From: Sedimentisphaerales bacterium
Lineage (GTDB): Bacteria > Planctomycetota > Phycisphaerae > Sedimentisphaerales > SM23-30
Direction: 5' to 3'
Assembly: GCA_963663965.2 (NCBI GenBank)
Contig: CAXXFK010000033.1
Span: forward strand, 96,001-160,000
DNA: 64,000 bases
The position numbers and the translations under genes were made by a program. Below are positions 1 to 64,000 of this stretch, in pieces (position 1 is the first letter of the stretch; the number at the start of each line of letters is the position of its first letter). Below the pieces are notes generated by a model. The model worked only from the letters and a program-made list of their open reading frames with translations. It had not been told where the DNA came from and did not search any database.

Positions 1-427
1 GCCCGGCTTGCGACTGCAACATAAGGATTATCCCAACTTTACATTAAGCGCCGAGGGTGAGTCATTCAATTACAGCGAGATCTGGCAATTGCGAGGTGAC
101 GGTCATATGCATTTATCTTATCAGGCCGACAGCCAGCAAGCCTTACGCTGGATCACATTTGGGCTTTTTGATGAGTTGGGGCGGTATCAACCGTCTGAGC
201 CATTTACGCTGGTTTTCAATGATGAGCCCAGGGCCGGCGATCTGGTTGTTGACGGCCTGGTCGATCTGTCAGACCTGGCGCGTTTGCAGGTTTATTGGCT
301 GAATAGTGGTGGGAGCAAGGCGAATGATTATTATGAACGGGCAGATGCCAACCGTGACGGCCGGGTCGATCTGGGCGATTTTGCTTTGCTGATGACGAAC
401 TGGCTGGAGGGTGTGATCAGCGAGTAA
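1..427 (+). CDS. 3' end of a secreted protein with C-terminal dockerin-like (EF-hand pair) domain; 5'-truncated by the window
   Basis: C-terminus GDLVVDGLVDLSDLARL...ADANRDGRVDLGDFALLMTNWL has two DxxxDGxVDxxD Ca-binding loops typical of planctomycete dockerin-like tails. Confidence 0.75.
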   Translation, partial: PGLRLQHKDYPNFTLSAEGESFNYSEIWQLRGDGHMHLSYQADSQQALRWITFGLFDELGRYQPSEPFTLVFNDEPRAGDLVVDGLVDLSDLARLQVYWLNSGGSKANDYYERADANRDGRVDLGDFALLMTNWLEGVISE

Positions 428-451
428 TTATGGAAATATAGCCAATGATGC

Positions 452-1810
452 TCAGGTCAGTTCCAGATTCCAGCCGTTGTGATATTCCGGGTGGAGATAG
501 GTGTGGGCCTGGGTATAGTTGGTGAAAGCCATGGCCTGGGTATTCCACTGGAGGGTCTGGCCGGGGAAGCGCAGAGCGATAATGCCCAGCAGGGCGATTT
601 CGGTGAGTTTGCCGCCGTAATTGAAGTTGGAGCCGGCGGGGCGATTGGCTTTGATAGCGTTGAGCCAGTCGACGTAATGATCGCCGGGTACCCGTTCGAG
701 GGTGGGGGTGGGCTTTCGATAGGCTTTCATTTTAGCGTAGGGAAGGATCTGGACCCCGCCGGCGCCATGGGAGCCATACATAATGGTGCCTTTATCGCCG
801 TAGACTACACCACCAATATCAACTACCTTGCGGTTTTCTTCCAGTTCTGTCGGGCGGGGCGGGCGCGTTTCACCGTCGAACCAGACCAGCTTGACGGGAG
901 GGCGGTTGCCTTTGGCGGGGAACTGGTATTCGATACGGCAGCCGGGCGGAAAAGTCATGCGATGTTTATCGGGATCGTAATTGGCGGCTTCGGCTTTAAT
1001 GGAAGTGGGGGCATCCAGGTCGAGGGCCCAGAACGCCGGATCGACGACATGGCAGACCCAATCGCCGATGACGCCGCAGCCATAAGGGATCCAGCCGCGC
1101 CAGCTACCCGGCAGGAACATGGAATGATAGGGTCGTTTCTGCACGGGGCCCTGCCAGAGATCCCAGTCGAGGGTGTCGGGGACCGGCTGACTTTGTTGCA
1201 ACTGTTTGAGATTGTTGATGCGTGAATAGTTGCTGTTACAGAATGTGTGAACGGTGTGGACCTGGCCGATGGCGCCATCCCAGATCCACTCGCAGAAACT
1301 GCGGATATCGTTGAAGGAGTGGCCCTGGTTACCGAGTTGGGTGATCACGCCATGTTTTTGAGCGGTTTTCTGGAGTTGACGGACTTCAAAGATGGAATGG
1401 GCGAGGGGTTTCTGGCAGTAAACGTGTTTATTACGACGCATGGCATCGAGTGCGGCGATGGTGTGGGTGTGATCGGGAGTGGAGACGACGACGGCGTCGA
1501 CTTTATCGCCGATTTCATCCAGCATCTTTCTGAAATCCTTATACTTTTTAGCTTGGGGGTGTTCCTGGAAGCCTTGTGCGCCTCGATTCCAGTCCACATC
1601 GGCGATGGCGTAGGTATTGGTATGTTTTCGCAGTCCGCGAATGTCGGCCAGGGCCTGGCCACCGGCGCCAACGTGAGCCAGATTCAACTTTTCGCTGGGA
1701 GCGGGATTGCCTGGGGCACCCAGAACATAACGGGGAATAATGGTAAATGCCATGCCGGTCGCCGCTTTGCTGATGAATTTCCGACGAGTGATGCTGGTGC
1801 GCTTTTTCAT
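452..1810 (-). CDS. Tat-exported Gfo/Idh/MocA family oxidoreductase
   Basis: Likely start MKKRTSITRRKFI (twin-arginine); VGAGGQ Rossmann motif; STPDHTH; HVYCQKPL; QLGNQ. Confidence 0.92.
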   Translation of the reverse strand: MKKRTSITRRKFISKAATGMAFTIIPRYVLGAPGNPAPSEKLNLAHVGAGGQALADIRGLRKHTNTYAIADVDWNRGAQGFQEHPQAKKYKDFRKMLDEIGDKVDAVVVSTPDHTHTIAALDAMRRNKHVYCQKPLAHSIFEVRQLQKTAQKHGVITQLGNQGHSFNDIRSFCEWIWDGAIGQVHTVHTFCNSNYSRINNLKQLQQSQPVPDTLDWDLWQGPVQKRPYHSMFLPGSWRGWIPYGCGVIGDWVCHVVDPAFWALDLDAPTSIKAEAANYDPDKHRMTFPPGCRIEYQFPAKGNRPPVKLVWFDGETRPPRPTELEENRKVVDIGGVVYGDKGTIMYGSHGAGGVQILPYAKMKAYRKPTPTLERVPGDHYVDWLNAIKANRPAGSNFNYGGKLTEIALLGIIALRFPGQTLQWNTQAMAFTNYTQAHTYLHPEYHNGWNLELT

Positions 1811-2083
1811 GGGCCGCCTTTCGGTAATATGCAATTGGATAAAATCTCGAACTGGCTCTGGTGCGATTTATTCTTTTTAAACATTGAAAAGGATATCGAT
1901 ATTGCTGAAAATTAAGGAAGGGTTAAAACGATCAGGCAACAAATTCGGGAATGAACATATTTGCGATATTATGGAGGGCCCAGATAGGGATAAGATTCGC
2001 CGAGTTAAAATATGATACTGATATGAGTTGATGAAATAATTTAACTGATTTAATGAAAGTGATTTATGGATCATAAAGTTGGG

Positions 2084-2125
2084 TGTCAACAAAATAATAA
2101 GCACTGTGTATATTAAAAAGTGGGA
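2084..2125 (-). promoter_or_regulatory. Copy A of a dispersed operator/-35 element (tgtcaac-N11-cactgtgtata-Ntaaaaag)
   Basis: 33/37 nt identical to 29446-29482; reads TTGACA on the minus strand toward the Gfo gene; the matching -10 is weak (TAAATC). Confidence 0.55.
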
Positions 2126-2228
2126 TATGAAATGTCGAGAAAAGGGGATATGTACTGGATAATGAATCTGGTATGATAGAGATTATGACGATATGAAAAA
2201 ATGGTGAGTAGCAATTGTGCGAGGAATT

Positions 2229-4573
2229 ATGAAGATTGAATGGATATTGATATCAGGTTTGTTATTTTTTTCGATCACTGGATCGATGGGGGCCTATGTT
2301 CCCTGTTTGCCGGGCAGTACGGGTGATTTGGGTAGCCAGGCTGAAAATCCTATGATTGTGACTTTGCGGCTGGATCGGCCGAAACAGACGATCGAGAATT
2401 TTGGCGCTTCTGATTGCTGGTCAGCTCAGTATGTGGGCAAATGGCCGGACAGTAAGCGAAATGCGATTGCGGATCTTTTGTTTGAGCAGGGGTTGGATGA
2501 GCAGAACCGGCCGCGCGGGATCGGTTTGTCGCTCTGGCGGTTTAACCTGGGGGCCGGCAGCAACCGGCAGACGAATATCAATGATTCCTGGCGACGCAGC
2601 GATTTGTTCCTAACATCCGATTTTCAAAGTTATAACTGGAACGCTCAGGCGGGTCAGCGCTGGTTTCTACAAGCGGCGAAAACGCGTGGTTGCAATCACT
2701 ATCTGATGTTCGCCAACAGTCCACCGATCAACATGACTAAAAACGGGTATGCTTTTTGCGATCCATCGATCGGGGATACCAATCTGCTAGCGGATCAATA
2801 CGATGATTTCGCTGTATTTATGGCGGATGTTCTGAAACATTTTCGCGATGTGGAAGGCATCGAATTTGATTATATCAGTCCAGTGAATGAGCCGCAATGG
2901 GATTGGAATGGATGGCAGAGCAACAATGTCTGGATTAACAATCAGGAGGGGTGCCGTTACAGTAACGCGACTATCAAGGCGTTAATCCAGGCAATGGCCG
3001 GTCCGATGGCGGAGCGGAATCTTTCGACGGAAATCCTGATAGGCGAAGCCGGGTCTTTAGATTATCTCTATGGGAGCGGGAGTTACGAAGGGGATCAGAT
3101 CGATGAATTTTTTTCTACCGGTTCGGCGAACTATCTTGGCGATATCGTGCCGAAAAAAATAAGCGCGCACAGTTACTGGACCGATTTGCCGGAAAATGGC
3201 CTTTACAGTAAACGGAATAGCGTGCGAGTCAAGTGTGAGTCATACGGGGTGGCGTATCATCATACGGAATATTGTATCTTAGGGGATGAAGGGCCGGGAC
3301 GGGATCTGGGGATCGATCCGGCGTTACGGATCGCGCGCACGATCCATTATGATCTGGCCGTGGGCAACGCTGTTGCCTGGCAATGGTGGCTGGGATTTCA
3401 CCCTATAATTATAAAGACGGTCTGGTCTATATCGATAAAAATACGACTAACGGTAATTATTATGATTCCAGGATGCTGTGGGCGCTGGGGAATTTCAGCC
3501 GGTTTATCCGGCCGGGTATGGTGCGGATAGAGGTGGATCGTTCTGATGGGCTGTCGGATGAACAGACTGCTGAGGGATTGATGGTGTCTGGCTATCGTAA
3601 TGAAGTAGAAAAAATATTGGTGACGATATTTGTCAATTATCAATATGGATCCACGGTCGTTAAGCCGGCATTTCAGGGTTTGCCAGCCGGGATGGGCATT
3701 ATTGAGAGCATTCCCTATGTAACCAGTGCGACGGATGCTTTATATCCTTACGTGGCCTTGCAGGCCGGAGAGGCTTTCAGGATTCCGGCCCGGTCGGTTG
3801 TGACACTGGTAACCCATTATGAACTTATTGGGAAGGGACTGGTGGGTCGGTGGCGTTTTGATGGCGATCTGCTGGATGATCGTGGTCAGTTTCCCGGTCA
3901 GGCATTGAGTCCGCACTATGATGTGGGGATCGTTGATCAGGGGCAGGCGTTGGTGTTTAATGGCGCCGGTTCGGTGGTGGAGGTGGCTGATAGCGCGGAT
4001 TTTTTTAATTTTTATCCGGCGGGCTATTCAGTCAGCGCTTGGGTCAGGACCGAACAGCCCGGTTGGGGCGCAATCGTGGCCAAGCAGGACCGCAGTTCAC
4101 CCTGGCGCGGATGGGTACTGACGACCGATGGGAACAGCGGTGTTTCGGCACTGCGACAGGTTCACGGCGATCTGTATGGCGTCAAAGGGATCAAAGATAA
4201 TCAGTGGCATCTGGTGACGGCGACTTACGATCCAGAGGCCGCACGGGCGCGGCTTTATCTGGATGGGCTCTTGGATAATGAAATGAATACCGATACGACC
4301 ATTGCACCGATTCATGCTGAGCCGCTGGTCTTTGGCGCAGAAACAACAGACGGTTTTTCGCCTTATGTTGGTTTGATTGATGATATCCGTATTTACAATT
4401 ACCCACTTGACAACGTTGAAGTGGCAAGGTTGTATCGTGAAGTTTATGACATACCCCTATGTATTGAAGAGCCGCAACTGGATTGGAATCATGATTGCCG
4501 GGTCGATATCGATGATTTGATGGTATTGGTTGGCGCCTGGCTTAATTGTAATCTATTCCCCAGTTGTTATTGA
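2229..4573 (+). CDS. GH30-family glycoside hydrolase + LamG-like domain + dockerin-like tail, split by one frameshift (~3392)
   Basis: ORF 2217-3530: signal peptide, FGASDCW, WRFNLGAGS, ISPVNEP (acid/base), HTEYC (nucleophile), AWQWWLG. ORF 3383-4573 continues ISPYNYKDGL..LGNFSRFIRPG, then LamG (WHLVTATYD, LIDDIRIYN) and DWNHDCRVDIDDL. Adding one G to GGG 3392-3394 fuses them. Confidence 0.85.
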
Positions 4574-4686
4574 AAAAAACGGCATCAAAGTTTTTAGGGC
4601 ACCTCTAAAAATTCATTCAGGGCTGCAAGCGGTCTGATTTTCCTCTGGATGGCGTCACAAAAAACCGTGAGTTCGAGAGGGGCAAA

Positions 4687-6210
4687 TCAGAACTGGTCGA
4701 TTTCCCTGGGTTGCCAGCCTTTAAAATGGAGGCATTTGCATATGACCGCGGTGCGTATGGTCCGCCCCAAATTGTTTTTCAGTTCAACTTTTCTGGTTTC
4801 AACGGATTCGAAGGCGTTCTGGAAGTCTTCAGCCATTTTGTAGCGTGAGACAAAGATGGCATTGTCGCCGATCCGATTTTCGAATCCAGGCCAGAGATCG
4901 TACTGGTTCATGCGCCGGTCCAGATTGACACAATAGGTGATGGGTTGACCTTCGACATAAAATGCCAGGGTTGAGCTGTACATATAGCGGTCGGAAACGA
5001 TAAAGCAGGGCGTTTGGGGATCCATTTCGGATAAAGTCAGGCTGACTTTCTGGCCGAGCTGGCGCCATCCGATTATTTTGTTAAGCGGATTATTGTTATC
5101 AGGCCAGGGGATATTTACTACAATAAACGGAATATGCATGACCACCGTCGCGACCAGGGCGATCATCAAGCCAGTGGAAAGCGTGCGTTTCCAATGGATA
5201 TTTAACTTGAAATAGGGACCGGTGAAAAAATAGCCTAAAGGGATGACGCCGGTAATCCAGGCGGTCATGGCCCAGTTGGGCTGAACTTTGCCTTGCATAC
5301 TTTTGAGTAGAAAGCCGGCCATGATGGGAATGGTCATCCAGAAGCAAAATGGGTCTTGCCGCCGGCGGGTCATCAGGAGATAGATGATCAGACCGGCCAG
5401 GATGGGAGTGACGATGCCCAGCTGACCCCCGATGAATTCAAGACAATCTTTCCAGGCGAAGGTCAGGCCGTCGGTGGCGTGGGTATGCCCCATATCGTGT
5501 CGAAACATCACCCAGTTATGTTGACTGTTCCAATAGATAACCGGAGTAAAGAACAGGAAACTGCCGGCGAACGAGAGCCAGGGCCAGGGTGTTTTCGAGC
5601 CGAGCCGGCCCTGAGGCGTAAAAATAAGTAACAAGATAGCGGGCAGGAAGAAAAAGATGATGGCATATTTGGCCAGCATGCCCAGGCCGAGTGAGATCAT
5701 TAATCCCAGCCAATATTTGATGGAGCCATTGGTCCAGGCTTTGTGTAAAAAAAACAGGGACAGGGTCCAGAAGAACAATAAGGGGGTATCCGGGGTGATA
5801 CCTATGCCAAACAAGGTGAAAAGAGGGATGATCTGCAGTAGAATGGCGCTGGTGGCTCCGGCGATCGGGCCATAACAGGCACTAGCCAGGAAAAACAGGA
5901 TGATACTGGTGGCGAAGGACAGGATAGGCGCCATGAATCGAATGCCAAATTCGGTATTGCCGAAGAGTGTGACACCGATTTTGATCAGCCAGGCGACCAT
6001 GGGAGGTTTGGAATAGTAGCACCAGTCGAGTCGGCGTGACCATTCCCAGTAGTGGGCTTCATCGCCACTGACTTCGATTCCGCCGCCGATGACGGCCATG
6101 CGGATCAATGTGATACCGGCCAGTATGATAATAGCAGTAGAGAGACATCTTTGCGAGAAGCCCGGCTGCGTCGGTTGTTGACAGGACCCGGAGGGCATAT
6201 CGGAAGTCAT
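4687..6210 (-). CDS. ArnT/PMT-like GT-C membrane glycosyltransferase (GT39/GT83-like)
   Basis: DEAHYWEWS..YYSKPP, TPDTPL, GMLAKY motifs; many hydrophobic segments. Confidence 0.88.
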   Translation of the reverse strand: MTSDMPSGSCQQPTQPGFSQRCLSTAIIILAGITLIRMAVIGGGIEVSGDEAHYWEWSRRLDWCYYSKPPMVAWLIKIGVTLFGNTEFGIRFMAPILSFATSIILFFLASACYGPIAGATSAILLQIIPLFTLFGIGITPDTPLLFFWTLSLFFLHKAWTNGSIKYWLGLMISLGLGMLAKYAIIFFFLPAILLLIFTPQGRLGSKTPWPWLSFAGSFLFFTPVIYWNSQHNWVMFRHDMGHTHATDGLTFAWKDCLEFIGGQLGIVTPILAGLIIYLLMTRRRQDPFCFWMTIPIMAGFLLKSMQGKVQPNWAMTAWITGVIPLGYFFTGPYFKLNIHWKRTLSTGLMIALVATVVMHIPFIVVNIPWPDNNNPLNKIIGWRQLGQKVSLTLSEMDPQTPCFIVSDRYMYSSTLAFYVEGQPITYCVNLDRRMNQYDLWPGFENRIGDNAIFVSRYKMAEDFQNAFESVETRKVELKNNLGRTIRTAVICKCLHFKGWQPREIDQF

Positions 6211-6432
6211 GGGCTTATAAGTTCCTTGAAATATTGATCTTACAAATTCAAAAGCATGTTATCCTGAATTGAGGGAGCAGACAAGCAAAAAACATTTAGA
6301 ATGCAGAAGTAAAATATAGAAACTTTCTGCTAGCAGAAGACTATTATTATTTTAATAATGATAACACATTAAGTGGATATACTCCCGGATGCATTATTGA
6401 TGTGATCAAGATTATAAAATAAAATTAAATAG

Positions 6433-7515
6433 ATGAAAATTCCTGGAAACAAAAATTTGTTCTTATTGAGATCAGTATATCTCATACGTTTACTGGTTAT
6501 TATTTTGATTCTGTTCATAGCCGGGATCTGGATACGGAATGTTGTAGAAAGCAATTTTAAAGTGGTTGTTCCAGGCCTGGTATACAGGTCGGCCCAGCCG
6601 CGAGCAGGTCAACTGGATCGCTGGATCCATCGATATGGAATAAAGACAATCGTCAATTTGAGAGGCAATGACTCCCCTGATTATCAGATGGAGGAAGAGA
6701 TCAGTACGCAACATCATATTCAAATCTATCATATTCAGTTAAGCGCCTATCAACGGATTGCCAGTCAACGGTTAAATACTCTCATCGATATTCTGGAATC
6801 GGCACCCCGCCCCATTTTACTGCATTGCCGGGAAGGTAATGATCGAAGCGGAACCGCCAGCGCGCTGGCAGCCTGGATGATCGGGCAGGAAGATTACGCA
6901 TTGGCAAAAAAGCAGGCTTATGTTCTGCCGGGTCCCTGGAAACATAAGAAGGGTGAGGATCATATCAGTCATTTATTTGACGATTATGAATCGTGGTGCC
7001 GGGAACATGATCGTGAACCGGGTTTTATCGCTCAATTCAAGGAATGGGCCAGTGAGATCTATCATCCCAGCTATTATTACGCTCAGATCGAAGGTCCCCA
7101 ATCTCTGTCGGTCGATCCCGGCCAGCAGCTTACGATTGATTGCTATGTGACCAATCGAGCTGAGGAGGCGATCCCGGCGGGGAATTCAGACTGTAGATTT
7201 GAATTATACAGTCTGATTACGTTACCGGGTCAAGATGATTTTAAAATGCGGGCTTTTTCACCCATTCCGCAACGCGATCTGGCGCCTGGCCAGGTATTGC
7301 ACTTGATCCATACGGTTGAAGCGCCTTGGGAACCCGGTGACTATCAGATGATGGTTGATTTACGCGAAGTTCCCGGTACGCCGTTTGTCCGGCGCGGTTC
7401 ACCTGTGCTGAAATGCCTATTGACGGTTAATCCCGCTGGTATAACCGGTAAGAGCAAAGAGGTGGCTGATGATCAAATAAGAAACAGCAATTCGGCCAGT
7501 ATACTGATCAAATAA
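6433..7515 (+). CDS. Membrane-anchored tyrosine/dual-specificity phosphatase-family protein with C-terminal Ig-like domain
   Basis: N-terminal TM helix; NFKVV..YRSAQP, IKTIVNLRG and the CX5R loop HCREGNDRSG; beta-rich C-terminus (LAPGQ..APWEPGDY). Confidence 0.8.
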   Translation: MKIPGNKNLFLLRSVYLIRLLVIILILFIAGIWIRNVVESNFKVVVPGLVYRSAQPRAGQLDRWIHRYGIKTIVNLRGNDSPDYQMEEEISTQHHIQIYHIQLSAYQRIASQRLNTLIDILESAPRPILLHCREGNDRSGTASALAAWMIGQEDYALAKKQAYVLPGPWKHKKGEDHISHLFDDYESWCREHDREPGFIAQFKEWASEIYHPSYYYAQIEGPQSLSVDPGQQLTIDCYVTNRAEEAIPAGNSDCRFELYSLITLPGQDDFKMRAFSPIPQRDLAPGQVLHLIHTVEAPWEPGDYQMMVDLREVPGTPFVRRGSPVLKCLLTVNPAGITGKSKEVADDQIRNSNSASILIK

Positions 7516-7748
7516 TGCGCATCGTCGTAACCGAATCTGGCTGGTCCATTTGTGGGCGGTTGTCCAAAAATTCAGGAATTTATTTATCCGAACGGTCGTT
7601 GTAACCAGTTGTGATATAGTTGGTTATAGTTTTCAGGCTGGCATGAGTTCCCGCGGCAGGAATCTTTGGTAATTCCTTGACGAGACTAGTTCTGAACGAT
7701 ATAGTTGGTGTTTCGATGAACGAAACAGACTGGTGAGGCAGAATTACG

Positions 7749-8972
7749 ATGGAGAATAATAAGCAAGGAATGCTAAATGACAAGGCAAAGGCCCGCCGGT
7801 GGAATGTGGTTTCGGATCTATATGAGGTTGGTCCATTACGGTTACAGGATAAGACACTTAAGACCGTCAAAGCTTATATCAATCGAAGCCATCTGCGTCA
7901 TAACGCGGCCATGATCCGCAGTCGTCTGGGCCGCGGCACCCAATTATGTGCCGTCGTAAAAGCGAATGGTTATGGTCATGATTCCAAAGTGGTTGTTTCG
8001 TGTTTGAATCAGTATGCCGACGCTTACGCCGTATCGACTATCGAAGAGGCCGAGCAGATCTATCCATTTGTCCAGGGCAAGACGATCCTGGCGACCTGTC
8101 CATTATTTTCTGGCATTGATCCGTCCTTGGTCCGATTGGCTCAGATCCGTGGTTTTCATTGCAGTATGTGTTCGCTGGAGTCATTACGGTATCTGGAAAG
8201 TTATCTAAGTGTTGATGGACCGGCGTTAAAAGTTCATTTAAAGGTGGATACCGGGATGGGGCGATTGGGCAGTCCTCCGGATGAGGCAATATTTTTATAT
8301 CAGCGTTTACTGGATAGTCCGAAAATTGAACTGGCGGGTGTTTATACCCATTTTTCCACTGCCGATGACGATCTGGATTACGCGCATCAGCAACAGCGTG
8401 ATTTTGAACGATTTCTGGCGTTGATCGCGGAGGGAGCCCCTCGTCCCTGCCTTCGTCACGCGTGTAATACGTCCGGTTTGATGCGGATGCCTTCGGCTCA
8501 TTACGATATGGTCCGATGTGGTATCGGGCTTTATGGTCTGGTCAATTGTGAAGGGGCAACGGAATTTGAGTTAAAGCCGGTTCTGCATGTGGAAGCGCCG
8601 GTGGTACAGGTTAAGACGTTGCGGCAGGGATGTACCTGCGGTTATGGCCGGACTTTTACGACGCCGCGCGATATGGTAGTGGGAATCATCCCGGTGGGTT
8701 ATGCCGATGGATTGCTGCGTTCACTTTCGAATCAGGCGATATTGCGGATGGGGAATTATCCGGTATCGATCATCGGGCGAATCAGCATGGATCTAACCAT
8801 TGTGGATTTAAGTCAGGTCCCCAATCCGCGTGAAGGCATGACCGTGACGGTAATAGACGATCAGAAAGGCAGTCCCTGTCATGCCAAGACCCTGGCGGAT
8901 CAAGCCGGGACCATCCCTTATGAGATTCTGGTATCGATCGGCAACCGGATCAAACGCGTTCTGGTTGATTGA
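7749..8972 (+). CDS. alr: Alanine racemase
   Basis: AVVKANGYGH (PLP lysine), HLKVDTGMGRLG, YTHFSTAD, GYADG, GRISMD, TIPYEI. Confidence 0.96.
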   Translation: MENNKQGMLNDKAKARRWNVVSDLYEVGPLRLQDKTLKTVKAYINRSHLRHNAAMIRSRLGRGTQLCAVVKANGYGHDSKVVVSCLNQYADAYAVSTIEEAEQIYPFVQGKTILATCPLFSGIDPSLVRLAQIRGFHCSMCSLESLRYLESYLSVDGPALKVHLKVDTGMGRLGSPPDEAIFLYQRLLDSPKIELAGVYTHFSTADDDLDYAHQQQRDFERFLALIAEGAPRPCLRHACNTSGLMRMPSAHYDMVRCGIGLYGLVNCEGATEFELKPVLHVEAPVVQVKTLRQGCTCGYGRTFTTPRDMVVGIIPVGYADGLLRSLSNQAILRMGNYPVSIIGRISMDLTIVDLSQVPNPREGMTVTVIDDQKGSPCHAKTLADQAGTIPYEILVSIGNRIKRVLVD

Positions 8973-9119
8973 AAATGGTTGACTGAAATGGTTGGGAACA
9001 GAAAAATTCCGGACGGTAAACAGGTCCGTTTTTTAGAGGCGGTTATCTCCATTCTGGGTGATTCATCCGATAAGTATTATTATTGAGATATTTTCAAAGT
9101 TTCCAAATAGTACGTCGAT

Positions 9120-9256
9120 ATGGGTAGGGCCCTTTAGCTCAATCCTTGCAGAGGGGGCGAGCTGGAGAAGGGTTAATGGCTTCGGCAGCAGCATAAACAC
9201 CCCGAAGCCCCGTTTCAAAAAGGCCGATAGCAACGGATTGTGAGTCGGCCTTTTTT
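9120..9256 (+). ncRNA. Candidate structured small RNA or leader (three hairpins, last one with a U6 tail)
   Basis: ggccctt/aagggtt + agctc/gagct + tcctt-gcag-agggg; ggcttcgg/ccgaagcc; ggccga/tcggcc followed by tttttt; no family recognised. Confidence 0.35.
9217..9256. terminator. Intrinsic terminator, possibly bidirectional
   Basis: aaaaaggccga...tcggcctttttt. Confidence 0.7.
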
Positions 9257-9652
9257 GATTAATAATAAGTGGATATAGAGTGTCCAAATATTATCGGGTC
9301 CTATCCATTATCACTGTTATGAACCGGGGGAAAAGATGCAGTTATCTGACTTTAGGTATTTTATATAGGGCGGATAACTGAATATTTTTCGCGGTCAGAA
9401 AAACAGTTAGCAATATTAAAAAACGGGTTTTCTCTTTAGTAATTAGTTTCGTCAATCCCATTCCGCGAATTTTGTACTCAGGTTACTGAAATGTCCATGT
9501 AGTGAAGACGGGTACATAATCGATAAGACGTCAGTGTCAATAGTTTTATGAATATATTATGGAAATTGAAAACAAGTTAAAAATTGAGAGCCATCCATCC
9601 GCGATGGTTTGTGAGGACAGGTGGACCACTAACACATTTCAGGGGACAGATT

Positions 9653-12600
9653 ATGTCATTGTTGAGAAAATTACGTCGTCGTGAACATGAGACCAGAGGC
9701 CGTAACCAGGGACAGGACAAGCGCGGTCGATCCGGGATGATTCTTGAGGCGTTGGAGCCACGTGTCATGCTGGCAGCCGATCTGGCGGTGAACATGATGC
9801 CGACGGATCTGCCGCTGGTGAACTGGGGCGGTGATATCATGTTCGATGTGGGTATCGACAATGAAGGGACCCCTACGACCGATGACCTGACCAGCGGATC
9901 GGCGACGGTGAAGTTTTATATCGACACCAATCAGAACGGGACCCTGGATCTGACCGATACCGGCTCGGGTGTGGATGACGAGATCACCTCTGTCGTGCCG
10001 GTCAATGATACGAGTCTGGGCTACAAGCCCGTTGAGTCTGCCACTGGACTTTTCGGTGGATAATCTGGCCGGGGGTGACAGTCTGGGGGGGGCCTATACC
10101 CTGACAATGCCGGCACAGGATAACGGAACCAGCGGCGATACCAGTGATGACTGGGCGGTGGGTGATTACTCGATCTTTGTTCATGTGGATGGCTCGAGCG
10201 TGGGTGACACGGTCACGACCAATGATATCGCATCGATACTGATTCCGATCGGTCCGACCAGTCCCAGCGGATCGACTTTACCGGAGTTAAGCGTAGAGAA
10301 GTTTTATACCCCCGAAGTGGATAAACTGGCGTGGGGTGAGACCTATCCGGCCGAAGCGATGATTATGAACCGGGGTGACGCGGGAATCAGCGGTTCAGTG
10401 AATGTGTCGGTCTTTATCAGTCCGATGCCGATGCTGGTTCCGGGGCGCGGTTAATGTATCGCCGACACCGGGGACACTGGCGTCAATCAGCGCCAATACC
10501 AGTGAATACGTGGAAGTCACGATCGATTTGAGCGGGTTATCGGCCCGTCCAACCGGCGGCTACTGGGATATCCAATTCGATGATGAACTGACCGATCCGG
10601 TTTATCTGATTGCCGTTGTGGATGGGACATCCCTTGACACGACAACCGGGCAGATTACCGATGGCAGTGAAACAGAGTATTACGAGTCCAATAACTTTTT
10701 ATCATCGTCTTTGTTCGATGAGCCGGCTGAGATTGTCGATTCGGCGACGATAACCGGCCAGGCAGATTTGCAGGGCCTGGAATTGCTGGTCGATAAAAAT
10801 CCGGATGGCACCGATACCACGGATAATAGTGTGCCAAGGATCGCCTGGGGGAATACGGCGGTTACCGGCGGATTGGCGGCAATTGTCTATAATGCCGGAA
10901 CTGCCGCAGGCGCTTATGATATCACGGTGAAGGCATCGCCGGATACCGATTATGATAATACGAATGCATTCAGCTTTGGAACGATCAATCTCTCGAGCGG
11001 TACGACAGCGCTGGGGGTATATTGACCAGGCGATCGATACGGCTGATCTGAGTGGAACGGGCTCCAATATCACCATAGCCCCAACTGGATTCACCGATCA
11101 GTCATTTGCCTATGTGATTGGACGGGTGGATTCGGGAAGCGCCATTACGGAAAGTGATGAGACGAACAACGATACCCACGCAGTTAAGGTCTGGGTTGGT
11201 GATTTTTATACGGGCGGCGCCGACCTGATTTCTTATGAAGTGGATATTACCACGGATGGCGGCACTGATATTGCGGATACCACCCTGTTCTGGGGTGATG
11301 AGATTACCCTGTCCGCCACGGTAGCCAATGTCGGGGATACGGCGGTGGATGGGACATCGACGCCATTTGGCATGCGGTTTTATCTGAGCGCGGATAATGT
11401 TCTGGATGGCGGGGATACGGAGTTGACCAGCGCCAATCTGACGGTCAGTACCCTGTTGAACAATGGGGAAATGGTGACCATGAATGGCAGTACGCCGGTA
11501 TCGTTACCGGAGCCGACCAGCGTGAGCGGCACCACTTACTATATTATCATGGATATCGACGCATCCAATGGCACCGGCACCATTACGGAAGTGAATGATG
11601 AAGGCGCCGGAACGAATAATAATCAGGTTGCGGTACCGATTACTGTTTATCGGACGGACCTGGGATTACAGAATACCAATTTTGTAGATCCCACCGATAA
11701 TTCAACTCCTCGCTCTCTGGACTGGGGAGATCAGGTTCAGATCATGTTTGATATTGCCAATTATGGTCCCAACAGTCTGGGCAGCGGGACGGCAACCGTT
11801 GATATTTTTGTGGATTTGAACGGGAACGGGGTTTATGACTCGGGTGAAGGTGAACAGCAGACCATCGATTTCAGTTCGACTCCACTCAATGTTAATCAGA
11901 CCATGCAAAAGGATGTGACCCTGACATTACCCAGCAGCGGTACGGATGGCGATTTTGAAATTATCGCCAAAATCAGCGGTATTGAAGAGAGCTATACGGC
12001 CAATAATACCGTTTCGCTGGAACTGCCGGTGGGTGATATGGATTCGATTTCAGGGATCGATCTGATCGGTGTGCAGGCGGCGATTCCGGTCAATACGGAT
12101 CTGGTCTGGGGTGGGTCAGTGGATGTTCCGGTGGTGATTATGAACCAGGGTGGTACTAACCTGACGGCTGATTTCGAAATGCAGGCTTATTTCAGTATGG
12201 ATATGCAGCTGGACAGTGATGATATCGCGCTGGGTAGCGCGGTAACGGTAACTGATGATATTGCCGCCGATGGTTTTTCGGTGCAGGCAGTGACCGTGAC
12301 ATTACCCAGTTTGAGCGCGGCCCAGGCTGTCTATGGCACCAGCGCATCCAGCAGCTCGTATGTCCTGATATTCAAGATCGACAGCGCAACCACCCCGGCG
12401 GTTACAGAAACCTATCGCAGCAATAATGTCCTTGTCAGTGATGTCTTAACGAGTCTGGTCAGCAGTTCTACCCCGGTTACGGGCGCGGATCTTGCGGGAC
12501 AGCATCTGGTTGTACCTGCTTTATCGCGCAGATCGCTATTGGTCTGGGGCAGTACGGTGGATGTTTATGCCAATTTCAGTAATATTGGTGACACGACCTA

Positions 12601-15600
12601 CACGGACGGGACCGGGATGGAGGTGGCATATTATTTGTCTCCGACTTCCAGTTTACCGGCGGATCCCAGTAGTGATCCGGGTATTCTGGCATTGACCCCC
12701 ACTTCGGCCCAGACGCCGGTGACATCTCTGGCTTCAGGAGTCGCGACCAATGCCGCCATGACCGCTGTAACCTTGACGGTGCCGGCCATGCCAACCAATC
12801 CGGCAAACCAGTATTATCTGATTGCCCGGGCAGCCACTCCCAGCGATGATGCGGATCCCACCAACAATGATATTATTTTGATGGATAATACCGGTTCCTC
12901 CATGCAAATCCAGGTTCAATCGGCCGATCTCATGCCGGATGTTGAGGACTATGACACGGAATTTTCGGTCGTCTGGAAATTTGGCAATACCTACACCCTG
13001 GCGGTTGACGCGTTGAATGTTTCTTCGGTGGATGTGGATACTTCCTTTACGATTGATGTCTATTTGACGCCCATTGAACCGGCCCTGGATTCGATAATGA
13101 TCTCAGATCTGAGTGATACCACGGTCTTTTATCCGTTGACGGCAACATCCGTGACGGTTACTTCGCTGGCCGGACAGGAATCCTCGGTCAATGATGTGAA
13201 TGTGACGCTTCCGGCGGATGCCAGTGGTTTTACTACTACGGCAACCAACGATACCTATTACCTGCTGTACGTGGTGGACAGCGGCGAGGCGATTACGGAA
13301 ATGTCCGAAGACAACAATATGGACTGGGTGGAGGTGGTGATCAGCGCGACGGCCGGTACCGGACAGGACGTTGAGATGCTGGATGGTGAATTCGATCTGG
13401 AGAGTGTTTCCGATGAACAGCTGTCCCAGTTGCAATGGAATCAAACCTATACCGAAGCGGGGATGTTCGACATTTATAACGCCGGCGGAGCGATTAATAT
13501 TGATTTTGACGTTACCTTCAAGTTGTCGACAGACCGGACCTGGGATACCGGCGATACTGATTTTGCTGCCAGCAGCGGTACGTATACGGTGCCGGGTGCT
13601 ACCACGGCATTTGCTTCCAAAGGGATTCTGGGAGTCGATCTGGATTTGCAGACCCCGGCCAGCGGAACGGATGGTTTGTATTATGTCATCGCGCGTGCAG
13701 ATGCCGGCGGGGCGCTGACCAGCGAAACGAATACCGACGATAACGATTCGGATGTGACTCCGGTATTTGTGGGGAGTTGGCTGACGGGTGGTTCGGATGT
13801 GCTGGTGCTGGATGGCGAATTGGAAATGGGGGCGGCTGATGGCTCAATTTCAACCGCGACGACTTATGGTGTGAACGATTATGTTAAATTTGATTTTGAG
13901 ATGGTCAATATCGGCGCCACGGCGGTGTCCGGAGATTTTGAGGCCCAGTTCTATATCGCCAAGAGCGGGGATGATACCAATAAGCAGTTGTTGACCTCTT
14001 ATACGATTCCGACGGATGGCAGTAATCCGCAGGCGATGTCAACCTGGTTCCATAACAATGCCAGCACTCCGATGACTTCCGGACGGATTTTGACTTATGC
14101 CAATCAGGTTTTGATCCCGGAAATTGCCGCGAACAATATGAGTTCGACGGGTGAATATGAAATTATTATCGAGTTGAATTCCGGGACTACGACCATTACC
14201 GAACTAACCGGAGGCGATACCAATAATACGTATACAATTCCCATAGAACTGGATATTGCCGATATGAGTTTCGATACTTCGAATACGGTGATGCCGGGCG
14301 GGGCCGGGAGTTTATGGGCCAGTCCGGTGGATGTGGTGTGGGGTGAGAGTGTAGAGATGGAAGTGGTGGTTGCCTCGGGGACCAGCAGTGATCTGCTGGA
14401 TGTCGGCTTGACAGCGATATTGGATGCCGATGGCGACCTGTCAACAACCACTGACCAGACGGCACTGACCCTACTTGATGATAACGATGCGACACTGACG
14501 ACGATTGATTTGCTGGATGGCCAGGACTGGGAAGGGAATCTGGCGGTGACGTTACCATCTACGGCGCCAACCGGCTGGTCAAACGGCACTTCGGTGATTG
14601 CTTTGATCCTGGATAGCGGCGATGCCGTTTTTGAGCAGGATGAGACCAACAACAGTCTCAGTCAGGCCCTGACGATTACCGATTCGGCTTCACGTACTTT
14701 TGGGGGGAGCGGCACGGCCGATCTGGTGTTGATCGAAAGTATGGTGGACTGGCATGATGATTCCGGGGGAACCTACTGGGGCAGCTGGGTGCCGATGTCG
14801 ATTACGGTGTATAATGACGGCGATACCGCGGCTGGTGCGTTCAATATTACCCTATCGTATTGTACGGGAACTTATGACGCAACTTCTGTTATCAATGGCA
14901 CTGCCGCATATAAAGTAGTGGATTATGAAACTCTTAACAGCGTTACACCGGCAACGGGTCAGACGGTGACGGATGGCTCGTCGATTGTTGTCAGCGATTT
15001 GCAACCGGGTGAACTGTTGGAGATCGAAGCGATCGTCAAACTGCCCGATTACAGTACGTCGATTGCTTCCAAGACCTCTTTGATCGCGATGATTGACAGT
15101 GATCCGGATGCCAGTGAGGATGGCGGGACCGGCAAAGGGGATGTGGATGAAGGCAGTCTGGAGACGAATAATGAGGCCGATGTCGATACGCTGACCTTTG
15201 CCAGCGCGACCGATCTGCTGGCCGGCAAACTTTCAGTCGATACTTCCCTGAGCGGGTTGAATCCGGGCGAAACCATCACGGTTACGGCCGGGGTGGTCAA
15301 TCCCACCCAATACGGCGATAACGCCGTCATCCAGTACCATTCTGACCAGTTTTTATTTGTGGCCCAATCCATTGGGCGGACCGGGGCAGAATGGGGAAGT
15401 AATATTGACATCCACCCCGCTGTTTTCGTCGACTTCCATTGCGGCCGGTACGGGATTGACCCAGCAGGTTGTTCTGACGTTGCCAGACAGTATGTCGGCG
15501 GGCACCTATTATCTGGCCATGGTGGTTGACAGCAGTAATACCGTGGATGAGACGGGCGCGGAAAAAGGCGAATTGAATAATGTGGCGGTTCATCCGGTAT

Positions 15601-18600
15601 CGTTCGATATTGGGGATGTCGAATATGATCTGTATATCGATCCCGCGGTGAATAGTAATACCGGAGTCACCTTTGTCGACCCGATGGGGACCCCGATGGT
15701 GGGAGATCCCGTCTTTACGGTTGACGCGCCGTTCCATGTGCAATTTGTGCTTGCCAATGGCGGAACCGGTGTGACGGGAAATGTCACAGCGACGATAGGA
15801 ATCTATACGGCAGAAGATGCGACCGCACTGGTCGGCGGCAGCGACCGGGTGGTTTCGCTGGGATCGGTTTCCGGCGGCAGTCTGGGCTACAGCAATACCG
15901 AACAGATGCAATTGTCCAATCAATTTTATGATTCAACGGCCACTTATTATGTGGGTGTGGTGATCGATCCGGATGGCAATCTGGCCGGTGAGACCGATAC
16001 TACCAACAATACCTATTTTGTACCAGTAACCTTCGAGCAGCCCATGCCGGATATCGAGCCTTATTTCTTCAAGGCCAATGATGTGGGCGCGCCGGGGGAA
16101 CTGCAGGCCGCGCCGGGCGATGAGATTTATCTGCATGGTGAAATCCAGAACAATACCAATATAGCCGTCGATCAGGCGTTCCGGGTGCAGTTCCAGTTAC
16201 GTGACAGCACGGGCGCGCTGGTCACGGGCGCGGCCTGGAATGTGGATGTTCCCAGTATTGGCACGCCGGATATGGGCAATAATACTGTTTTTGTCGATCT
16301 GCCGATATTTCTGCCGGTTGACCTGGATCTGACCCAGACTTATCAACTGGTGATGATCGCCGATAATGATAATTCGGTGGCGGAGGGGCTGGAAGACAAT
16401 AATATCACTGACGTTGTAACACTGACCTTGCGTGAGCCGGAAATCGATCTGGTCTTGCAGCCAATCAAGCTGACCTTGCCGACAGAAGGACTGACCTGGA
16501 GCCAGGGTCTGAATGTCGATTTTCAGATCAACAGTTATGGTGACAGCAGTTCGCCGCCGAGCAAGGCCGGGATCTATCTGAGCACCAGCGCTACCGATCT
16601 GACCGGTGCGATTTTACTGGATGAAGTGGATGTTCCGCAAATCTATCCCGGTACGTTTTACCGACAGAATACCTGGGTCATGCTGCCGGATAATATGGAT
16701 AAGGCGCTGGCCGATGGCGGCTATTATATTGTGGTACAGGCAGACAATCTGAATGACGTGGATGAAATGATGGGCGGCCAGCCGGTTGAAGGTAATAATC
16801 TCCAATCCAAAGCAGTCCAGATTGTCAGCCCGACAGTCAATCTGATCCCGGATTATCCTGCCGATTTTATCTTTGAACCGACTATTTATCGCAATATTCC
16901 GTTTATGATGCCTGTTGAAATTCGCAACGATAGTTTTGGCATTGTGGATACCCCTTTTGCCGTGCGTGTGGTCATCAGTTCGGATGCCACGTACGGGAAT
17001 GCTGACGACTTGTTGTTGGGTGAGTTTACCGTTGCCGCGATGGAACCGAATGGATACTGGTCCAATGATCTGGAATTCCAATTCCCGGACGCATCGGTTC
17101 TGCCTGATGGACCCTATCGGATATTTGTCAGTGTGGATGCGGATAATGCCGTGGTTGAAGCCAATCCGGATGGGACTGATGCCGAAAGCGACAACCTGGT
17201 ATCGTTCCGGACGGAACTGACCACGCTGAATCTGGTTGAAGGGGTAGAACTGCATCTGGAGATGATCGAAAGCGACGGCGTCAATACCATCAGCTGGGGC
17301 GGGAGTTATCCGGATCAGTTTTTTGCCGGACTGATGAATATGGGAACCCAACTGGCAGACAGTTTCGATCTGACGGTATATTTATCGCGGGATGACAAGA
17401 TCGATTCAAACGATCTGGTGGTCAGTACGACGACGTTAAGCGCTCAACCCGGCGAGGTGCTGGATGTACCGGTGGCGATTACCATGCCGGATAATGCCGA
17501 TGAAGCCTTGCCGAACGGGCCGTGGTTCCTGATTGCCAAAGTCGACAGCAGTGACGCGATAGCGGAAGTTGATGAAACCAATAATATTAAATACCGGGTT
17601 ATTAACGTAGGTGAAGTTAAGCAGGGAGTCGATATGGCTTTGAGTGGATTGACCATTCCCATGGAAGCCAATTTCGATGAACAGCTGACGATTGATTTTA
17701 ATGTGGTCAATGAAGGGGATACCTTTGCTGACGCGGAAGTGCGTGTTTATGTCTCGGCCGATCCGATTCCGCTGAACGCGCTGGATACGATCGGATCGGT
17801 GGCGAATATTCCTGTCAATGTTGCCGGGGGCGGTTCGTTCCCACTCACCATGAATTTATGGATGCCCTATAACGATAATCCCGCGATCACGGATGCCTAC
17901 TATAATGTCTTGTTTGTGATTACGAATACCCGAGTTGACGGTCAGCCGGTCACCGAGGTGGAAATTGAGAACAACAGTCTGTATCAGAGCATCCACCTGA
18001 CAACGCCGGTACAGGCGGATCTGGAAGCGGGTGTCTATGTCGATCCTACTACTGGCGGTTTCTATATGCCGGGGATGGGGCAGGCCTTCGATTGGGGCGA
18101 TATTGTCAAACTGGATACGATCATCAAAAATCAGGGCAATGACACGGTCACCGACAGCTTTACGGTGACCTGGTATTTGTCGGCAACCAGTCCCTGGGAT
18201 ATTAATTTCGATGAAGACGCGCTGTATTCGCTAACTTCCGAAACCGTGACGGCTGATATTGCATCATGGGATCAATATATCATTGAAGATCAGGAGGTCG
18301 CGTTGCCCACGGTAGCGCCGTCTCAATTTGGGTCGTACCTGACGGATGGCCAGGGCGAGTTGTTTATTGTGGCCCAGGTGGATAGCGCGGGTGTCATCGA
18401 TGAGATGAACGAAGGCAATAATTACGCCGATCTGCCGGTTTATATCGGATCGCTGCCGGCGGAACTGGATGGCTGGATGGAAATAGTCCCGGAAGCCGGG
18501 ATGTCTTATCCGAGTTTCGAATATGGCTGGGGCCAGACGGTGCCGGTAGCATTGAAATTGCGTAATTTTGGCGGCGGCGACGCGGATAATGTCGATGTGA

Positions 18601-21600
18601 CATTTTTCCTGGCGGAAGACTGGGATATTCAGAATGAAGATGGCAGTCTGAAAACCAGTAAACTGGTACAACTCAATACGATCACTGTGACCAGCATTCC
18701 CAGCGGCGCGGGACTCTGGGATCCGATTCAGAACATGGAAGTTGGCACGGTGATTGTGGATACCGATGTCGAACTACCCGCGGATCGGCCGGACAATTTC
18801 CTGGGCGCGGCGATGAGTTATAATATTATCGCCATGGTCGATTATAATCAGACTGTAAATGAAGATGATGACTATTACAATAATATTTCATCGGTTTATG
18901 TGCATGTACGTGATATCAAACCGGATCTGATATCGTTCTGGGTGGAGTCGGTGAACCTGGAAAGCGGCGTATTTCAGCCCAGTATGATGTGGTCCAGTGA
19001 GACCGATCCGAAACAGATCCGGTTGCATTTTGAAGTTGCTAACCAGGGTACTGCTCCAGCCAGTGATGTGGTGGTGAGCTTTATGCTGGCCAATGCTTCC
19101 GGTGATATTAATACGGCCTATGAATTTGGCCAGACTACCCTGGAACTGCTGAGTAATGATCCAGTCGCCGGGAACAATTCTCTTGGGGATATTGTCCTTG
19201 ATCTGCCGACGCCGGAATCGGTGCCGTTTGTGACTGCCGGGCAGGAGACCGGTTCGTATATCCTGATGATGAAAATCGATCCAACGGATAGCGTGGCCGA
19301 ATCCATGGAAACGAATAATGTCGCACAGATGCCGATACGGCTGGAAAAGGCCGTTGCCAAGATGGTGGTCGGGGACAGCCTGGGGCGCTGGGATGACAAG
19401 ATCATGGAATTTGGGAAGCTGGAAGCCGGCCAGGAAGGCAGTGCGTTTGTCAATATCCGTAATGATGGCAATGGTGAATTGAATATCAGTAATGTTATCA
19501 GCGATAATGCCGCATTTATTGTCGATGCCAGCGAATTACCGCTGGTCGTGGGACCGGGCCAGACGGTCGAGGTGCCGGTGATATTGGCGACAGAAGGCAT
19601 GCAGCCGGGCTATTATACCGGCCGGATTACCGTCTTTGGCGATGATCCGCGTAAACCGCAGGTCTCGTTGGACGCGCGAATTCAGATTGCCCAGTCACCG
19701 GTCGATCTGGCGGTCAGTCTGGTAGACGCGCAACTCGTCACTGAGGAAGGCAATTTCCCGGCAGCCGAAGCATTCTGGGGCGATAAGCTCAGTGTCGGTG
19801 TCAATCTGGCCAACCTGACCCAGACCTCTACCAATGACGGTGTTTTTGCGGATCTGTTCCTGACCGAATCCGCTGATGGTTCGGGATACCGGTATATGCT
19901 CAAGTCGAATGTCAAGCTGAGCCAGATGGCCGGTGAGACCGAGCGGCTCTGGACGGTCGAGCAAACCCTGCCCCTGACCTCTCCATTTGGACATGGCGGG
20001 GCATTGTATCTGGGCGCGGCGATACGCGGTAATGCCCTGGATTACGAACCGGACACTGCCAATAATGCCTTGACAATGCCGTTGACCATCACTACCCGCC
20101 CGCTGGGCGAACCGGATATTCTGCTGGAATCGGTGATCATGCCGCCGGAAGTCGCCCCGGGTGATACCGTTACGGTGGAATTGAAGGTGAGAAACGATGG
20201 TGAGGCGGACGCGACAGCCTTTGGTATCCGGGCGTATCTGTCCGATAGCCAGACCTTGAGCGCCAGCGCGGTTGAGGTGGGCTATGACGCCATGCCCGGC
20301 TTGAGTGTGGATGCCAGCGCGTTGCGGACATTTGAGTTTACCATTCCTGAAGATGCCGCAGAAGGTGTCAAATATTTACTGGTACAGGTTGATACGGACA
20401 ATGTACTGGCGGAATCGAATGAAAATAACAATAGCGCGTATATGCGATTCAGTGTGGAAGCCGGGCCGGCTTCCGACCTGATGGTGGCGCATATCGGTGT
20501 GCCGGATGGTTTGACCGTGGGAGAACCCTTTGTGCTGGAATATGCCGTGGCCAACGCAGGTACCGAGGAAGCGCGTGATGTCCGGGTTGAATTCTACTGG
20601 CGCGCGGTGGGCAGCACCACGACCGGTGAGTTCCTGGGATCGGCCAAGATTGCCAGCCTGATGCCGGTGACTGAAGTGAATGAGCAGACCGCCACGATCC
20701 GCAGTTTGAATTCCTTCCTGGCTCCGCGCATGGTTCAGCCGGGCACCAGTTATGAGATCGTTGGTAAAATCGATCCTTATAACACTTTCCCGGAAACCGA
20801 TGAGACGAATAATCAGTTGATCAGCGAAGCGCTGACACCATCCATGGGCGCCATTGATCTAGCGGGTGCATTCGACAATGCCGCGTTGCCCGCCAGTGCG
20901 ACCTGGGGTGAAGAGTTGGATGTGCCGTTGACGATTACCAATACCGGCGATAAAGAGGCTGCTCCGTTCAATGTCAAGGTGGTCTTGAGTCGCAATAATG
21001 TATTCGATACCAACGATGTCTATCTAACCGAGTGGTCGGTAGGGTCACTGTCGTCTGAAGAAGGCGCCAATTCCAAGACGCTGGATCTGCATGTCTGGCT
21101 GCCGGATTATCTGACTCTGGCGGATGGTAATTTCTATCTGCTGGCACGGGTGGATGATTTCAATAATGTGAACGAGACCGACGAAACCAATAACCTGGTC
21201 GTCAGTAACGCCCTGGCCATTACCGGACTACCTCAATTAAGCGGTTATCTGGTTTCAGTGCCCGATACGGCTAATTATGGTCAGACCATTACGGTCAGCG
21301 ATACGGTGCAGAACTACTCCCGAAGTTCAGCCGGTGAGTTCGAGGTTCGTTATTATCTGTCGCAGGACTGGGAATATCAGGATGGCGTGGATGAACTGCT
21401 CGGTTCGCGCGTGATCACTTCGCTGGCCGGCCAGGCCACGAATAGCGGGACGGTTTCGCTGGAATTGACTCAGCCGGCCGGATTCCCGGATGAGGGGCCG
21501 TTCCATATCGTGATGGTGATCGATGAAGATAACCAGGTGGCCGAGAAATATGAAGACAGCGCCATGGGGCCGGATTTTGCCAGTATGCCGATACAGATTG

Positions 21601-24600
21601 TCTCGCAGGGTATGCCCGATCTGGAGGTTGAATCACTGGAGGCATTGATATTTGAAGAGGTCAACTGGGGTGAGACGGTGAACCTGTCTTATGAGGTGGC
21701 CAATCGCGGCACGGCCGCCTCCGGACCGTTTGACGTGACGTTTTATCTGTCTAAAAATGCCCTGATCACTGCCGATAAAGATGTCGCGTTGGGTACCGTC
21801 ACAATCAGTGACCTGGCAGGATTAAGCAATTATCCCAATTTTGCCGAAGTGACCCTGCCATCAACGAATCCGTTTGTGCTGGCTGGAAGTAATACCGATC
21901 CAATGATGGGCGGACAGTATTATTTTGGTATGATTATCGATCCAACCAACGCAGTAGAAGAGATTGAAGAGACCAATAACGCGGCGGAGGCTTCCGCGAT
22001 CAGCGAAATTGGCAATGTGGTGAATGTCGATCTGGTAGCCCAGGAAGTCTACGGCCAGAGTGGAGCGGCCATTGTACCCAATGAAGATTTTACCGTTTAT
22101 GTCGGTATTTATAACGATGGCAGTGAAGCGGTTGGTAATTTTGGTCTGGATATCTATCTGACTGGAGCGGGGATTATCGACGATAGTGCGGTTTTGCTGG
22201 GACAGTCGACAGTCAGCGCGATCGACGCGCGAGGGTATGCTGCCAAACAAGTTACCGTGAACGCTGACGCGGATACTCTCAATGGTTTTGTGGGCGGTGG
22301 TGGAATGATTGCGGTTGCCATTAATCCCAATAAGACGATTGAAGAAAAGAGTTATACCAATAATACGCTGTATGATCCGGTGATGTTCTCGGTGGAACAG
22401 CCGATTACGGCCGACGCGCAGGCGACTACTATTGATTTTGATTCGTTTGGAACCGTTGCCTGGGGTGACAGTCTGGTCGTGACCTATGAACTGGAACAGG
22501 AAGAAGGTTTCGATCTGCCAGTCAGTATTGTTTTACAGGATCCCACTTCGGGCGGCACCTATTCGCTGCTTGATTTTATCGTGAATGAAGCAGGTTTGAC
22601 CACGATCAGCAATGTTGCCCTGATCAGCCTGCCTCAGACCAGCCCGTTTGGCTACGATGGCGAATTCGAACTGGCGCTCATTATCGATCCATCCAATCTA
22701 CTCGATGAGGTGGATGAGACTAATAACGATGCGTCCGCTACGATTACCATTGGCAGCAACGCGCCCGATCTGGTAGCTCAAGGGCTTTATACCACATCCA
22801 TGGCAGGCGCCGGTGATACGATACAGATCTATGCCGACTTTGCCAACTATGGTTCAGAAAATGCCGGTCGGTTTGATATTTATTATTATCTGATCGATAA
22901 CAATAATGAACTGGATACGGATGATGCCGTTGAGCTGGGCTTTACCACGGTTTCCAGTCTGAGCACTCTGGCTTATTCGCTGGACGTCAAGTCGGTTACT
23001 ATTCCCAATTCGGTGGTTGATGGCAATTATTACCTGGCCATGAGCGTGGATGTTTGGTCGGAAGTGGATGAATCGGATGAAGATAACAATATTGTCATAT
23101 CCGGTGTGCCGTTGTTGATTAATACTGTTACCGTCACACCCGACAGCTATGAACCCAACAACAGCCGGACGGCCGCTGCGACCCTGACGATTACCGATGG
23201 CAGCAGTGGACATCTGGAGGCCAGTCTGCATGATGGCGACAGCGATTTCTATAGTTTTGTCACGCCTTCTGACGCCAACGGTTTTGCTCATATTGAGGCG
23301 GAACCGGATGGCTATCTCAATCTACTGATCAAAGTTTACGATCAGAACGGAACTTTACTGAATACGATCGATTATGAACCCACCTTAGGCGGTTCTGAAG
23401 TTTATAACAGCTTCAGTTTCAGTCCGGCCCGAACCTATTATCTTGAGGTGAGTCCGGTTGGCGGAACCTCGGGTGACTATAGCTTTGATATCGAATTGGG
23501 GCAGGGGTCTGCCGCCGGTGACGATTACGAATCGAATAATACAATCGGAAACGCGGCTTATATTGGTTCCAGCGATATCGGTTTTAGCGGTTTGAGTATC
23601 CATAATAGTACCGACGTCGATTATTATCTCTTTACCGTTCCGGAAAATTCTACCGGTGAGTTTATGATCGGAATTATGAGCGATCCGACCCTTGACGGTG
23701 TTTTGCAGATCTTTGATCAAGATGGCGAACTGATTGGCAGTTCGGACAATACCGGCGCCGGTGGTATGGAATATGTTGAATACGCCGGTGTACCGGGCGA
23801 TTACTATTATGCGGCGGTTCGCGCCTGGGCTCAGAGTACCGGGGCGTATGCCATGAGTCTGGAATTTGAAGAGACCCAGATGCCTGATAGTTATGAATCG
23901 AATGATACCAGGGAAACTGCGTCAAGTCTCACATTGAGCAATAGCGCTTTCAATATATACGATGTCAATATCAACACGACCAGTGATGTAGATTGGTATT
24001 CTGTTACGGTGCCAAGCGGCATGAATACGATTAACCTGAACGCTTACGGCGACGAAGATCTGGATCTCAAACTGGCGCTTTATTCCAATACCGGACGTTT
24101 AGTCAAAGAAGTGAACCGTAACGAAGCCGGTGAATATGAAGAACTGGTCAGCGGCGGCCGCACGCCGGGCAATCAGCTCTTTATCAAGGTCAGTGGGATT
24201 GACAGTTCCCTGGGCAGTTACAGTCTGGGCGGCTGGTTCGAAAATGCCCAGACCGGGGATGACGCCGAGCCCAACAATTATACCAGTGAGGCCTGGCCGT
24301 TGGAGATACCGGCAACCAGCAATTCAACGACGATCCGTAATCTGACGATTCATTCTGACAGTGATGAAGATTATTTCCGATTTACCGCTCCGGCTGAAAC
24401 CGATGGCACGGTGACGATTACCACGACGCCGGCCAGTTCCAGTACGGGTTTGAACCTGTCATTAACCTTGCTGGACAGTGACAAAAAAGTGCTTGCCACT
24501 GCCGATGTCAGCGGCGCCGGTCAGGTTGAGACTCTGACCTGGACCAATACGACCGCACCGATTGAAGCGGGTGAGATGTATTATATTGCCGCGCAAGGCT

Positions 24601-26852
24601 GGGGGACGACCGGTACCTATAATCTGAAACTGGAAACCCCGCGTACCGGAGCGGCCGTGGCTCAACCTTCAGCCGGTTCACCTTTCTTCCTGCCGGCCAA
24701 GGCGCTGCCGAGCCTGAAAGTGGATTATCTGGGCAGCGGATCGCAGGCCAGTGTGATCGTAACCGAGCAGATTGGACTCAGTAATGATGATACCCTCTCC
24801 TTTGTGCCCACCTCGGCAGGGAGCAGTACATCCGGTCTGGTAACCATTCGTAATACCGGTGGTACTTCACTGGACTATAGCCTTGAATTTACGACAGGAA
24901 CGGTATTTGCGGTTGGATCCGGTCAGGGCAGCGGAACGATAGCCGCCGGTGGCAGCAAGACGATCACGGTAACCTTTACCCCGTCGACGACCACTTCGTA
25001 TTCGGATACGCTGACAATAAAAGAAGGCGATACAGCACTCAAGGCGCTGACACTCAGCGGTACCGGAACAGTAACGCAACTGAAACCGGACATTGCCCTG
25101 ACCAATACCAGCGGGACACTGATCACTTCCGTTCAAATGCCCAATACTGAGCTGGAAGATACCAGCAGCGCCCAGTTTAAGATCTATAATCAGGGCAGCG
25201 CTTCTTTGACCATTACCAGCGCGCAGATTACCGGTACTGACGCGGCCGATTTCAGTCTGGTTGGTTTCAGCAACAATACCAGCGTGACCAGTACAACGCC
25301 GCGTACCTTTACGATTGAATTTAATCCGACCGAATCGGGCGGTAAGACAGCCAATCTGGTCCTGACCTCCAACGATCCGGATGAACCCACCGTCACCCTG
25401 GTCTTAACGGCAACGGCCGGTGTACCGGGATTGACATTTGATATTGATACCTCGGTTGATTTCGATGAAGTGATGGTCGATGGCGCCGGCGGTCAGACCG
25501 GGCGTCAGGCGATTACCATCGGAAATATCGCTTCAGCGACAGCCGATCTGGTCATCAGCAGCTTTACTTTCTCTAACAGCGCGTATAAGCTCGTTGACGC
25601 CAATGGTACGGTGATTAGCGGTATGACTCTGGAACCGGGTGAAACCATCAGCGGCTATCTGGTTTTCGATCCGACGGCGGAAGGAGTCTATAATGCGACC
25701 CTGACCGTGAGTTGTAACGATAGCGACGCCGATGTCATCAGTTTGACTGGTGTTGGCCGTACTGGCTTATCTATTACCGATGAACTGGGCGGTACGGCCT
25801 GGTTTGTCGATGAAGATGGTGATATTTTCCAGATTCGCTATTTGACGGCGGGTGAAGTGACCTTTACCGCGGCCGATCAGGACAGCCAGGACCGTCTAAC
25901 CGGTGATACACTGACTATAGAAATATTTGGTGATCATGGCAGGGGGTATCTGACTATTACGGATACCAACAGTGATGGCGATGGCATGATTACTATCGAT
26001 AACCTGACCATTGACAGTGGCTTTAAGTCCGTAGACGTGGAAGGTCATATCGAGAACCTGACGGTGGCCGGCGATCTGGCGAAGTTGACTGTTGATGGTA
26101 CGCTGACGGATGCCGAGATAAACGGCGATGTAAGCTCGTTGACGGCAGGTACGTTAAACGGTACTGTACAGGCTGATAGTATCGCGACAGTTCGTATTGA
26201 CAATGCTACGGATGGTGCGATTGATGCCGCGTTAGGCGCGTTGACTGTTAACAATGATGCCAATGGCCTGGATATTACCAGCGCCAGTGCAATGAATACG
26301 GTGAATTTTCTGGGAGACGCGACTAATATTCGTTTGACAGTTGATTCGCTGAACAAACTGAATATTGGCGGTGATTTGATCGATAGCGCCTTGACGGCAA
26401 CCGAAGGAGCGATCCGGTCGATTAATATTAAAGGCAGCTTCACCGAAAATTCCGGCCAATCAACCTTGAGTTCGGCAGATGATATTCGAGCTTTGAAGGT
26501 CCGGGGGGATATGGAAGCACAGTCGCTGTCTGTGAGTGGCTCGATTAACAGTCTATTGGTTAACGGCAGTTTCGATGTGGCCAATCTGTCGGTCAGCGGC
26601 GAGCTGGGTAAGGCATCGGTTGGTCGCAAGAATTCCGGTGGTGATGTCGCCGGGACAATCTCGGCCGGCAGCATGGGCAAACTAAAGTTCTATGGAGATT
26701 TAAGCGGCGCGATCAACGCAGTAAATTCGATTCGTAATCTGACGCTTTATGGGGATATGCTGGAAGGCTCTGCGATTACCGCTGATACGATCGATAAACT
26801 GGTGATATATGGCGTACGACTTGACGACAATATTGACGCCGTTATCGGATAA
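9653..26852 (+). CDS. Giant (~5,700 aa if fused) LEPR-xLL surface protein: ~30 CARDB-like Ig repeats, 4 PPC-like repeats, ~4 ASH/choice-of-anchor-D-like domains and a C-terminal beta-solenoid-like region; interrupted by 4 net frameshifts
   Basis: Consecutive overlapping ORFs 9584-10063, 9969-10454, 10402-11025, 10952-15529 and 15357-26852 share one composition; N-terminus MSLLRKLRRR..LEALEPRVMLAADL; recurring DL...N.G...F.V.FYLS...D...E.DE.NN units; D.YE(P/S)N(N/D) repeats; SNDPDEP; very D/E/T/S-rich. Confidence 0.85.
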
Positions 26853-26861
26853 CTAACGAAT

Positions 26862-26899
26862 AAAGGGCAGTATTCAAAAAACGGCCCTTTTCTTTTTTT
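26862..26899 (+). terminator. Intrinsic terminator of the giant gene
   Basis: aaagggc...gcccttttctttttttc directly after the stop codon. Confidence 0.75.
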
Positions 26900-26947
26900 C
26901 AATTTATTAAATACAGTGTATATATATTGTATATATATTGGTTGACA
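26900..26947 (+). promoter_or_regulatory. Copy C (inverted) of the dispersed operator/-35 element, with an internal 11-bp tandem duplication
   Basis: Reverse complement reads tgtcaac caatatatata caatatatata cactgtattta ataaattg; TTGACA at 26942-26947. Confidence 0.5.
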
Positions 26948-26964
26948 GTTGTTAATGATCAATA

Positions 26965-28069
26965 TACTCTTCCAACATGAGAATGTCCGGTATCAAGCAC
27001 CTATGATGTGGAATTTCTCAGTCAGCAAGGTTATGAGTTCCGGTCGGTATGACCGGAGTTTTTTAAAGAAGAGCAGACAGGCCTTCTCAAATTCTGCGAA
27101 AGTCTCGTAGTACTTGTTATGCAATACTCTTTTGCGAAAATAGCGCCACAATCGTTCGATCAGATTCAAATTGGGCGAATAAGGCGGCAAAAACTCCAGA
27201 CGAATCCGGGAGCCCTTCAAATAGTCCTGCACCGCCTGGCTGCGATAGTATCGGGCATTGTCCGGAATCACATAAATCACCTTGGCTTCCGGATGTTTCC
27301 TTTCCAACTTTTTCAGCAGGGCGATGGTGGTGTCGCCATTAAGCGTCGCCGCAATCTCCATCACCACTTCCAGCGTAGCGGGGTTCAGCGCCCCGTTGAT
27401 ATTCAAGCGCTGGCGGCCGGTGTTGCTGGGCAGCGTGACCGTCTGCCCCTTCTTGATCCAGCCGCAGGCCGCGACGCTGTTGTGTTGCGGATGCACGCCA
27501 TCCATGAAATAAATGGGAGCTTTCTTGGCCTTCAGCTTTTTGTAATGCTTGATAAATGCCTCTTGCCGGGCGGCGTCGGCCTTACCGGGAACCAGCACCG
27601 GTTTTTTGTAAACAAATCCCAAACGATGCAGCAAATTGGTCATGCCTTGCACCGAATAGTAGACTCCGAACGCCTTGCGAACATAATCCACCACGGCCGC
27701 CACGGTCAGATAAACGGTTTGTTGCAGATGCTGATCCAATTGCTGCAATTGCTGCTCGCTCAACTCGCATTGGCTGCCCTGATAATCGGTCTCCCAGAAC
27801 GAGCCGTTCGGATTCCGGTGATAGGCATGCTGATACCGGTGGATGGTTTTTTCATCCAGAAGCAACGCCTCGGCCACCTTGGCCACGGTCCAACCGGTTC
27901 CCAGCAGAATGACCGCCTTGATCTTGTCTGCCTGACGCCGGTCTCTCAAGGTATGGTGCAACTGACGCAATCGCTGGATTTCCTTGGCATGCAATGGTTC
28001 CATGCGGTTATTATCGGACACTCCCAAGCGGTTTGTGCAATTTCTGGACAGATTCATTCAGGAACAGTA
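26965..28069 (-). mobile_element. IS630-family insertion sequence with imperfect terminal inverted repeats and TA target duplication
   Basis: Left TA|tactcttccaacatgagaatgtcc versus right-end reverse complement TA|tactgttcctgaatgaatctgtcc; TA at 26963-64 and 28070-71. Confidence 0.88.
26993..28003 (-). CDS. IS630-family DDE transposase (HTH + winged helix + DDE_3), single intact ORF
   Basis: YFMDGVHP, VIPDNARYY, LPPYSPNLNLIERLW; likely start MEPLHAKE. Confidence 0.93.
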   Translation of the reverse strand: MEPLHAKEIQRLRQLHHTLRDRRQADKIKAVILLGTGWTVAKVAEALLLDEKTIHRYQHAYHRNPNGSFWETDYQGSQCELSEQQLQQLDQHLQQTVYLTVAAVVDYVRKAFGVYYSVQGMTNLLHRLGFVYKKPVLVPGKADAARQEAFIKHYKKLKAKKAPIYFMDGVHPQHNSVAACGWIKKGQTVTLPSNTGRQRLNINGALNPATLEVVMEIAATLNGDTTIALLKKLERKHPEAKVIYVIPDNARYYRSQAVQDYLKGSRIRLEFLPPYSPNLNLIERLWRYFRKRVLHNKYYETFAEFEKACLLFFKKLRSYRPELITLLTEKFHIIGA

Positions 28070-28403
28070 TATAAAGCTACAGGGGGATGACCTGACTAAA
28101 TGTCATTAAGTGGGTTGATTGGATTCAGGTTGTGGGAAGCTGGATTTTTGAATTGATTATTCACTATGCCCTTGAGTTATTATTTTCAATGGCGATTGGT
28201 ATCCAGTTATTTATATAAGTCCTTTAAAAAAAGTGCTTATCTTTAAGGTGATTGGTTACTTTTTATACGATGGGTAAATTTTCCATATTAGCCAAAGTCG
28301 ATTTTAGAGCTTTTCTTTACTGGTGCGGGATATTGCATTTATGGGATTGGGATTGGTTCAATTCTGTCGTATCAAGTCACAATCATTGCTCTTCGAGTTA
28401 AGG

Positions 28404-29354
28404 TTAACTTATATGGATGGCTTTGAGGGCGAAGAGGCCGGTGGGGAGGGGGATGGGGTTGGTGCGGCGGTGGTATTGGCCGGTTTGTCGGAAGGTTTGG
28501 AGTTGCTGGCGGATGTAGGTTTCGGAGCCGATGGCCAGGCCGTCGATGAAGTGTTTGAACTGTTGCAGGAAGAGGCCGGGGTGGGCGAAACCCAGGGAGC
28601 GTTCGTTTTCGAGGATGGCGGCTGGGATTGGGGGTTGTTTGACCTGGGTGTCAGCGTCTGAGGGCGTGAGGTTGCCGCGGTAGGTGAGGCGGTGGGTGTA
28701 ATCTTTGAGGGCCTGGGGTTCGGTGGTGCGCTGGTCGAAGAGTTGATGGAGGGGCAGCAGCCAGGCGGCGGCGTGGCCGCGCTGGGTGCGTTGGTGGTAG
28801 GAGCAGAACTCGTAATCGGCGGGGTGGGCGGCCTGGCCGGCGCGGACGGGGTTGAGATCGACGTAGAGCATGCAGTCGCGGACGGCGCGTAAGTCTTTGA
28901 GGAATACTGACTTGAAGCGCGTGGCCCAGAAGCGGCCGCGGCGTTCGAAGGTCTGGTTGTACCATTTGGCGAAGCGGGCCTGGAGGTTGCGGAGGAGCTC
29001 GGAGAGGTCGAAGAGGCGGTCGTTGAAGCGCTGCCATTGGGCCGGGGACCAGTTGGCGATGATTTCCTGGGAGTGCGGGCCTGGGTAGAGCAGGTGGGCG
29101 CGGCGGGCGAGTTCGGCGGGCGGGAGCTGGGATTTGGGGTCGAAGCGGAGGATGAGGTGGTAGTGGTTGCCCATGAGGGCGAAGGCGGCGACCTCGCAGC
29201 AGTAGGCGCGGGTGTAGTGCTGGATGAGGGCGAGGAGTTTGCGGCGGCAATTGGGCTGCTGGAGCGGGCGGTCGGCGGGTGAGCCGGCGATGCGGCTGTA
29301 GACGTGGTAGAAGGCGGCGAAGCGGGTCTGCTTGAAGCGAAGGCGGCAGGACAT
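28404..29354 (-). CDS. REP-associated tyrosine transposase-like (RAYT, Y1 HUH) protein
   Basis: FYHVYSR, FALMGNHYHL (HUH), GRFWATRFKS, YVDLNPVRAG; RBS aaggag; visibly more GC-rich than its neighbours. Confidence 0.9.
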   Translation of the reverse strand: MSCRLRFKQTRFAAFYHVYSRIAGSPADRPLQQPNCRRKLLALIQHYTRAYCCEVAAFALMGNHYHLILRFDPKSQLPPAELARRAHLLYPGPHSQEIIANWSPAQWQRFNDRLFDLSELLRNLQARFAKWYNQTFERRGRFWATRFKSVFLKDLRAVRDCMLYVDLNPVRAGQAAHPADYEFCSYHQRTQRGHAAAWLLPLHQLFDQRTTEPQALKDYTHRLTYRGNLTPSDADTQVKQPPIPAAILENERSLGFAHPGLFLQQFKHFIDGLAIGSETYIRQQLQTFRQTGQYHRRTNPIPLPTGLFALKAIHIS

Positions 29355-29422
29355 AACGTAACTCCTTTTATATAAATACGATATACTAATTAATGATTGG
29401 TATGAGGGCTTTGGATAGTTGA

Positions 29423-29487
29423 AGGATAATGGGTGAAGAAAGAGTTGTCAACCAAATAATATACACTGTGTATAATAAAAAGAGGGA
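29423..29487 (-). promoter_or_regulatory. Predicted RAYT promoter (TTGACA-17-TATCCT) with upstream perfect palindrome TATACAC-W-GTGTATA (copy B)
   Basis: -35 at 29451-29446, -10 at 29428-29423, palindrome at 29460-29474. Confidence 0.65.
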
Positions 29488-29515
29488 AAGATAGGAGTGG
29501 GGATGGAGGGGGGGG

Positions 29516-33394
<3,879 letters not shown>

Positions 33395-33738
33395 TCAATA
33401 ATAGAATTATATGAGTTAATCATTGATTGATTCCAAAGGATGGCGAATATCAAAGCTACTCTTATATCATTGCTCAAGCGGGATTTCCAAAAAAAAGTCA
33501 CTAATTGAAAATTATTCAACGAGTAAACCCGGACCCAAGCAGGCATTCGCTGTGTTAATAGTCAGTTGATCTGGTCCGGCCAGTTTTTATGCGAAGATAC
33601 TCCGTAGTCGCCAAAAAGGTTTTAAGTGAAGGGATTTATAACACGATGAGTGGTATAAGACTCAATTTCAAAATGATTGATTAATAAGGCGCATTTGAAA
33701 ATAAGGAGCTTTTGAAAGCAATACAGATGAAATTGGAG

Positions 33739-33759
33739 GAAAAGTAATTATTACTTTTC
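33739..33759. promoter_or_regulatory. Perfect 10-1-10 palindrome (putative operator)
   Basis: gaaaagtaat-t-attacttttc, ~70 bp upstream of the kinase operon in a divergent intergenic region. Confidence 0.45.
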
Positions 33760-33827
33760 AGATTGATTTCTACTACCCGCTGGTTCGCGAATTCGGGGTG
33801 TTAACCAGCAGTGTGCAAGGATAACCG

Positions 33828-36800
33828 TTGATGTTTAGTAGAAAAAAGATTGATAATGCCCAGAAGGCCATGAGAGTTGGCTCAATCTGGCCCCACATCT
33901 TTATTTTTATAGCATTATTGGGGATTTCCTGGACTGGGGGAACATGGTATTCTTATCATGCATTAATCAACCAATCCCAAACCGATCTTGGTTCTATCGG
34001 AAACCGTTTAATTGAGTCATGCCGAGCTAACGCACAATCGGGGAATCTGGCGGGAATTCAGGATCTGTTCGAAACCTATTGCGCCCTGGATGACCGGATT
34101 GAAATAGCCCTATACGACGCGAACGATAGTCGACTTGTCTCTGCCGGGAATTCCGGGGCAATGGCCCTGGATGAAACAGGGAGTCATCAGCAGAAAGTTT
34201 TTTGGTCTTCACCATTGAATCTTGTTTTAGCCGGTGAAGAGAGGCCGAAAGAAACCCAGGGCCGTTTGGAATTGTTACGGATCGTCGAATGGCCCGATTG
34301 GGCCGGGTCCTACTCGCCGATCACCATCTGGGGCATATTGGCCGTGGCCGGCATCGCGGGTTTGGTGGGTTTTATTTACCGTCGCAGCCGGATGGTATGG
34401 CAATTGGAAAATTTAACCCGGTTGGCTGAGCGAATAGCCGCCGGCGATTATCTCTATTCCACCGGTGAGCTTGATACCAGAGGGGAAGTGACCCGATTGA
34501 AACGAGCCCTGGAATCGGTGCAAACGCATTTTCGGAACCAGGTTACTGTTTTATCGGAAACCATTGAGGCTTTGCAAAAGGATCTAAAGGATCGCACTAC
34601 TGAATTGACGATGTCGAATAAGCGGTTGCAGAGTGAGATCAATGAACGTAAGGTTCGTGAACAGGACATTCAGGAAAGCGAGGAAAAATTCCGGACGCTT
34701 TACGAATCATCGTCGGATGGAGTTATTCTGATCAATGACAGCGGACTGTTTGACTGTAATGACAGCGCCATGCGTTTATTAGGATGCGACAGCCGCAGTA
34801 TGCTCCTGGGTAAAACCTTGTTACAGCTCTCTCCAAAACATCAGGCAGATCGTGACCTATCTGAGGTGGTTTTGGCGGAATTGTTTCAACAGACGGATCA
34901 GAACGGCTCCAGTCGATTCGAATGGCAAATGACTCCTTCCAATCGCAGTCAGCCGATTGATGTTGAAATATCGATGAATAAGGTTGATCTGCGTGGGAAG
35001 CCGGTTTATCAGGCGATATTGCGTGATATCTCAGAACGAAAAAGATACGAAAACGATTTGTGTGAAGCCCGTGAGCAGGCTGATACCGCCAATGAAGCGA
35101 AAAGCGAGTTCCTGGCCAAGATGAGTCATGAAATTCGTACTCCGATGAATGGCATTATCGGGATGGTCCGTTTATTGCAAAACACCAAACTGGACAGCCG
35201 TCAGGTTCGTTATGCCAATATCATTGATACTTCGGCTCAATCCCTTTTGAATCTGATCAATGATGTGCTGGATTTTTCCAAAATCGAAGCGGGTCGATTA
35301 ACCTTGACCGAGGCTAATGTCAATGTCATACAGGTAGTCGAACGGTGTATCGAATTATTCGCGCCACGCATTGCCGAGAAGAGACTGGAATTGATCAATC
35401 ATATCGAAGCGGAAGTGCCGTTGCAGCTAATCGGCGATCCAGACCGTTTGCGACAGATCCTGATTAACCTGATCGGGAATGCCGTGAAGTTTACCGATCA
35501 GGGTGAGATTTTTGTGGGAGTATCCCTGCAGTCCAGCAGCAACACAGAGACTGAATTAAAGTTCGAGGTCCGGGATACCGGCATCGGGATAGAAGCCGCC
35601 AAAGTGGAGAACCTGTTTAAGCTTTTTGGGCAGGCCGACTCGTCGCTGACCCGGCGATATGGCGGGGCTGGGCTGGGACTGGCCATCTCACGCCATCTGG
35701 TCCAGATGATGAAAGGAGAAATTCATGTCGAGAGCGAACCCGGCAAAGGCTCGGTATTCTGGTTTACCGTCCGTTTAAAAAACAAAAATGAATCCGGCAA
35801 GGTCAGTTTTACCCGGAACCGGACATTAACCCAATCTCTGCATGAGTTGCATATCCTTGTCGTCGATGATAACGACACCGTTCGCCGTACCATGAAACAG
35901 CAACTGGAGAGTTGGGGTTGCCATGTCAGTCTGGCTGAAGACGGGTTCGAGGCGCTGGAGAAGGTGGAACACGCGAAGCATATCGATGTGGCTTTACTGG
36001 ATTTATATCTTCCGGGCCTGGACGGGCTGGAACTGGCCCGGCGTTTCAAGCATGATCCAAAATCGCAAAAAATGATTTTGATTCTGATGTCCGGCCTGGA
36101 AGATCCGGGGATGTTGCATGGGATCGAAGAAATCGGATTTCATTTATGTCTGAATAAACCGGTTTTACAATCGGCGATGTTCAATGCCCTGTTGAAGCTG
36201 ATCGATCAGTCCCAGGAGTTGAATGTGTCAGTGCGGGAAGATCATCGTTCCGTGGAGGCTCAGTTTCAGGGGCCCAGTCGGCCGGTTCATATCCTGATGG
36301 CTGAGGACAATGAAATCAATCAGGAGGTGGCTTTGGAAGTGCTTACCACTGCCGGGCATACCTGCGATGTGGTATCGAATGGTCGCCAGGCGGTTGAAGC
36401 GGCCCAGACCGGGATTTATGATTTGATCCTGATGGACTGTTCCATGCCGGAGATGGATGGTTTTGAAGCGACCGCGCGAATTCGGGAACTGGAAGCCCGG
36501 GATGAGTTGGCGGACCGGCGTTACGATCGTATTCCGATCGTGGCACTGACCGCCAACGCGATAAAAGGGGATCGGGAAAAATGTCTGGAAGCCGGTATGG
36601 ATGACTACATCAGCAAACCATTCGATCCGCTTGAGCTGCTGGAGACGATCAAGGCGATTGCCATGAAATTACCCGTTACCAATCAAACGACCGATCTGGA
36701 CCGTGAGCCCGTAAAGGCAAATGTTCGATCCGGGGTGGCCGTGAAACCCTTTGTGTCAATACCGGACATGCCAACCCAGGTCAATGGCGCTCCGATCGAT

Positions 36801-37166
36801 TTTGCCGACGCCCTGGCTCGTTGTATGGGAAACAAGGCGTTTTTTGAAAAGATCATGAACAAATTTATGGACCGGATCCAGATCGATCTGATTCAGATCC
36901 AGCAGGTGATCGATCAGAAAAATGCCACACAGTTAACTTCTATCGCCCATGCTCTGAAGGGGGCCGCCGGCAATTTATCGGCCGGCGGTTTACGGCAACT
37001 GGCCTGGGAATTGGAACTGGCCGGGCGCGACGGTGACTTTGACCGGGTGGACGGGATCGTCCATTCATTACAACTTGAAGTCCATAAATGCCTGGACTAT
37101 TCGAAAAATGTTCCTGAATTTTTACAAGCCATTCCGGATAAAACAAAGCATGAAATCAGGTTTTAA
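33828..37166 (+). CDS. Hybrid sensor histidine kinase (TM-HAMP-PAS-HisKA-HATPase-REC-REC-Hpt)
   Basis: [36 protein letters not shown], two receivers (LLDL, LMDC), Hpt [11 protein letters not shown]. Confidence 0.95.
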
Positions 37167-40100
37167 AAACTTAAAGCTGCAACATAAAATTATGATGATT
37201 GTCGTGACGACCTGTATGATCGCCATGATTTTATCCAGTTTGCTTTATTACATCTACGATTATTATAATCTGCGTACCAAGCTGGCCGATGACTTGATCA
37301 GCCAGGCAATGATCATCGGCGAAAATTGCAAAGCCTCGATGGCATTTGGCGACAAACTCGATGCCGCGGATACCCTCCGGTCCCTTCAGGTGAATCCTTC
37401 GATCATCTATGCCTCGGTTCACACCCAGTTTGGCGAAGAACTGGCGGATTACATCCGTAAGGGTGAATCTGAGCAGGTGCATCCTTATTTGAACGGGGAG
37501 GATGCCTGCTGGTTTGAAGACAATGGCATCAAAGTGGTTCGTACCGTGATCAGTGACAATGAAATCGCCGGTTATGTCTACCTGGTTTCTGACTTGAATC
37601 AGTTATCGGTTTTGATCCGTCGCAATCTGACGGTTGTCATTATCATGTCCGTGATCGCTTTGATCACCGCGCTGCTGGTTTCCAATCAGATGCAGCGGAT
37701 AATTTCCGGTCCTATTTTAAAACTGGCCCGCGTGGCGAATGAAGTGTCCCAGTTCGGCAGTTATGAAATGGAGCCGATTATCACTGGCGAAGATGAAATC
37801 GGTATTCTGGTAAAAGCTTTTGGGAATATGCTGAACGAAGTTCGAGATCGGGAACAATCGATCAAGGACAGCGAAGAGCAATTTCGCACCCTGTTTGAAT
37901 CATCACAGGATGCGATTATATTGATTGATGGCGATAAGATTATCGGATGTAACGAAAGTGCGGTACAGCAATTTCACATGCGTTCAAAAGAATTGTTTAT
38001 CGGCCGGAGTCTGCTCGAATATATTTTGCCCACACAACCGGACGGACAGAACAGTGAGTCGGCGTTGCAGGAATACCTGCAGATGGCCCGCCACAAGGGC
38101 GGATGCCGATTCGAATGGGAATTTCGAGACAAACATAATCGGACCTTCTATGCCGACGTATTTCTGACGAATATGACATTCAATAAACGTCATATCATGC
38201 AGGCGGTCATCCGTGACATGACATTGCGCAAACAGCATGAAGAAGAGTTAAAACAGGCACGGGAAGACGCCGATCAGGCCAATTCCGCCAAGAGTGATTT
38301 TCTGGCCCGGATGAGTCATGAGATTCGTACCCCCATGAATGGCGTGGTGGGTATGCTGGAATTATTGAATCAAACCAGACTCGATTCCAAGCAGCATCAT
38401 TATGTCAGGGTGGCCCAGACTTCGGCCAGTTCACTGTTGACTTTAATCAACGATATCCTGGATTTCTCCAAGATTGAGGCCGGCAAACTCGAACTCGATC
38501 CGATCGATTTTTCGCTGGATGAGTTAATGAGCAGAGTGACTGATGTTTTCGGGCACCGTGTCGCCAATAAAGGCCTGGAGTTGATTACCTACATCGATCC
38601 GGGCGTTCCCTGGGTATTTCATGGCGATCCGGATCGGATCCGGCAGAATCTGATCAATTTAATCGGCAATGCGGTCAAGTTTACCGAACAAGGCGAAATT
38701 GTTATTGAAGTGTCACTAGCCGATAAAGATGAACGGGGCAGTCTGGTCTGTTTCAAGGTGAAGGATACGGGGATCGGAATCCCGGCGGAAAGGCTGAAAT
38801 CACTTTTTTCGGTATTCAGCCAGGCGGATACGTCAACGACCCGGAAATATGGCGGGACCGGTCTGGGACTGGCAATCACCAAATCATTGTCGGAAATCAT
38901 GGGCGGCCAGGTTGGTGTTGAAAGTCAGGAAGGTCAGGGTTCGACATTCTGGTTTACCGTTCGTCTGGGCAAACCGGTCAAGCCCGTGAAAACATCCGGA
39001 CTGCAATTGATGCGTTCCCTCCATAATATCCGGGTATTGGTTGTGGAGGACAATGCCGCCAACCGGGAGATTTTAAAGAAACAGATCGAAGGGTGGAAAT
39101 GTCAGGTCCATGTCGCCTGTGACGGCGTGGATGCGCTTAACAAGATCCAGGCATCCCTGCAGGAAAGCCATCCCTATGACATCATCATCAGCGATATGCA
39201 AATGCCCCATATGGATGGTGTCGAACTGGCCAGAGCCGTGCAGGCTGATTCCGCTATGGGCAAGCCGGCGATGGTCCTGTTAAGCAGTCTTGACAGCCAC
39301 TATCAACCGGAAGATTATCAAAAGGCCGGATTTCAGGCGGTATTGACCAAACCGGTCATGCAATCAGAATTATACAATATTTTCATCCGGATTCTCAGTG
39401 GCGAGCGGATTATAAATCAGAAAAAACAGGCCGGTGAATCAGATAAAATCCAACAGTCAAGACAGATTCAAGCCACCATTCTGATGGCGGAAGATAACGA
39501 GATCAATCAGGAGGTTGCCCGGGAAATCATTGAACAGGCCGGGCACCAGCTGGATATTGCCGAAAATGGAAAAATTGCCGTCGAATTGTTGCAATCCCGA
39601 CGATATCATCTGGTCCTGATGGATTGTTCCATGCCGGAAATGGATGGTTTTGCCGCGACTGGGGTCATCCGCAGTCAGGAAGGTAGAGGCCATCTGACCG
39701 CCAGCGGTCTGAAGCGGATACCGATCATTGCCCTGACCGCCAATGCCATCAAAGGTGACCGGGAGAAATGTCTCGAATCGGGTATGGATGACTATCTTAC
39801 CAAGCCGTTTAATCCAAGCGAGTTACTTACCGTCATCAATCAATATGCCCTGAAGAGCCAGGCTTACGGTTTACAGATTGAAGGGCAGCCGGACAAAGTT
39901 GTAACGAGCGAAGAAGGTGATTGGGAAAATTCTGTGTCCGATAAACCAGCGGTTTTTGGAATTGTGGGCAAGCCAGAGGCCGACCCTGACATAACCCAGC
40001 CAATAACCGATGAAAAACTGCCGGCGGAAATCGCCAGAACGGAGAACACAATGAGCGAAAATCAAGTCACGACAAACGCGACCTCTGCTGATTCCATGCC

Positions 40101-40458
40101 AATAGATTTTGATGATTTTTATCAGCGCTGTATGAAAAATCCGGCATTTTTCGAAAAAATGTTGAATAAATTCGCCGAGCGGGCTCAAACCGACCTGCAA
40201 AAGATTAAAGAGGCCGCCGAACAGCAGAATCACGAGCAATTGACATTGCTGTCTCATGCCTTGAAAGGCGCTGCAGGCAATTTATCAGCCAAGCCGCTTC
40301 AGCAAGTAGCGGCAGAATTGGAAGCCATGAGTAAAAACGGCGAACTGGAAAATCTGGCCCAGCAAATTGATGCGCTTCAAGTGGAAATTAATCGCTGCCT
40401 GGGATCCATCAGTGAAGGAAAAGATTATGTTAAGAACCTTCAGGAGACGTCCGATTAA
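37150..40458 (+). CDS. Hybrid sensor histidine kinase (periplasmic sensor-HAMP-PAS-HisKA-HATPase-REC-REC-Hpt)
   Basis: Likely start MKSGFKNL overlapping the upstream stop; [10 protein letters not shown]; two REC domains; Hpt [11 protein letters not shown]. Confidence 0.95.
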
Positions 40459-40489
40459 ATAAATAATGCCTTAATCGAGAAATGTAATT

Positions 40490-41530
40490 GTGTTGGGGAT
40501 GGAGCCAATGATGAAGATATTAATTGTTGACGACGATGAAATGGCATTGAGCATGCTAGAAAACGTGCTTCAGGAAGCCGGCTATAATGTTTTGCTGGCC
40601 CAGAATGGCAAAGAAGCGTTGGAGATTTTACGCCGCGATCAATGCCGGATGGTCATATCAGACTGGGAAATGCCTGAGATGAATGGTTTGGAATTATGTA
40701 AAACCATCCGCGATAACGATACAGCAGGCTATACCTATATTATTTTACTGACCAGTCATAATGATGAAGAAGCGGTGGTGGCCGGCATGACTGCCGGGGC
40801 GGATGATTTTATCGTTAAGCCCTTCAAACCCTCGGAGTTAACCGTGCGAATCCGGGCGGGTGAACGGGTGTTGAATCTGGAAACACGTGACATTGCCATT
40901 CTGGCCATGGCGAAACTGGCTGAATCGCGTGACCCTGAAACCGGCGCTCATCTGGAAAGGGTACAAAATTATTGCCGGGTGCTGGCCAGGCAGTTATATG
41001 AAATGGGGAAATTTTCCGATGAACTGAATCCTGAATTTATCCGATTGATTTATTCCACCAGTCCATTGCACGATATCGGGAAAGTTGGGATTCCTGATAC
41101 TGTTTTGCTGAAGCCGGGGCGTTTATCCGATCGTGAATTTGAAATCATGAAAACCCATACTCAATTAGGCGCCCGTACTCTGGAAGCCGCTTTGGATAAG
41201 TTCCCTCATGCCAGATTTCTTCAAATGGCTCGCGACATCGCCTTGAGTCATCATGAATGGTATAATGGTCATGGCTATCCTAAAAAACTCGCCGGGAATA
41301 ACATTCCATTAAGCGGGCGTATTGTCACCATTGCGGATGTCTACGACGCCCTGACTTCCAAACGGGTTTATAAAGACGCGTTTGATCACGAAGTCGCCCG
41401 CGCGATCATTATGGAAGAATCCGGAACCCATTTTGATCCGGTTATCATTGAAGCGTTCGATCTGGTCATTGATCAGTTTGTCAGCATTCGGAATCAGTAT
41501 CAGGACGCTGAAGCTGAGATTGTGTTTTAA
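40490..41530 (+). CDS. RpfG-like response regulator with HD-GYP c-di-GMP phosphodiesterase domain
   Basis: REC (VDDD, SDWEMP, KP); RDPETGAH, LHDIGK, HHEWYNGHGYP, ADVYDALTSKRVYK. Confidence 0.94.
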   Translation: MLGMEPMMKILIVDDDEMALSMLENVLQEAGYNVLLAQNGKEALEILRRDQCRMVISDWEMPEMNGLELCKTIRDNDTAGYTYIILLTSHNDEEAVVAGMTAGADDFIVKPFKPSELTVRIRAGERVLNLETRDIAILAMAKLAESRDPETGAHLERVQNYCRVLARQLYEMGKFSDELNPEFIRLIYSTSPLHDIGKVGIPDTVLLKPGRLSDREFEIMKTHTQLGARTLEAALDKFPHARFLQMARDIALSHHEWYNGHGYPKKLAGNNIPLSGRIVTIADVYDALTSKRVYKDAFDHEVARAIIMEESGTHFDPVIIEAFDLVIDQFVSIRNQYQDAEAEIVF

Positions 41531-41651
41531 TACGCCTCATGCCTATAATCCCGGACTATTGATCAGGGTATTGATCACCTGTTTTCAAGATTTTTCGTAC
41601 GAATTCCGTTTAAATTCGGATGCGGCGCGGGTATTCGGGTTATTCTATTAT

Positions 41652-43244
41652 TTACACCGGACAGGTTACTTCGTTTTTTAGCAGAAGTATTTCAGGAATT
41701 ATCAGCAGGAATCGGCTGCCACGGCCAGGTTGACTCTGGAAATCAATATGTCCCTGGAGAGACCGGACCAAATGATTGGTGACAGCGAGTCCCAGACCGT
41801 GAGAATGCGAGCCGGTTTTTGTCGCGTTTGGATGAGGCCGCCGGTTCAATAGCAGGGCGTAATGCTCTGCAGGAATGCCAATGCCGGAATCGATAATCGC
41901 GAATTGAACGGCCGGTTGATTCTGGTACGACGCAGCAGAAACCTCGATATGAACGTATCCATCCTGAGTGAATTTAATCGCATTGTCGATCAGATTAATC
42001 AGGCACTGTTTCAGGCGGATCGGATCGGTATGAATGGATTCTGGCAGGTTACCCGAACAGTTGATCTGGTATTGTAATCCTTTTCGTGAAGCCAGCGATC
42101 GGGTAGATAAATCAATATTGGCGATCAGGTCGGCCAACGGATATTCCCGGATCGATAACTCATATTGCCCGGTTTCCAATCGGGTATAATTGGAGAGATT
42201 ATCCAGTAAGTCAACGAGTTCATGGCAGGAATGATTAATAATAGACAGATATTCACAGAGCCGCTCCTCGGCGATTTCATCTTGCAGCAAACAACTGAAT
42301 CCTGCAATGGTATTGACGGGATGACGTATTTCCTGGCTGATATCGGCCAGGAAATTGCTTTTAAACTGATTGGAGATATTTGCCTGGATAGCCAGGCGCC
42401 GGCTCTCTTCGATCATCATTTGCAGATCACGGTTTTTCAGTTCAATTTCTTTCTGGCTTTGAGCGATCCGTATTTCATTCTGTCGTTGACGTGATATATC
42501 CTGCATGACCAGAATCGCGCCAATACAGGATTTTTCTTTTGATTGAATGGGAGACACCGTTCCGGAGACGGGAATCATTTTGCCATCCCGGCGTCTCAGT
42601 ACCGCCGTATCGGGCAATTTCATGATTTTACTTTTATGAATACATTGTATGATTGTCTGCGTACAGGATTCGCCGGTGGAATCATTATAAATATCGACCT
42701 GATGCGTAATGGGGTGATCGGTGTAATAACCGGTATCCAATCCCAGCATTTGCTGCGCTACCGGATTGATCAATTGAATCTGTCCCTGACAATCCGTTAC
42801 GATCATGCCATCCCCGATACTGTGCAGTGTGGTGGTCAGCCAGTAGCTGAATTTTCTGAGTTCCTGTTGAGTCCGGTGATGTTGAAGTGAAAGCTCGATT
42901 GTTGTTCGTAATTCTACGTTATTGGGCGGCTTGATCAGGTAGCCGAAAGGCTGGGTTTTTTGCATGCGATCAATCGTGTCGTCGTCCGATAAGGCAGTCA
43001 GGTATACCACAGGAATATCCAGTTCGGAACGAATATGCTGAGCCGTGTCGATGCCGTCATGCCGTCCATTCAACTGGATATCCATTAGGATAATATCGGG
43101 CTGGCATTGACGGGCTTGCTGAATGGCTTCTGAGCCGTTTAAGGCAATGGAACAATTAGGGTATCCCATCTCATTCAAACGTCCACGGACATCTTCTGCA
43201 GCAGAGACCTCGTCTTCGACCACCAGAACTCGAATGTTGTTCAT
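41652..43244 (-). CDS. REC-PAS-histidine-kinase-like protein with degenerate H-box
   Basis: REC (VVEDE, LMDI, KP), PAS, H-box region ISQEIRHPVN, NLIDNAIKFT, DSGIGI, GLGL; RBS ggagga before MNNIRV. Confidence 0.85.
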   Translation of the reverse strand: MNNIRVLVVEDEVSAAEDVRGRLNEMGYPNCSIALNGSEAIQQARQCQPDIILMDIQLNGRHDGIDTAQHIRSELDIPVVYLTALSDDDTIDRMQKTQPFGYLIKPPNNVELRTTIELSLQHHRTQQELRKFSYWLTTTLHSIGDGMIVTDCQGQIQLINPVAQQMLGLDTGYYTDHPITHQVDIYNDSTGESCTQTIIQCIHKSKIMKLPDTAVLRRRDGKMIPVSGTVSPIQSKEKSCIGAILVMQDISRQRQNEIRIAQSQKEIELKNRDLQMMIEESRRLAIQANISNQFKSNFLADISQEIRHPVNTIAGFSCLLQDEIAEERLCEYLSIINHSCHELVDLLDNLSNYTRLETGQYELSIREYPLADLIANIDLSTRSLASRKGLQYQINCSGNLPESIHTDPIRLKQCLINLIDNAIKFTQDGYVHIEVSAASYQNQPAVQFAIIDSGIGIPAEHYALLLNRRPHPNATKTGSHSHGLGLAVTNHLVRSLQGHIDFQSQPGRGSRFLLIIPEILLLKNEVTCPV

Positions 43245-43799
43245 CAATCCTCCACATATTATCAGGCTTTGATATCGGTTCTCAGCCGTAATTTCAATGA
43301 TTACCCGTTTCAGGTGGCGTGACAATCCTGAGGATTTTCCTGATTACGAATACGGTAAAAGTATCTTATATATCGCTATAAACGATTATGGATATGAGGG
43401 AAATCTCCCTTATTTCCTGTTATCGCAATCACAATATAAGGCAAGGGCGATGTTTGACTGTTATTGAAATTTATGTTTATCTCTGCCAGATACTTACAAA
43501 TTCGAGTTAATGTATTTAAGGCGTTTGATAAAACTAAAAAACAGAGTTGAAAAGTCTGGCCTGGACGTTAAAAGAATTATCTGGACGTTATTGCGGCAAT
43601 CTACCTCTTCCAGGTAAATGTGAATGATAGCATCAATGCCCTGGCACGGAAATTGGGGTGGGGAATAACCATCTGGATTTACCGTCTAAAGAGCTGACAG
43701 AGATAAATAAAAACGGCTGAACGAGCCGAAAAAAATAAAAAACAAAAAAAAGATTTTCTGCCGCCCCCATTTGTCGGCAAGCCTAAACTATCCCTGGGA

Positions 43800-44270
43800 T
43801 TAGTTCAGCATGGTTTGATTCCAATGCATCCAGTAATTATGAACATCCTTCAGGATGCTATTAAACTTTTCGAAACTGGCCGGTTTGATCAAATAACTAT
43901 TGGCATAGTTATCATAGGCGCTTTGGATATCATTTCGGTTGGTCGAGGTGCTCAAAATGACCACAGGAATCAGGCGGTAATGCGGAGTTTGTTTAAGACG
44001 TTTTAAGATTTCAAGACCATCTATTCGCGGCAGTCTCAAATCCAGGAGAATCAGGCCGATTTGATGATGTACACTTTGATCGTCATGGTTATATTCATTA
44101 AATAAAAACTGTACCGCCTTTTCTCCATCATTCAGCAGTTGAATCTTCTCCTGGCTCTCCTGACTGCTAAGTCCCCGTATGATCAATTCGGCATGACCTG
44201 GATCGTCTTCGATGACCAGGATGGTTCGGCGCTTATTCAAGTTAGTCATGGTGGACATAGCGTTCTCCAA
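43800..44270 (-). CDS. Single-domain response regulator (Rcp1-like)
   Basis: VIEDDPGHA, LLDLRLPRIDGLE, IPVVILSTS, ANSYLIKP, YW. Confidence 0.92.
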   Translation of the reverse strand: MENAMSTMTNLNKRRTILVIEDDPGHAELIIRGLSSQESQEKIQLLNDGEKAVQFLFNEYNHDDQSVHHQIGLILLDLRLPRIDGLEILKRLKQTPHYRLIPVVILSTSTNRNDIQSAYDNYANSYLIKPASFEKFNSILKDVHNYWMHWNQTMLN

Positions 44271-44747
44271 TCAATGTGGTCCAGTCGATTCATTTCGAGT
44301 CATATTGCCTATCCAGTCGCAATAAAAACCTAAATCGTCAAGAAGCTCAGCAAATTTGTCATAATGGATCGGTTTAACCAGATAATTATTGGCTTGGTGA
44401 TGGTAAGCTTTGGCAATGTCCTTATCCGATTCAGAGGTTGTTAGAATGACAATAGGAATATTTTTCAGGTCGTTATTTGTTTTTATTTGCTCCAGTACTT
44501 CCAAGCCATCAATTTTGGGCAGCCGGAGATCAAGAAGAATAATTTCTGGTCGAACCACACTATTATTATCGGAATACTGTTTTCGTTTAAGTAAATAATC
44601 CAGCGCTTCTTCGCCATCCTTAACATGTTTAACCGAGGTTTTGACTTTGTGATTTGACAAACCATGTAAAATAAGCTCGGCATGACCAGGATCATCTTCA
44701 ACCAGAAGAACCTGAATACTATTCTTTGAGTGATCTTTGATACTCAT
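44271..44747 (-). CDS. Single-domain response regulator (Rcp1-like), paralog of its neighbour
   Basis: LVEDDPGHA, LLDLRLPKIDGLE, IPIVILTTS, ANNYLVKP. Confidence 0.92.
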   Translation of the reverse strand: MSIKDHSKNSIQVLLVEDDPGHAELILHGLSNHKVKTSVKHVKDGEEALDYLLKRKQYSDNNSVVRPEIILLDLRLPKIDGLEVLEQIKTNNDLKNIPIVILTTSESDKDIAKAYHHQANNYLVKPIHYDKFAELLDDLGFYCDWIGNMTRNESTGPH

Positions 44748-45115
44748 TACAAAATATCCCTATCCATTATTAGGTATTATTTTTATCGGCAGAATCCAGA
44801 TCAGTCAAATTAAAAACATATAACTGATAATAAATAATAATAGGGAGATATGATAAATAGTTTGGTTGGATTTTATTAAATACCGCCAGTTGAATTCGTT
44901 GATTGTTATGATTCCGTAAAGGAAAGTATAATTATAACTCTATAAACTGTAGTGACATAGGTTATGTGATAGAAATGGGGTTGCAGGCAAATTCCGATGA
45001 TGTTAATAAGAGCAATCGAATAAAAATATTTATTAATCGGTGCCGTACGAGAATCCAGATATATAAATAAATGCAGAGGTAGGCCCATAAACTTAGCGAA
45101 ATTTCTTCAGTTTTA

Positions 45116-45388
45116 TCAGGTTGCCCGGAAAAAGCGAGAATGGGTTCCACCCGGACCAATCAATATCCGAACGGGACTTAAACAATGTGGGCATCGTCCT
45201 TCATAGGCATTGCCCGCTCTATTGCGATAGACATGTTGATAAACGCCACAGCATTCAAACAGGACACTGATATATTTTCGATTATGTGCTTTTCGCGCCG
45301 AAATCTGGAGTTCCCGGATTTCCTGGGGATTATTCTCCTGAGGATTCACAAAAGACAGATCAAGGATATAGTCAGGGTCATCTAACAT
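45116..45388 (-). CDS. Small putative zinc-ribbon protein
   Basis: FECCGVY...YEGRCPHC...GGTHSRFF. Confidence 0.7.
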   Translation of the reverse strand: MLDDPDYILDLSFVNPQENNPQEIRELQISARKAHNRKYISVLFECCGVYQHVYRNRAGNAYEGRCPHCLSPVRILIGPGGTHSRFFRAT

Positions 45389-45565
45389 AACTTATTATAT
45401 AACAATGGATTATTAATTTGTTTATGTTTGGGGATAAATTGTCTGTAAAAAAACTCACCAAACAAACAACGGCAGGACGAAAATGTATATAACTCATTAT
45501 AATGTAATGAACTATAAAACTATCGTCCAAATTTATCAAAAACCATAAAAACAGACAGGAATGCC

Positions 45566-47125
45566 TTGAATTCTAAGTTATCCTCCAATTTAGGACCAGA
45601 AAGTCCAGATGATTTCGAACAGATTAAATCGAAAAGTGTCAGTGGTTTTCTTATTGGACTGAGCGAAGGAGGATTTACTTATGTGATCAAGTTGATTGCA
45701 ACCATGATCATGGCACGATTTATCGATCCTGCGGATTTTGGGTTGATTGCGATGTTAGCGACCGTGATGGTCTTTGCCGATCTGTTCAAGGATATGGGGT
45801 TGAATCTTGCCACTATCCATCGCCAGACGATCGATCATGAACAACTGAGCAACCTGTTCTGGATCAATACGTTCATTGGAATTGGTATCGGATTGTTGCT
45901 GGCATGGAGCGGTAATTTGCTGGCATGGTTTTATCATGAGGAGCGCCTGAAAATCATCTCCATTACGATGGCTTTCATTTACCCGGTCGCGGGATTGGGA
46001 GTTCAACCGCAAGCGTTAATGATCCGTCAGATGCGCTTTGGCCGGATGGCGTCAATTCGAATTGTGACTAATCTTGCCTCCAGTCTTGCCGGGATAATCC
46101 TGGCGATATTAGGGATGGGCTGCTGGGCGCTGGTTTGGATGCAGATTGTCTACATTTGCTTGTTAACGCTGTTATATTTTTCATTTTGCGGCTGGTGGCC
46201 GGCCCTTCCCAGGCCCAATCGGAATATGTACGGATTATTATCGTTTGGAGGCAATCTGACGATTTTTAATTTTTTCAATTACTTCTCGAGAAATATGGAC
46301 AATATTCTGATTGGAAGAATTCATGGAAGTTGGCAGTTGGGTTTGTATAGTAAGGCGTATTCGTTATTAATGCTCCCTTTAAGTCAGATCACCCAACCGA
46401 TAGGCGCGGTGGCGATTCCCGCATTATGCCGGCTCCAGGACCGGCCGGATGAATATGCCCGCTATTATTATCGGACGGTTGCTACCATAGCATTGCTAAC
46501 CATGCCAACAGTAGCCTTTGTTGCCGCATTATCTCATGAAATCGTCTGGATTGTTCTGGGGCCGGAATGGATCGCTTCGGCGGATATTTTTAAAGTGCTG
46601 GCGCTGGCCGCTTTGTTTCAACCTGTTTTAGCAACCACCGGGTGGGTATTTGTATCGCTGGGCCAGACCCGACGCATGGCATTATGGGGTTTTTGTTCCA
46701 TGCTTCTCATTGTGCTGTCATTCTATATTGGAGTTTATTGGCAGGCCATTGGGGTGGCCTGGAGTTATCTCATTTGTAATATTATAATATTAGTACCCAT
46801 CCTGAGTTACAGTTTTAAATGCTCACCGATTAAAATCGGTGTATGGTTCAGGCAAATCAGACACTTGCTGATCATGAGCATCCTGATATTTATTTTATCT
46901 CAGATGATCCATAGCTGGTTAACAGGAAGAATAGTATTGATTATGTGCCTGGCAGGTTTTGGATCAGCCAGTATCGTGTTGTTGGGGATGTGGATATGCA
47001 AAGAGTTACGTGATGTGTTTTGGGGAACCGGGCGCCAGATACGGGACCGGTTTAAAAACAAGTCCATTTTTGGTTTAGCGGTTAATTCATCGGAATCTCA
47101 CGGTTGTGTTAAGGATTCGAAATGA
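45566..47125 (+). CDS. Wzx/WzxC-like polysaccharide flippase (PST family)
   Basis: ARFIDPADFGLIAM, FKDMGL, DNILIG..LGLYSKAY; many TM segments. Confidence 0.9.
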   Translation: MNSKLSSNLGPESPDDFEQIKSKSVSGFLIGLSEGGFTYVIKLIATMIMARFIDPADFGLIAMLATVMVFADLFKDMGLNLATIHRQTIDHEQLSNLFWINTFIGIGIGLLLAWSGNLLAWFYHEERLKIISITMAFIYPVAGLGVQPQALMIRQMRFGRMASIRIVTNLASSLAGIILAILGMGCWALVWMQIVYICLLTLLYFSFCGWWPALPRPNRNMYGLLSFGGNLTIFNFFNYFSRNMDNILIGRIHGSWQLGLYSKAYSLLMLPLSQITQPIGAVAIPALCRLQDRPDEYARYYYRTVATIALLTMPTVAFVAALSHEIVWIVLGPEWIASADIFKVLALAALFQPVLATTGWVFVSLGQTRRMALWGFCSMLLIVLSFYIGVYWQAIGVAWSYLICNIIILVPILSYSFKCSPIKIGVWFRQIRHLLIMSILIFILSQMIHSWLTGRIVLIMCLAGFGSASIVLLGMWICKELRDVFWGTGRQIRDRFKNKSIFGLAVNSSESHGCVKDSK

Positions 47126-47862
47126 AACGAATTATCAAAGCGATCCTGAATCGATTTAATTATGATGTTCATTGTTCGCCCCCGGCGCTGATTCATTCTG
47201 AGAAAGACCGTTTAAAAGTTGACCTTGGGTTATTAGTTCCCATGCTTGCGGCCAGAATACCGCAGGCAATTTTTGTTATTGTCGGGGCGAATGACGGGGC
47301 TATGGGAGAAGAACTGTTGCCCTGGGCTTTTCGTTATGATTGGCGGGGAGTATTGATCGAACCCCAGGAAGATATGTATCAGCAACTGGTGCAAAATACC
47401 GTTCCGATTTCGGACCGGGTATGCTGTATACGGGCGGCGGTGGATCATGAGGATGGCGAAAGAATACTGTATCGAATAAAATCCGATGCTGAATATCCCG
47501 ATTGGGTAAAGGGGATTGCTTCGTTTGACCGTGAATGTTTGTTAAAATGTAAAAAGTGGTATAAAGAGATTGAAAAAGATATTATTGAATCAGTGGTACC
47601 CTGTATGACTTTTGATCGCGCCCTTCATCAGGCTGGTGTGTCCAGGTATGATATTTTACAAATCGATACTGAAGGGTACGATTTTGAAATCCTGAAAATG
47701 GCTCGTATCGACACGGTTCGTCCGGCACTCATCAAATATGAGTATTGTCATTTATCGCGAACGGATTGGGATAAGAGTGTTCGTTATCTGATTCAGCATG
47801 GCTATCGGATCGCCAATGACTGGCGTGATGTGATTGCATTAAGACCCGATTTGATTGGATAA
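47122..47862 (+). CDS. FkbM-family methyltransferase
   Basis: VGANDG, LIEP, LQIDTEGYDFEIL; ATGA overlap with wzx. Confidence 0.88.
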   Translation: MKRIIKAILNRFNYDVHCSPPALIHSEKDRLKVDLGLLVPMLAARIPQAIFVIVGANDGAMGEELLPWAFRYDWRGVLIEPQEDMYQQLVQNTVPISDRVCCIRAAVDHEDGERILYRIKSDAEYPDWVKGIASFDRECLLKCKKWYKEIEKDIIESVVPCMTFDRALHQAGVSRYDILQIDTEGYDFEILKMARIDTVRPALIKYEYCHLSRTDWDKSVRYLIQHGYRIANDWRDVIALRPDLIG

Positions 47863-48116
47863 TGTCACTTTAAACGGAACGGGCAATTTTAAGGGAACCA
47901 CTCGAGCAATTGTTATCGGTCTATTTTAAGGCGTTAAAACGTAACGGCTTAATTCATGTGGCTATAGCGTATAACGTTGGATATTGTCATGCAGGGCTAT
48001 TTAAGTTTAACTATTATTTAGTCGATGAAGACGACAGTTCTAACTCCATTTGGAAGCCTTGGTTATGGGCAATAGTCTACCCATTTTAGATTCTGTCAAA
48101 ATATTCGAAAGCAGAT

Positions 48117-50483
48117 ATGTCCGGAATAAGACATTCCATTAAAAACAGACTGGTATTATCCATTACGTTCAGTGTGATATTAATCATGGCCGGTTTGATA
48201 GGTTATTCTTCGCATGAAATCAGGGAACTGGCTATTCAGCATGCCTACGAACATATCGATACCCTGGGAGAAAAGAGTGTTTCTCAAGTCGAAGCTCGAT
48301 TAAATACTGCCATCGCAACCAGTCAGGCAATCGCCAAGATTGCCGCTCGTTTTGACGTTACTGATTCGTCTGAATTTAATCAAGAACGTATTGAAGCGAT
48401 ATTAAGATCAGTCATAGAAGTGTCTTCTCATTACCTTGATGTCTTTGCTGTTGTGCCCAAGAAAGATATTACCGGATTATCTGAATATGACAGACATGAT
48501 TTATATGGCCCCAGAATGGTTCGGTGTAACAATATTACTGAATTGATAAAATATGAATATGCTGATCATCTGGAAAGTGATCCACTTTTCGGTGCAATAC
48601 ATAAAACGAAACAACCCGCCGTCGTTGGTCCGGTCAAGTGCCAATACGGTGATCAGGAGAAATATGTTGTCAGATTGGCCGCCCCCATTCTGATAGAAGG
48701 GCAAGTCGCCGGTATGGCAGGTGTTAGTGTCAGTCTGGACTGGATGCAGCAATTGATGGATAGCCTGACGCAGGACCAGTTTGGCGGTATGGGTGAAGTT
48801 GGCCTTGTGACGGATGAAGGTTTGCTGGTTGCCGTTGGCAATCGTTGCGACCTGGTGGGGGAAACGTTTGACAAGTATTTTCACCAGGAGGATATAGAGC
48901 AGGATCTGCAGCGGATCCGGCATGGATTTACGGGTGATGATGGCATGGAAGAGGGGGATGATCTATTTGAATTTTATTCACCGGTCTCGTTAGGTTCTTC
49001 AGAGGCAACACAGTGGTCAGTAATCATTCTATTACCCGTTGAAGCGATCGTACGCAGTTGTAATGCACTGGCTATAAAGCAAATTACCATTGGTTTGGTA
49101 TTTATGATGATCATCATTCTGGTTGTTATTTATCATGCCCGCCGGATAGTCGATCCCATTCGTGGACTTATTGAAATTGCCAAACAGATCGGCTCAGGGA
49201 ATATGGAAGTACCAATCCCCTCATATGGTCAGGATGAGTTAGGAGATCTGGCGGATAATTTGCGAGAGATGGTTTTCTACCGGCACGCAGTGGAAAGAGA
49301 ATTGTTTGACGCGATGCGGCAAGCAGAAACAGCCTGTACTGCCAAAAGCGAGTTTCTGGCCAATATGAGTCATGAAATACGAACGCCGATGAACGGGGTC
49401 ATTGGTTTGACGGATTTATTACTAAAGACAGACCTGGAGCCCAAACAGCAAAAATACGCTTCGATGATTCAGCATTCCGCCCGGGGTTTGATTACCGTTA
49501 TCAATGATATACTTGATTTTTCCAAGATCGAGGCCGGGAAACTGGAAATCACCGAAGCGCCTTTCGATATACGAGTATTGGCGGATAATATCTATTCGTT
49601 CTTTTATCAGAGCGCTCAAAATAAAGGAATCGATTTTAAAATTGAATGTGATGAAACTATTCCATACTGGTTGATTGGCGATGTCGATCGCATGCGCCAG
49701 GTATTAGTCAACCTGATTAATAATGCCATGAAATTTACCGCTACCGGCTATATCGACGTCAGTTTCGAATTGATTCGCAGTGATGGAGATTATGCTGAAA
49801 TCGTTTTGCGAGTAAAAGATACCGGTATTGGAATCCCTCGCGAAAAACAGGCAAAGATATTTGAAAAATTTACCCAGGCGGATTCTTCGACCACGCGCAA
49901 ATATGGCGGCACCGGTCTGGGATTGAGTATTACTGAGCGACTCGTTACGATGATGGGAGGAACCATCAGTCTGGAAAGTGATATGGGAAAGGGGACAACT
50001 TTCTTTGTACAGTTTAAATTGAAAGTCGGTACTCAACCGATCAATATCCTGCCGGAATTTGAAGCGGCTTCGAGACACGCCTCTCAAGGCATCGGTCTCA
50101 ATATTTTATTAGTGGAAGACAACGAGATTAACCAGGAAGTCGCGGTGGGTCTGCTGGAGATGATGGGGCATTCGGTCCATATCGCAGAAAATGGCAGGAA
50201 GGCCGTTGAGGCGGTCGAACAGAACGCGTTCGATCTGATTCTGATGGATGTCCAGATGCCGGTTATGAATGGTCTGGAAGCGACCACCGTTATCAGGGAA
50301 TTCGAAAAGGAGACGGGGCAGTATACTCCAATCATTGCCATGACTGCCAATGCGATCAAGGGAGATGACGCGATCTGTCTTGCCGCGGGTATGGATGGTT
50401 ATGTCAGCAAACCGGTTGAACCTGATTTGCTTAAGGCAGAAATCGAAAGAGTCATGGCCATGATTTCAATTCAGAAAGAATAG
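48117..50483 (+). CDS. Hybrid histidine kinase (dCache-like sensor-HAMP-HisKA-HATPase-REC)
   Basis: Two TM helices flanking a Cache-like region; [28 protein letters not shown]. Confidence 0.94.
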
Positions 50484-50662
50484 TCACCTTGATTTTATAC
50501 TATTCCTGGCCGAGATGTTATGGTTCCAATTTAGAGTTCGTTTTTCTGACCCGACGGCGCCGGAGCCCAACCGGGTCACAGCCGTATTTGCCTCTCGGTT
50601 GAGATTTCTTTGTCATTTTGCACAAAATATGACTTGTAAGAGACTACCAATTCAATCACGGG

Positions 50663-51445
50663 CTAAGTCTTCTGATTGGCCCGCTGAATATCGGCTTGTT
50701 GACGCATTCGTTCGATGATGGTCGTGGTTTTGGCATGTGGGGAACTGAATTGTTGTGAAAGAATAATTTCTTCCATGTCGGCCGCTTTGTTCTCGGCATC
50801 CAGATGTTTCATGAACTCTTTGGCCACCCCCAATCGTTTTTCGGCAATTTGCCGTACACAATCAAAGCGAAAACTTTCGCGTAGCCGGGCAGACCAGTAA
50901 TCGTATTCGATTTTTCGTTTCCAGCTGGTCAGGGCTTCTGTGACACCCCGGCCATGGACCAGATAACGGCGCAGTTCATTGAATACTCCCACGGCTCCCA
51001 TATCGTCAAGGTTGCGGGCATCGGATAATATCATTGCTTCAATCAGACGCGTGTCACGTTTACCGGATTCGATGATCGTGCTGCAAACCCGTTCCATTTG
51101 CCGCGGATTTAAAATTCCAGCGAGCTTTTCCTGGACGGTCTGGGCTGAAAAGTCCCTTAAATCTTCATCCGTCAGATCAGCCAGGACCATTCGGGCAACT
51201 TTGTCTTCCTGGCTGGCATATTTGGCAAAACCCGCATCGCGAAATAACGCCGCGATATTCAAACATTCGCGATCAATTTGAAAACGCTTTACTTCTTCGA
51301 ATTGGCTGATATTACCGCAATGACGCAAAACCCGCATGGCGCGATCAATTAAATAATAATCGGGGGTGCCTTTTATGGTCGGTATAACCAGTACGCTGGT
51401 TGCAATTTCCTTAATGACCATCAACTCCGCCATTATTTTCTCCAA
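50663..51445 (-). CDS. HD-superfamily protein with degenerate metal-binding residues
   Basis: DRAMRV / AALFRDAG / EAMILSDARNLDDMGAVG align with the HxxRV / AALLHD / DADxLDxxG pattern. Confidence 0.7.
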   Translation of the reverse strand: MEKIMAELMVIKEIATSVLVIPTIKGTPDYYLIDRAMRVLRHCGNISQFEEVKRFQIDRECLNIAALFRDAGFAKYASQEDKVARMVLADLTDEDLRDFSAQTVQEKLAGILNPRQMERVCSTIIESGKRDTRLIEAMILSDARNLDDMGAVGVFNELRRYLVHGRGVTEALTSWKRKIEYDYWSARLRESFRFDCVRQIAEKRLGVAKEFMKHLDAENKAADMEEIILSQQFSSPHAKTTTIIERMRQQADIQRANQKT

Positions 51446-51599
51446 CTGGGGTTAACAGGCAACTGGTACACAAGTGGACCGCAAAAATCAAAATTCAATT
51501 CATCCGAGTTATCGGTATTATATCGACTTTGACTTGAAAATGGACAGGAAAACCCGGAAAAAACCGCAGGTAATCAAAGAAAATGCTGGCAGTGTCTGT

Positions 51600-52439
51600 T
51601 CATTGATGCGTTCTGCTGCTATAGCGTGTTGGATCATTTTCGGGAGTCATTTGTGAGTGTGGATCGATGTTGATCTGTCCGGTATCAAATAAATGACCAA
51701 GAATCCTTCTTCTCAATAAGGTTAGCGGGCGAAATAAAATGCGATGCAATTGGATTAACTTGCTGGTTCGATAGGTTTTTAAGTATTCCGCCTTGGGCAT
51801 TTTTTTTCGCAGGAAGCGGCGTTTATGCTTGTTGAGGTGGTATAAGTCTTCGGCTTGTAACCGGTTAAGAATCATTTGGCCTATCGCTTTCCAAGGTTTA
51901 TTCCAATCAATGCGGATTGAAATCTGAAAATCAATCAGCCAGGGTTTACGATCCTCACCAACCAGAATATTGCCTTTTTTGTTCATATCGATATAGGCAA
52001 TATGATGAGCATGAACCGATTTTATCAGAGATTCCAGGTTATCAAAAAAATCATCAGGAAGTTCCTGGGTCTGATCCAATGACCGGCCTTCAATATATTC
52101 ATAGACAAGGCCGGTATCACCAAATTGAGAAAGAAATCTTGGAGTTCCCGGCAGATGCGTGAGTTGCTTTAAGATTCCGCATTCATTATTTTGTAAATGG
52201 CGACCAATCCAATTGAGTGGGAGGCCCAGAATGTCGCCGGTACGATTAATTTTAAGTACGATATTTCCAGGGGAGGTGGACTGGAGGTTAGAATCTGTTA
52301 TGGTGTAAAGAGCTGTAAAGGCAAAGAAATCATGTTTAAATGTTCGGGTATATTTATAGGTTGATTCAGTCAGGTTGATAACCGCAGGGATTTCCTGACG
52401 CCCTAATGCTTGAAGTTGATTTCCTAAATTTTTTATCAT
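51600..52439 (-). CDS. Atypical protein-kinase-like protein (RIO/Kdo-like)
   Basis: FKHDFFA, VLK, YEYIEG, IAYIDMNKKGNILV, LIDFQ. Confidence 0.75.
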   Translation of the reverse strand: MIKNLGNQLQALGRQEIPAVINLTESTYKYTRTFKHDFFAFTALYTITDSNLQSTSPGNIVLKINRTGDILGLPLNWIGRHLQNNECGILKQLTHLPGTPRFLSQFGDTGLVYEYIEGRSLDQTQELPDDFFDNLESLIKSVHAHHIAYIDMNKKGNILVGEDRKPWLIDFQISIRIDWNKPWKAIGQMILNRLQAEDLYHLNKHKRRFLRKKMPKAEYLKTYRTSKLIQLHRILFRPLTLLRRRILGHLFDTGQINIDPHSQMTPENDPTRYSSRTHQ

Positions 52440-52886
52440 AACTTTGTTGGGTTAAGCAATCTCTCTAAAATGGAAATTAGAATATTGAATTTTTATAAGT
52501 CCAAATTAATACGGATAATTAATCCGGACTTTATAACTCATGTCAAGGGGCCCCCATTATTCTAGATCAAATTCAGGTTTCGGACAATGACAATCCGCGT
52601 GCAAAAGTTATTGAAATCATAGACAGAGGTGATAGATCATTATTATGAATAATCTTGGATGATTCAGTAAACAGAAAACTAAGATAACAATTTTGAAAAA
52701 ATTAAATAATTATTTATATCGCAGGGAATTTTCGGGGCATGTATTTAAATATCAAGGTTTTTATGAGATAAGAATAAATAATTGAAAAAAGATAACTTGT
52801 TGAAGTTCATGAAGGATAAGAGTATAATCTATATTGTAAAGAGTCATATATCAGGCACATAGATGTTATTCAGGTGTGAATTATAA

Positions 52887-53819
52887 ATGGCTTTATGGGA
52901 TAAAGTCAGATTTTTAGTATTGCGGCATCGCAAGGTGATGTATCCGTATAGGCGCACAGGGTTTACGTTAATTGAATTGTTGGTGGTTATCGGAATAATC
53001 ATGATCCTTTTGAGTATTTTAACACCCACTTTGGGACGGGTACGTCGGCAGGCGCTGCAATTGGAAGGGATCTCGGATCAGCGTTCGGTCAACCTGGGAG
53101 CGAATGAATATGCCAGTGATCACAGGGATCGATATCCGGAATCAATCGCAACTATTGGTCAGATCGATACCTGGTGGAACTGGCAGGAGCCGATGATGTT
53201 AACCGGCTATCGAGCCCGCAGTCCGCGCATGTACCGGGCGATGTCTTCCTATCTGAAAAGTTATGTCGAGTCCGAATCGGTTTTCTGCCCAAGCGCACCT
53301 GAACCCTATTCCTATCTGGCGCAGGCATGGGAGGCCGGCGATGACTGGGACAATCCATCTACCCCGCCGCTGGAAGATCCTGTAACTGGAATCTATTGCT
53401 ATTATTGGAATTATATAGGATATCTGGACGGCAAACGGGTGTTTCGTGGACCGATGAGTCTCGATGGAAGGCGGGGATATAGCACTATCTTATCCAGTGA
53501 TTATTTCGGTTATAATCATTGGCGCAGTCCCGAGGCATGGAGCAGTTGTGAAAAGATGAAAGGGGCTAAAGTCACAGAGGGGACTTCAGTTTCTTCATCA
53601 TACTGGTCGGTTATGCAGGAAACCTGGGATCCAGATAATGGCAATTCGCGCCCCGAGGTAAAATTGAACGCCTCTTATATTGATGGACATGTTGAAAACT
53701 GGTCTCCCAATGAATCAGGAATAATCAAAGTCGCAATTACTGCAGATGGCAGTTATGCGTATCCAGATGGCGCCGGACCGGGGGATATCTATTTGCCCGC
53801 CAAGGCCTTTACCCGTTGA
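52887..53819 (+). CDS. Prepilin-type N-terminal cleavage/methylation domain protein (planctomycete DUF1559-like); start may be 52938
   Basis: RRTG-FTLIELLVVIGII, FCPS, C-terminal NASYIDGHV. Confidence 0.85.
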   Translation: MALWDKVRFLVLRHRKVMYPYRRTGFTLIELLVVIGIIMILLSILTPTLGRVRRQALQLEGISDQRSVNLGANEYASDHRDRYPESIATIGQIDTWWNWQEPMMLTGYRARSPRMYRAMSSYLKSYVESESVFCPSAPEPYSYLAQAWEAGDDWDNPSTPPLEDPVTGIYCYYWNYIGYLDGKRVFRGPMSLDGRRGYSTILSSDYFGYNHWRSPEAWSSCEKMKGAKVTEGTSVSSSYWSVMQETWDPDNGNSRPEVKLNASYIDGHVENWSPNESGIIKVAITADGSYAYPDGAGPGDIYLPAKAFTR

Positions 53820-53880
53820 TTATGTCAACGGTGGGCTGTCCAAAACGGGACGGTTGATTTTAAATTGTTTGATCTTTTCC

Positions 53881-53908
53881 TTGTACAATTTTATTTTTTC
53901 AGTATAAT
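53881..53908 (+). promoter_or_regulatory. sigma70-like promoter of the tRNA
   Basis: TTGTAC-16-TATAAT. Confidence 0.55.
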
Positions 53909-53950
53909 TCCTTTTCTCGATATTTTTTCGAGAAATAAAAAATTATATAA

Positions 53951-54024
53951 GCGCCCGTAGCTCAACTGGATAGAGCATTGGTCTACGGAACCAAAGGTTA
54001 GAGGTTCGAATCCTCTCGGGCGTA
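53951..54024 (+). tRNA. tRNA-Arg(ACG), CCA not encoded
   Basis: gcgcccg acceptor/cgggcgt, D-arm tagctcaactggatagagc, anticodon arm ttggt-ctACGga-accaa, T-arm agaggttcgaatcctct. Confidence 0.97.
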
Positions 54025-54026
54025 TG

Positions 54027-54060
54027 AAAGCCGTTGACTTAATTGTCGGCGGCTTTTTTT
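54027..54060 (+). terminator. Intrinsic terminator after the tRNA
   Basis: aaagccgttgac-ttaatt-gtcggcggcttttttt. Confidence 0.85.
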
Positions 54061-54364
54061 CTGATTGTATGACAGACTGGGATCGGTAGCGATATATTAT
54101 CAAAATCGATGATAATTCGCGTTATGGTCAAGTTTTCAAAGCAATGCTGGTAGTGATTGGTGCGTTTTTGAGAATGTAACGGAAGGAAGCAGATTATATA
54201 CCCATCGGGTAAGGAAATATCCGATCACTTGCAGGCTGAGTTGTAATCGAAAGATCTATTTTACGGCCAAGTGAGCAATATTAATCGTTAATGAGATAGA
54301 TTTGCGTTAAGATCAGTATGTAGTACACGTATAGAACCTCAGTTAGAATTCCTTGGGACCACCT

Positions 54365-55867
54365 ATGAAACGGAATCAATATAATCGACGGAGTTTTTTG
54401 AAAAGTACGGCTCTTGGCCTTACCTGGCTTGTCGGATGCAGGTCTGATGGACTTGATCCAGCTTTATTGGGTGGGGTACATACAAAACCCAACCTGTTGT
54501 TCGTATTTGCCGATCAATGGCGCGCGCAGGATATGGGGTATGCCGGTAATCCGGATATCCTGACTCCTAATTTTGATCGTTTGGCGGACCAGAGTGTGAA
54601 TTTTGTCAATGCCGTATCCTGCTGTCCGGTGTGTAGTCCGTTCCGGGCCAGCCTGATTACGGGGCAATATCCCCTGACCCATGGTGTTTTTTTAAATGAT
54701 TTGCGTCTAAATAATAACGCGGTGTCTATTGCTCAGGTTTATCGGCAGGCTGGTTATCACACGGGCTATATCGGTAAATGGCATCTGGATGGGACTGGCC
54801 GAAGTGCGTTTATCCCGCCGGAAAGACACCAGGGCTTTGGATACTGGAAGGTGCTGGAATGTACCCATAATTATAATCATTCAGAATATTACGAAGGGGC
54901 TGATGCTCAGAAACGGATCTGGCCGGGCTATGATGCGATTGCGCAGACTCAAGATGCTCAAAACTATTTGAAAGCCCGATCTGATGATCAGCAGCCATTT
55001 ATGCTGTTTTTATCCTGGGGTCCACCTCATGCCCCGTATCGTACCGGGCCATCGGTTTTGCTGGCTCAGTATGATAAAAAGCCGTTGACTCTTAGAAAAA
55101 ATGTTCCGGAAGCATCCAAGGAGAAAGCAATACGGGATACCGCCGGATATTATGCTCACTGCACCGCCCTGGACCAGTGTATGGGGGAGCTATTGCATAC
55201 TTTGACGGAAACGGGTCTGGATCGTAATACCCTGGTCGTATTTACTTCGGATCATGGCGACATGCTCTATTCCAGAGGCGAATTGAAAAAGCAACGACCC
55301 TATGATGAGTCGATCCGCATTCCTTTTCTGGTACGATGCCCTACCGAATGGAAGGTTGCCCCCCGTCAGATCAAGATGCCGATCAATTCCCCCGACATTA
55401 TGCCCACCCTGCTTGGATTGAGTTGTTTGCCTGTTCCGGCCAGCGTGGAAGGCGAAAATCTGGCGAAGGTCATCTCCGGTGGTCAACCTGATAGTGACCG
55501 GGCGGTTCTGATCATGTGTGCCAGTCCATTCGGTCAGTGGACTCGCGATCAGGGTGGCAAAGAGTATCGCGGGATACGAACGGCACGTTATACTTATGTT
55601 AAAGATCTGGATGGGGACTGGTTGTTATATGATAATGAGATTGATCCCTGGCAGCAGCAAAACCAGATTCATAATCCGGCTTATCGTACGGTCAAACAAG
55701 AACTGGCCAGTCAACTGCAAGTCCTGCTGGATCGAACCGGCGATGAATTCCTGTCAGGGCCGGAACTGATCCGGCGTTGTGGCTATCGGGTGGATAAAAA
55801 AGAGACCATCAATTATCAGGATCAGTCCAGTTATGGCCAGGTCAGTGTCTGTTGTCGAAAAGGGTGA
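54365..55867 (+). CDS. Tat-exported formylglycine-dependent (S1) sulfatase
   Basis: NRRSFLK; PNLLFVFADQ; CSPFR (CxPxR); GKWH; SDHG. Confidence 0.95.
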   Translation: MKRNQYNRRSFLKSTALGLTWLVGCRSDGLDPALLGGVHTKPNLLFVFADQWRAQDMGYAGNPDILTPNFDRLADQSVNFVNAVSCCPVCSPFRASLITGQYPLTHGVFLNDLRLNNNAVSIAQVYRQAGYHTGYIGKWHLDGTGRSAFIPPERHQGFGYWKVLECTHNYNHSEYYEGADAQKRIWPGYDAIAQTQDAQNYLKARSDDQQPFMLFLSWGPPHAPYRTGPSVLLAQYDKKPLTLRKNVPEASKEKAIRDTAGYYAHCTALDQCMGELLHTLTETGLDRNTLVVFTSDHGDMLYSRGELKKQRPYDESIRIPFLVRCPTEWKVAPRQIKMPINSPDIMPTLLGLSCLPVPASVEGENLAKVISGGQPDSDRAVLIMCASPFGQWTRDQGGKEYRGIRTARYTYVKDLDGDWLLYDNEIDPWQQQNQIHNPAYRTVKQELASQLQVLLDRTGDEFLSGPELIRRCGYRVDKKETINYQDQSSYGQVSVCCRKG

Positions 55868-55870
55868 TTT

Positions 55871-56326
55871 ATGGCAATTCATAAATGGATTCAAATTACT
55901 ATGCTCCTCGTGATGATTGTTACTGCCGGCTGTCATCGGTTGGAGCCGCCTCAACCGGTTAACGCGCAAGTGGCCGGTTTATCTGCACGAAGTTATTATC
56001 TGACCTCCAGCACTTCGCCTGAAGCTTTGCTGATCGCTCGTTGTGTTGCCTGTGATGAATATGGCACTCAAAAGAAGGGGGATTGGGTCACGCATTATTA
56101 TCTGACCCAATGGGAGATATTAAAGAAAGAGGGTCGCTGGAACGAACCGAATCTGGTGTTTGTTTACCTGGATAGCTGGCCAACGCCCCAATCCGGCATT
56201 CGGGTGAAGAGAATGCCGTTTCCGTTCCATGTCGGACATGATATAGTCTTTTCGGTTGTGTTTAAAGACAATATCAACTGGATTATGGATTATCAGAAGA
56301 TTGATTCCCTGGAAAGAGGACTGTAA
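55871..56326 (+). CDS. Hypothetical lipoprotein
   Basis: Hydrophobic N-terminus with lipobox-like TAGC; tightly packed between the sulfatase and GH106. Confidence 0.6.
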   Translation: MAIHKWIQITMLLVMIVTAGCHRLEPPQPVNAQVAGLSARSYYLTSSTSPEALLIARCVACDEYGTQKKGDWVTHYYLTQWEILKKEGRWNEPNLVFVYLDSWPTPQSGIRVKRMPFPFHVGHDIVFSVVFKDNINWIMDYQKIDSLERGL

Positions 56327-56334
56327 ATCAGAAA

Positions 56335-59300
56335 ATGCGTATTCACTATAGATGGATGTCGGTAATAATTTTGATCTGTGTGATGGTATGTGCTGGTACA
56401 AGCCTGGAAGAAGGATTTTTGCAGCCACCGCACGAGGCCAGGCCGCAAACCTGGTGGCACTGGATGAATGGGAATGTGACGGCAGAAGGCATAACAGCCG
56501 ATCTGGAGGCGATGGCCCGGGTGGGTATCGGAGGGGTGATGGCCTTCAGTGTGGGATTTGAGGAGCCCGGCCCGGTTCGATATATGTCGCCTGAATGGCA
56601 ACGGCTGATCGTACATGCTGCGGGTGAATGTCAACGGCTTGGACTGGACTTTACCACCCATAATTGCGATGGTTGGAGTACGACCGGCGGGCCCTGGATT
56701 ACGCCGGAAAAATCGATGCAGAAACTGGTCTGGAGTGAATGTCAGATCGATGGCGGCCGGCTTGTGGATGAGGTGTTGCCACATCCACCGGTGGTACATG
56801 GCTTATTTCAGGATGTCTGTCAGCGTTCATTTGAGCAGTTCTCTTTATCGCAAGCAAAGACAGGAACTTATTATCAGGATGTGGCGGTACTGGCATTTCC
56901 GTCGATCAAGCAGGATCCAGATATTTCTGTCTATCGACCGGATGTGATTACGGATGTGCCGGGTTTGCCGTTGCGTCATCTGATCGATGGCGATGTGAAC
57001 ACCACGATTGAGATGCCGGGCCCGGCTCCGGGCCAGACCCATTATATTCAGTTTAACTTTACGGCGCCATTTACCTGCCGGTCGGTGACCTGGCTGGGCG
57101 ATCATTATTTGATGCCGGGGGAGGGTGTATTTCAATATAGTCATGATGGTGAGCATTTTGTGGATATCTGCCCGATTGCCATGCCGGGATTCTGGGCCCG
57201 ATTTATTCCCAATACGTTTTCTTTTGAGCCGGTGACCGCGCGTTATTTTCGGTTTGTGTGCACCAAACCGGGTTTGATCGGGAAGTTTGGCCTGGCTGAG
57301 TTGAGGTTGTCCAGCCAACCTTATCTTCACGCCTGGCAGAATAAGGCGGGCTTTGGCGTTATTGCCACACACGAAACTCCCGTGGCGGCCGTTCCGGCAG
57401 ATTATATTGTTTCACGCAAACAGGTCATTGATTTGACCGACAAAATGAGTGTGGAAGGTCAGCTGAACTGGCAGGCGCCGCCGGGTAACTGGACGATTCT
57501 TCGCTTTGGGTATACCCCTACCGGGACTAAGAACCGGCCGGCCACGCCTGAAGGCACGGGGCTGGAATGCGACAAGCTGAGTCAGGAGGCGGTTCGGTTT
57601 CATTTTTCGCAGGTCATGGCGAAGCTGCTGGCGCAATGCGGCCCGGCGCAAAAAGGCGGCATGACGGGGATGCTGGTAGATAGCTGGGAAGCGTTTTTTC
57701 AGAACTGGACACAACAGATGCCGGCGGAGTTCAAGCAACGCCGGAATTATAACCTGATCAGCTGGTTGCCGGTGTTGGCGGGTTATGTTGTCGGCAGTGT
57801 GGATGAATCAGAGCGTTTTCTGGACGATTTTCGCAGAACCCTCAGCGATATGCTGGTGGAAAATTATTTTGATGTTCTGGCGCAACTGGCGCATGAAAAC
57901 GGTTTGAAACTGGTCACGGAAATCTATGGCAATACGATCGCTGTCGATACGTTTCGCGCCCAACGGGCGGCGGATATTTCCATGGGAGAGTTCTGGCTGA
58001 GGCCGGGCGCCGATGAATTCGCCTGGAACTGCAAAGAGACGGCTTCCTGTGCCCATGTCTATGGCAGAATTATTGTGGGCGCGGAATCGTTTACCTGCGG
58101 GCCGCATAACCGTACCAACTGGAATGAGACGCCTTATGATATGAAAGCGGTGGGGGATATGCATCTGGCGGCCGGAATCAATCGCATCGTCTTTCACACC
58201 TCCAGTCATCAACCCTGGCTGGATCGATATCCCGGCATGACATTCGGGCCTCACGGGATCCATTTTGAGCGTACCCAGACCTGGTGGGAGCAAAGCCGGG
58301 CCTGGCTGGATTATCTGGCCCGATGTCAATATTTACTGATGCAGGGAGTGCCAGTAGTTGATGTCTGTTATTTTCTGGGTGAAGAGATTCCCAATACATT
58401 GCCTCCCCGTGATGAATTGTGGCTGGAATTGCCGGAGGGCTACGAATATGATGGGTGTAATGCCGAAGCACTCCAGACGCGAATGAAGGTTCGGAATGAA
58501 CGTCTTGTCATGCCGGATGGTATGAGCTATGCGATTTTACTGTTACCCCGGGAATATCGGATTTCTGATCGTACCATGATGAAACTGGATCAATTATTGA
58601 GCGATGGGGCGATTCTGGTCGGGCCGCCCCCGCGGGGAGTTGCGGGATTATCCGGCTATCCTGACAGCCAAACCAATGTGGCCGACCTGGCTAATACCAT
58701 GTGGGGCAAATGTGATGGGAAAAGCAAAACGATTAATTACTATGGCAAAGGTAAAGTTATTTATGGCCAGGATCTGAAGCAGATCTTCCAATCCATGAAA
58801 TTGCATCCAGATTTTATCTGGCGTTCGGATAATCCCAAGGCCCGTCTGAGTTATAATCATCGGGTGGAGAATGATACTGATATTTATTTTCTGGCTACTG
58901 AGAACCGTGAATGTGCCCGGTTTGAATGCAGTTTTCGCATCAAGGACCGTCAGCCCGAAATCTGGCATCCAGATACGGGCCAAATTGAGCGTCCGGCAGA
59001 TTTTCGCCAGGAAAATGGACTTACGAACATTACAATTGATTTTGAACCCTCCGGATCCATGTTTGTTATTTTCCGCAAGCCAGCCATTTCCAAACCATTG
59101 CATTGGAAACAAGCCGGTCCTGTTTCAGTGGAACTCCCAGGTGAAGCGCTTAGATTAAATAAAAACGGACATTATGAGTTCAGTGTGTTTCAAAATGGTA
59201 AATGGAATTTTAAGACGACTGATGAAAGATCGTTGTTGATCGAAATGGACGATTTGCCGGCAGTTTCACATTTGAATATTCCCTGGCAGGTGACTTTTGA

Positions 59301-59784
59301 TCCAAGATGGGGAGGACCTGGTCAGGTTACATTTGATCACTTGCAATCGTGGTCGGAACATCCTGATGAAGGGATAAAATACTATTCTGGGACCGCGGTG
59401 TATCGGTCGCATTTTGATGTGCCGGACAGCCTTATCAATCAGGCAGATGCATTGATATTGGATCTTGGAGAGATTGCCGATATGGCCGAAGTTAAACTGA
59501 ATGGTTACGATTTTGGAATACTCTGGAAGCCTCCCTATCGTAAGGAGGTGACCAGCGCCTTACGTTCTGAAAACAATCAAATCGAAATCCGGATTACGAA
59601 TGTCTGGCGAAATCGATTAATCGGGGACAGTCAAAGGGCTCCCGATCGGCGAATCACCTGGTATTCCTGGCATGAAAAATACTATACTCCTGATTCGCCG
59701 CTTCAGCCGGCCGGAATGATCGGGCCTGTCCGGCTCATTCCTGGGAAAATAATGGTTATTCAGCCCAAGAAAATCGTCCGATAA
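56335..59784 (+). CDS. GH106-like alpha-L-rhamnosidase
   Basis: ARPQTWWHWMNGN, GWSTTGGPWI, GLECDKL, DSWE, GAESFT, YYSGTAVY, LWKPPY. Confidence 0.9.
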   Translation: MRIHYRWMSVIILICVMVCAGTSLEEGFLQPPHEARPQTWWHWMNGNVTAEGITADLEAMARVGIGGVMAFSVGFEEPGPVRYMSPEWQRLIVHAAGECQRLGLDFTTHNCDGWSTTGGPWITPEKSMQKLVWSECQIDGGRLVDEVLPHPPVVHGLFQDVCQRSFEQFSLSQAKTGTYYQDVAVLAFPSIKQDPDISVYRPDVITDVPGLPLRHLIDGDVNTTIEMPGPAPGQTHYIQFNFTAPFTCRSVTWLGDHYLMPGEGVFQYSHDGEHFVDICPIAMPGFWARFIPNTFSFEPVTARYFRFVCTKPGLIGKFGLAELRLSSQPYLHAWQNKAGFGVIATHETPVAAVPADYIVSRKQVIDLTDKMSVEGQLNWQAPPGNWTILRFGYTPTGTKNRPATPEGTGLECDKLSQEAVRFHFSQVMAKLLAQCGPAQKGGMTGMLVDSWEAFFQNWTQQMPAEFKQRRNYNLISWLPVLAGYVVGSVDESERFLDDFRRTLSDMLVENYFDVLAQLAHENGLKLVTEIYGNTIAVDTFRAQRAADISMGEFWLRPGADEFAWNCKETASCAHVYGRIIVGAESFTCGPHNRTNWNETPYDMKAVGDMHLAAGINRIVFHTSSHQPWLDRYPGMTFGPHGIHFERTQTWWEQSRAWLDYLARCQYLLMQGVPVVDVCYFLGEEIPNTLPPRDELWLELPEGYEYDGCNAEALQTRMKVRNERLVMPDGMSYAILLLPREYRISDRTMMKLDQLLSDGAILVGPPPRGVAGLSGYPDSQTNVADLANTMWGKCDGKSKTINYYGKGKVIYGQDLKQIFQSMKLHPDFIWRSDNPKARLSYNHRVENDTDIYFLATENRECARFECSFRIKDRQPEIWHPDTGQIERPADFRQENGLTNITIDFEPSGSMFVIFRKPAISKPLHWKQAGPVSVELPGEALRLNKNGHYEFSVFQNGKWNFKTTDERSLLIEMDDLPAVSHLNIPWQVTFDPRWGGPGQVTFDHLQSWSEHPDEGIKYYSGTAVYRSHFDVPDSLINQADALILDLGEIADMAEVKLNGYDFGILWKPPYRKEVTSALRSENNQIEIRITNVWRNRLIGDSQRAPDRRITWYSWHEKYYTPDSPLQPAGMIGPVRLIPGKIMVIQPKKIVR

Positions 59785-59800
59785 TTAGTTAAGAAATTAT

Positions 59801-59870
59801 AAAAAAAATCCCGCCTCTGAGGCAGGTTTGTTCGGACTCTGACATGTCCAGGAGATCATGAAGAAGAAGT
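59801..59870 (-). ncRNA. Candidate sRNA copy 1 (~70 nt)
   Basis: Promoter TTGCCC(59905-59900)-17-TATATT(59882-59877); CU-rich 5' end; ggac/gtcc hairpin; terminator cctgcct-cag-aggcggg followed by a+T8. Confidence 0.6.
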
Positions 59871-60046
59871 ACAGTAAATATAATATTTAAATTAACCTGG
59901 GGCAAATTTTGCCGTTGATAAAATGCATATTTTTATAATCTGGCGTATGTAAACACTTAGGTTTAAATTTCTTAGATTGAATTGAAGCGAGTCGGAAAAG
60001 TATTTACAGGTCTTTAGTCATGGTCCGATAATCAGATTTTTTAGAC

Positions 60047-60122
60047 AAAAAAAATCCCACCTCTGAGGCAGGCTTGTTTGGACTCTGACATGTCCTGGAG
60101 AATTATATAATGAAGAAGAAGT
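60047..60122 (-). ncRNA. Candidate sRNA copy 2 (~76 nt), paralog of copy 1
   Basis: Promoter TTGCCT(60157-60152)-17-TATACT(60134-60129); same 5' end, hairpin and terminator. Confidence 0.6.
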
Positions 60123-60625
60123 ACTTATAGTATAAAAAATAAATCTAAATAAGGCAAATCGAACGGGATATTTTTTTGAGATGAAATTTGAGTCAAGTCG
60201 ATTCTATTTGAAATTATACCCATCCCGTTATGGTGCATTTCAAATCAAGAGGGAACCTGAATGAACGTTTAAAAAACCCGGGAAAACCGGTGATTGATGA
60301 TGAAGAACTCCACCCTGTGTCATAAACGCAGGGGGTGTGGTATTTTGATCAATCTGTGGTTATTTGTCTGCTGAAATCTTCAGGAGACGTTTGCCCATTT
60401 TTTGTAGGAAAATTGGGGTAACTTATTGGATTTCGCTGAGTTAGCGCTCGACTTCCTGAAGTGTAACGCCCCGAAAAAGTCCGGGTGTGAATGGCCGTTC
60501 TAGACTCAGACTCATCAGCCAATTTCTGATTCAGGAATTTGTCTGATGGAATAAGAGTCAGTCATTTAAACATATTAATGGTCGGGCATGAGTTGTCATG
60601 TCTGGCCATTTTATTCTTCAGGCAT

Positions 60626-60651
60626 AAAAAAGGCCGACTTAAGGGTCGGCC
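60626..60651 (-). terminator. Intrinsic terminator (minus strand)
   Basis: ggccgac-cctta-a-gtcggcc-tttttt on the minus strand. Confidence 0.7.
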
Positions 60652-60749
60652 GTTAGAAGAGGATTCGTTTATAGGATTCAAATTTTGGATTTATAACATG
60701 TTTTGCTAATTACTAGTTCTCTAATATTTGTTTGTTATTTTCCTTTTGA

Positions 60750-61040
60750 TTAATTTGAAGGCGGCCCATGCGCCTGAAATGAGCCAATTTGATCAAGTTC
60801 TTCCCTTTTTACATTAAATTCCCATAGGGGATTGGATTCCGCTTTCCTGGTGGCAATTGATTGTGTCCAGGATTGCTGACGATTAGATACATTTATTTCC
60901 CAATCGGGCGAGTTAGAAAGTAATTTAGTTTGGGAATCTGGATAATTATGTTTGAACCAGAATTCAATGGATCTAATAATCCGAAACAGACTCAGATAAA
61001 ACAGGAAAACCGGTCTTGGCATGTCGTATTGGGTTCCCAT
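60750..61040 (-). CDS. Small hypothetical protein (96 aa)
   Basis: Good RBS (aggag-ataaaaa-ATG) and a downstream terminator; no recognisable motif. Confidence 0.4.
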   Translation of the reverse strand: MGTQYDMPRPVFLFYLSLFRIIRSIEFWFKHNYPDSQTKLLSNSPDWEINVSNRQQSWTQSIATRKAESNPLWEFNVKREELDQIGSFQAHGPPSN

Positions 61041-61294
61041 TTTTTATCTCCTATTAGGGATTACAATAACTCATCTGCCAGTTTTACATTTTCCATCCAG
61101 TATTCGGGATTCATTTCGTCAAGATGATGACATTTCGATAAAGGAAAAATTTAAAATTTATGCCTGTTCGGTTTCATGAATATGATAAAATGCCCGATAA
61201 CACGGCCTGAAACTGGTTATAAGGGCTGAGATCAGTATTGATAGTGGCATCTGATATAACAGAAAGCTTTAATAGTATTTTTGAAAAATTATGT

Positions 61295-62167
61295 ATGGCT
61301 ATCCCAGTAAAAAAAATAACCGATAACCCCGCGCAACTTGCCGAATCTCCTGTGTGGGATCCGATCCGGCAGGTTTTATATTGGACTGATATTCCGGCAG
61401 GTCAGGTATGGAAATATGATCCAGACTGTGGCCGAAGTGAAATGGTCTGGCAGGGAACCATGATGATTGGTGGTTTAACTCTGGCTGAGGCTGGATTGAT
61501 TTTGTATGGTAATCAAGGGATCTGGCGGGGATACTGGCAGGCTGATGGTACACTGGGAGGGCTGATATCCATTTTTGATATAAAACTGGCAGGGGATGAA
61601 CGATTTAATGATGTCATAGCGGATCCAAGAGGTCGTGTTTTTGCTGGAACCTTGACAGAAAGAAGAGCCGATTGTTCACTATTTTTGCTAAAAAAGGGCT
61701 GCCCAGAGATGCGAGTGTTATCTGATATTGGTAATTCAAACGGCCTGGGCTTTTCGCCTGATTTGAAGTGGCTGTATCATACCGATACCCAGATCAGAAC
61801 GATAAAACGATATGAATATGATATTGAGAGCGGCCGGATTGAGCATCCAAAATTAGTATTTGAGGGGAAGGAAGAAAACGGCAAGCCTGACGGTATGACG
61901 GTAGACTGTGAAGGATGTCTCTGGGTGGCCTGTTATTATGCCGGGAAGGTTTTAAGGTTGGATTCTGATGGTAACTTGTTGAAAGAAATAGAGATACCTG
62001 CAAAGAATGTTACCAGCGTCGCTTTTGGAGGATCGGATTTCCAGGATCTTTATATTACCACTGCCCGCAATAAATCCACCAGTCATGCGTCTGATGGAGG
62101 GGGGAATCTCTATTGTTGTACTCCCGGGGTGAAAGGTCGGGCAGAATGGATTGCGCAGATTGGATGA
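61295..62167 (+). CDS. SMP-30/gluconolactonase family sugar lactonase
   Basis: LAESPVWD, YWTDI, RFND, SNGLGFSPD, PDGMTVD, TSVAFGG. Confidence 0.93.
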   Translation: MAIPVKKITDNPAQLAESPVWDPIRQVLYWTDIPAGQVWKYDPDCGRSEMVWQGTMMIGGLTLAEAGLILYGNQGIWRGYWQADGTLGGLISIFDIKLAGDERFNDVIADPRGRVFAGTLTERRADCSLFLLKKGCPEMRVLSDIGNSNGLGFSPDLKWLYHTDTQIRTIKRYEYDIESGRIEHPKLVFEGKEENGKPDGMTVDCEGCLWVACYYAGKVLRLDSDGNLLKEIEIPAKNVTSVAFGGSDFQDLYITTARNKSTSHASDGGGNLYCCTPGVKGRAEWIAQIG

Positions 62168-62201
62168 ACTTACATTTTCTGTTATCAAAAGGATATTCTT
62201 A

Positions 62202-64000
62202 ATGACGCTCAAGCGACCGGCTGTAAAACAATTCAATTTAACTCTTTTATGCGGTGTTGTTTTTTTGTTCTGTGTGATGGCACCCCGTATGCTTCAGGGA
62301 GCCCCCAAAGACCGTATTGCCAGCCAAATGGTATCACTGAAATTGGCGATTAAGGATTTAATGGATCAATATGGCAGCCAATATCCTGCAGGTTCAGATT
62401 ATCTGAAGCGTCTGGCAGAGCTGGAGAGATTGGCTAACGAAAATGGTAAAAAGGCCATTGATACATTCTACACTCTTCAGAGGGAGGCCTTACTTACTAA
62501 TCCGTTACTTGACTTTGAGCAGGTATTGGTTGTCCAACGTAAACTGGGGGGGCAGAATATTGGATTGCCGCAGAACTGGCAGGGCAATTGCGCTCTGCCG
62601 CGTAATGGTTACGATGACGGAGTGGTTCGTTTAAACCTAAAAGATGGAACTCTTCAGGATGTGTTTCGTCCGCTACAACCCAGTTTTGTTGGGGATGTCG
62701 ATCTGCATTGGGATGGTGATCGATTTTTATTTTCCATGCTGGACTCCAACCAGCGTTGGCAGGTCTGGGAATACGAGCTTACCTCCAGGCAATTGCGGCC
62801 GGTAACCACCTCAGTTAAAGGCGATTACGATAATTATGATGGTTGCTACCTGCCGGATAATCGAATGGTGTTTGCCTCGACCCGGGTTTTTCAGGGGGTT
62901 CCTTGTGTGGGTGGTGGAAATTGGGTGGCCAATCTTTTTTTGTGTCAGAATGATGGCAGTGGTATTCGCCGCTTGTGTTTTGATCAGGACCATAACTGGT
63001 GCCCATCGGTAATGCCGGATGGCCGGATATTATATACCCGTTGGGAATACTCCGATACATCACATTACTTTACCCGTCTGCTCATGGCCATGAATCCGGA
63101 TGGAACGAATCAGATGTCATATTATGGCAGTAATTCCTACTGGCCCAATTCGTTATTTTATGCACGATCCATTCCGGGCAGTTCCACCAAATTTGTCGGG
63201 ATCGTATCCGGCCATCATGGCGTAGCCCGAATGGGTGAATTGCATCTGTTTGATACTGCCCGAGGCCAGTTTGAGGCGGATGGCGTGATCCAGCAGATAC
63301 CCGGTTATGGCAAAAAAGTTCAGGCGAAGATTGAGGATCAACTGGTGAATGGTTCCTGGCCCAAGTTTTTACATCCCTGGCCACTGAGTGAAAAATATTT
63401 CCTCGTTGCCATGCAACCTGACGCTCGATCCTTGTGGGGAATTTATCTGGTCGATATTTTCGATAATATGGTTCTGCTAAAAGAGTTGGATGGATACGCT
63501 CTGTTTGAACCGGTTCCCTTGACCAGGCGGCCGGTACCTTCGGTTATTCCGGATCGAATCGATCCGCAACTCAAAGAAGCAAAAGTATATCTGACGGATG
63601 TTTATTTTGGCCCTGGCTTATATGGGGTGCCTCGGGGCACCATTAAGAATCTGAGAATTTTCGCGTTTCATTATGCGTATCCCCAAATGGGTGGCCATAA
63701 GAATATTGCCGTTGAAGGAACCTGGGATGTCCATCGCATATTAGGAACCGTGCCGGTGGAGACGGATGGGTCGGCATTTTTCCAGGTACCGGCCAACACA
63801 CCCCTGGCAGTACAACCTCTGGATGAAAAGGGAAGGGCCGTGCAAGTCATGCGCAGCTGGTTTACTGCCATGCCGGGTGAGACGATCAGTTGTATTGGCT
63901 GCCATGAGCGGAGCAATAGTGTGCCGCCCAGCCGGGAAACCATTGCCGCAAGACGCCAGCCCGATACTATTAAAGAATGGTATGGTCCGGCACGCGGTTT
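62202..64000 (+). CDS. Secreted HzsA-like beta-propeller protein, 3'-truncated by the window (not in the ORF track)
   Basis: Own translation: MTLKRPAVK..LLTNPLLDF..GLPQNWQG..YTRWEY..MNPDGT..GTVPVETDGSA..MRSWFTAMPGETISCIGCHE; CxxCH is in frame with the start. Confidence 0.82.
   Translation, partial: MTLKRPAVKQFNLTLLCGVVFLFCVMAPRMLQGAPKDRIASQMVSLKLAIKDLMDQYGSQYPAGSDYLKRLAELERLANENGKKAIDTFYTLQREALLTNPLLDFEQVLVVQRKLGGQNIGLPQNWQGNCALPRNGYDDGVVRLNLKDGTLQDVFRPLQPSFVGDVDLHWDGDRFLFSMLDSNQRWQVWEYELTSRQLRPVTTSVKGDYDNYDGCYLPDNRMVFASTRVFQGVPCVGGGNWVANLFLCQNDGSGIRRLCFDQDHNWCPSVMPDGRILYTRWEYSDTSHYFTRLLMAMNPDGTNQMSYYGSNSYWPNSLFYARSIPGSSTKFVGIVSGHHGVARMGELHLFDTARGQFEADGVIQQIPGYGKKVQAKIEDQLVNGSWPKFLHPWPLSEKYFLVAMQPDARSLWGIYLVDIFDNMVLLKELDGYALFEPVPLTRRPVPSVIPDRIDPQLKEAKVYLTDVYFGPGLYGVPRGTIKNLRIFAFHYAYPQMGGHKNIAVEGTWDVHRILGTVPVETDGSAFFQVPANTPLAVQPLDEKGRAVQVMRSWFTAMPGETISCIGCHERSNSVPPSRETIAARRQPDTIKEWYGPARG

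What the first reader, a model, noticed from the sequence alone, without database searches (positions are those of the whole stretch)
59776..60157. Tandem pair of paralogous promoter-to-terminator small RNAs antisense to 'SD + ATG AAG AAG AAG'
Seen: two units ~246-252 bp apart keep a ~70-nt core while the DNA between them has diverged. On the minus strand each has TTGCC(C/T)-17 bp-TATA(T/C)T, a predicted start 7 nt after the -10 at the identical ACUUCUUCUUCAU, then CUCC, a GGAC/GUCC hairpin and a GC-rich stem plus U8. The stem differences preserve pairing (aggcggg versus aggtggg). The promoter spacers differ in sequence but not in length, which suggests selection. The 5' ~25 nt are the reverse complement of a ribosome-binding site plus Met-Lys-Lys-Lys. 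Inference: sibling trans-acting sRNAs that could occlude initiation regions of MKK-starting (typically secreted) proteins; lacZ (aaggaguuacuAUGAAAAAG) and the Gfo gene in this window begin MKK. I do not recognise the family.
Basis: partly seen in the sequence, partly recalled or inferred. Interest (0 to 1): 0.8.

Follow-up and report, generated by a model that had tools for sequence, protein, structure and literature searches.

The report
New sibling sRNAs against surface-protein mRNAs
These two short units look like a previously uncatalogued family of small regulatory RNAs in one group of planctomycete bacteria, predicted (not yet shown by experiment) to cover the start sites of genes for secreted surface proteins, above all a conserved cohesin-dockerin plus PEP-CTERM gene pair.

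Summary
The two minus-strand units (76 and 70 nt) belong to a family with 14 copies in 9 of 25 genomes of the window's family and no credible copy outside it in the genomes searched; no Rfam match. All 14 keep a sigma70-type promoter, a C/U-rich 5' tail, a hairpin whose stem varies while its GUCAGA loop is invariant, and a terminator. A conserved two-gene operon (a cohesin-fold/dockerin protein, then a PEP-CTERM protein) is matched by the tail in all 8 carrier genomes where it was found, in different registers (12-14 nt perfect in four); cognate versus swapped pairs p about 0.007. Hfq, ProQ and KhpA/B were not found in the genome. A 9-bp intergenic DNA motif lies 25-27 bp past the terminator in 6 of 14 copies. 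Transcription and regulation are untested. It works like streptococcal csRNAs but is not one.

The parts
60152..60157 (-). Unit A -35 hexamer (TTGCCT)
   Evidence: TTGC at this place in 13 of 14 family copies, TTGG in one
60129..60134 (-). Unit A -10 hexamer (TATACT), 17-bp spacer
   Evidence: TAnnnT at 17 bp in 14 of 14
60047..60122 (-). Predicted sRNA A, 76 nt (start inferred from the -10; not measured)
   Evidence: CM score 86 bits with a model built from it
60097..60122 (-). sRNA A 5' tail: anti-start-codon 60110-60122, 9-nt A/U spacer, anti-SD CUCC 60097-60100; predicted unpaired
   Evidence: target scan
60080..60095 (-). sRNA A hairpin 1 with the invariant GUCAGA loop motif (60084-60089)
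   Evidence: GUCAGA in 14 of 14; closing stem of 4-6 bp in 14 of 14
60047..60072 (-). sRNA A intrinsic terminator (stem-loop 60056-60072, U8 60047-60054)
60023..60031 (-). TTATNRGAC DNA motif, 25 bp after the terminator stem of A (and upstream of promoter B)
59900..59905 (-). Unit B -35 hexamer (TTGCCC)
59877..59882 (-). Unit B -10 hexamer (TATATT), 17-bp spacer
59801..59870 (-). Predicted sRNA B, 70 nt
   Evidence: CM score 84 bits with a model built from it
59851..59870 (-). sRNA B 5' tail: anti-start-codon 59858-59870, 3-nt spacer, anti-SD 59851-59854
59834..59849 (-). sRNA B hairpin 1 with GUCAGA loop motif (59838-59843)
59801..59826 (-). sRNA B intrinsic terminator (stem-loop 59810-59826, U8 59801-59808)
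59776..59784 (-). TTATNRGAC DNA motif, 26 bp after the terminator stem of B; overlaps the stop of the convergent gene
56335..59784 (+). Convergent neighbour (GH106 alpha-L-rhamnosidase family); context only, not conserved beside other copies

Best explanation
Two sibling genes of a lineage-restricted family of about 66-83-nt trans-acting small RNAs. Each is made from its own sigma70-type promoter and ends at its own intrinsic terminator (inferred). The single-stranded C/U-rich 5' tail pairs with the Shine-Dalgarno/spacer/start-codon region of mRNAs and blocks ribosome loading (inferred). The conserved target is a two-gene surface-display operon (G000:C1:155385-157712, minus strand): gene X, a secreted cohesin-fold plus dockerin protein, and the PEP-CTERM protein that follows it (two tandem copies in G000). 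Other mRNAs starting AUG AAG AA, mostly secreted proteins, are likely further targets. A and B differ in anti-SD to anti-AUG spacing and so favour different SD spacings. The GUCAGA loop is probably a protein-contact site. Shown: conservation, architecture, complementarity. Inferred: transcription, pairing in vivo, repression, loop function.
For: 14 copies in 9 of 25 family genomes. Promoter pattern at the same spacing in 14 of 14, including 8 of 8 copies found by a model that did not contain the hexamers; background chance 0.007 per 20-nt placement. Neighbours vary and 10 of 12 loci end facing a convergent gene. Hairpin 1: 5 of 5 pairs with double changes, 0 of 500 shuffles as high on the model-fitted alignment; own arms close a stem of 4 bp or more in 14 of 14, arms swapped between genomes in 65 of 160. 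Target: perfect runs to the own-genome operon of 13-14 nt (G005), 12-13 nt (G011), 12 nt (G004, G019, to gene X), 10 nt (G017, G023), and a 9-nt run plus a second helix at the SD (G000, G013). The 13-mer has 2 non-self sites in G005, the 12-mers 3 each in G011, G004 and G019, one being the operon in each. Cognate versus permuted pairing over 7 genomes: 33 of 5040 (energy), 36 of 5040 (run length). The PEP-CTERM gene starts AUG AAG AAG in 8 of 8 carrier genomes versus 4 of 8 non-carriers (Fisher 0.04; kin not independent). Top-100 matches unique to A have a median SD spacer of 8, unique to B of 6. Precedent: csRNAs (PMC3091779, PMC4507080).
Against: No transcript data support it. In G000 itself the operon is not the top match (ranks 5-6 for B, 16-17 for A, of 4854; gene X 80 and 212), and 72-77 start regions have a perfect run of 9 nt or more. 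A control tail with the lysine-codon C changed to U gives equal or higher PEP-CTERM and secreted-protein enrichment, so the enrichment reflects the MKK start, not fine tuning; 1 of 10 full shuffles and 2 of 14 partial shuffles came close (6 of the top 50). The permutation signal comes mainly from G011 and G004. The candidate was picked after the fact from G000 ranks, and G004, G013 and G017 loci were first seen through a start-region pattern. The operon is also present in 11 genomes where no sRNA was found. On the unfitted MAFFT alignment covariation does not exceed shuffles (340 of 500), which I attribute to a 1-nt loop-size shift. Gene starts and signal peptides came from my own heuristics.
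Confidence: 0.68

Rival explanations
1. Generic anti-initiation siblings: real sRNAs that dampen translation of many MKK-starting secreted proteins, with no privileged target; the operon match only reflects that its start region is the archetype of such starts.
For: 52 and 44 of the top 100 matches are export-like versus 22.5 expected, shuffles 8-24; 55 of 61 AUG AAG AAN genes look secreted or hydrophobic at the N-terminus; C-to-U control tails do as well.
Against: Does not explain why G005, G011 and G004/G019 keep 12-14-nt perfect matches, in three different registers, to this one operon, with only 2-3 such non-self sites per genome. A generic tail would be expected to use U, which pairs with both A and G, yet C is kept opposite AAG although AUG AAG AAG is the rarest MKK coding (21 of 171).
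Confidence: 0.14
2. Protein-binding (decoy or scaffold) RNA: the GUCAGA loop, echoed by a (A/U)CAGA terminator loop, is the working end and the tail is secondary or a relic of origin from an inverted copy of the PEP-CTERM start region.
For: GUCAGA is the only long invariant stretch, held on stems that differ even among five paralogs; the terminator loop has (A/U)CAGA in 10 of 14. No enrichment of its complement near start codons.
Against: Tail complementarity survives although tails have diverged in length and sequence, which needs selection on pairing. Not CsrA-type: 0-2 GGA per copy, fully unpaired in 1 of 14.
Confidence: 0.1
3. The plus strand is the functional one: SD plus a tiny MKK reading frame (leader peptide or type I toxin-like mRNA), the minus-strand signals being its antisense control or incidental.
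For: In the window the plus strand reads SD, then MKKKYL (A) and MKKKYSKYNI (B).
Against: No SD-led ATG/GTG frame opposite the tail in 8 of 14 copies; where present, frames are 5-17 aa, not hydrophobic and not alike. U-tracts and promoters are all on the RNA strand.
Confidence: 0.03
4. Insulator or terminator cassette: the unit mainly stops read-through of the convergent gene, and a protein bound at TTATNRGAC makes a roadblock; any RNA is a by-product.
For: 10 of 12 loci face a convergent gene; the motif lies 25-27 bp past the stem in 6 of 14, in either orientation.
Against: Does not need a conserved promoter, a covarying hairpin or a tail matching a distant operon; 2 loci are co-directional.
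Confidence: 0.04

Closest known systems
Streptococcal csRNAs (CiaR-dependent sibling sRNAs; PMC3091779, PMC4507080)
   Same: [quoted passage not shown]
   Different: No CiaR repeat, no [A/C]UCCUAAA[A/C] nonamer; here the pairing region is the free 5' end before both hairpins and the conserved motif sits in a loop; different phylum; no Rfam match.
Neisseria NmsR-A/NmsR-B (PMC5362039)
   Same: Two tandem intergenic siblings, each with its own -35/-10 promoter, repressing translation through U/C-rich anti-SD sequence.
   Different: NmsRs have three stem-loops and target TCA-cycle mRNAs; the host has Hfq; no sequence or Rfam match here.
CsrB/Rsm-type protein-sequestering RNAs (recalled)
   Same: Short structured RNA showing a repeated loop motif; the host has CsrA.
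   Different: The motif is CAGA, not GGA; GGA is absent or paired in 13 of 14 copies.
PEP-CTERM/exosortase system (PMC1569441) and non-cellulosomal cohesin-dockerin scaffolds
   Same: The predicted targets: signal peptide plus PEP-CTERM tail; cohesin-like fold plus dockerin; two exosortases in G000.
   Different: The control described there is transcriptional (sigma54, PrsK/PrsR, Proteobacteria only); a search for PEP-CTERM with small RNA and post-transcriptional found 0 papers.

Membership tests
Any Rfam 15 family | Covariance-model match over the unit | tested here: not met
   No hit overlapping the units at E up to 5 in 57000-63000; none at gathering score over the sRNA in 9 homolog loci.
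csRNA | [quoted passage not shown] | tested here: met
   Tail A predicted fully unpaired, tail B partly; CAU in 6 of 14, wobble or shifted forms in the rest.
csRNA | CiaR-activated promoter (NTTAAG-N5-TTTAAG) | tested here: not met
   Read by eye in the 90 nt before each of the 14 copies: a TTGC/TTGG -35 sits there instead.
csRNA | [A/C]UCCUAAA[A/C] nonamer | tested here: not met
   Read by eye: absent from the 14 RNAs printed.
Sibling trans-acting sRNA (kind) | Two or more homologous standalone sRNA genes in one genome | tested here: met
   2 in G000, 5 in G013 (two in tandem), 1 in seven other genomes.
Sibling trans-acting sRNA (kind) | Discrete transcript detected | not testable with these tools
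   No RNA holder listed.
Sibling trans-acting sRNA (kind) | Regulation of a trans-encoded mRNA by base pairing | tested here: inconclusive
   Comparative complementarity supports it; no experiment.
CsrB/Rsm-type sponge | Several GGA motifs in loops | tested here: not met
   0-2 GGA per copy, fully unpaired in 1 of 14.
Type I antitoxin / cis-antisense RNA | Conserved small (hydrophobic) ORF on the opposite strand | tested here: not met
   No SD-led frame in 8 of 14; others 5-17 aa and unlike each other.
REP/MITE | Many dispersed copies with inverted ends | tested here: not met
   2 copies in 7.2 Mb; no inverted repeat bounding the units; 1-5 copies elsewhere.
Riboswitch/attenuator leader | Co-directional, functionally consistent downstream gene | tested here: not met
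   10 of 12 loci end at a convergent gene; neighbours unrelated.

The most novel reading that the evidence does not exclude
A planctomycete-specific post-transcriptional switch for a PEP-CTERM-anchored cohesin-dockerin surface scaffold. The 5' tail shuts the anchor and adaptor mRNAs. The invariant GUCAGA loop recruits an RNA chaperone or nuclease of an unknown class in a genome where Hfq, ProQ and KhpA/B were not found. An unidentified DNA-binding protein at TTATNRGAC, set 25-27 bp past the terminator stem, stalls polymerase on the U-tract, and does the same at the terminators of the target PEP-CTERM genes in G000 (22 and 24 bp), tying RNA and target into one circuit.
Probability: 0.2. Interest if true: 0.82.

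Novelty: new variant of a known kind. Interest (0 to 1): 0.6.

Why it matters
My literature searches found no sRNA family described for this lineage and no sRNA control of PEP-CTERM genes. This family comes with a concrete, comparatively supported target, so it gives a direct reporter test of sRNA regulation in Planctomycetota. It points to a family-wide cohesin-dockerin/PEP-CTERM operon as a regulated hub of surface display. It also supplies a bait (the GUCAGA loop) for finding whatever protein assists sRNAs where the known chaperones were not found.

Tried and rejected
Metagenome pattern scan: 22 hits, all ordinary terminators, at most 29 bits versus 43 or more for members. Viral scan: 80 loci scored of 117 or more hits, best 16 bits. 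GTDB pattern scan: 6 hits, 3 score as members (56-84 bits); they may repeat genomes already counted and are not added. Order (126 genomes outside the family; two weak hits rejected), class (150 genomes) and phylum pattern (400 genomes, 1 hit rejected) gave nothing; these score only first-look candidates or exact patterns, so diverged members can be missed. Promoter-plus-loop and promoter-plus-tail patterns in the family found no extra or loop-less members (6 of the non-member tail hits had no locus and were not scored). One search used mis-indexed columns (my error; redone). The loop's complement UCUGAC is not enriched near starts and not conserved at the operon. The loop could pair only 4 bp with the conserved UCUGUUC in the gene X leader; judged too weak. 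TTATNRGAC shows no preferred distance to promoter-like sites; the XRE regulator flanked by it in G020 has an ortholog in G000 without it upstream, so the binding protein is unidentified. AUG AAG AA versus AUG AAA AA start counts do not separate carriers from non-carriers (0.45-0.57 versus 0.22 and 0.53). The PEP-CTERM protein model was poor (pLDDT 54) with no fold match; atlas hits were leads only. Earlier scan findings: nothing.

Full report
Observation. Both units are present as described: on the minus strand a TTGCC(C/T)-17-TATA(C/T)T promoter-like site, an identical 13-nt start, an anti-SD CUCC, a 4-bp hairpin and a terminator with U8. Predicted RNAs are 60122-60047 (A, 76 nt) and 59870-59801 (B, 70 nt). 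They end facing a GH106 rhamnosidase gene. There are exactly two copies in the genome and no Rfam family covers them. Taken alone, neither the promoter scan (5 found, 5.2 expected) nor the folding energy (z -0.19, -0.91) beats chance.

A family. blastn of 40 relatives gave four homologs. A covariance model from six sequences found 14 copies in 9 of 25 genomes of the family (5 of 9 near-complete ones), at 43-86 bits, with five copies in G013, two of them in tandem. A rebuilt model gave the same 14. Nothing credible appeared in 126 other genomes of the order, 150 of the class, a 400-genome phylum pattern scan, metagenome contigs or viral contigs. A GTDB pattern scan gave three members whose record titles read Sedimentisphaerales (L032, L035) and Pirellulales (L030), so the lineage is probably Sedimentisphaerales (inference). 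All 14 copies have the promoter pattern 27-39 nt before the loop, with differing spacers; 8 of them were found by a model lacking the hexamers. The pattern was written after seeing the sequences; its background rate is 0.007 per 20-nt placement. Neighbours differ (aroA in three genomes of one genus, otherwise fusA, tmRNA, sixA, hisF and others), and 10 of 12 loci end at a convergent gene, which argues against a leader or riboswitch.

Structure. GUCAGA is invariant in 14 of 14 and always sits at the 3' side of a 7-9-nt loop on a 4-6-bp stem. The stems differ even among G013's paralogs. Own arms pair (4 bp or more) in 14 of 14 cases, arms swapped between genomes in 65 of 160. On the model-fitted alignment all five pairs show double changes and no shuffle of 500 reaches the score, but such an alignment leans to its structure; on the plain MAFFT alignment there is no excess. 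The terminator loop carries (A/U)CAGA in 10 of 14.

Targets in the window's genome. With my own gene calls (4967 genes, 4854 distinct start regions) the best 100 matches to tails A and B hold 52 and 44 export-like genes against 22.5 expected (shuffles 8-24). PEP-CTERM genes are 10 and 7 of the top 50 against 0.85. This is largely compositional: tails with the lysine-codon C changed to U do as well, and a few shuffles come close. A's longer spacer favours SD-AUG gaps near 8, B's near 6; their top-100 lists share 36 genes.

A conserved target. Two tandem PEP-CTERM genes ranking 5-6 (B) and 16-17 (A) follow a secreted gene X. X homologs occur in 19 of 25 family genomes, usually followed by the same PEP-CTERM gene. 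X has a Pfam dockerin in 3 of 7 homologs scanned, and its model (pLDDT 70.5) hits cohesins almost throughout the top Foldseek list (E about 1e-5, TM to target about 0.4-0.6). G000 has two exosortases. In each of the 8 carrier genomes where the operon was found, the tail matches it, but in different registers. G005 covers the start codon to codon 5 with 13-14 perfect pairs. G011, which lacks the anti-Lys part, covers SD and spacer with 12-13. G004 and G019 match gene X's first 12 nt. G017 and G023 give 10-nt runs; G000 and G013 give a 9-nt run plus a second helix. The higher figures include one base before the predicted start. Exact-word counts show 2 non-self sites in G005 and 3 each in G011, G004 and G019, one being the operon in each; G024, where X was not found (72% complete), has none. 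The G005 tail hits only the two PEP-CTERM paralogs at 13 nt or more among G000's 4854 starts. Cognate pairing beats permuted pairing over seven genomes (33 and 36 of 5040), mainly through G011 and G004. The PEP-CTERM gene starts AUG AAG AAG in 8 of 8 carriers and 4 of 8 non-carriers (G007, G012 and G016 left out for lack of a clear ortholog in the fetched loci). Cautions: the candidate was chosen after the fact from G000; G004, G013 and G017 loci were first seen through a start-region pattern, whereas G005, G011, G019 and G023 came from protein homology only; kin are not independent; non-carriers are incomplete assemblies. One origin that fits is an inverted copy of this start region, trimmed differently in each lineage but kept paired (inference).

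Helpers. Hfq, ProQ and KhpA/B were not found in G000 (94.6% complete); CsrA was, but the RNA lacks looped GGA. The loop's complement is not enriched at start regions, so a protein contact is the likeliest role (inference). A 9-bp motif TTATNRGAC has 495 sites in G000, 237 of them intergenic; its TTATCRGAC form is scarce between convergent genes (2 of 100). It lies 25-27 bp after the terminator stem in 6 of 14 copies from three genomes, once reversed, against 0.018 expected per 100 intergenic bases. Only 4 of 245 G000 terminators have it at 20-32 bp, two being those of the candidate PEP-CTERM genes. A protein there could stall polymerase on the U-tract (footprint sizes recalled, not tested); the protein is unknown.

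Comparison. It works like the streptococcal csRNAs, which carry unpaired anti-SD and anti-start sequence plus a separate conserved motif proposed as a protein site (PMC3091779, passages and Discussion) and act additively on comC (PMC4507080, passages). Its tandem layout recalls NmsR-A/B (PMC5362039, passages). It meets none of their sequence or regulator features. PEP-CTERM control described so far is transcriptional (PMC1569441, passages). A two-cohesin scaffoldin is noted for Limihaloglobus (PMC11557425, two passages). Searches (listings and abstract starts only) showed no description of this RNA. I read no supplements, so candidate-motif lists from comparative screens that never entered Rfam could hold it.

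Verdict. A real, uncatalogued, lineage-restricted sibling sRNA family with a comparatively supported target operon for surface display: a new variant of a known kind. Expression and regulation remain to be shown. Interest 0.6.

Noticed in passing
G000 genome-wide; window 59776-59784 and 60023-60031: Orphan 9-bp DNA motif TTATNRGAC: 495 sites, 237 intergenic although intergenic DNA is 18% of the genome; favoured between divergent genes, rare between convergent ones; also seen beside relatives' loci. Resembles a DnaA box (recalled) in its first five letters only. Binding protein unknown.
   Followed up: partly
L227:4411-4560 (-) and homolog loci in alignment A9: The leader of gene X keeps two near-invariant words, GAGGCG about 50-80 nt upstream and TCTGTTC just before the SD (14 of 14 aligned genomes, carriers and non-carriers). 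No consensus structure, no Rfam hit in 8 loci, not common before other genes. A possible unknown cis-element.
   Followed up: partly
G000:C1:155385-157712 (-), L227: Family-wide operon: cohesin-fold plus dockerin protein followed by a PEP-CTERM protein; G000 has about 83 PEP-CTERM-like and 117 dockerin-like C-termini by regex, suggesting a cellulosome-like surface display system.
   Followed up: partly
L006:900-1580: XRE/PuuR-like regulator gene in G020 whose promoter region carries two TATCGGAC-type words; its G000 ortholog lacks them upstream.
   Followed up: partly
L241:608-653 (-): Rfam Acido-Lenti-1 match (48.9 bits) upstream of the gene X operon in G010.
   Followed up: no
L019:1736-2091 (-): In G017 the sRNA gene faces tmRNA, with a second TTTGCCCC promoter-like site just after its terminator pointing towards tmRNA.
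   Followed up: no
window 60160-61290: About 1.1 kb upstream of unit A with no convincing gene (two short ORFs without Pfam hits), a minus-strand terminator at 60632-60651 and a 15-bp hairpin at 60577-60610.
   Followed up: no
G000 intergenic DNA: Several other 8-mers are strongly over-represented between genes (for example ACGAACCC, GCTGCGCT, GACAGGAT), probably REP-like repeat families.
   Followed up: no
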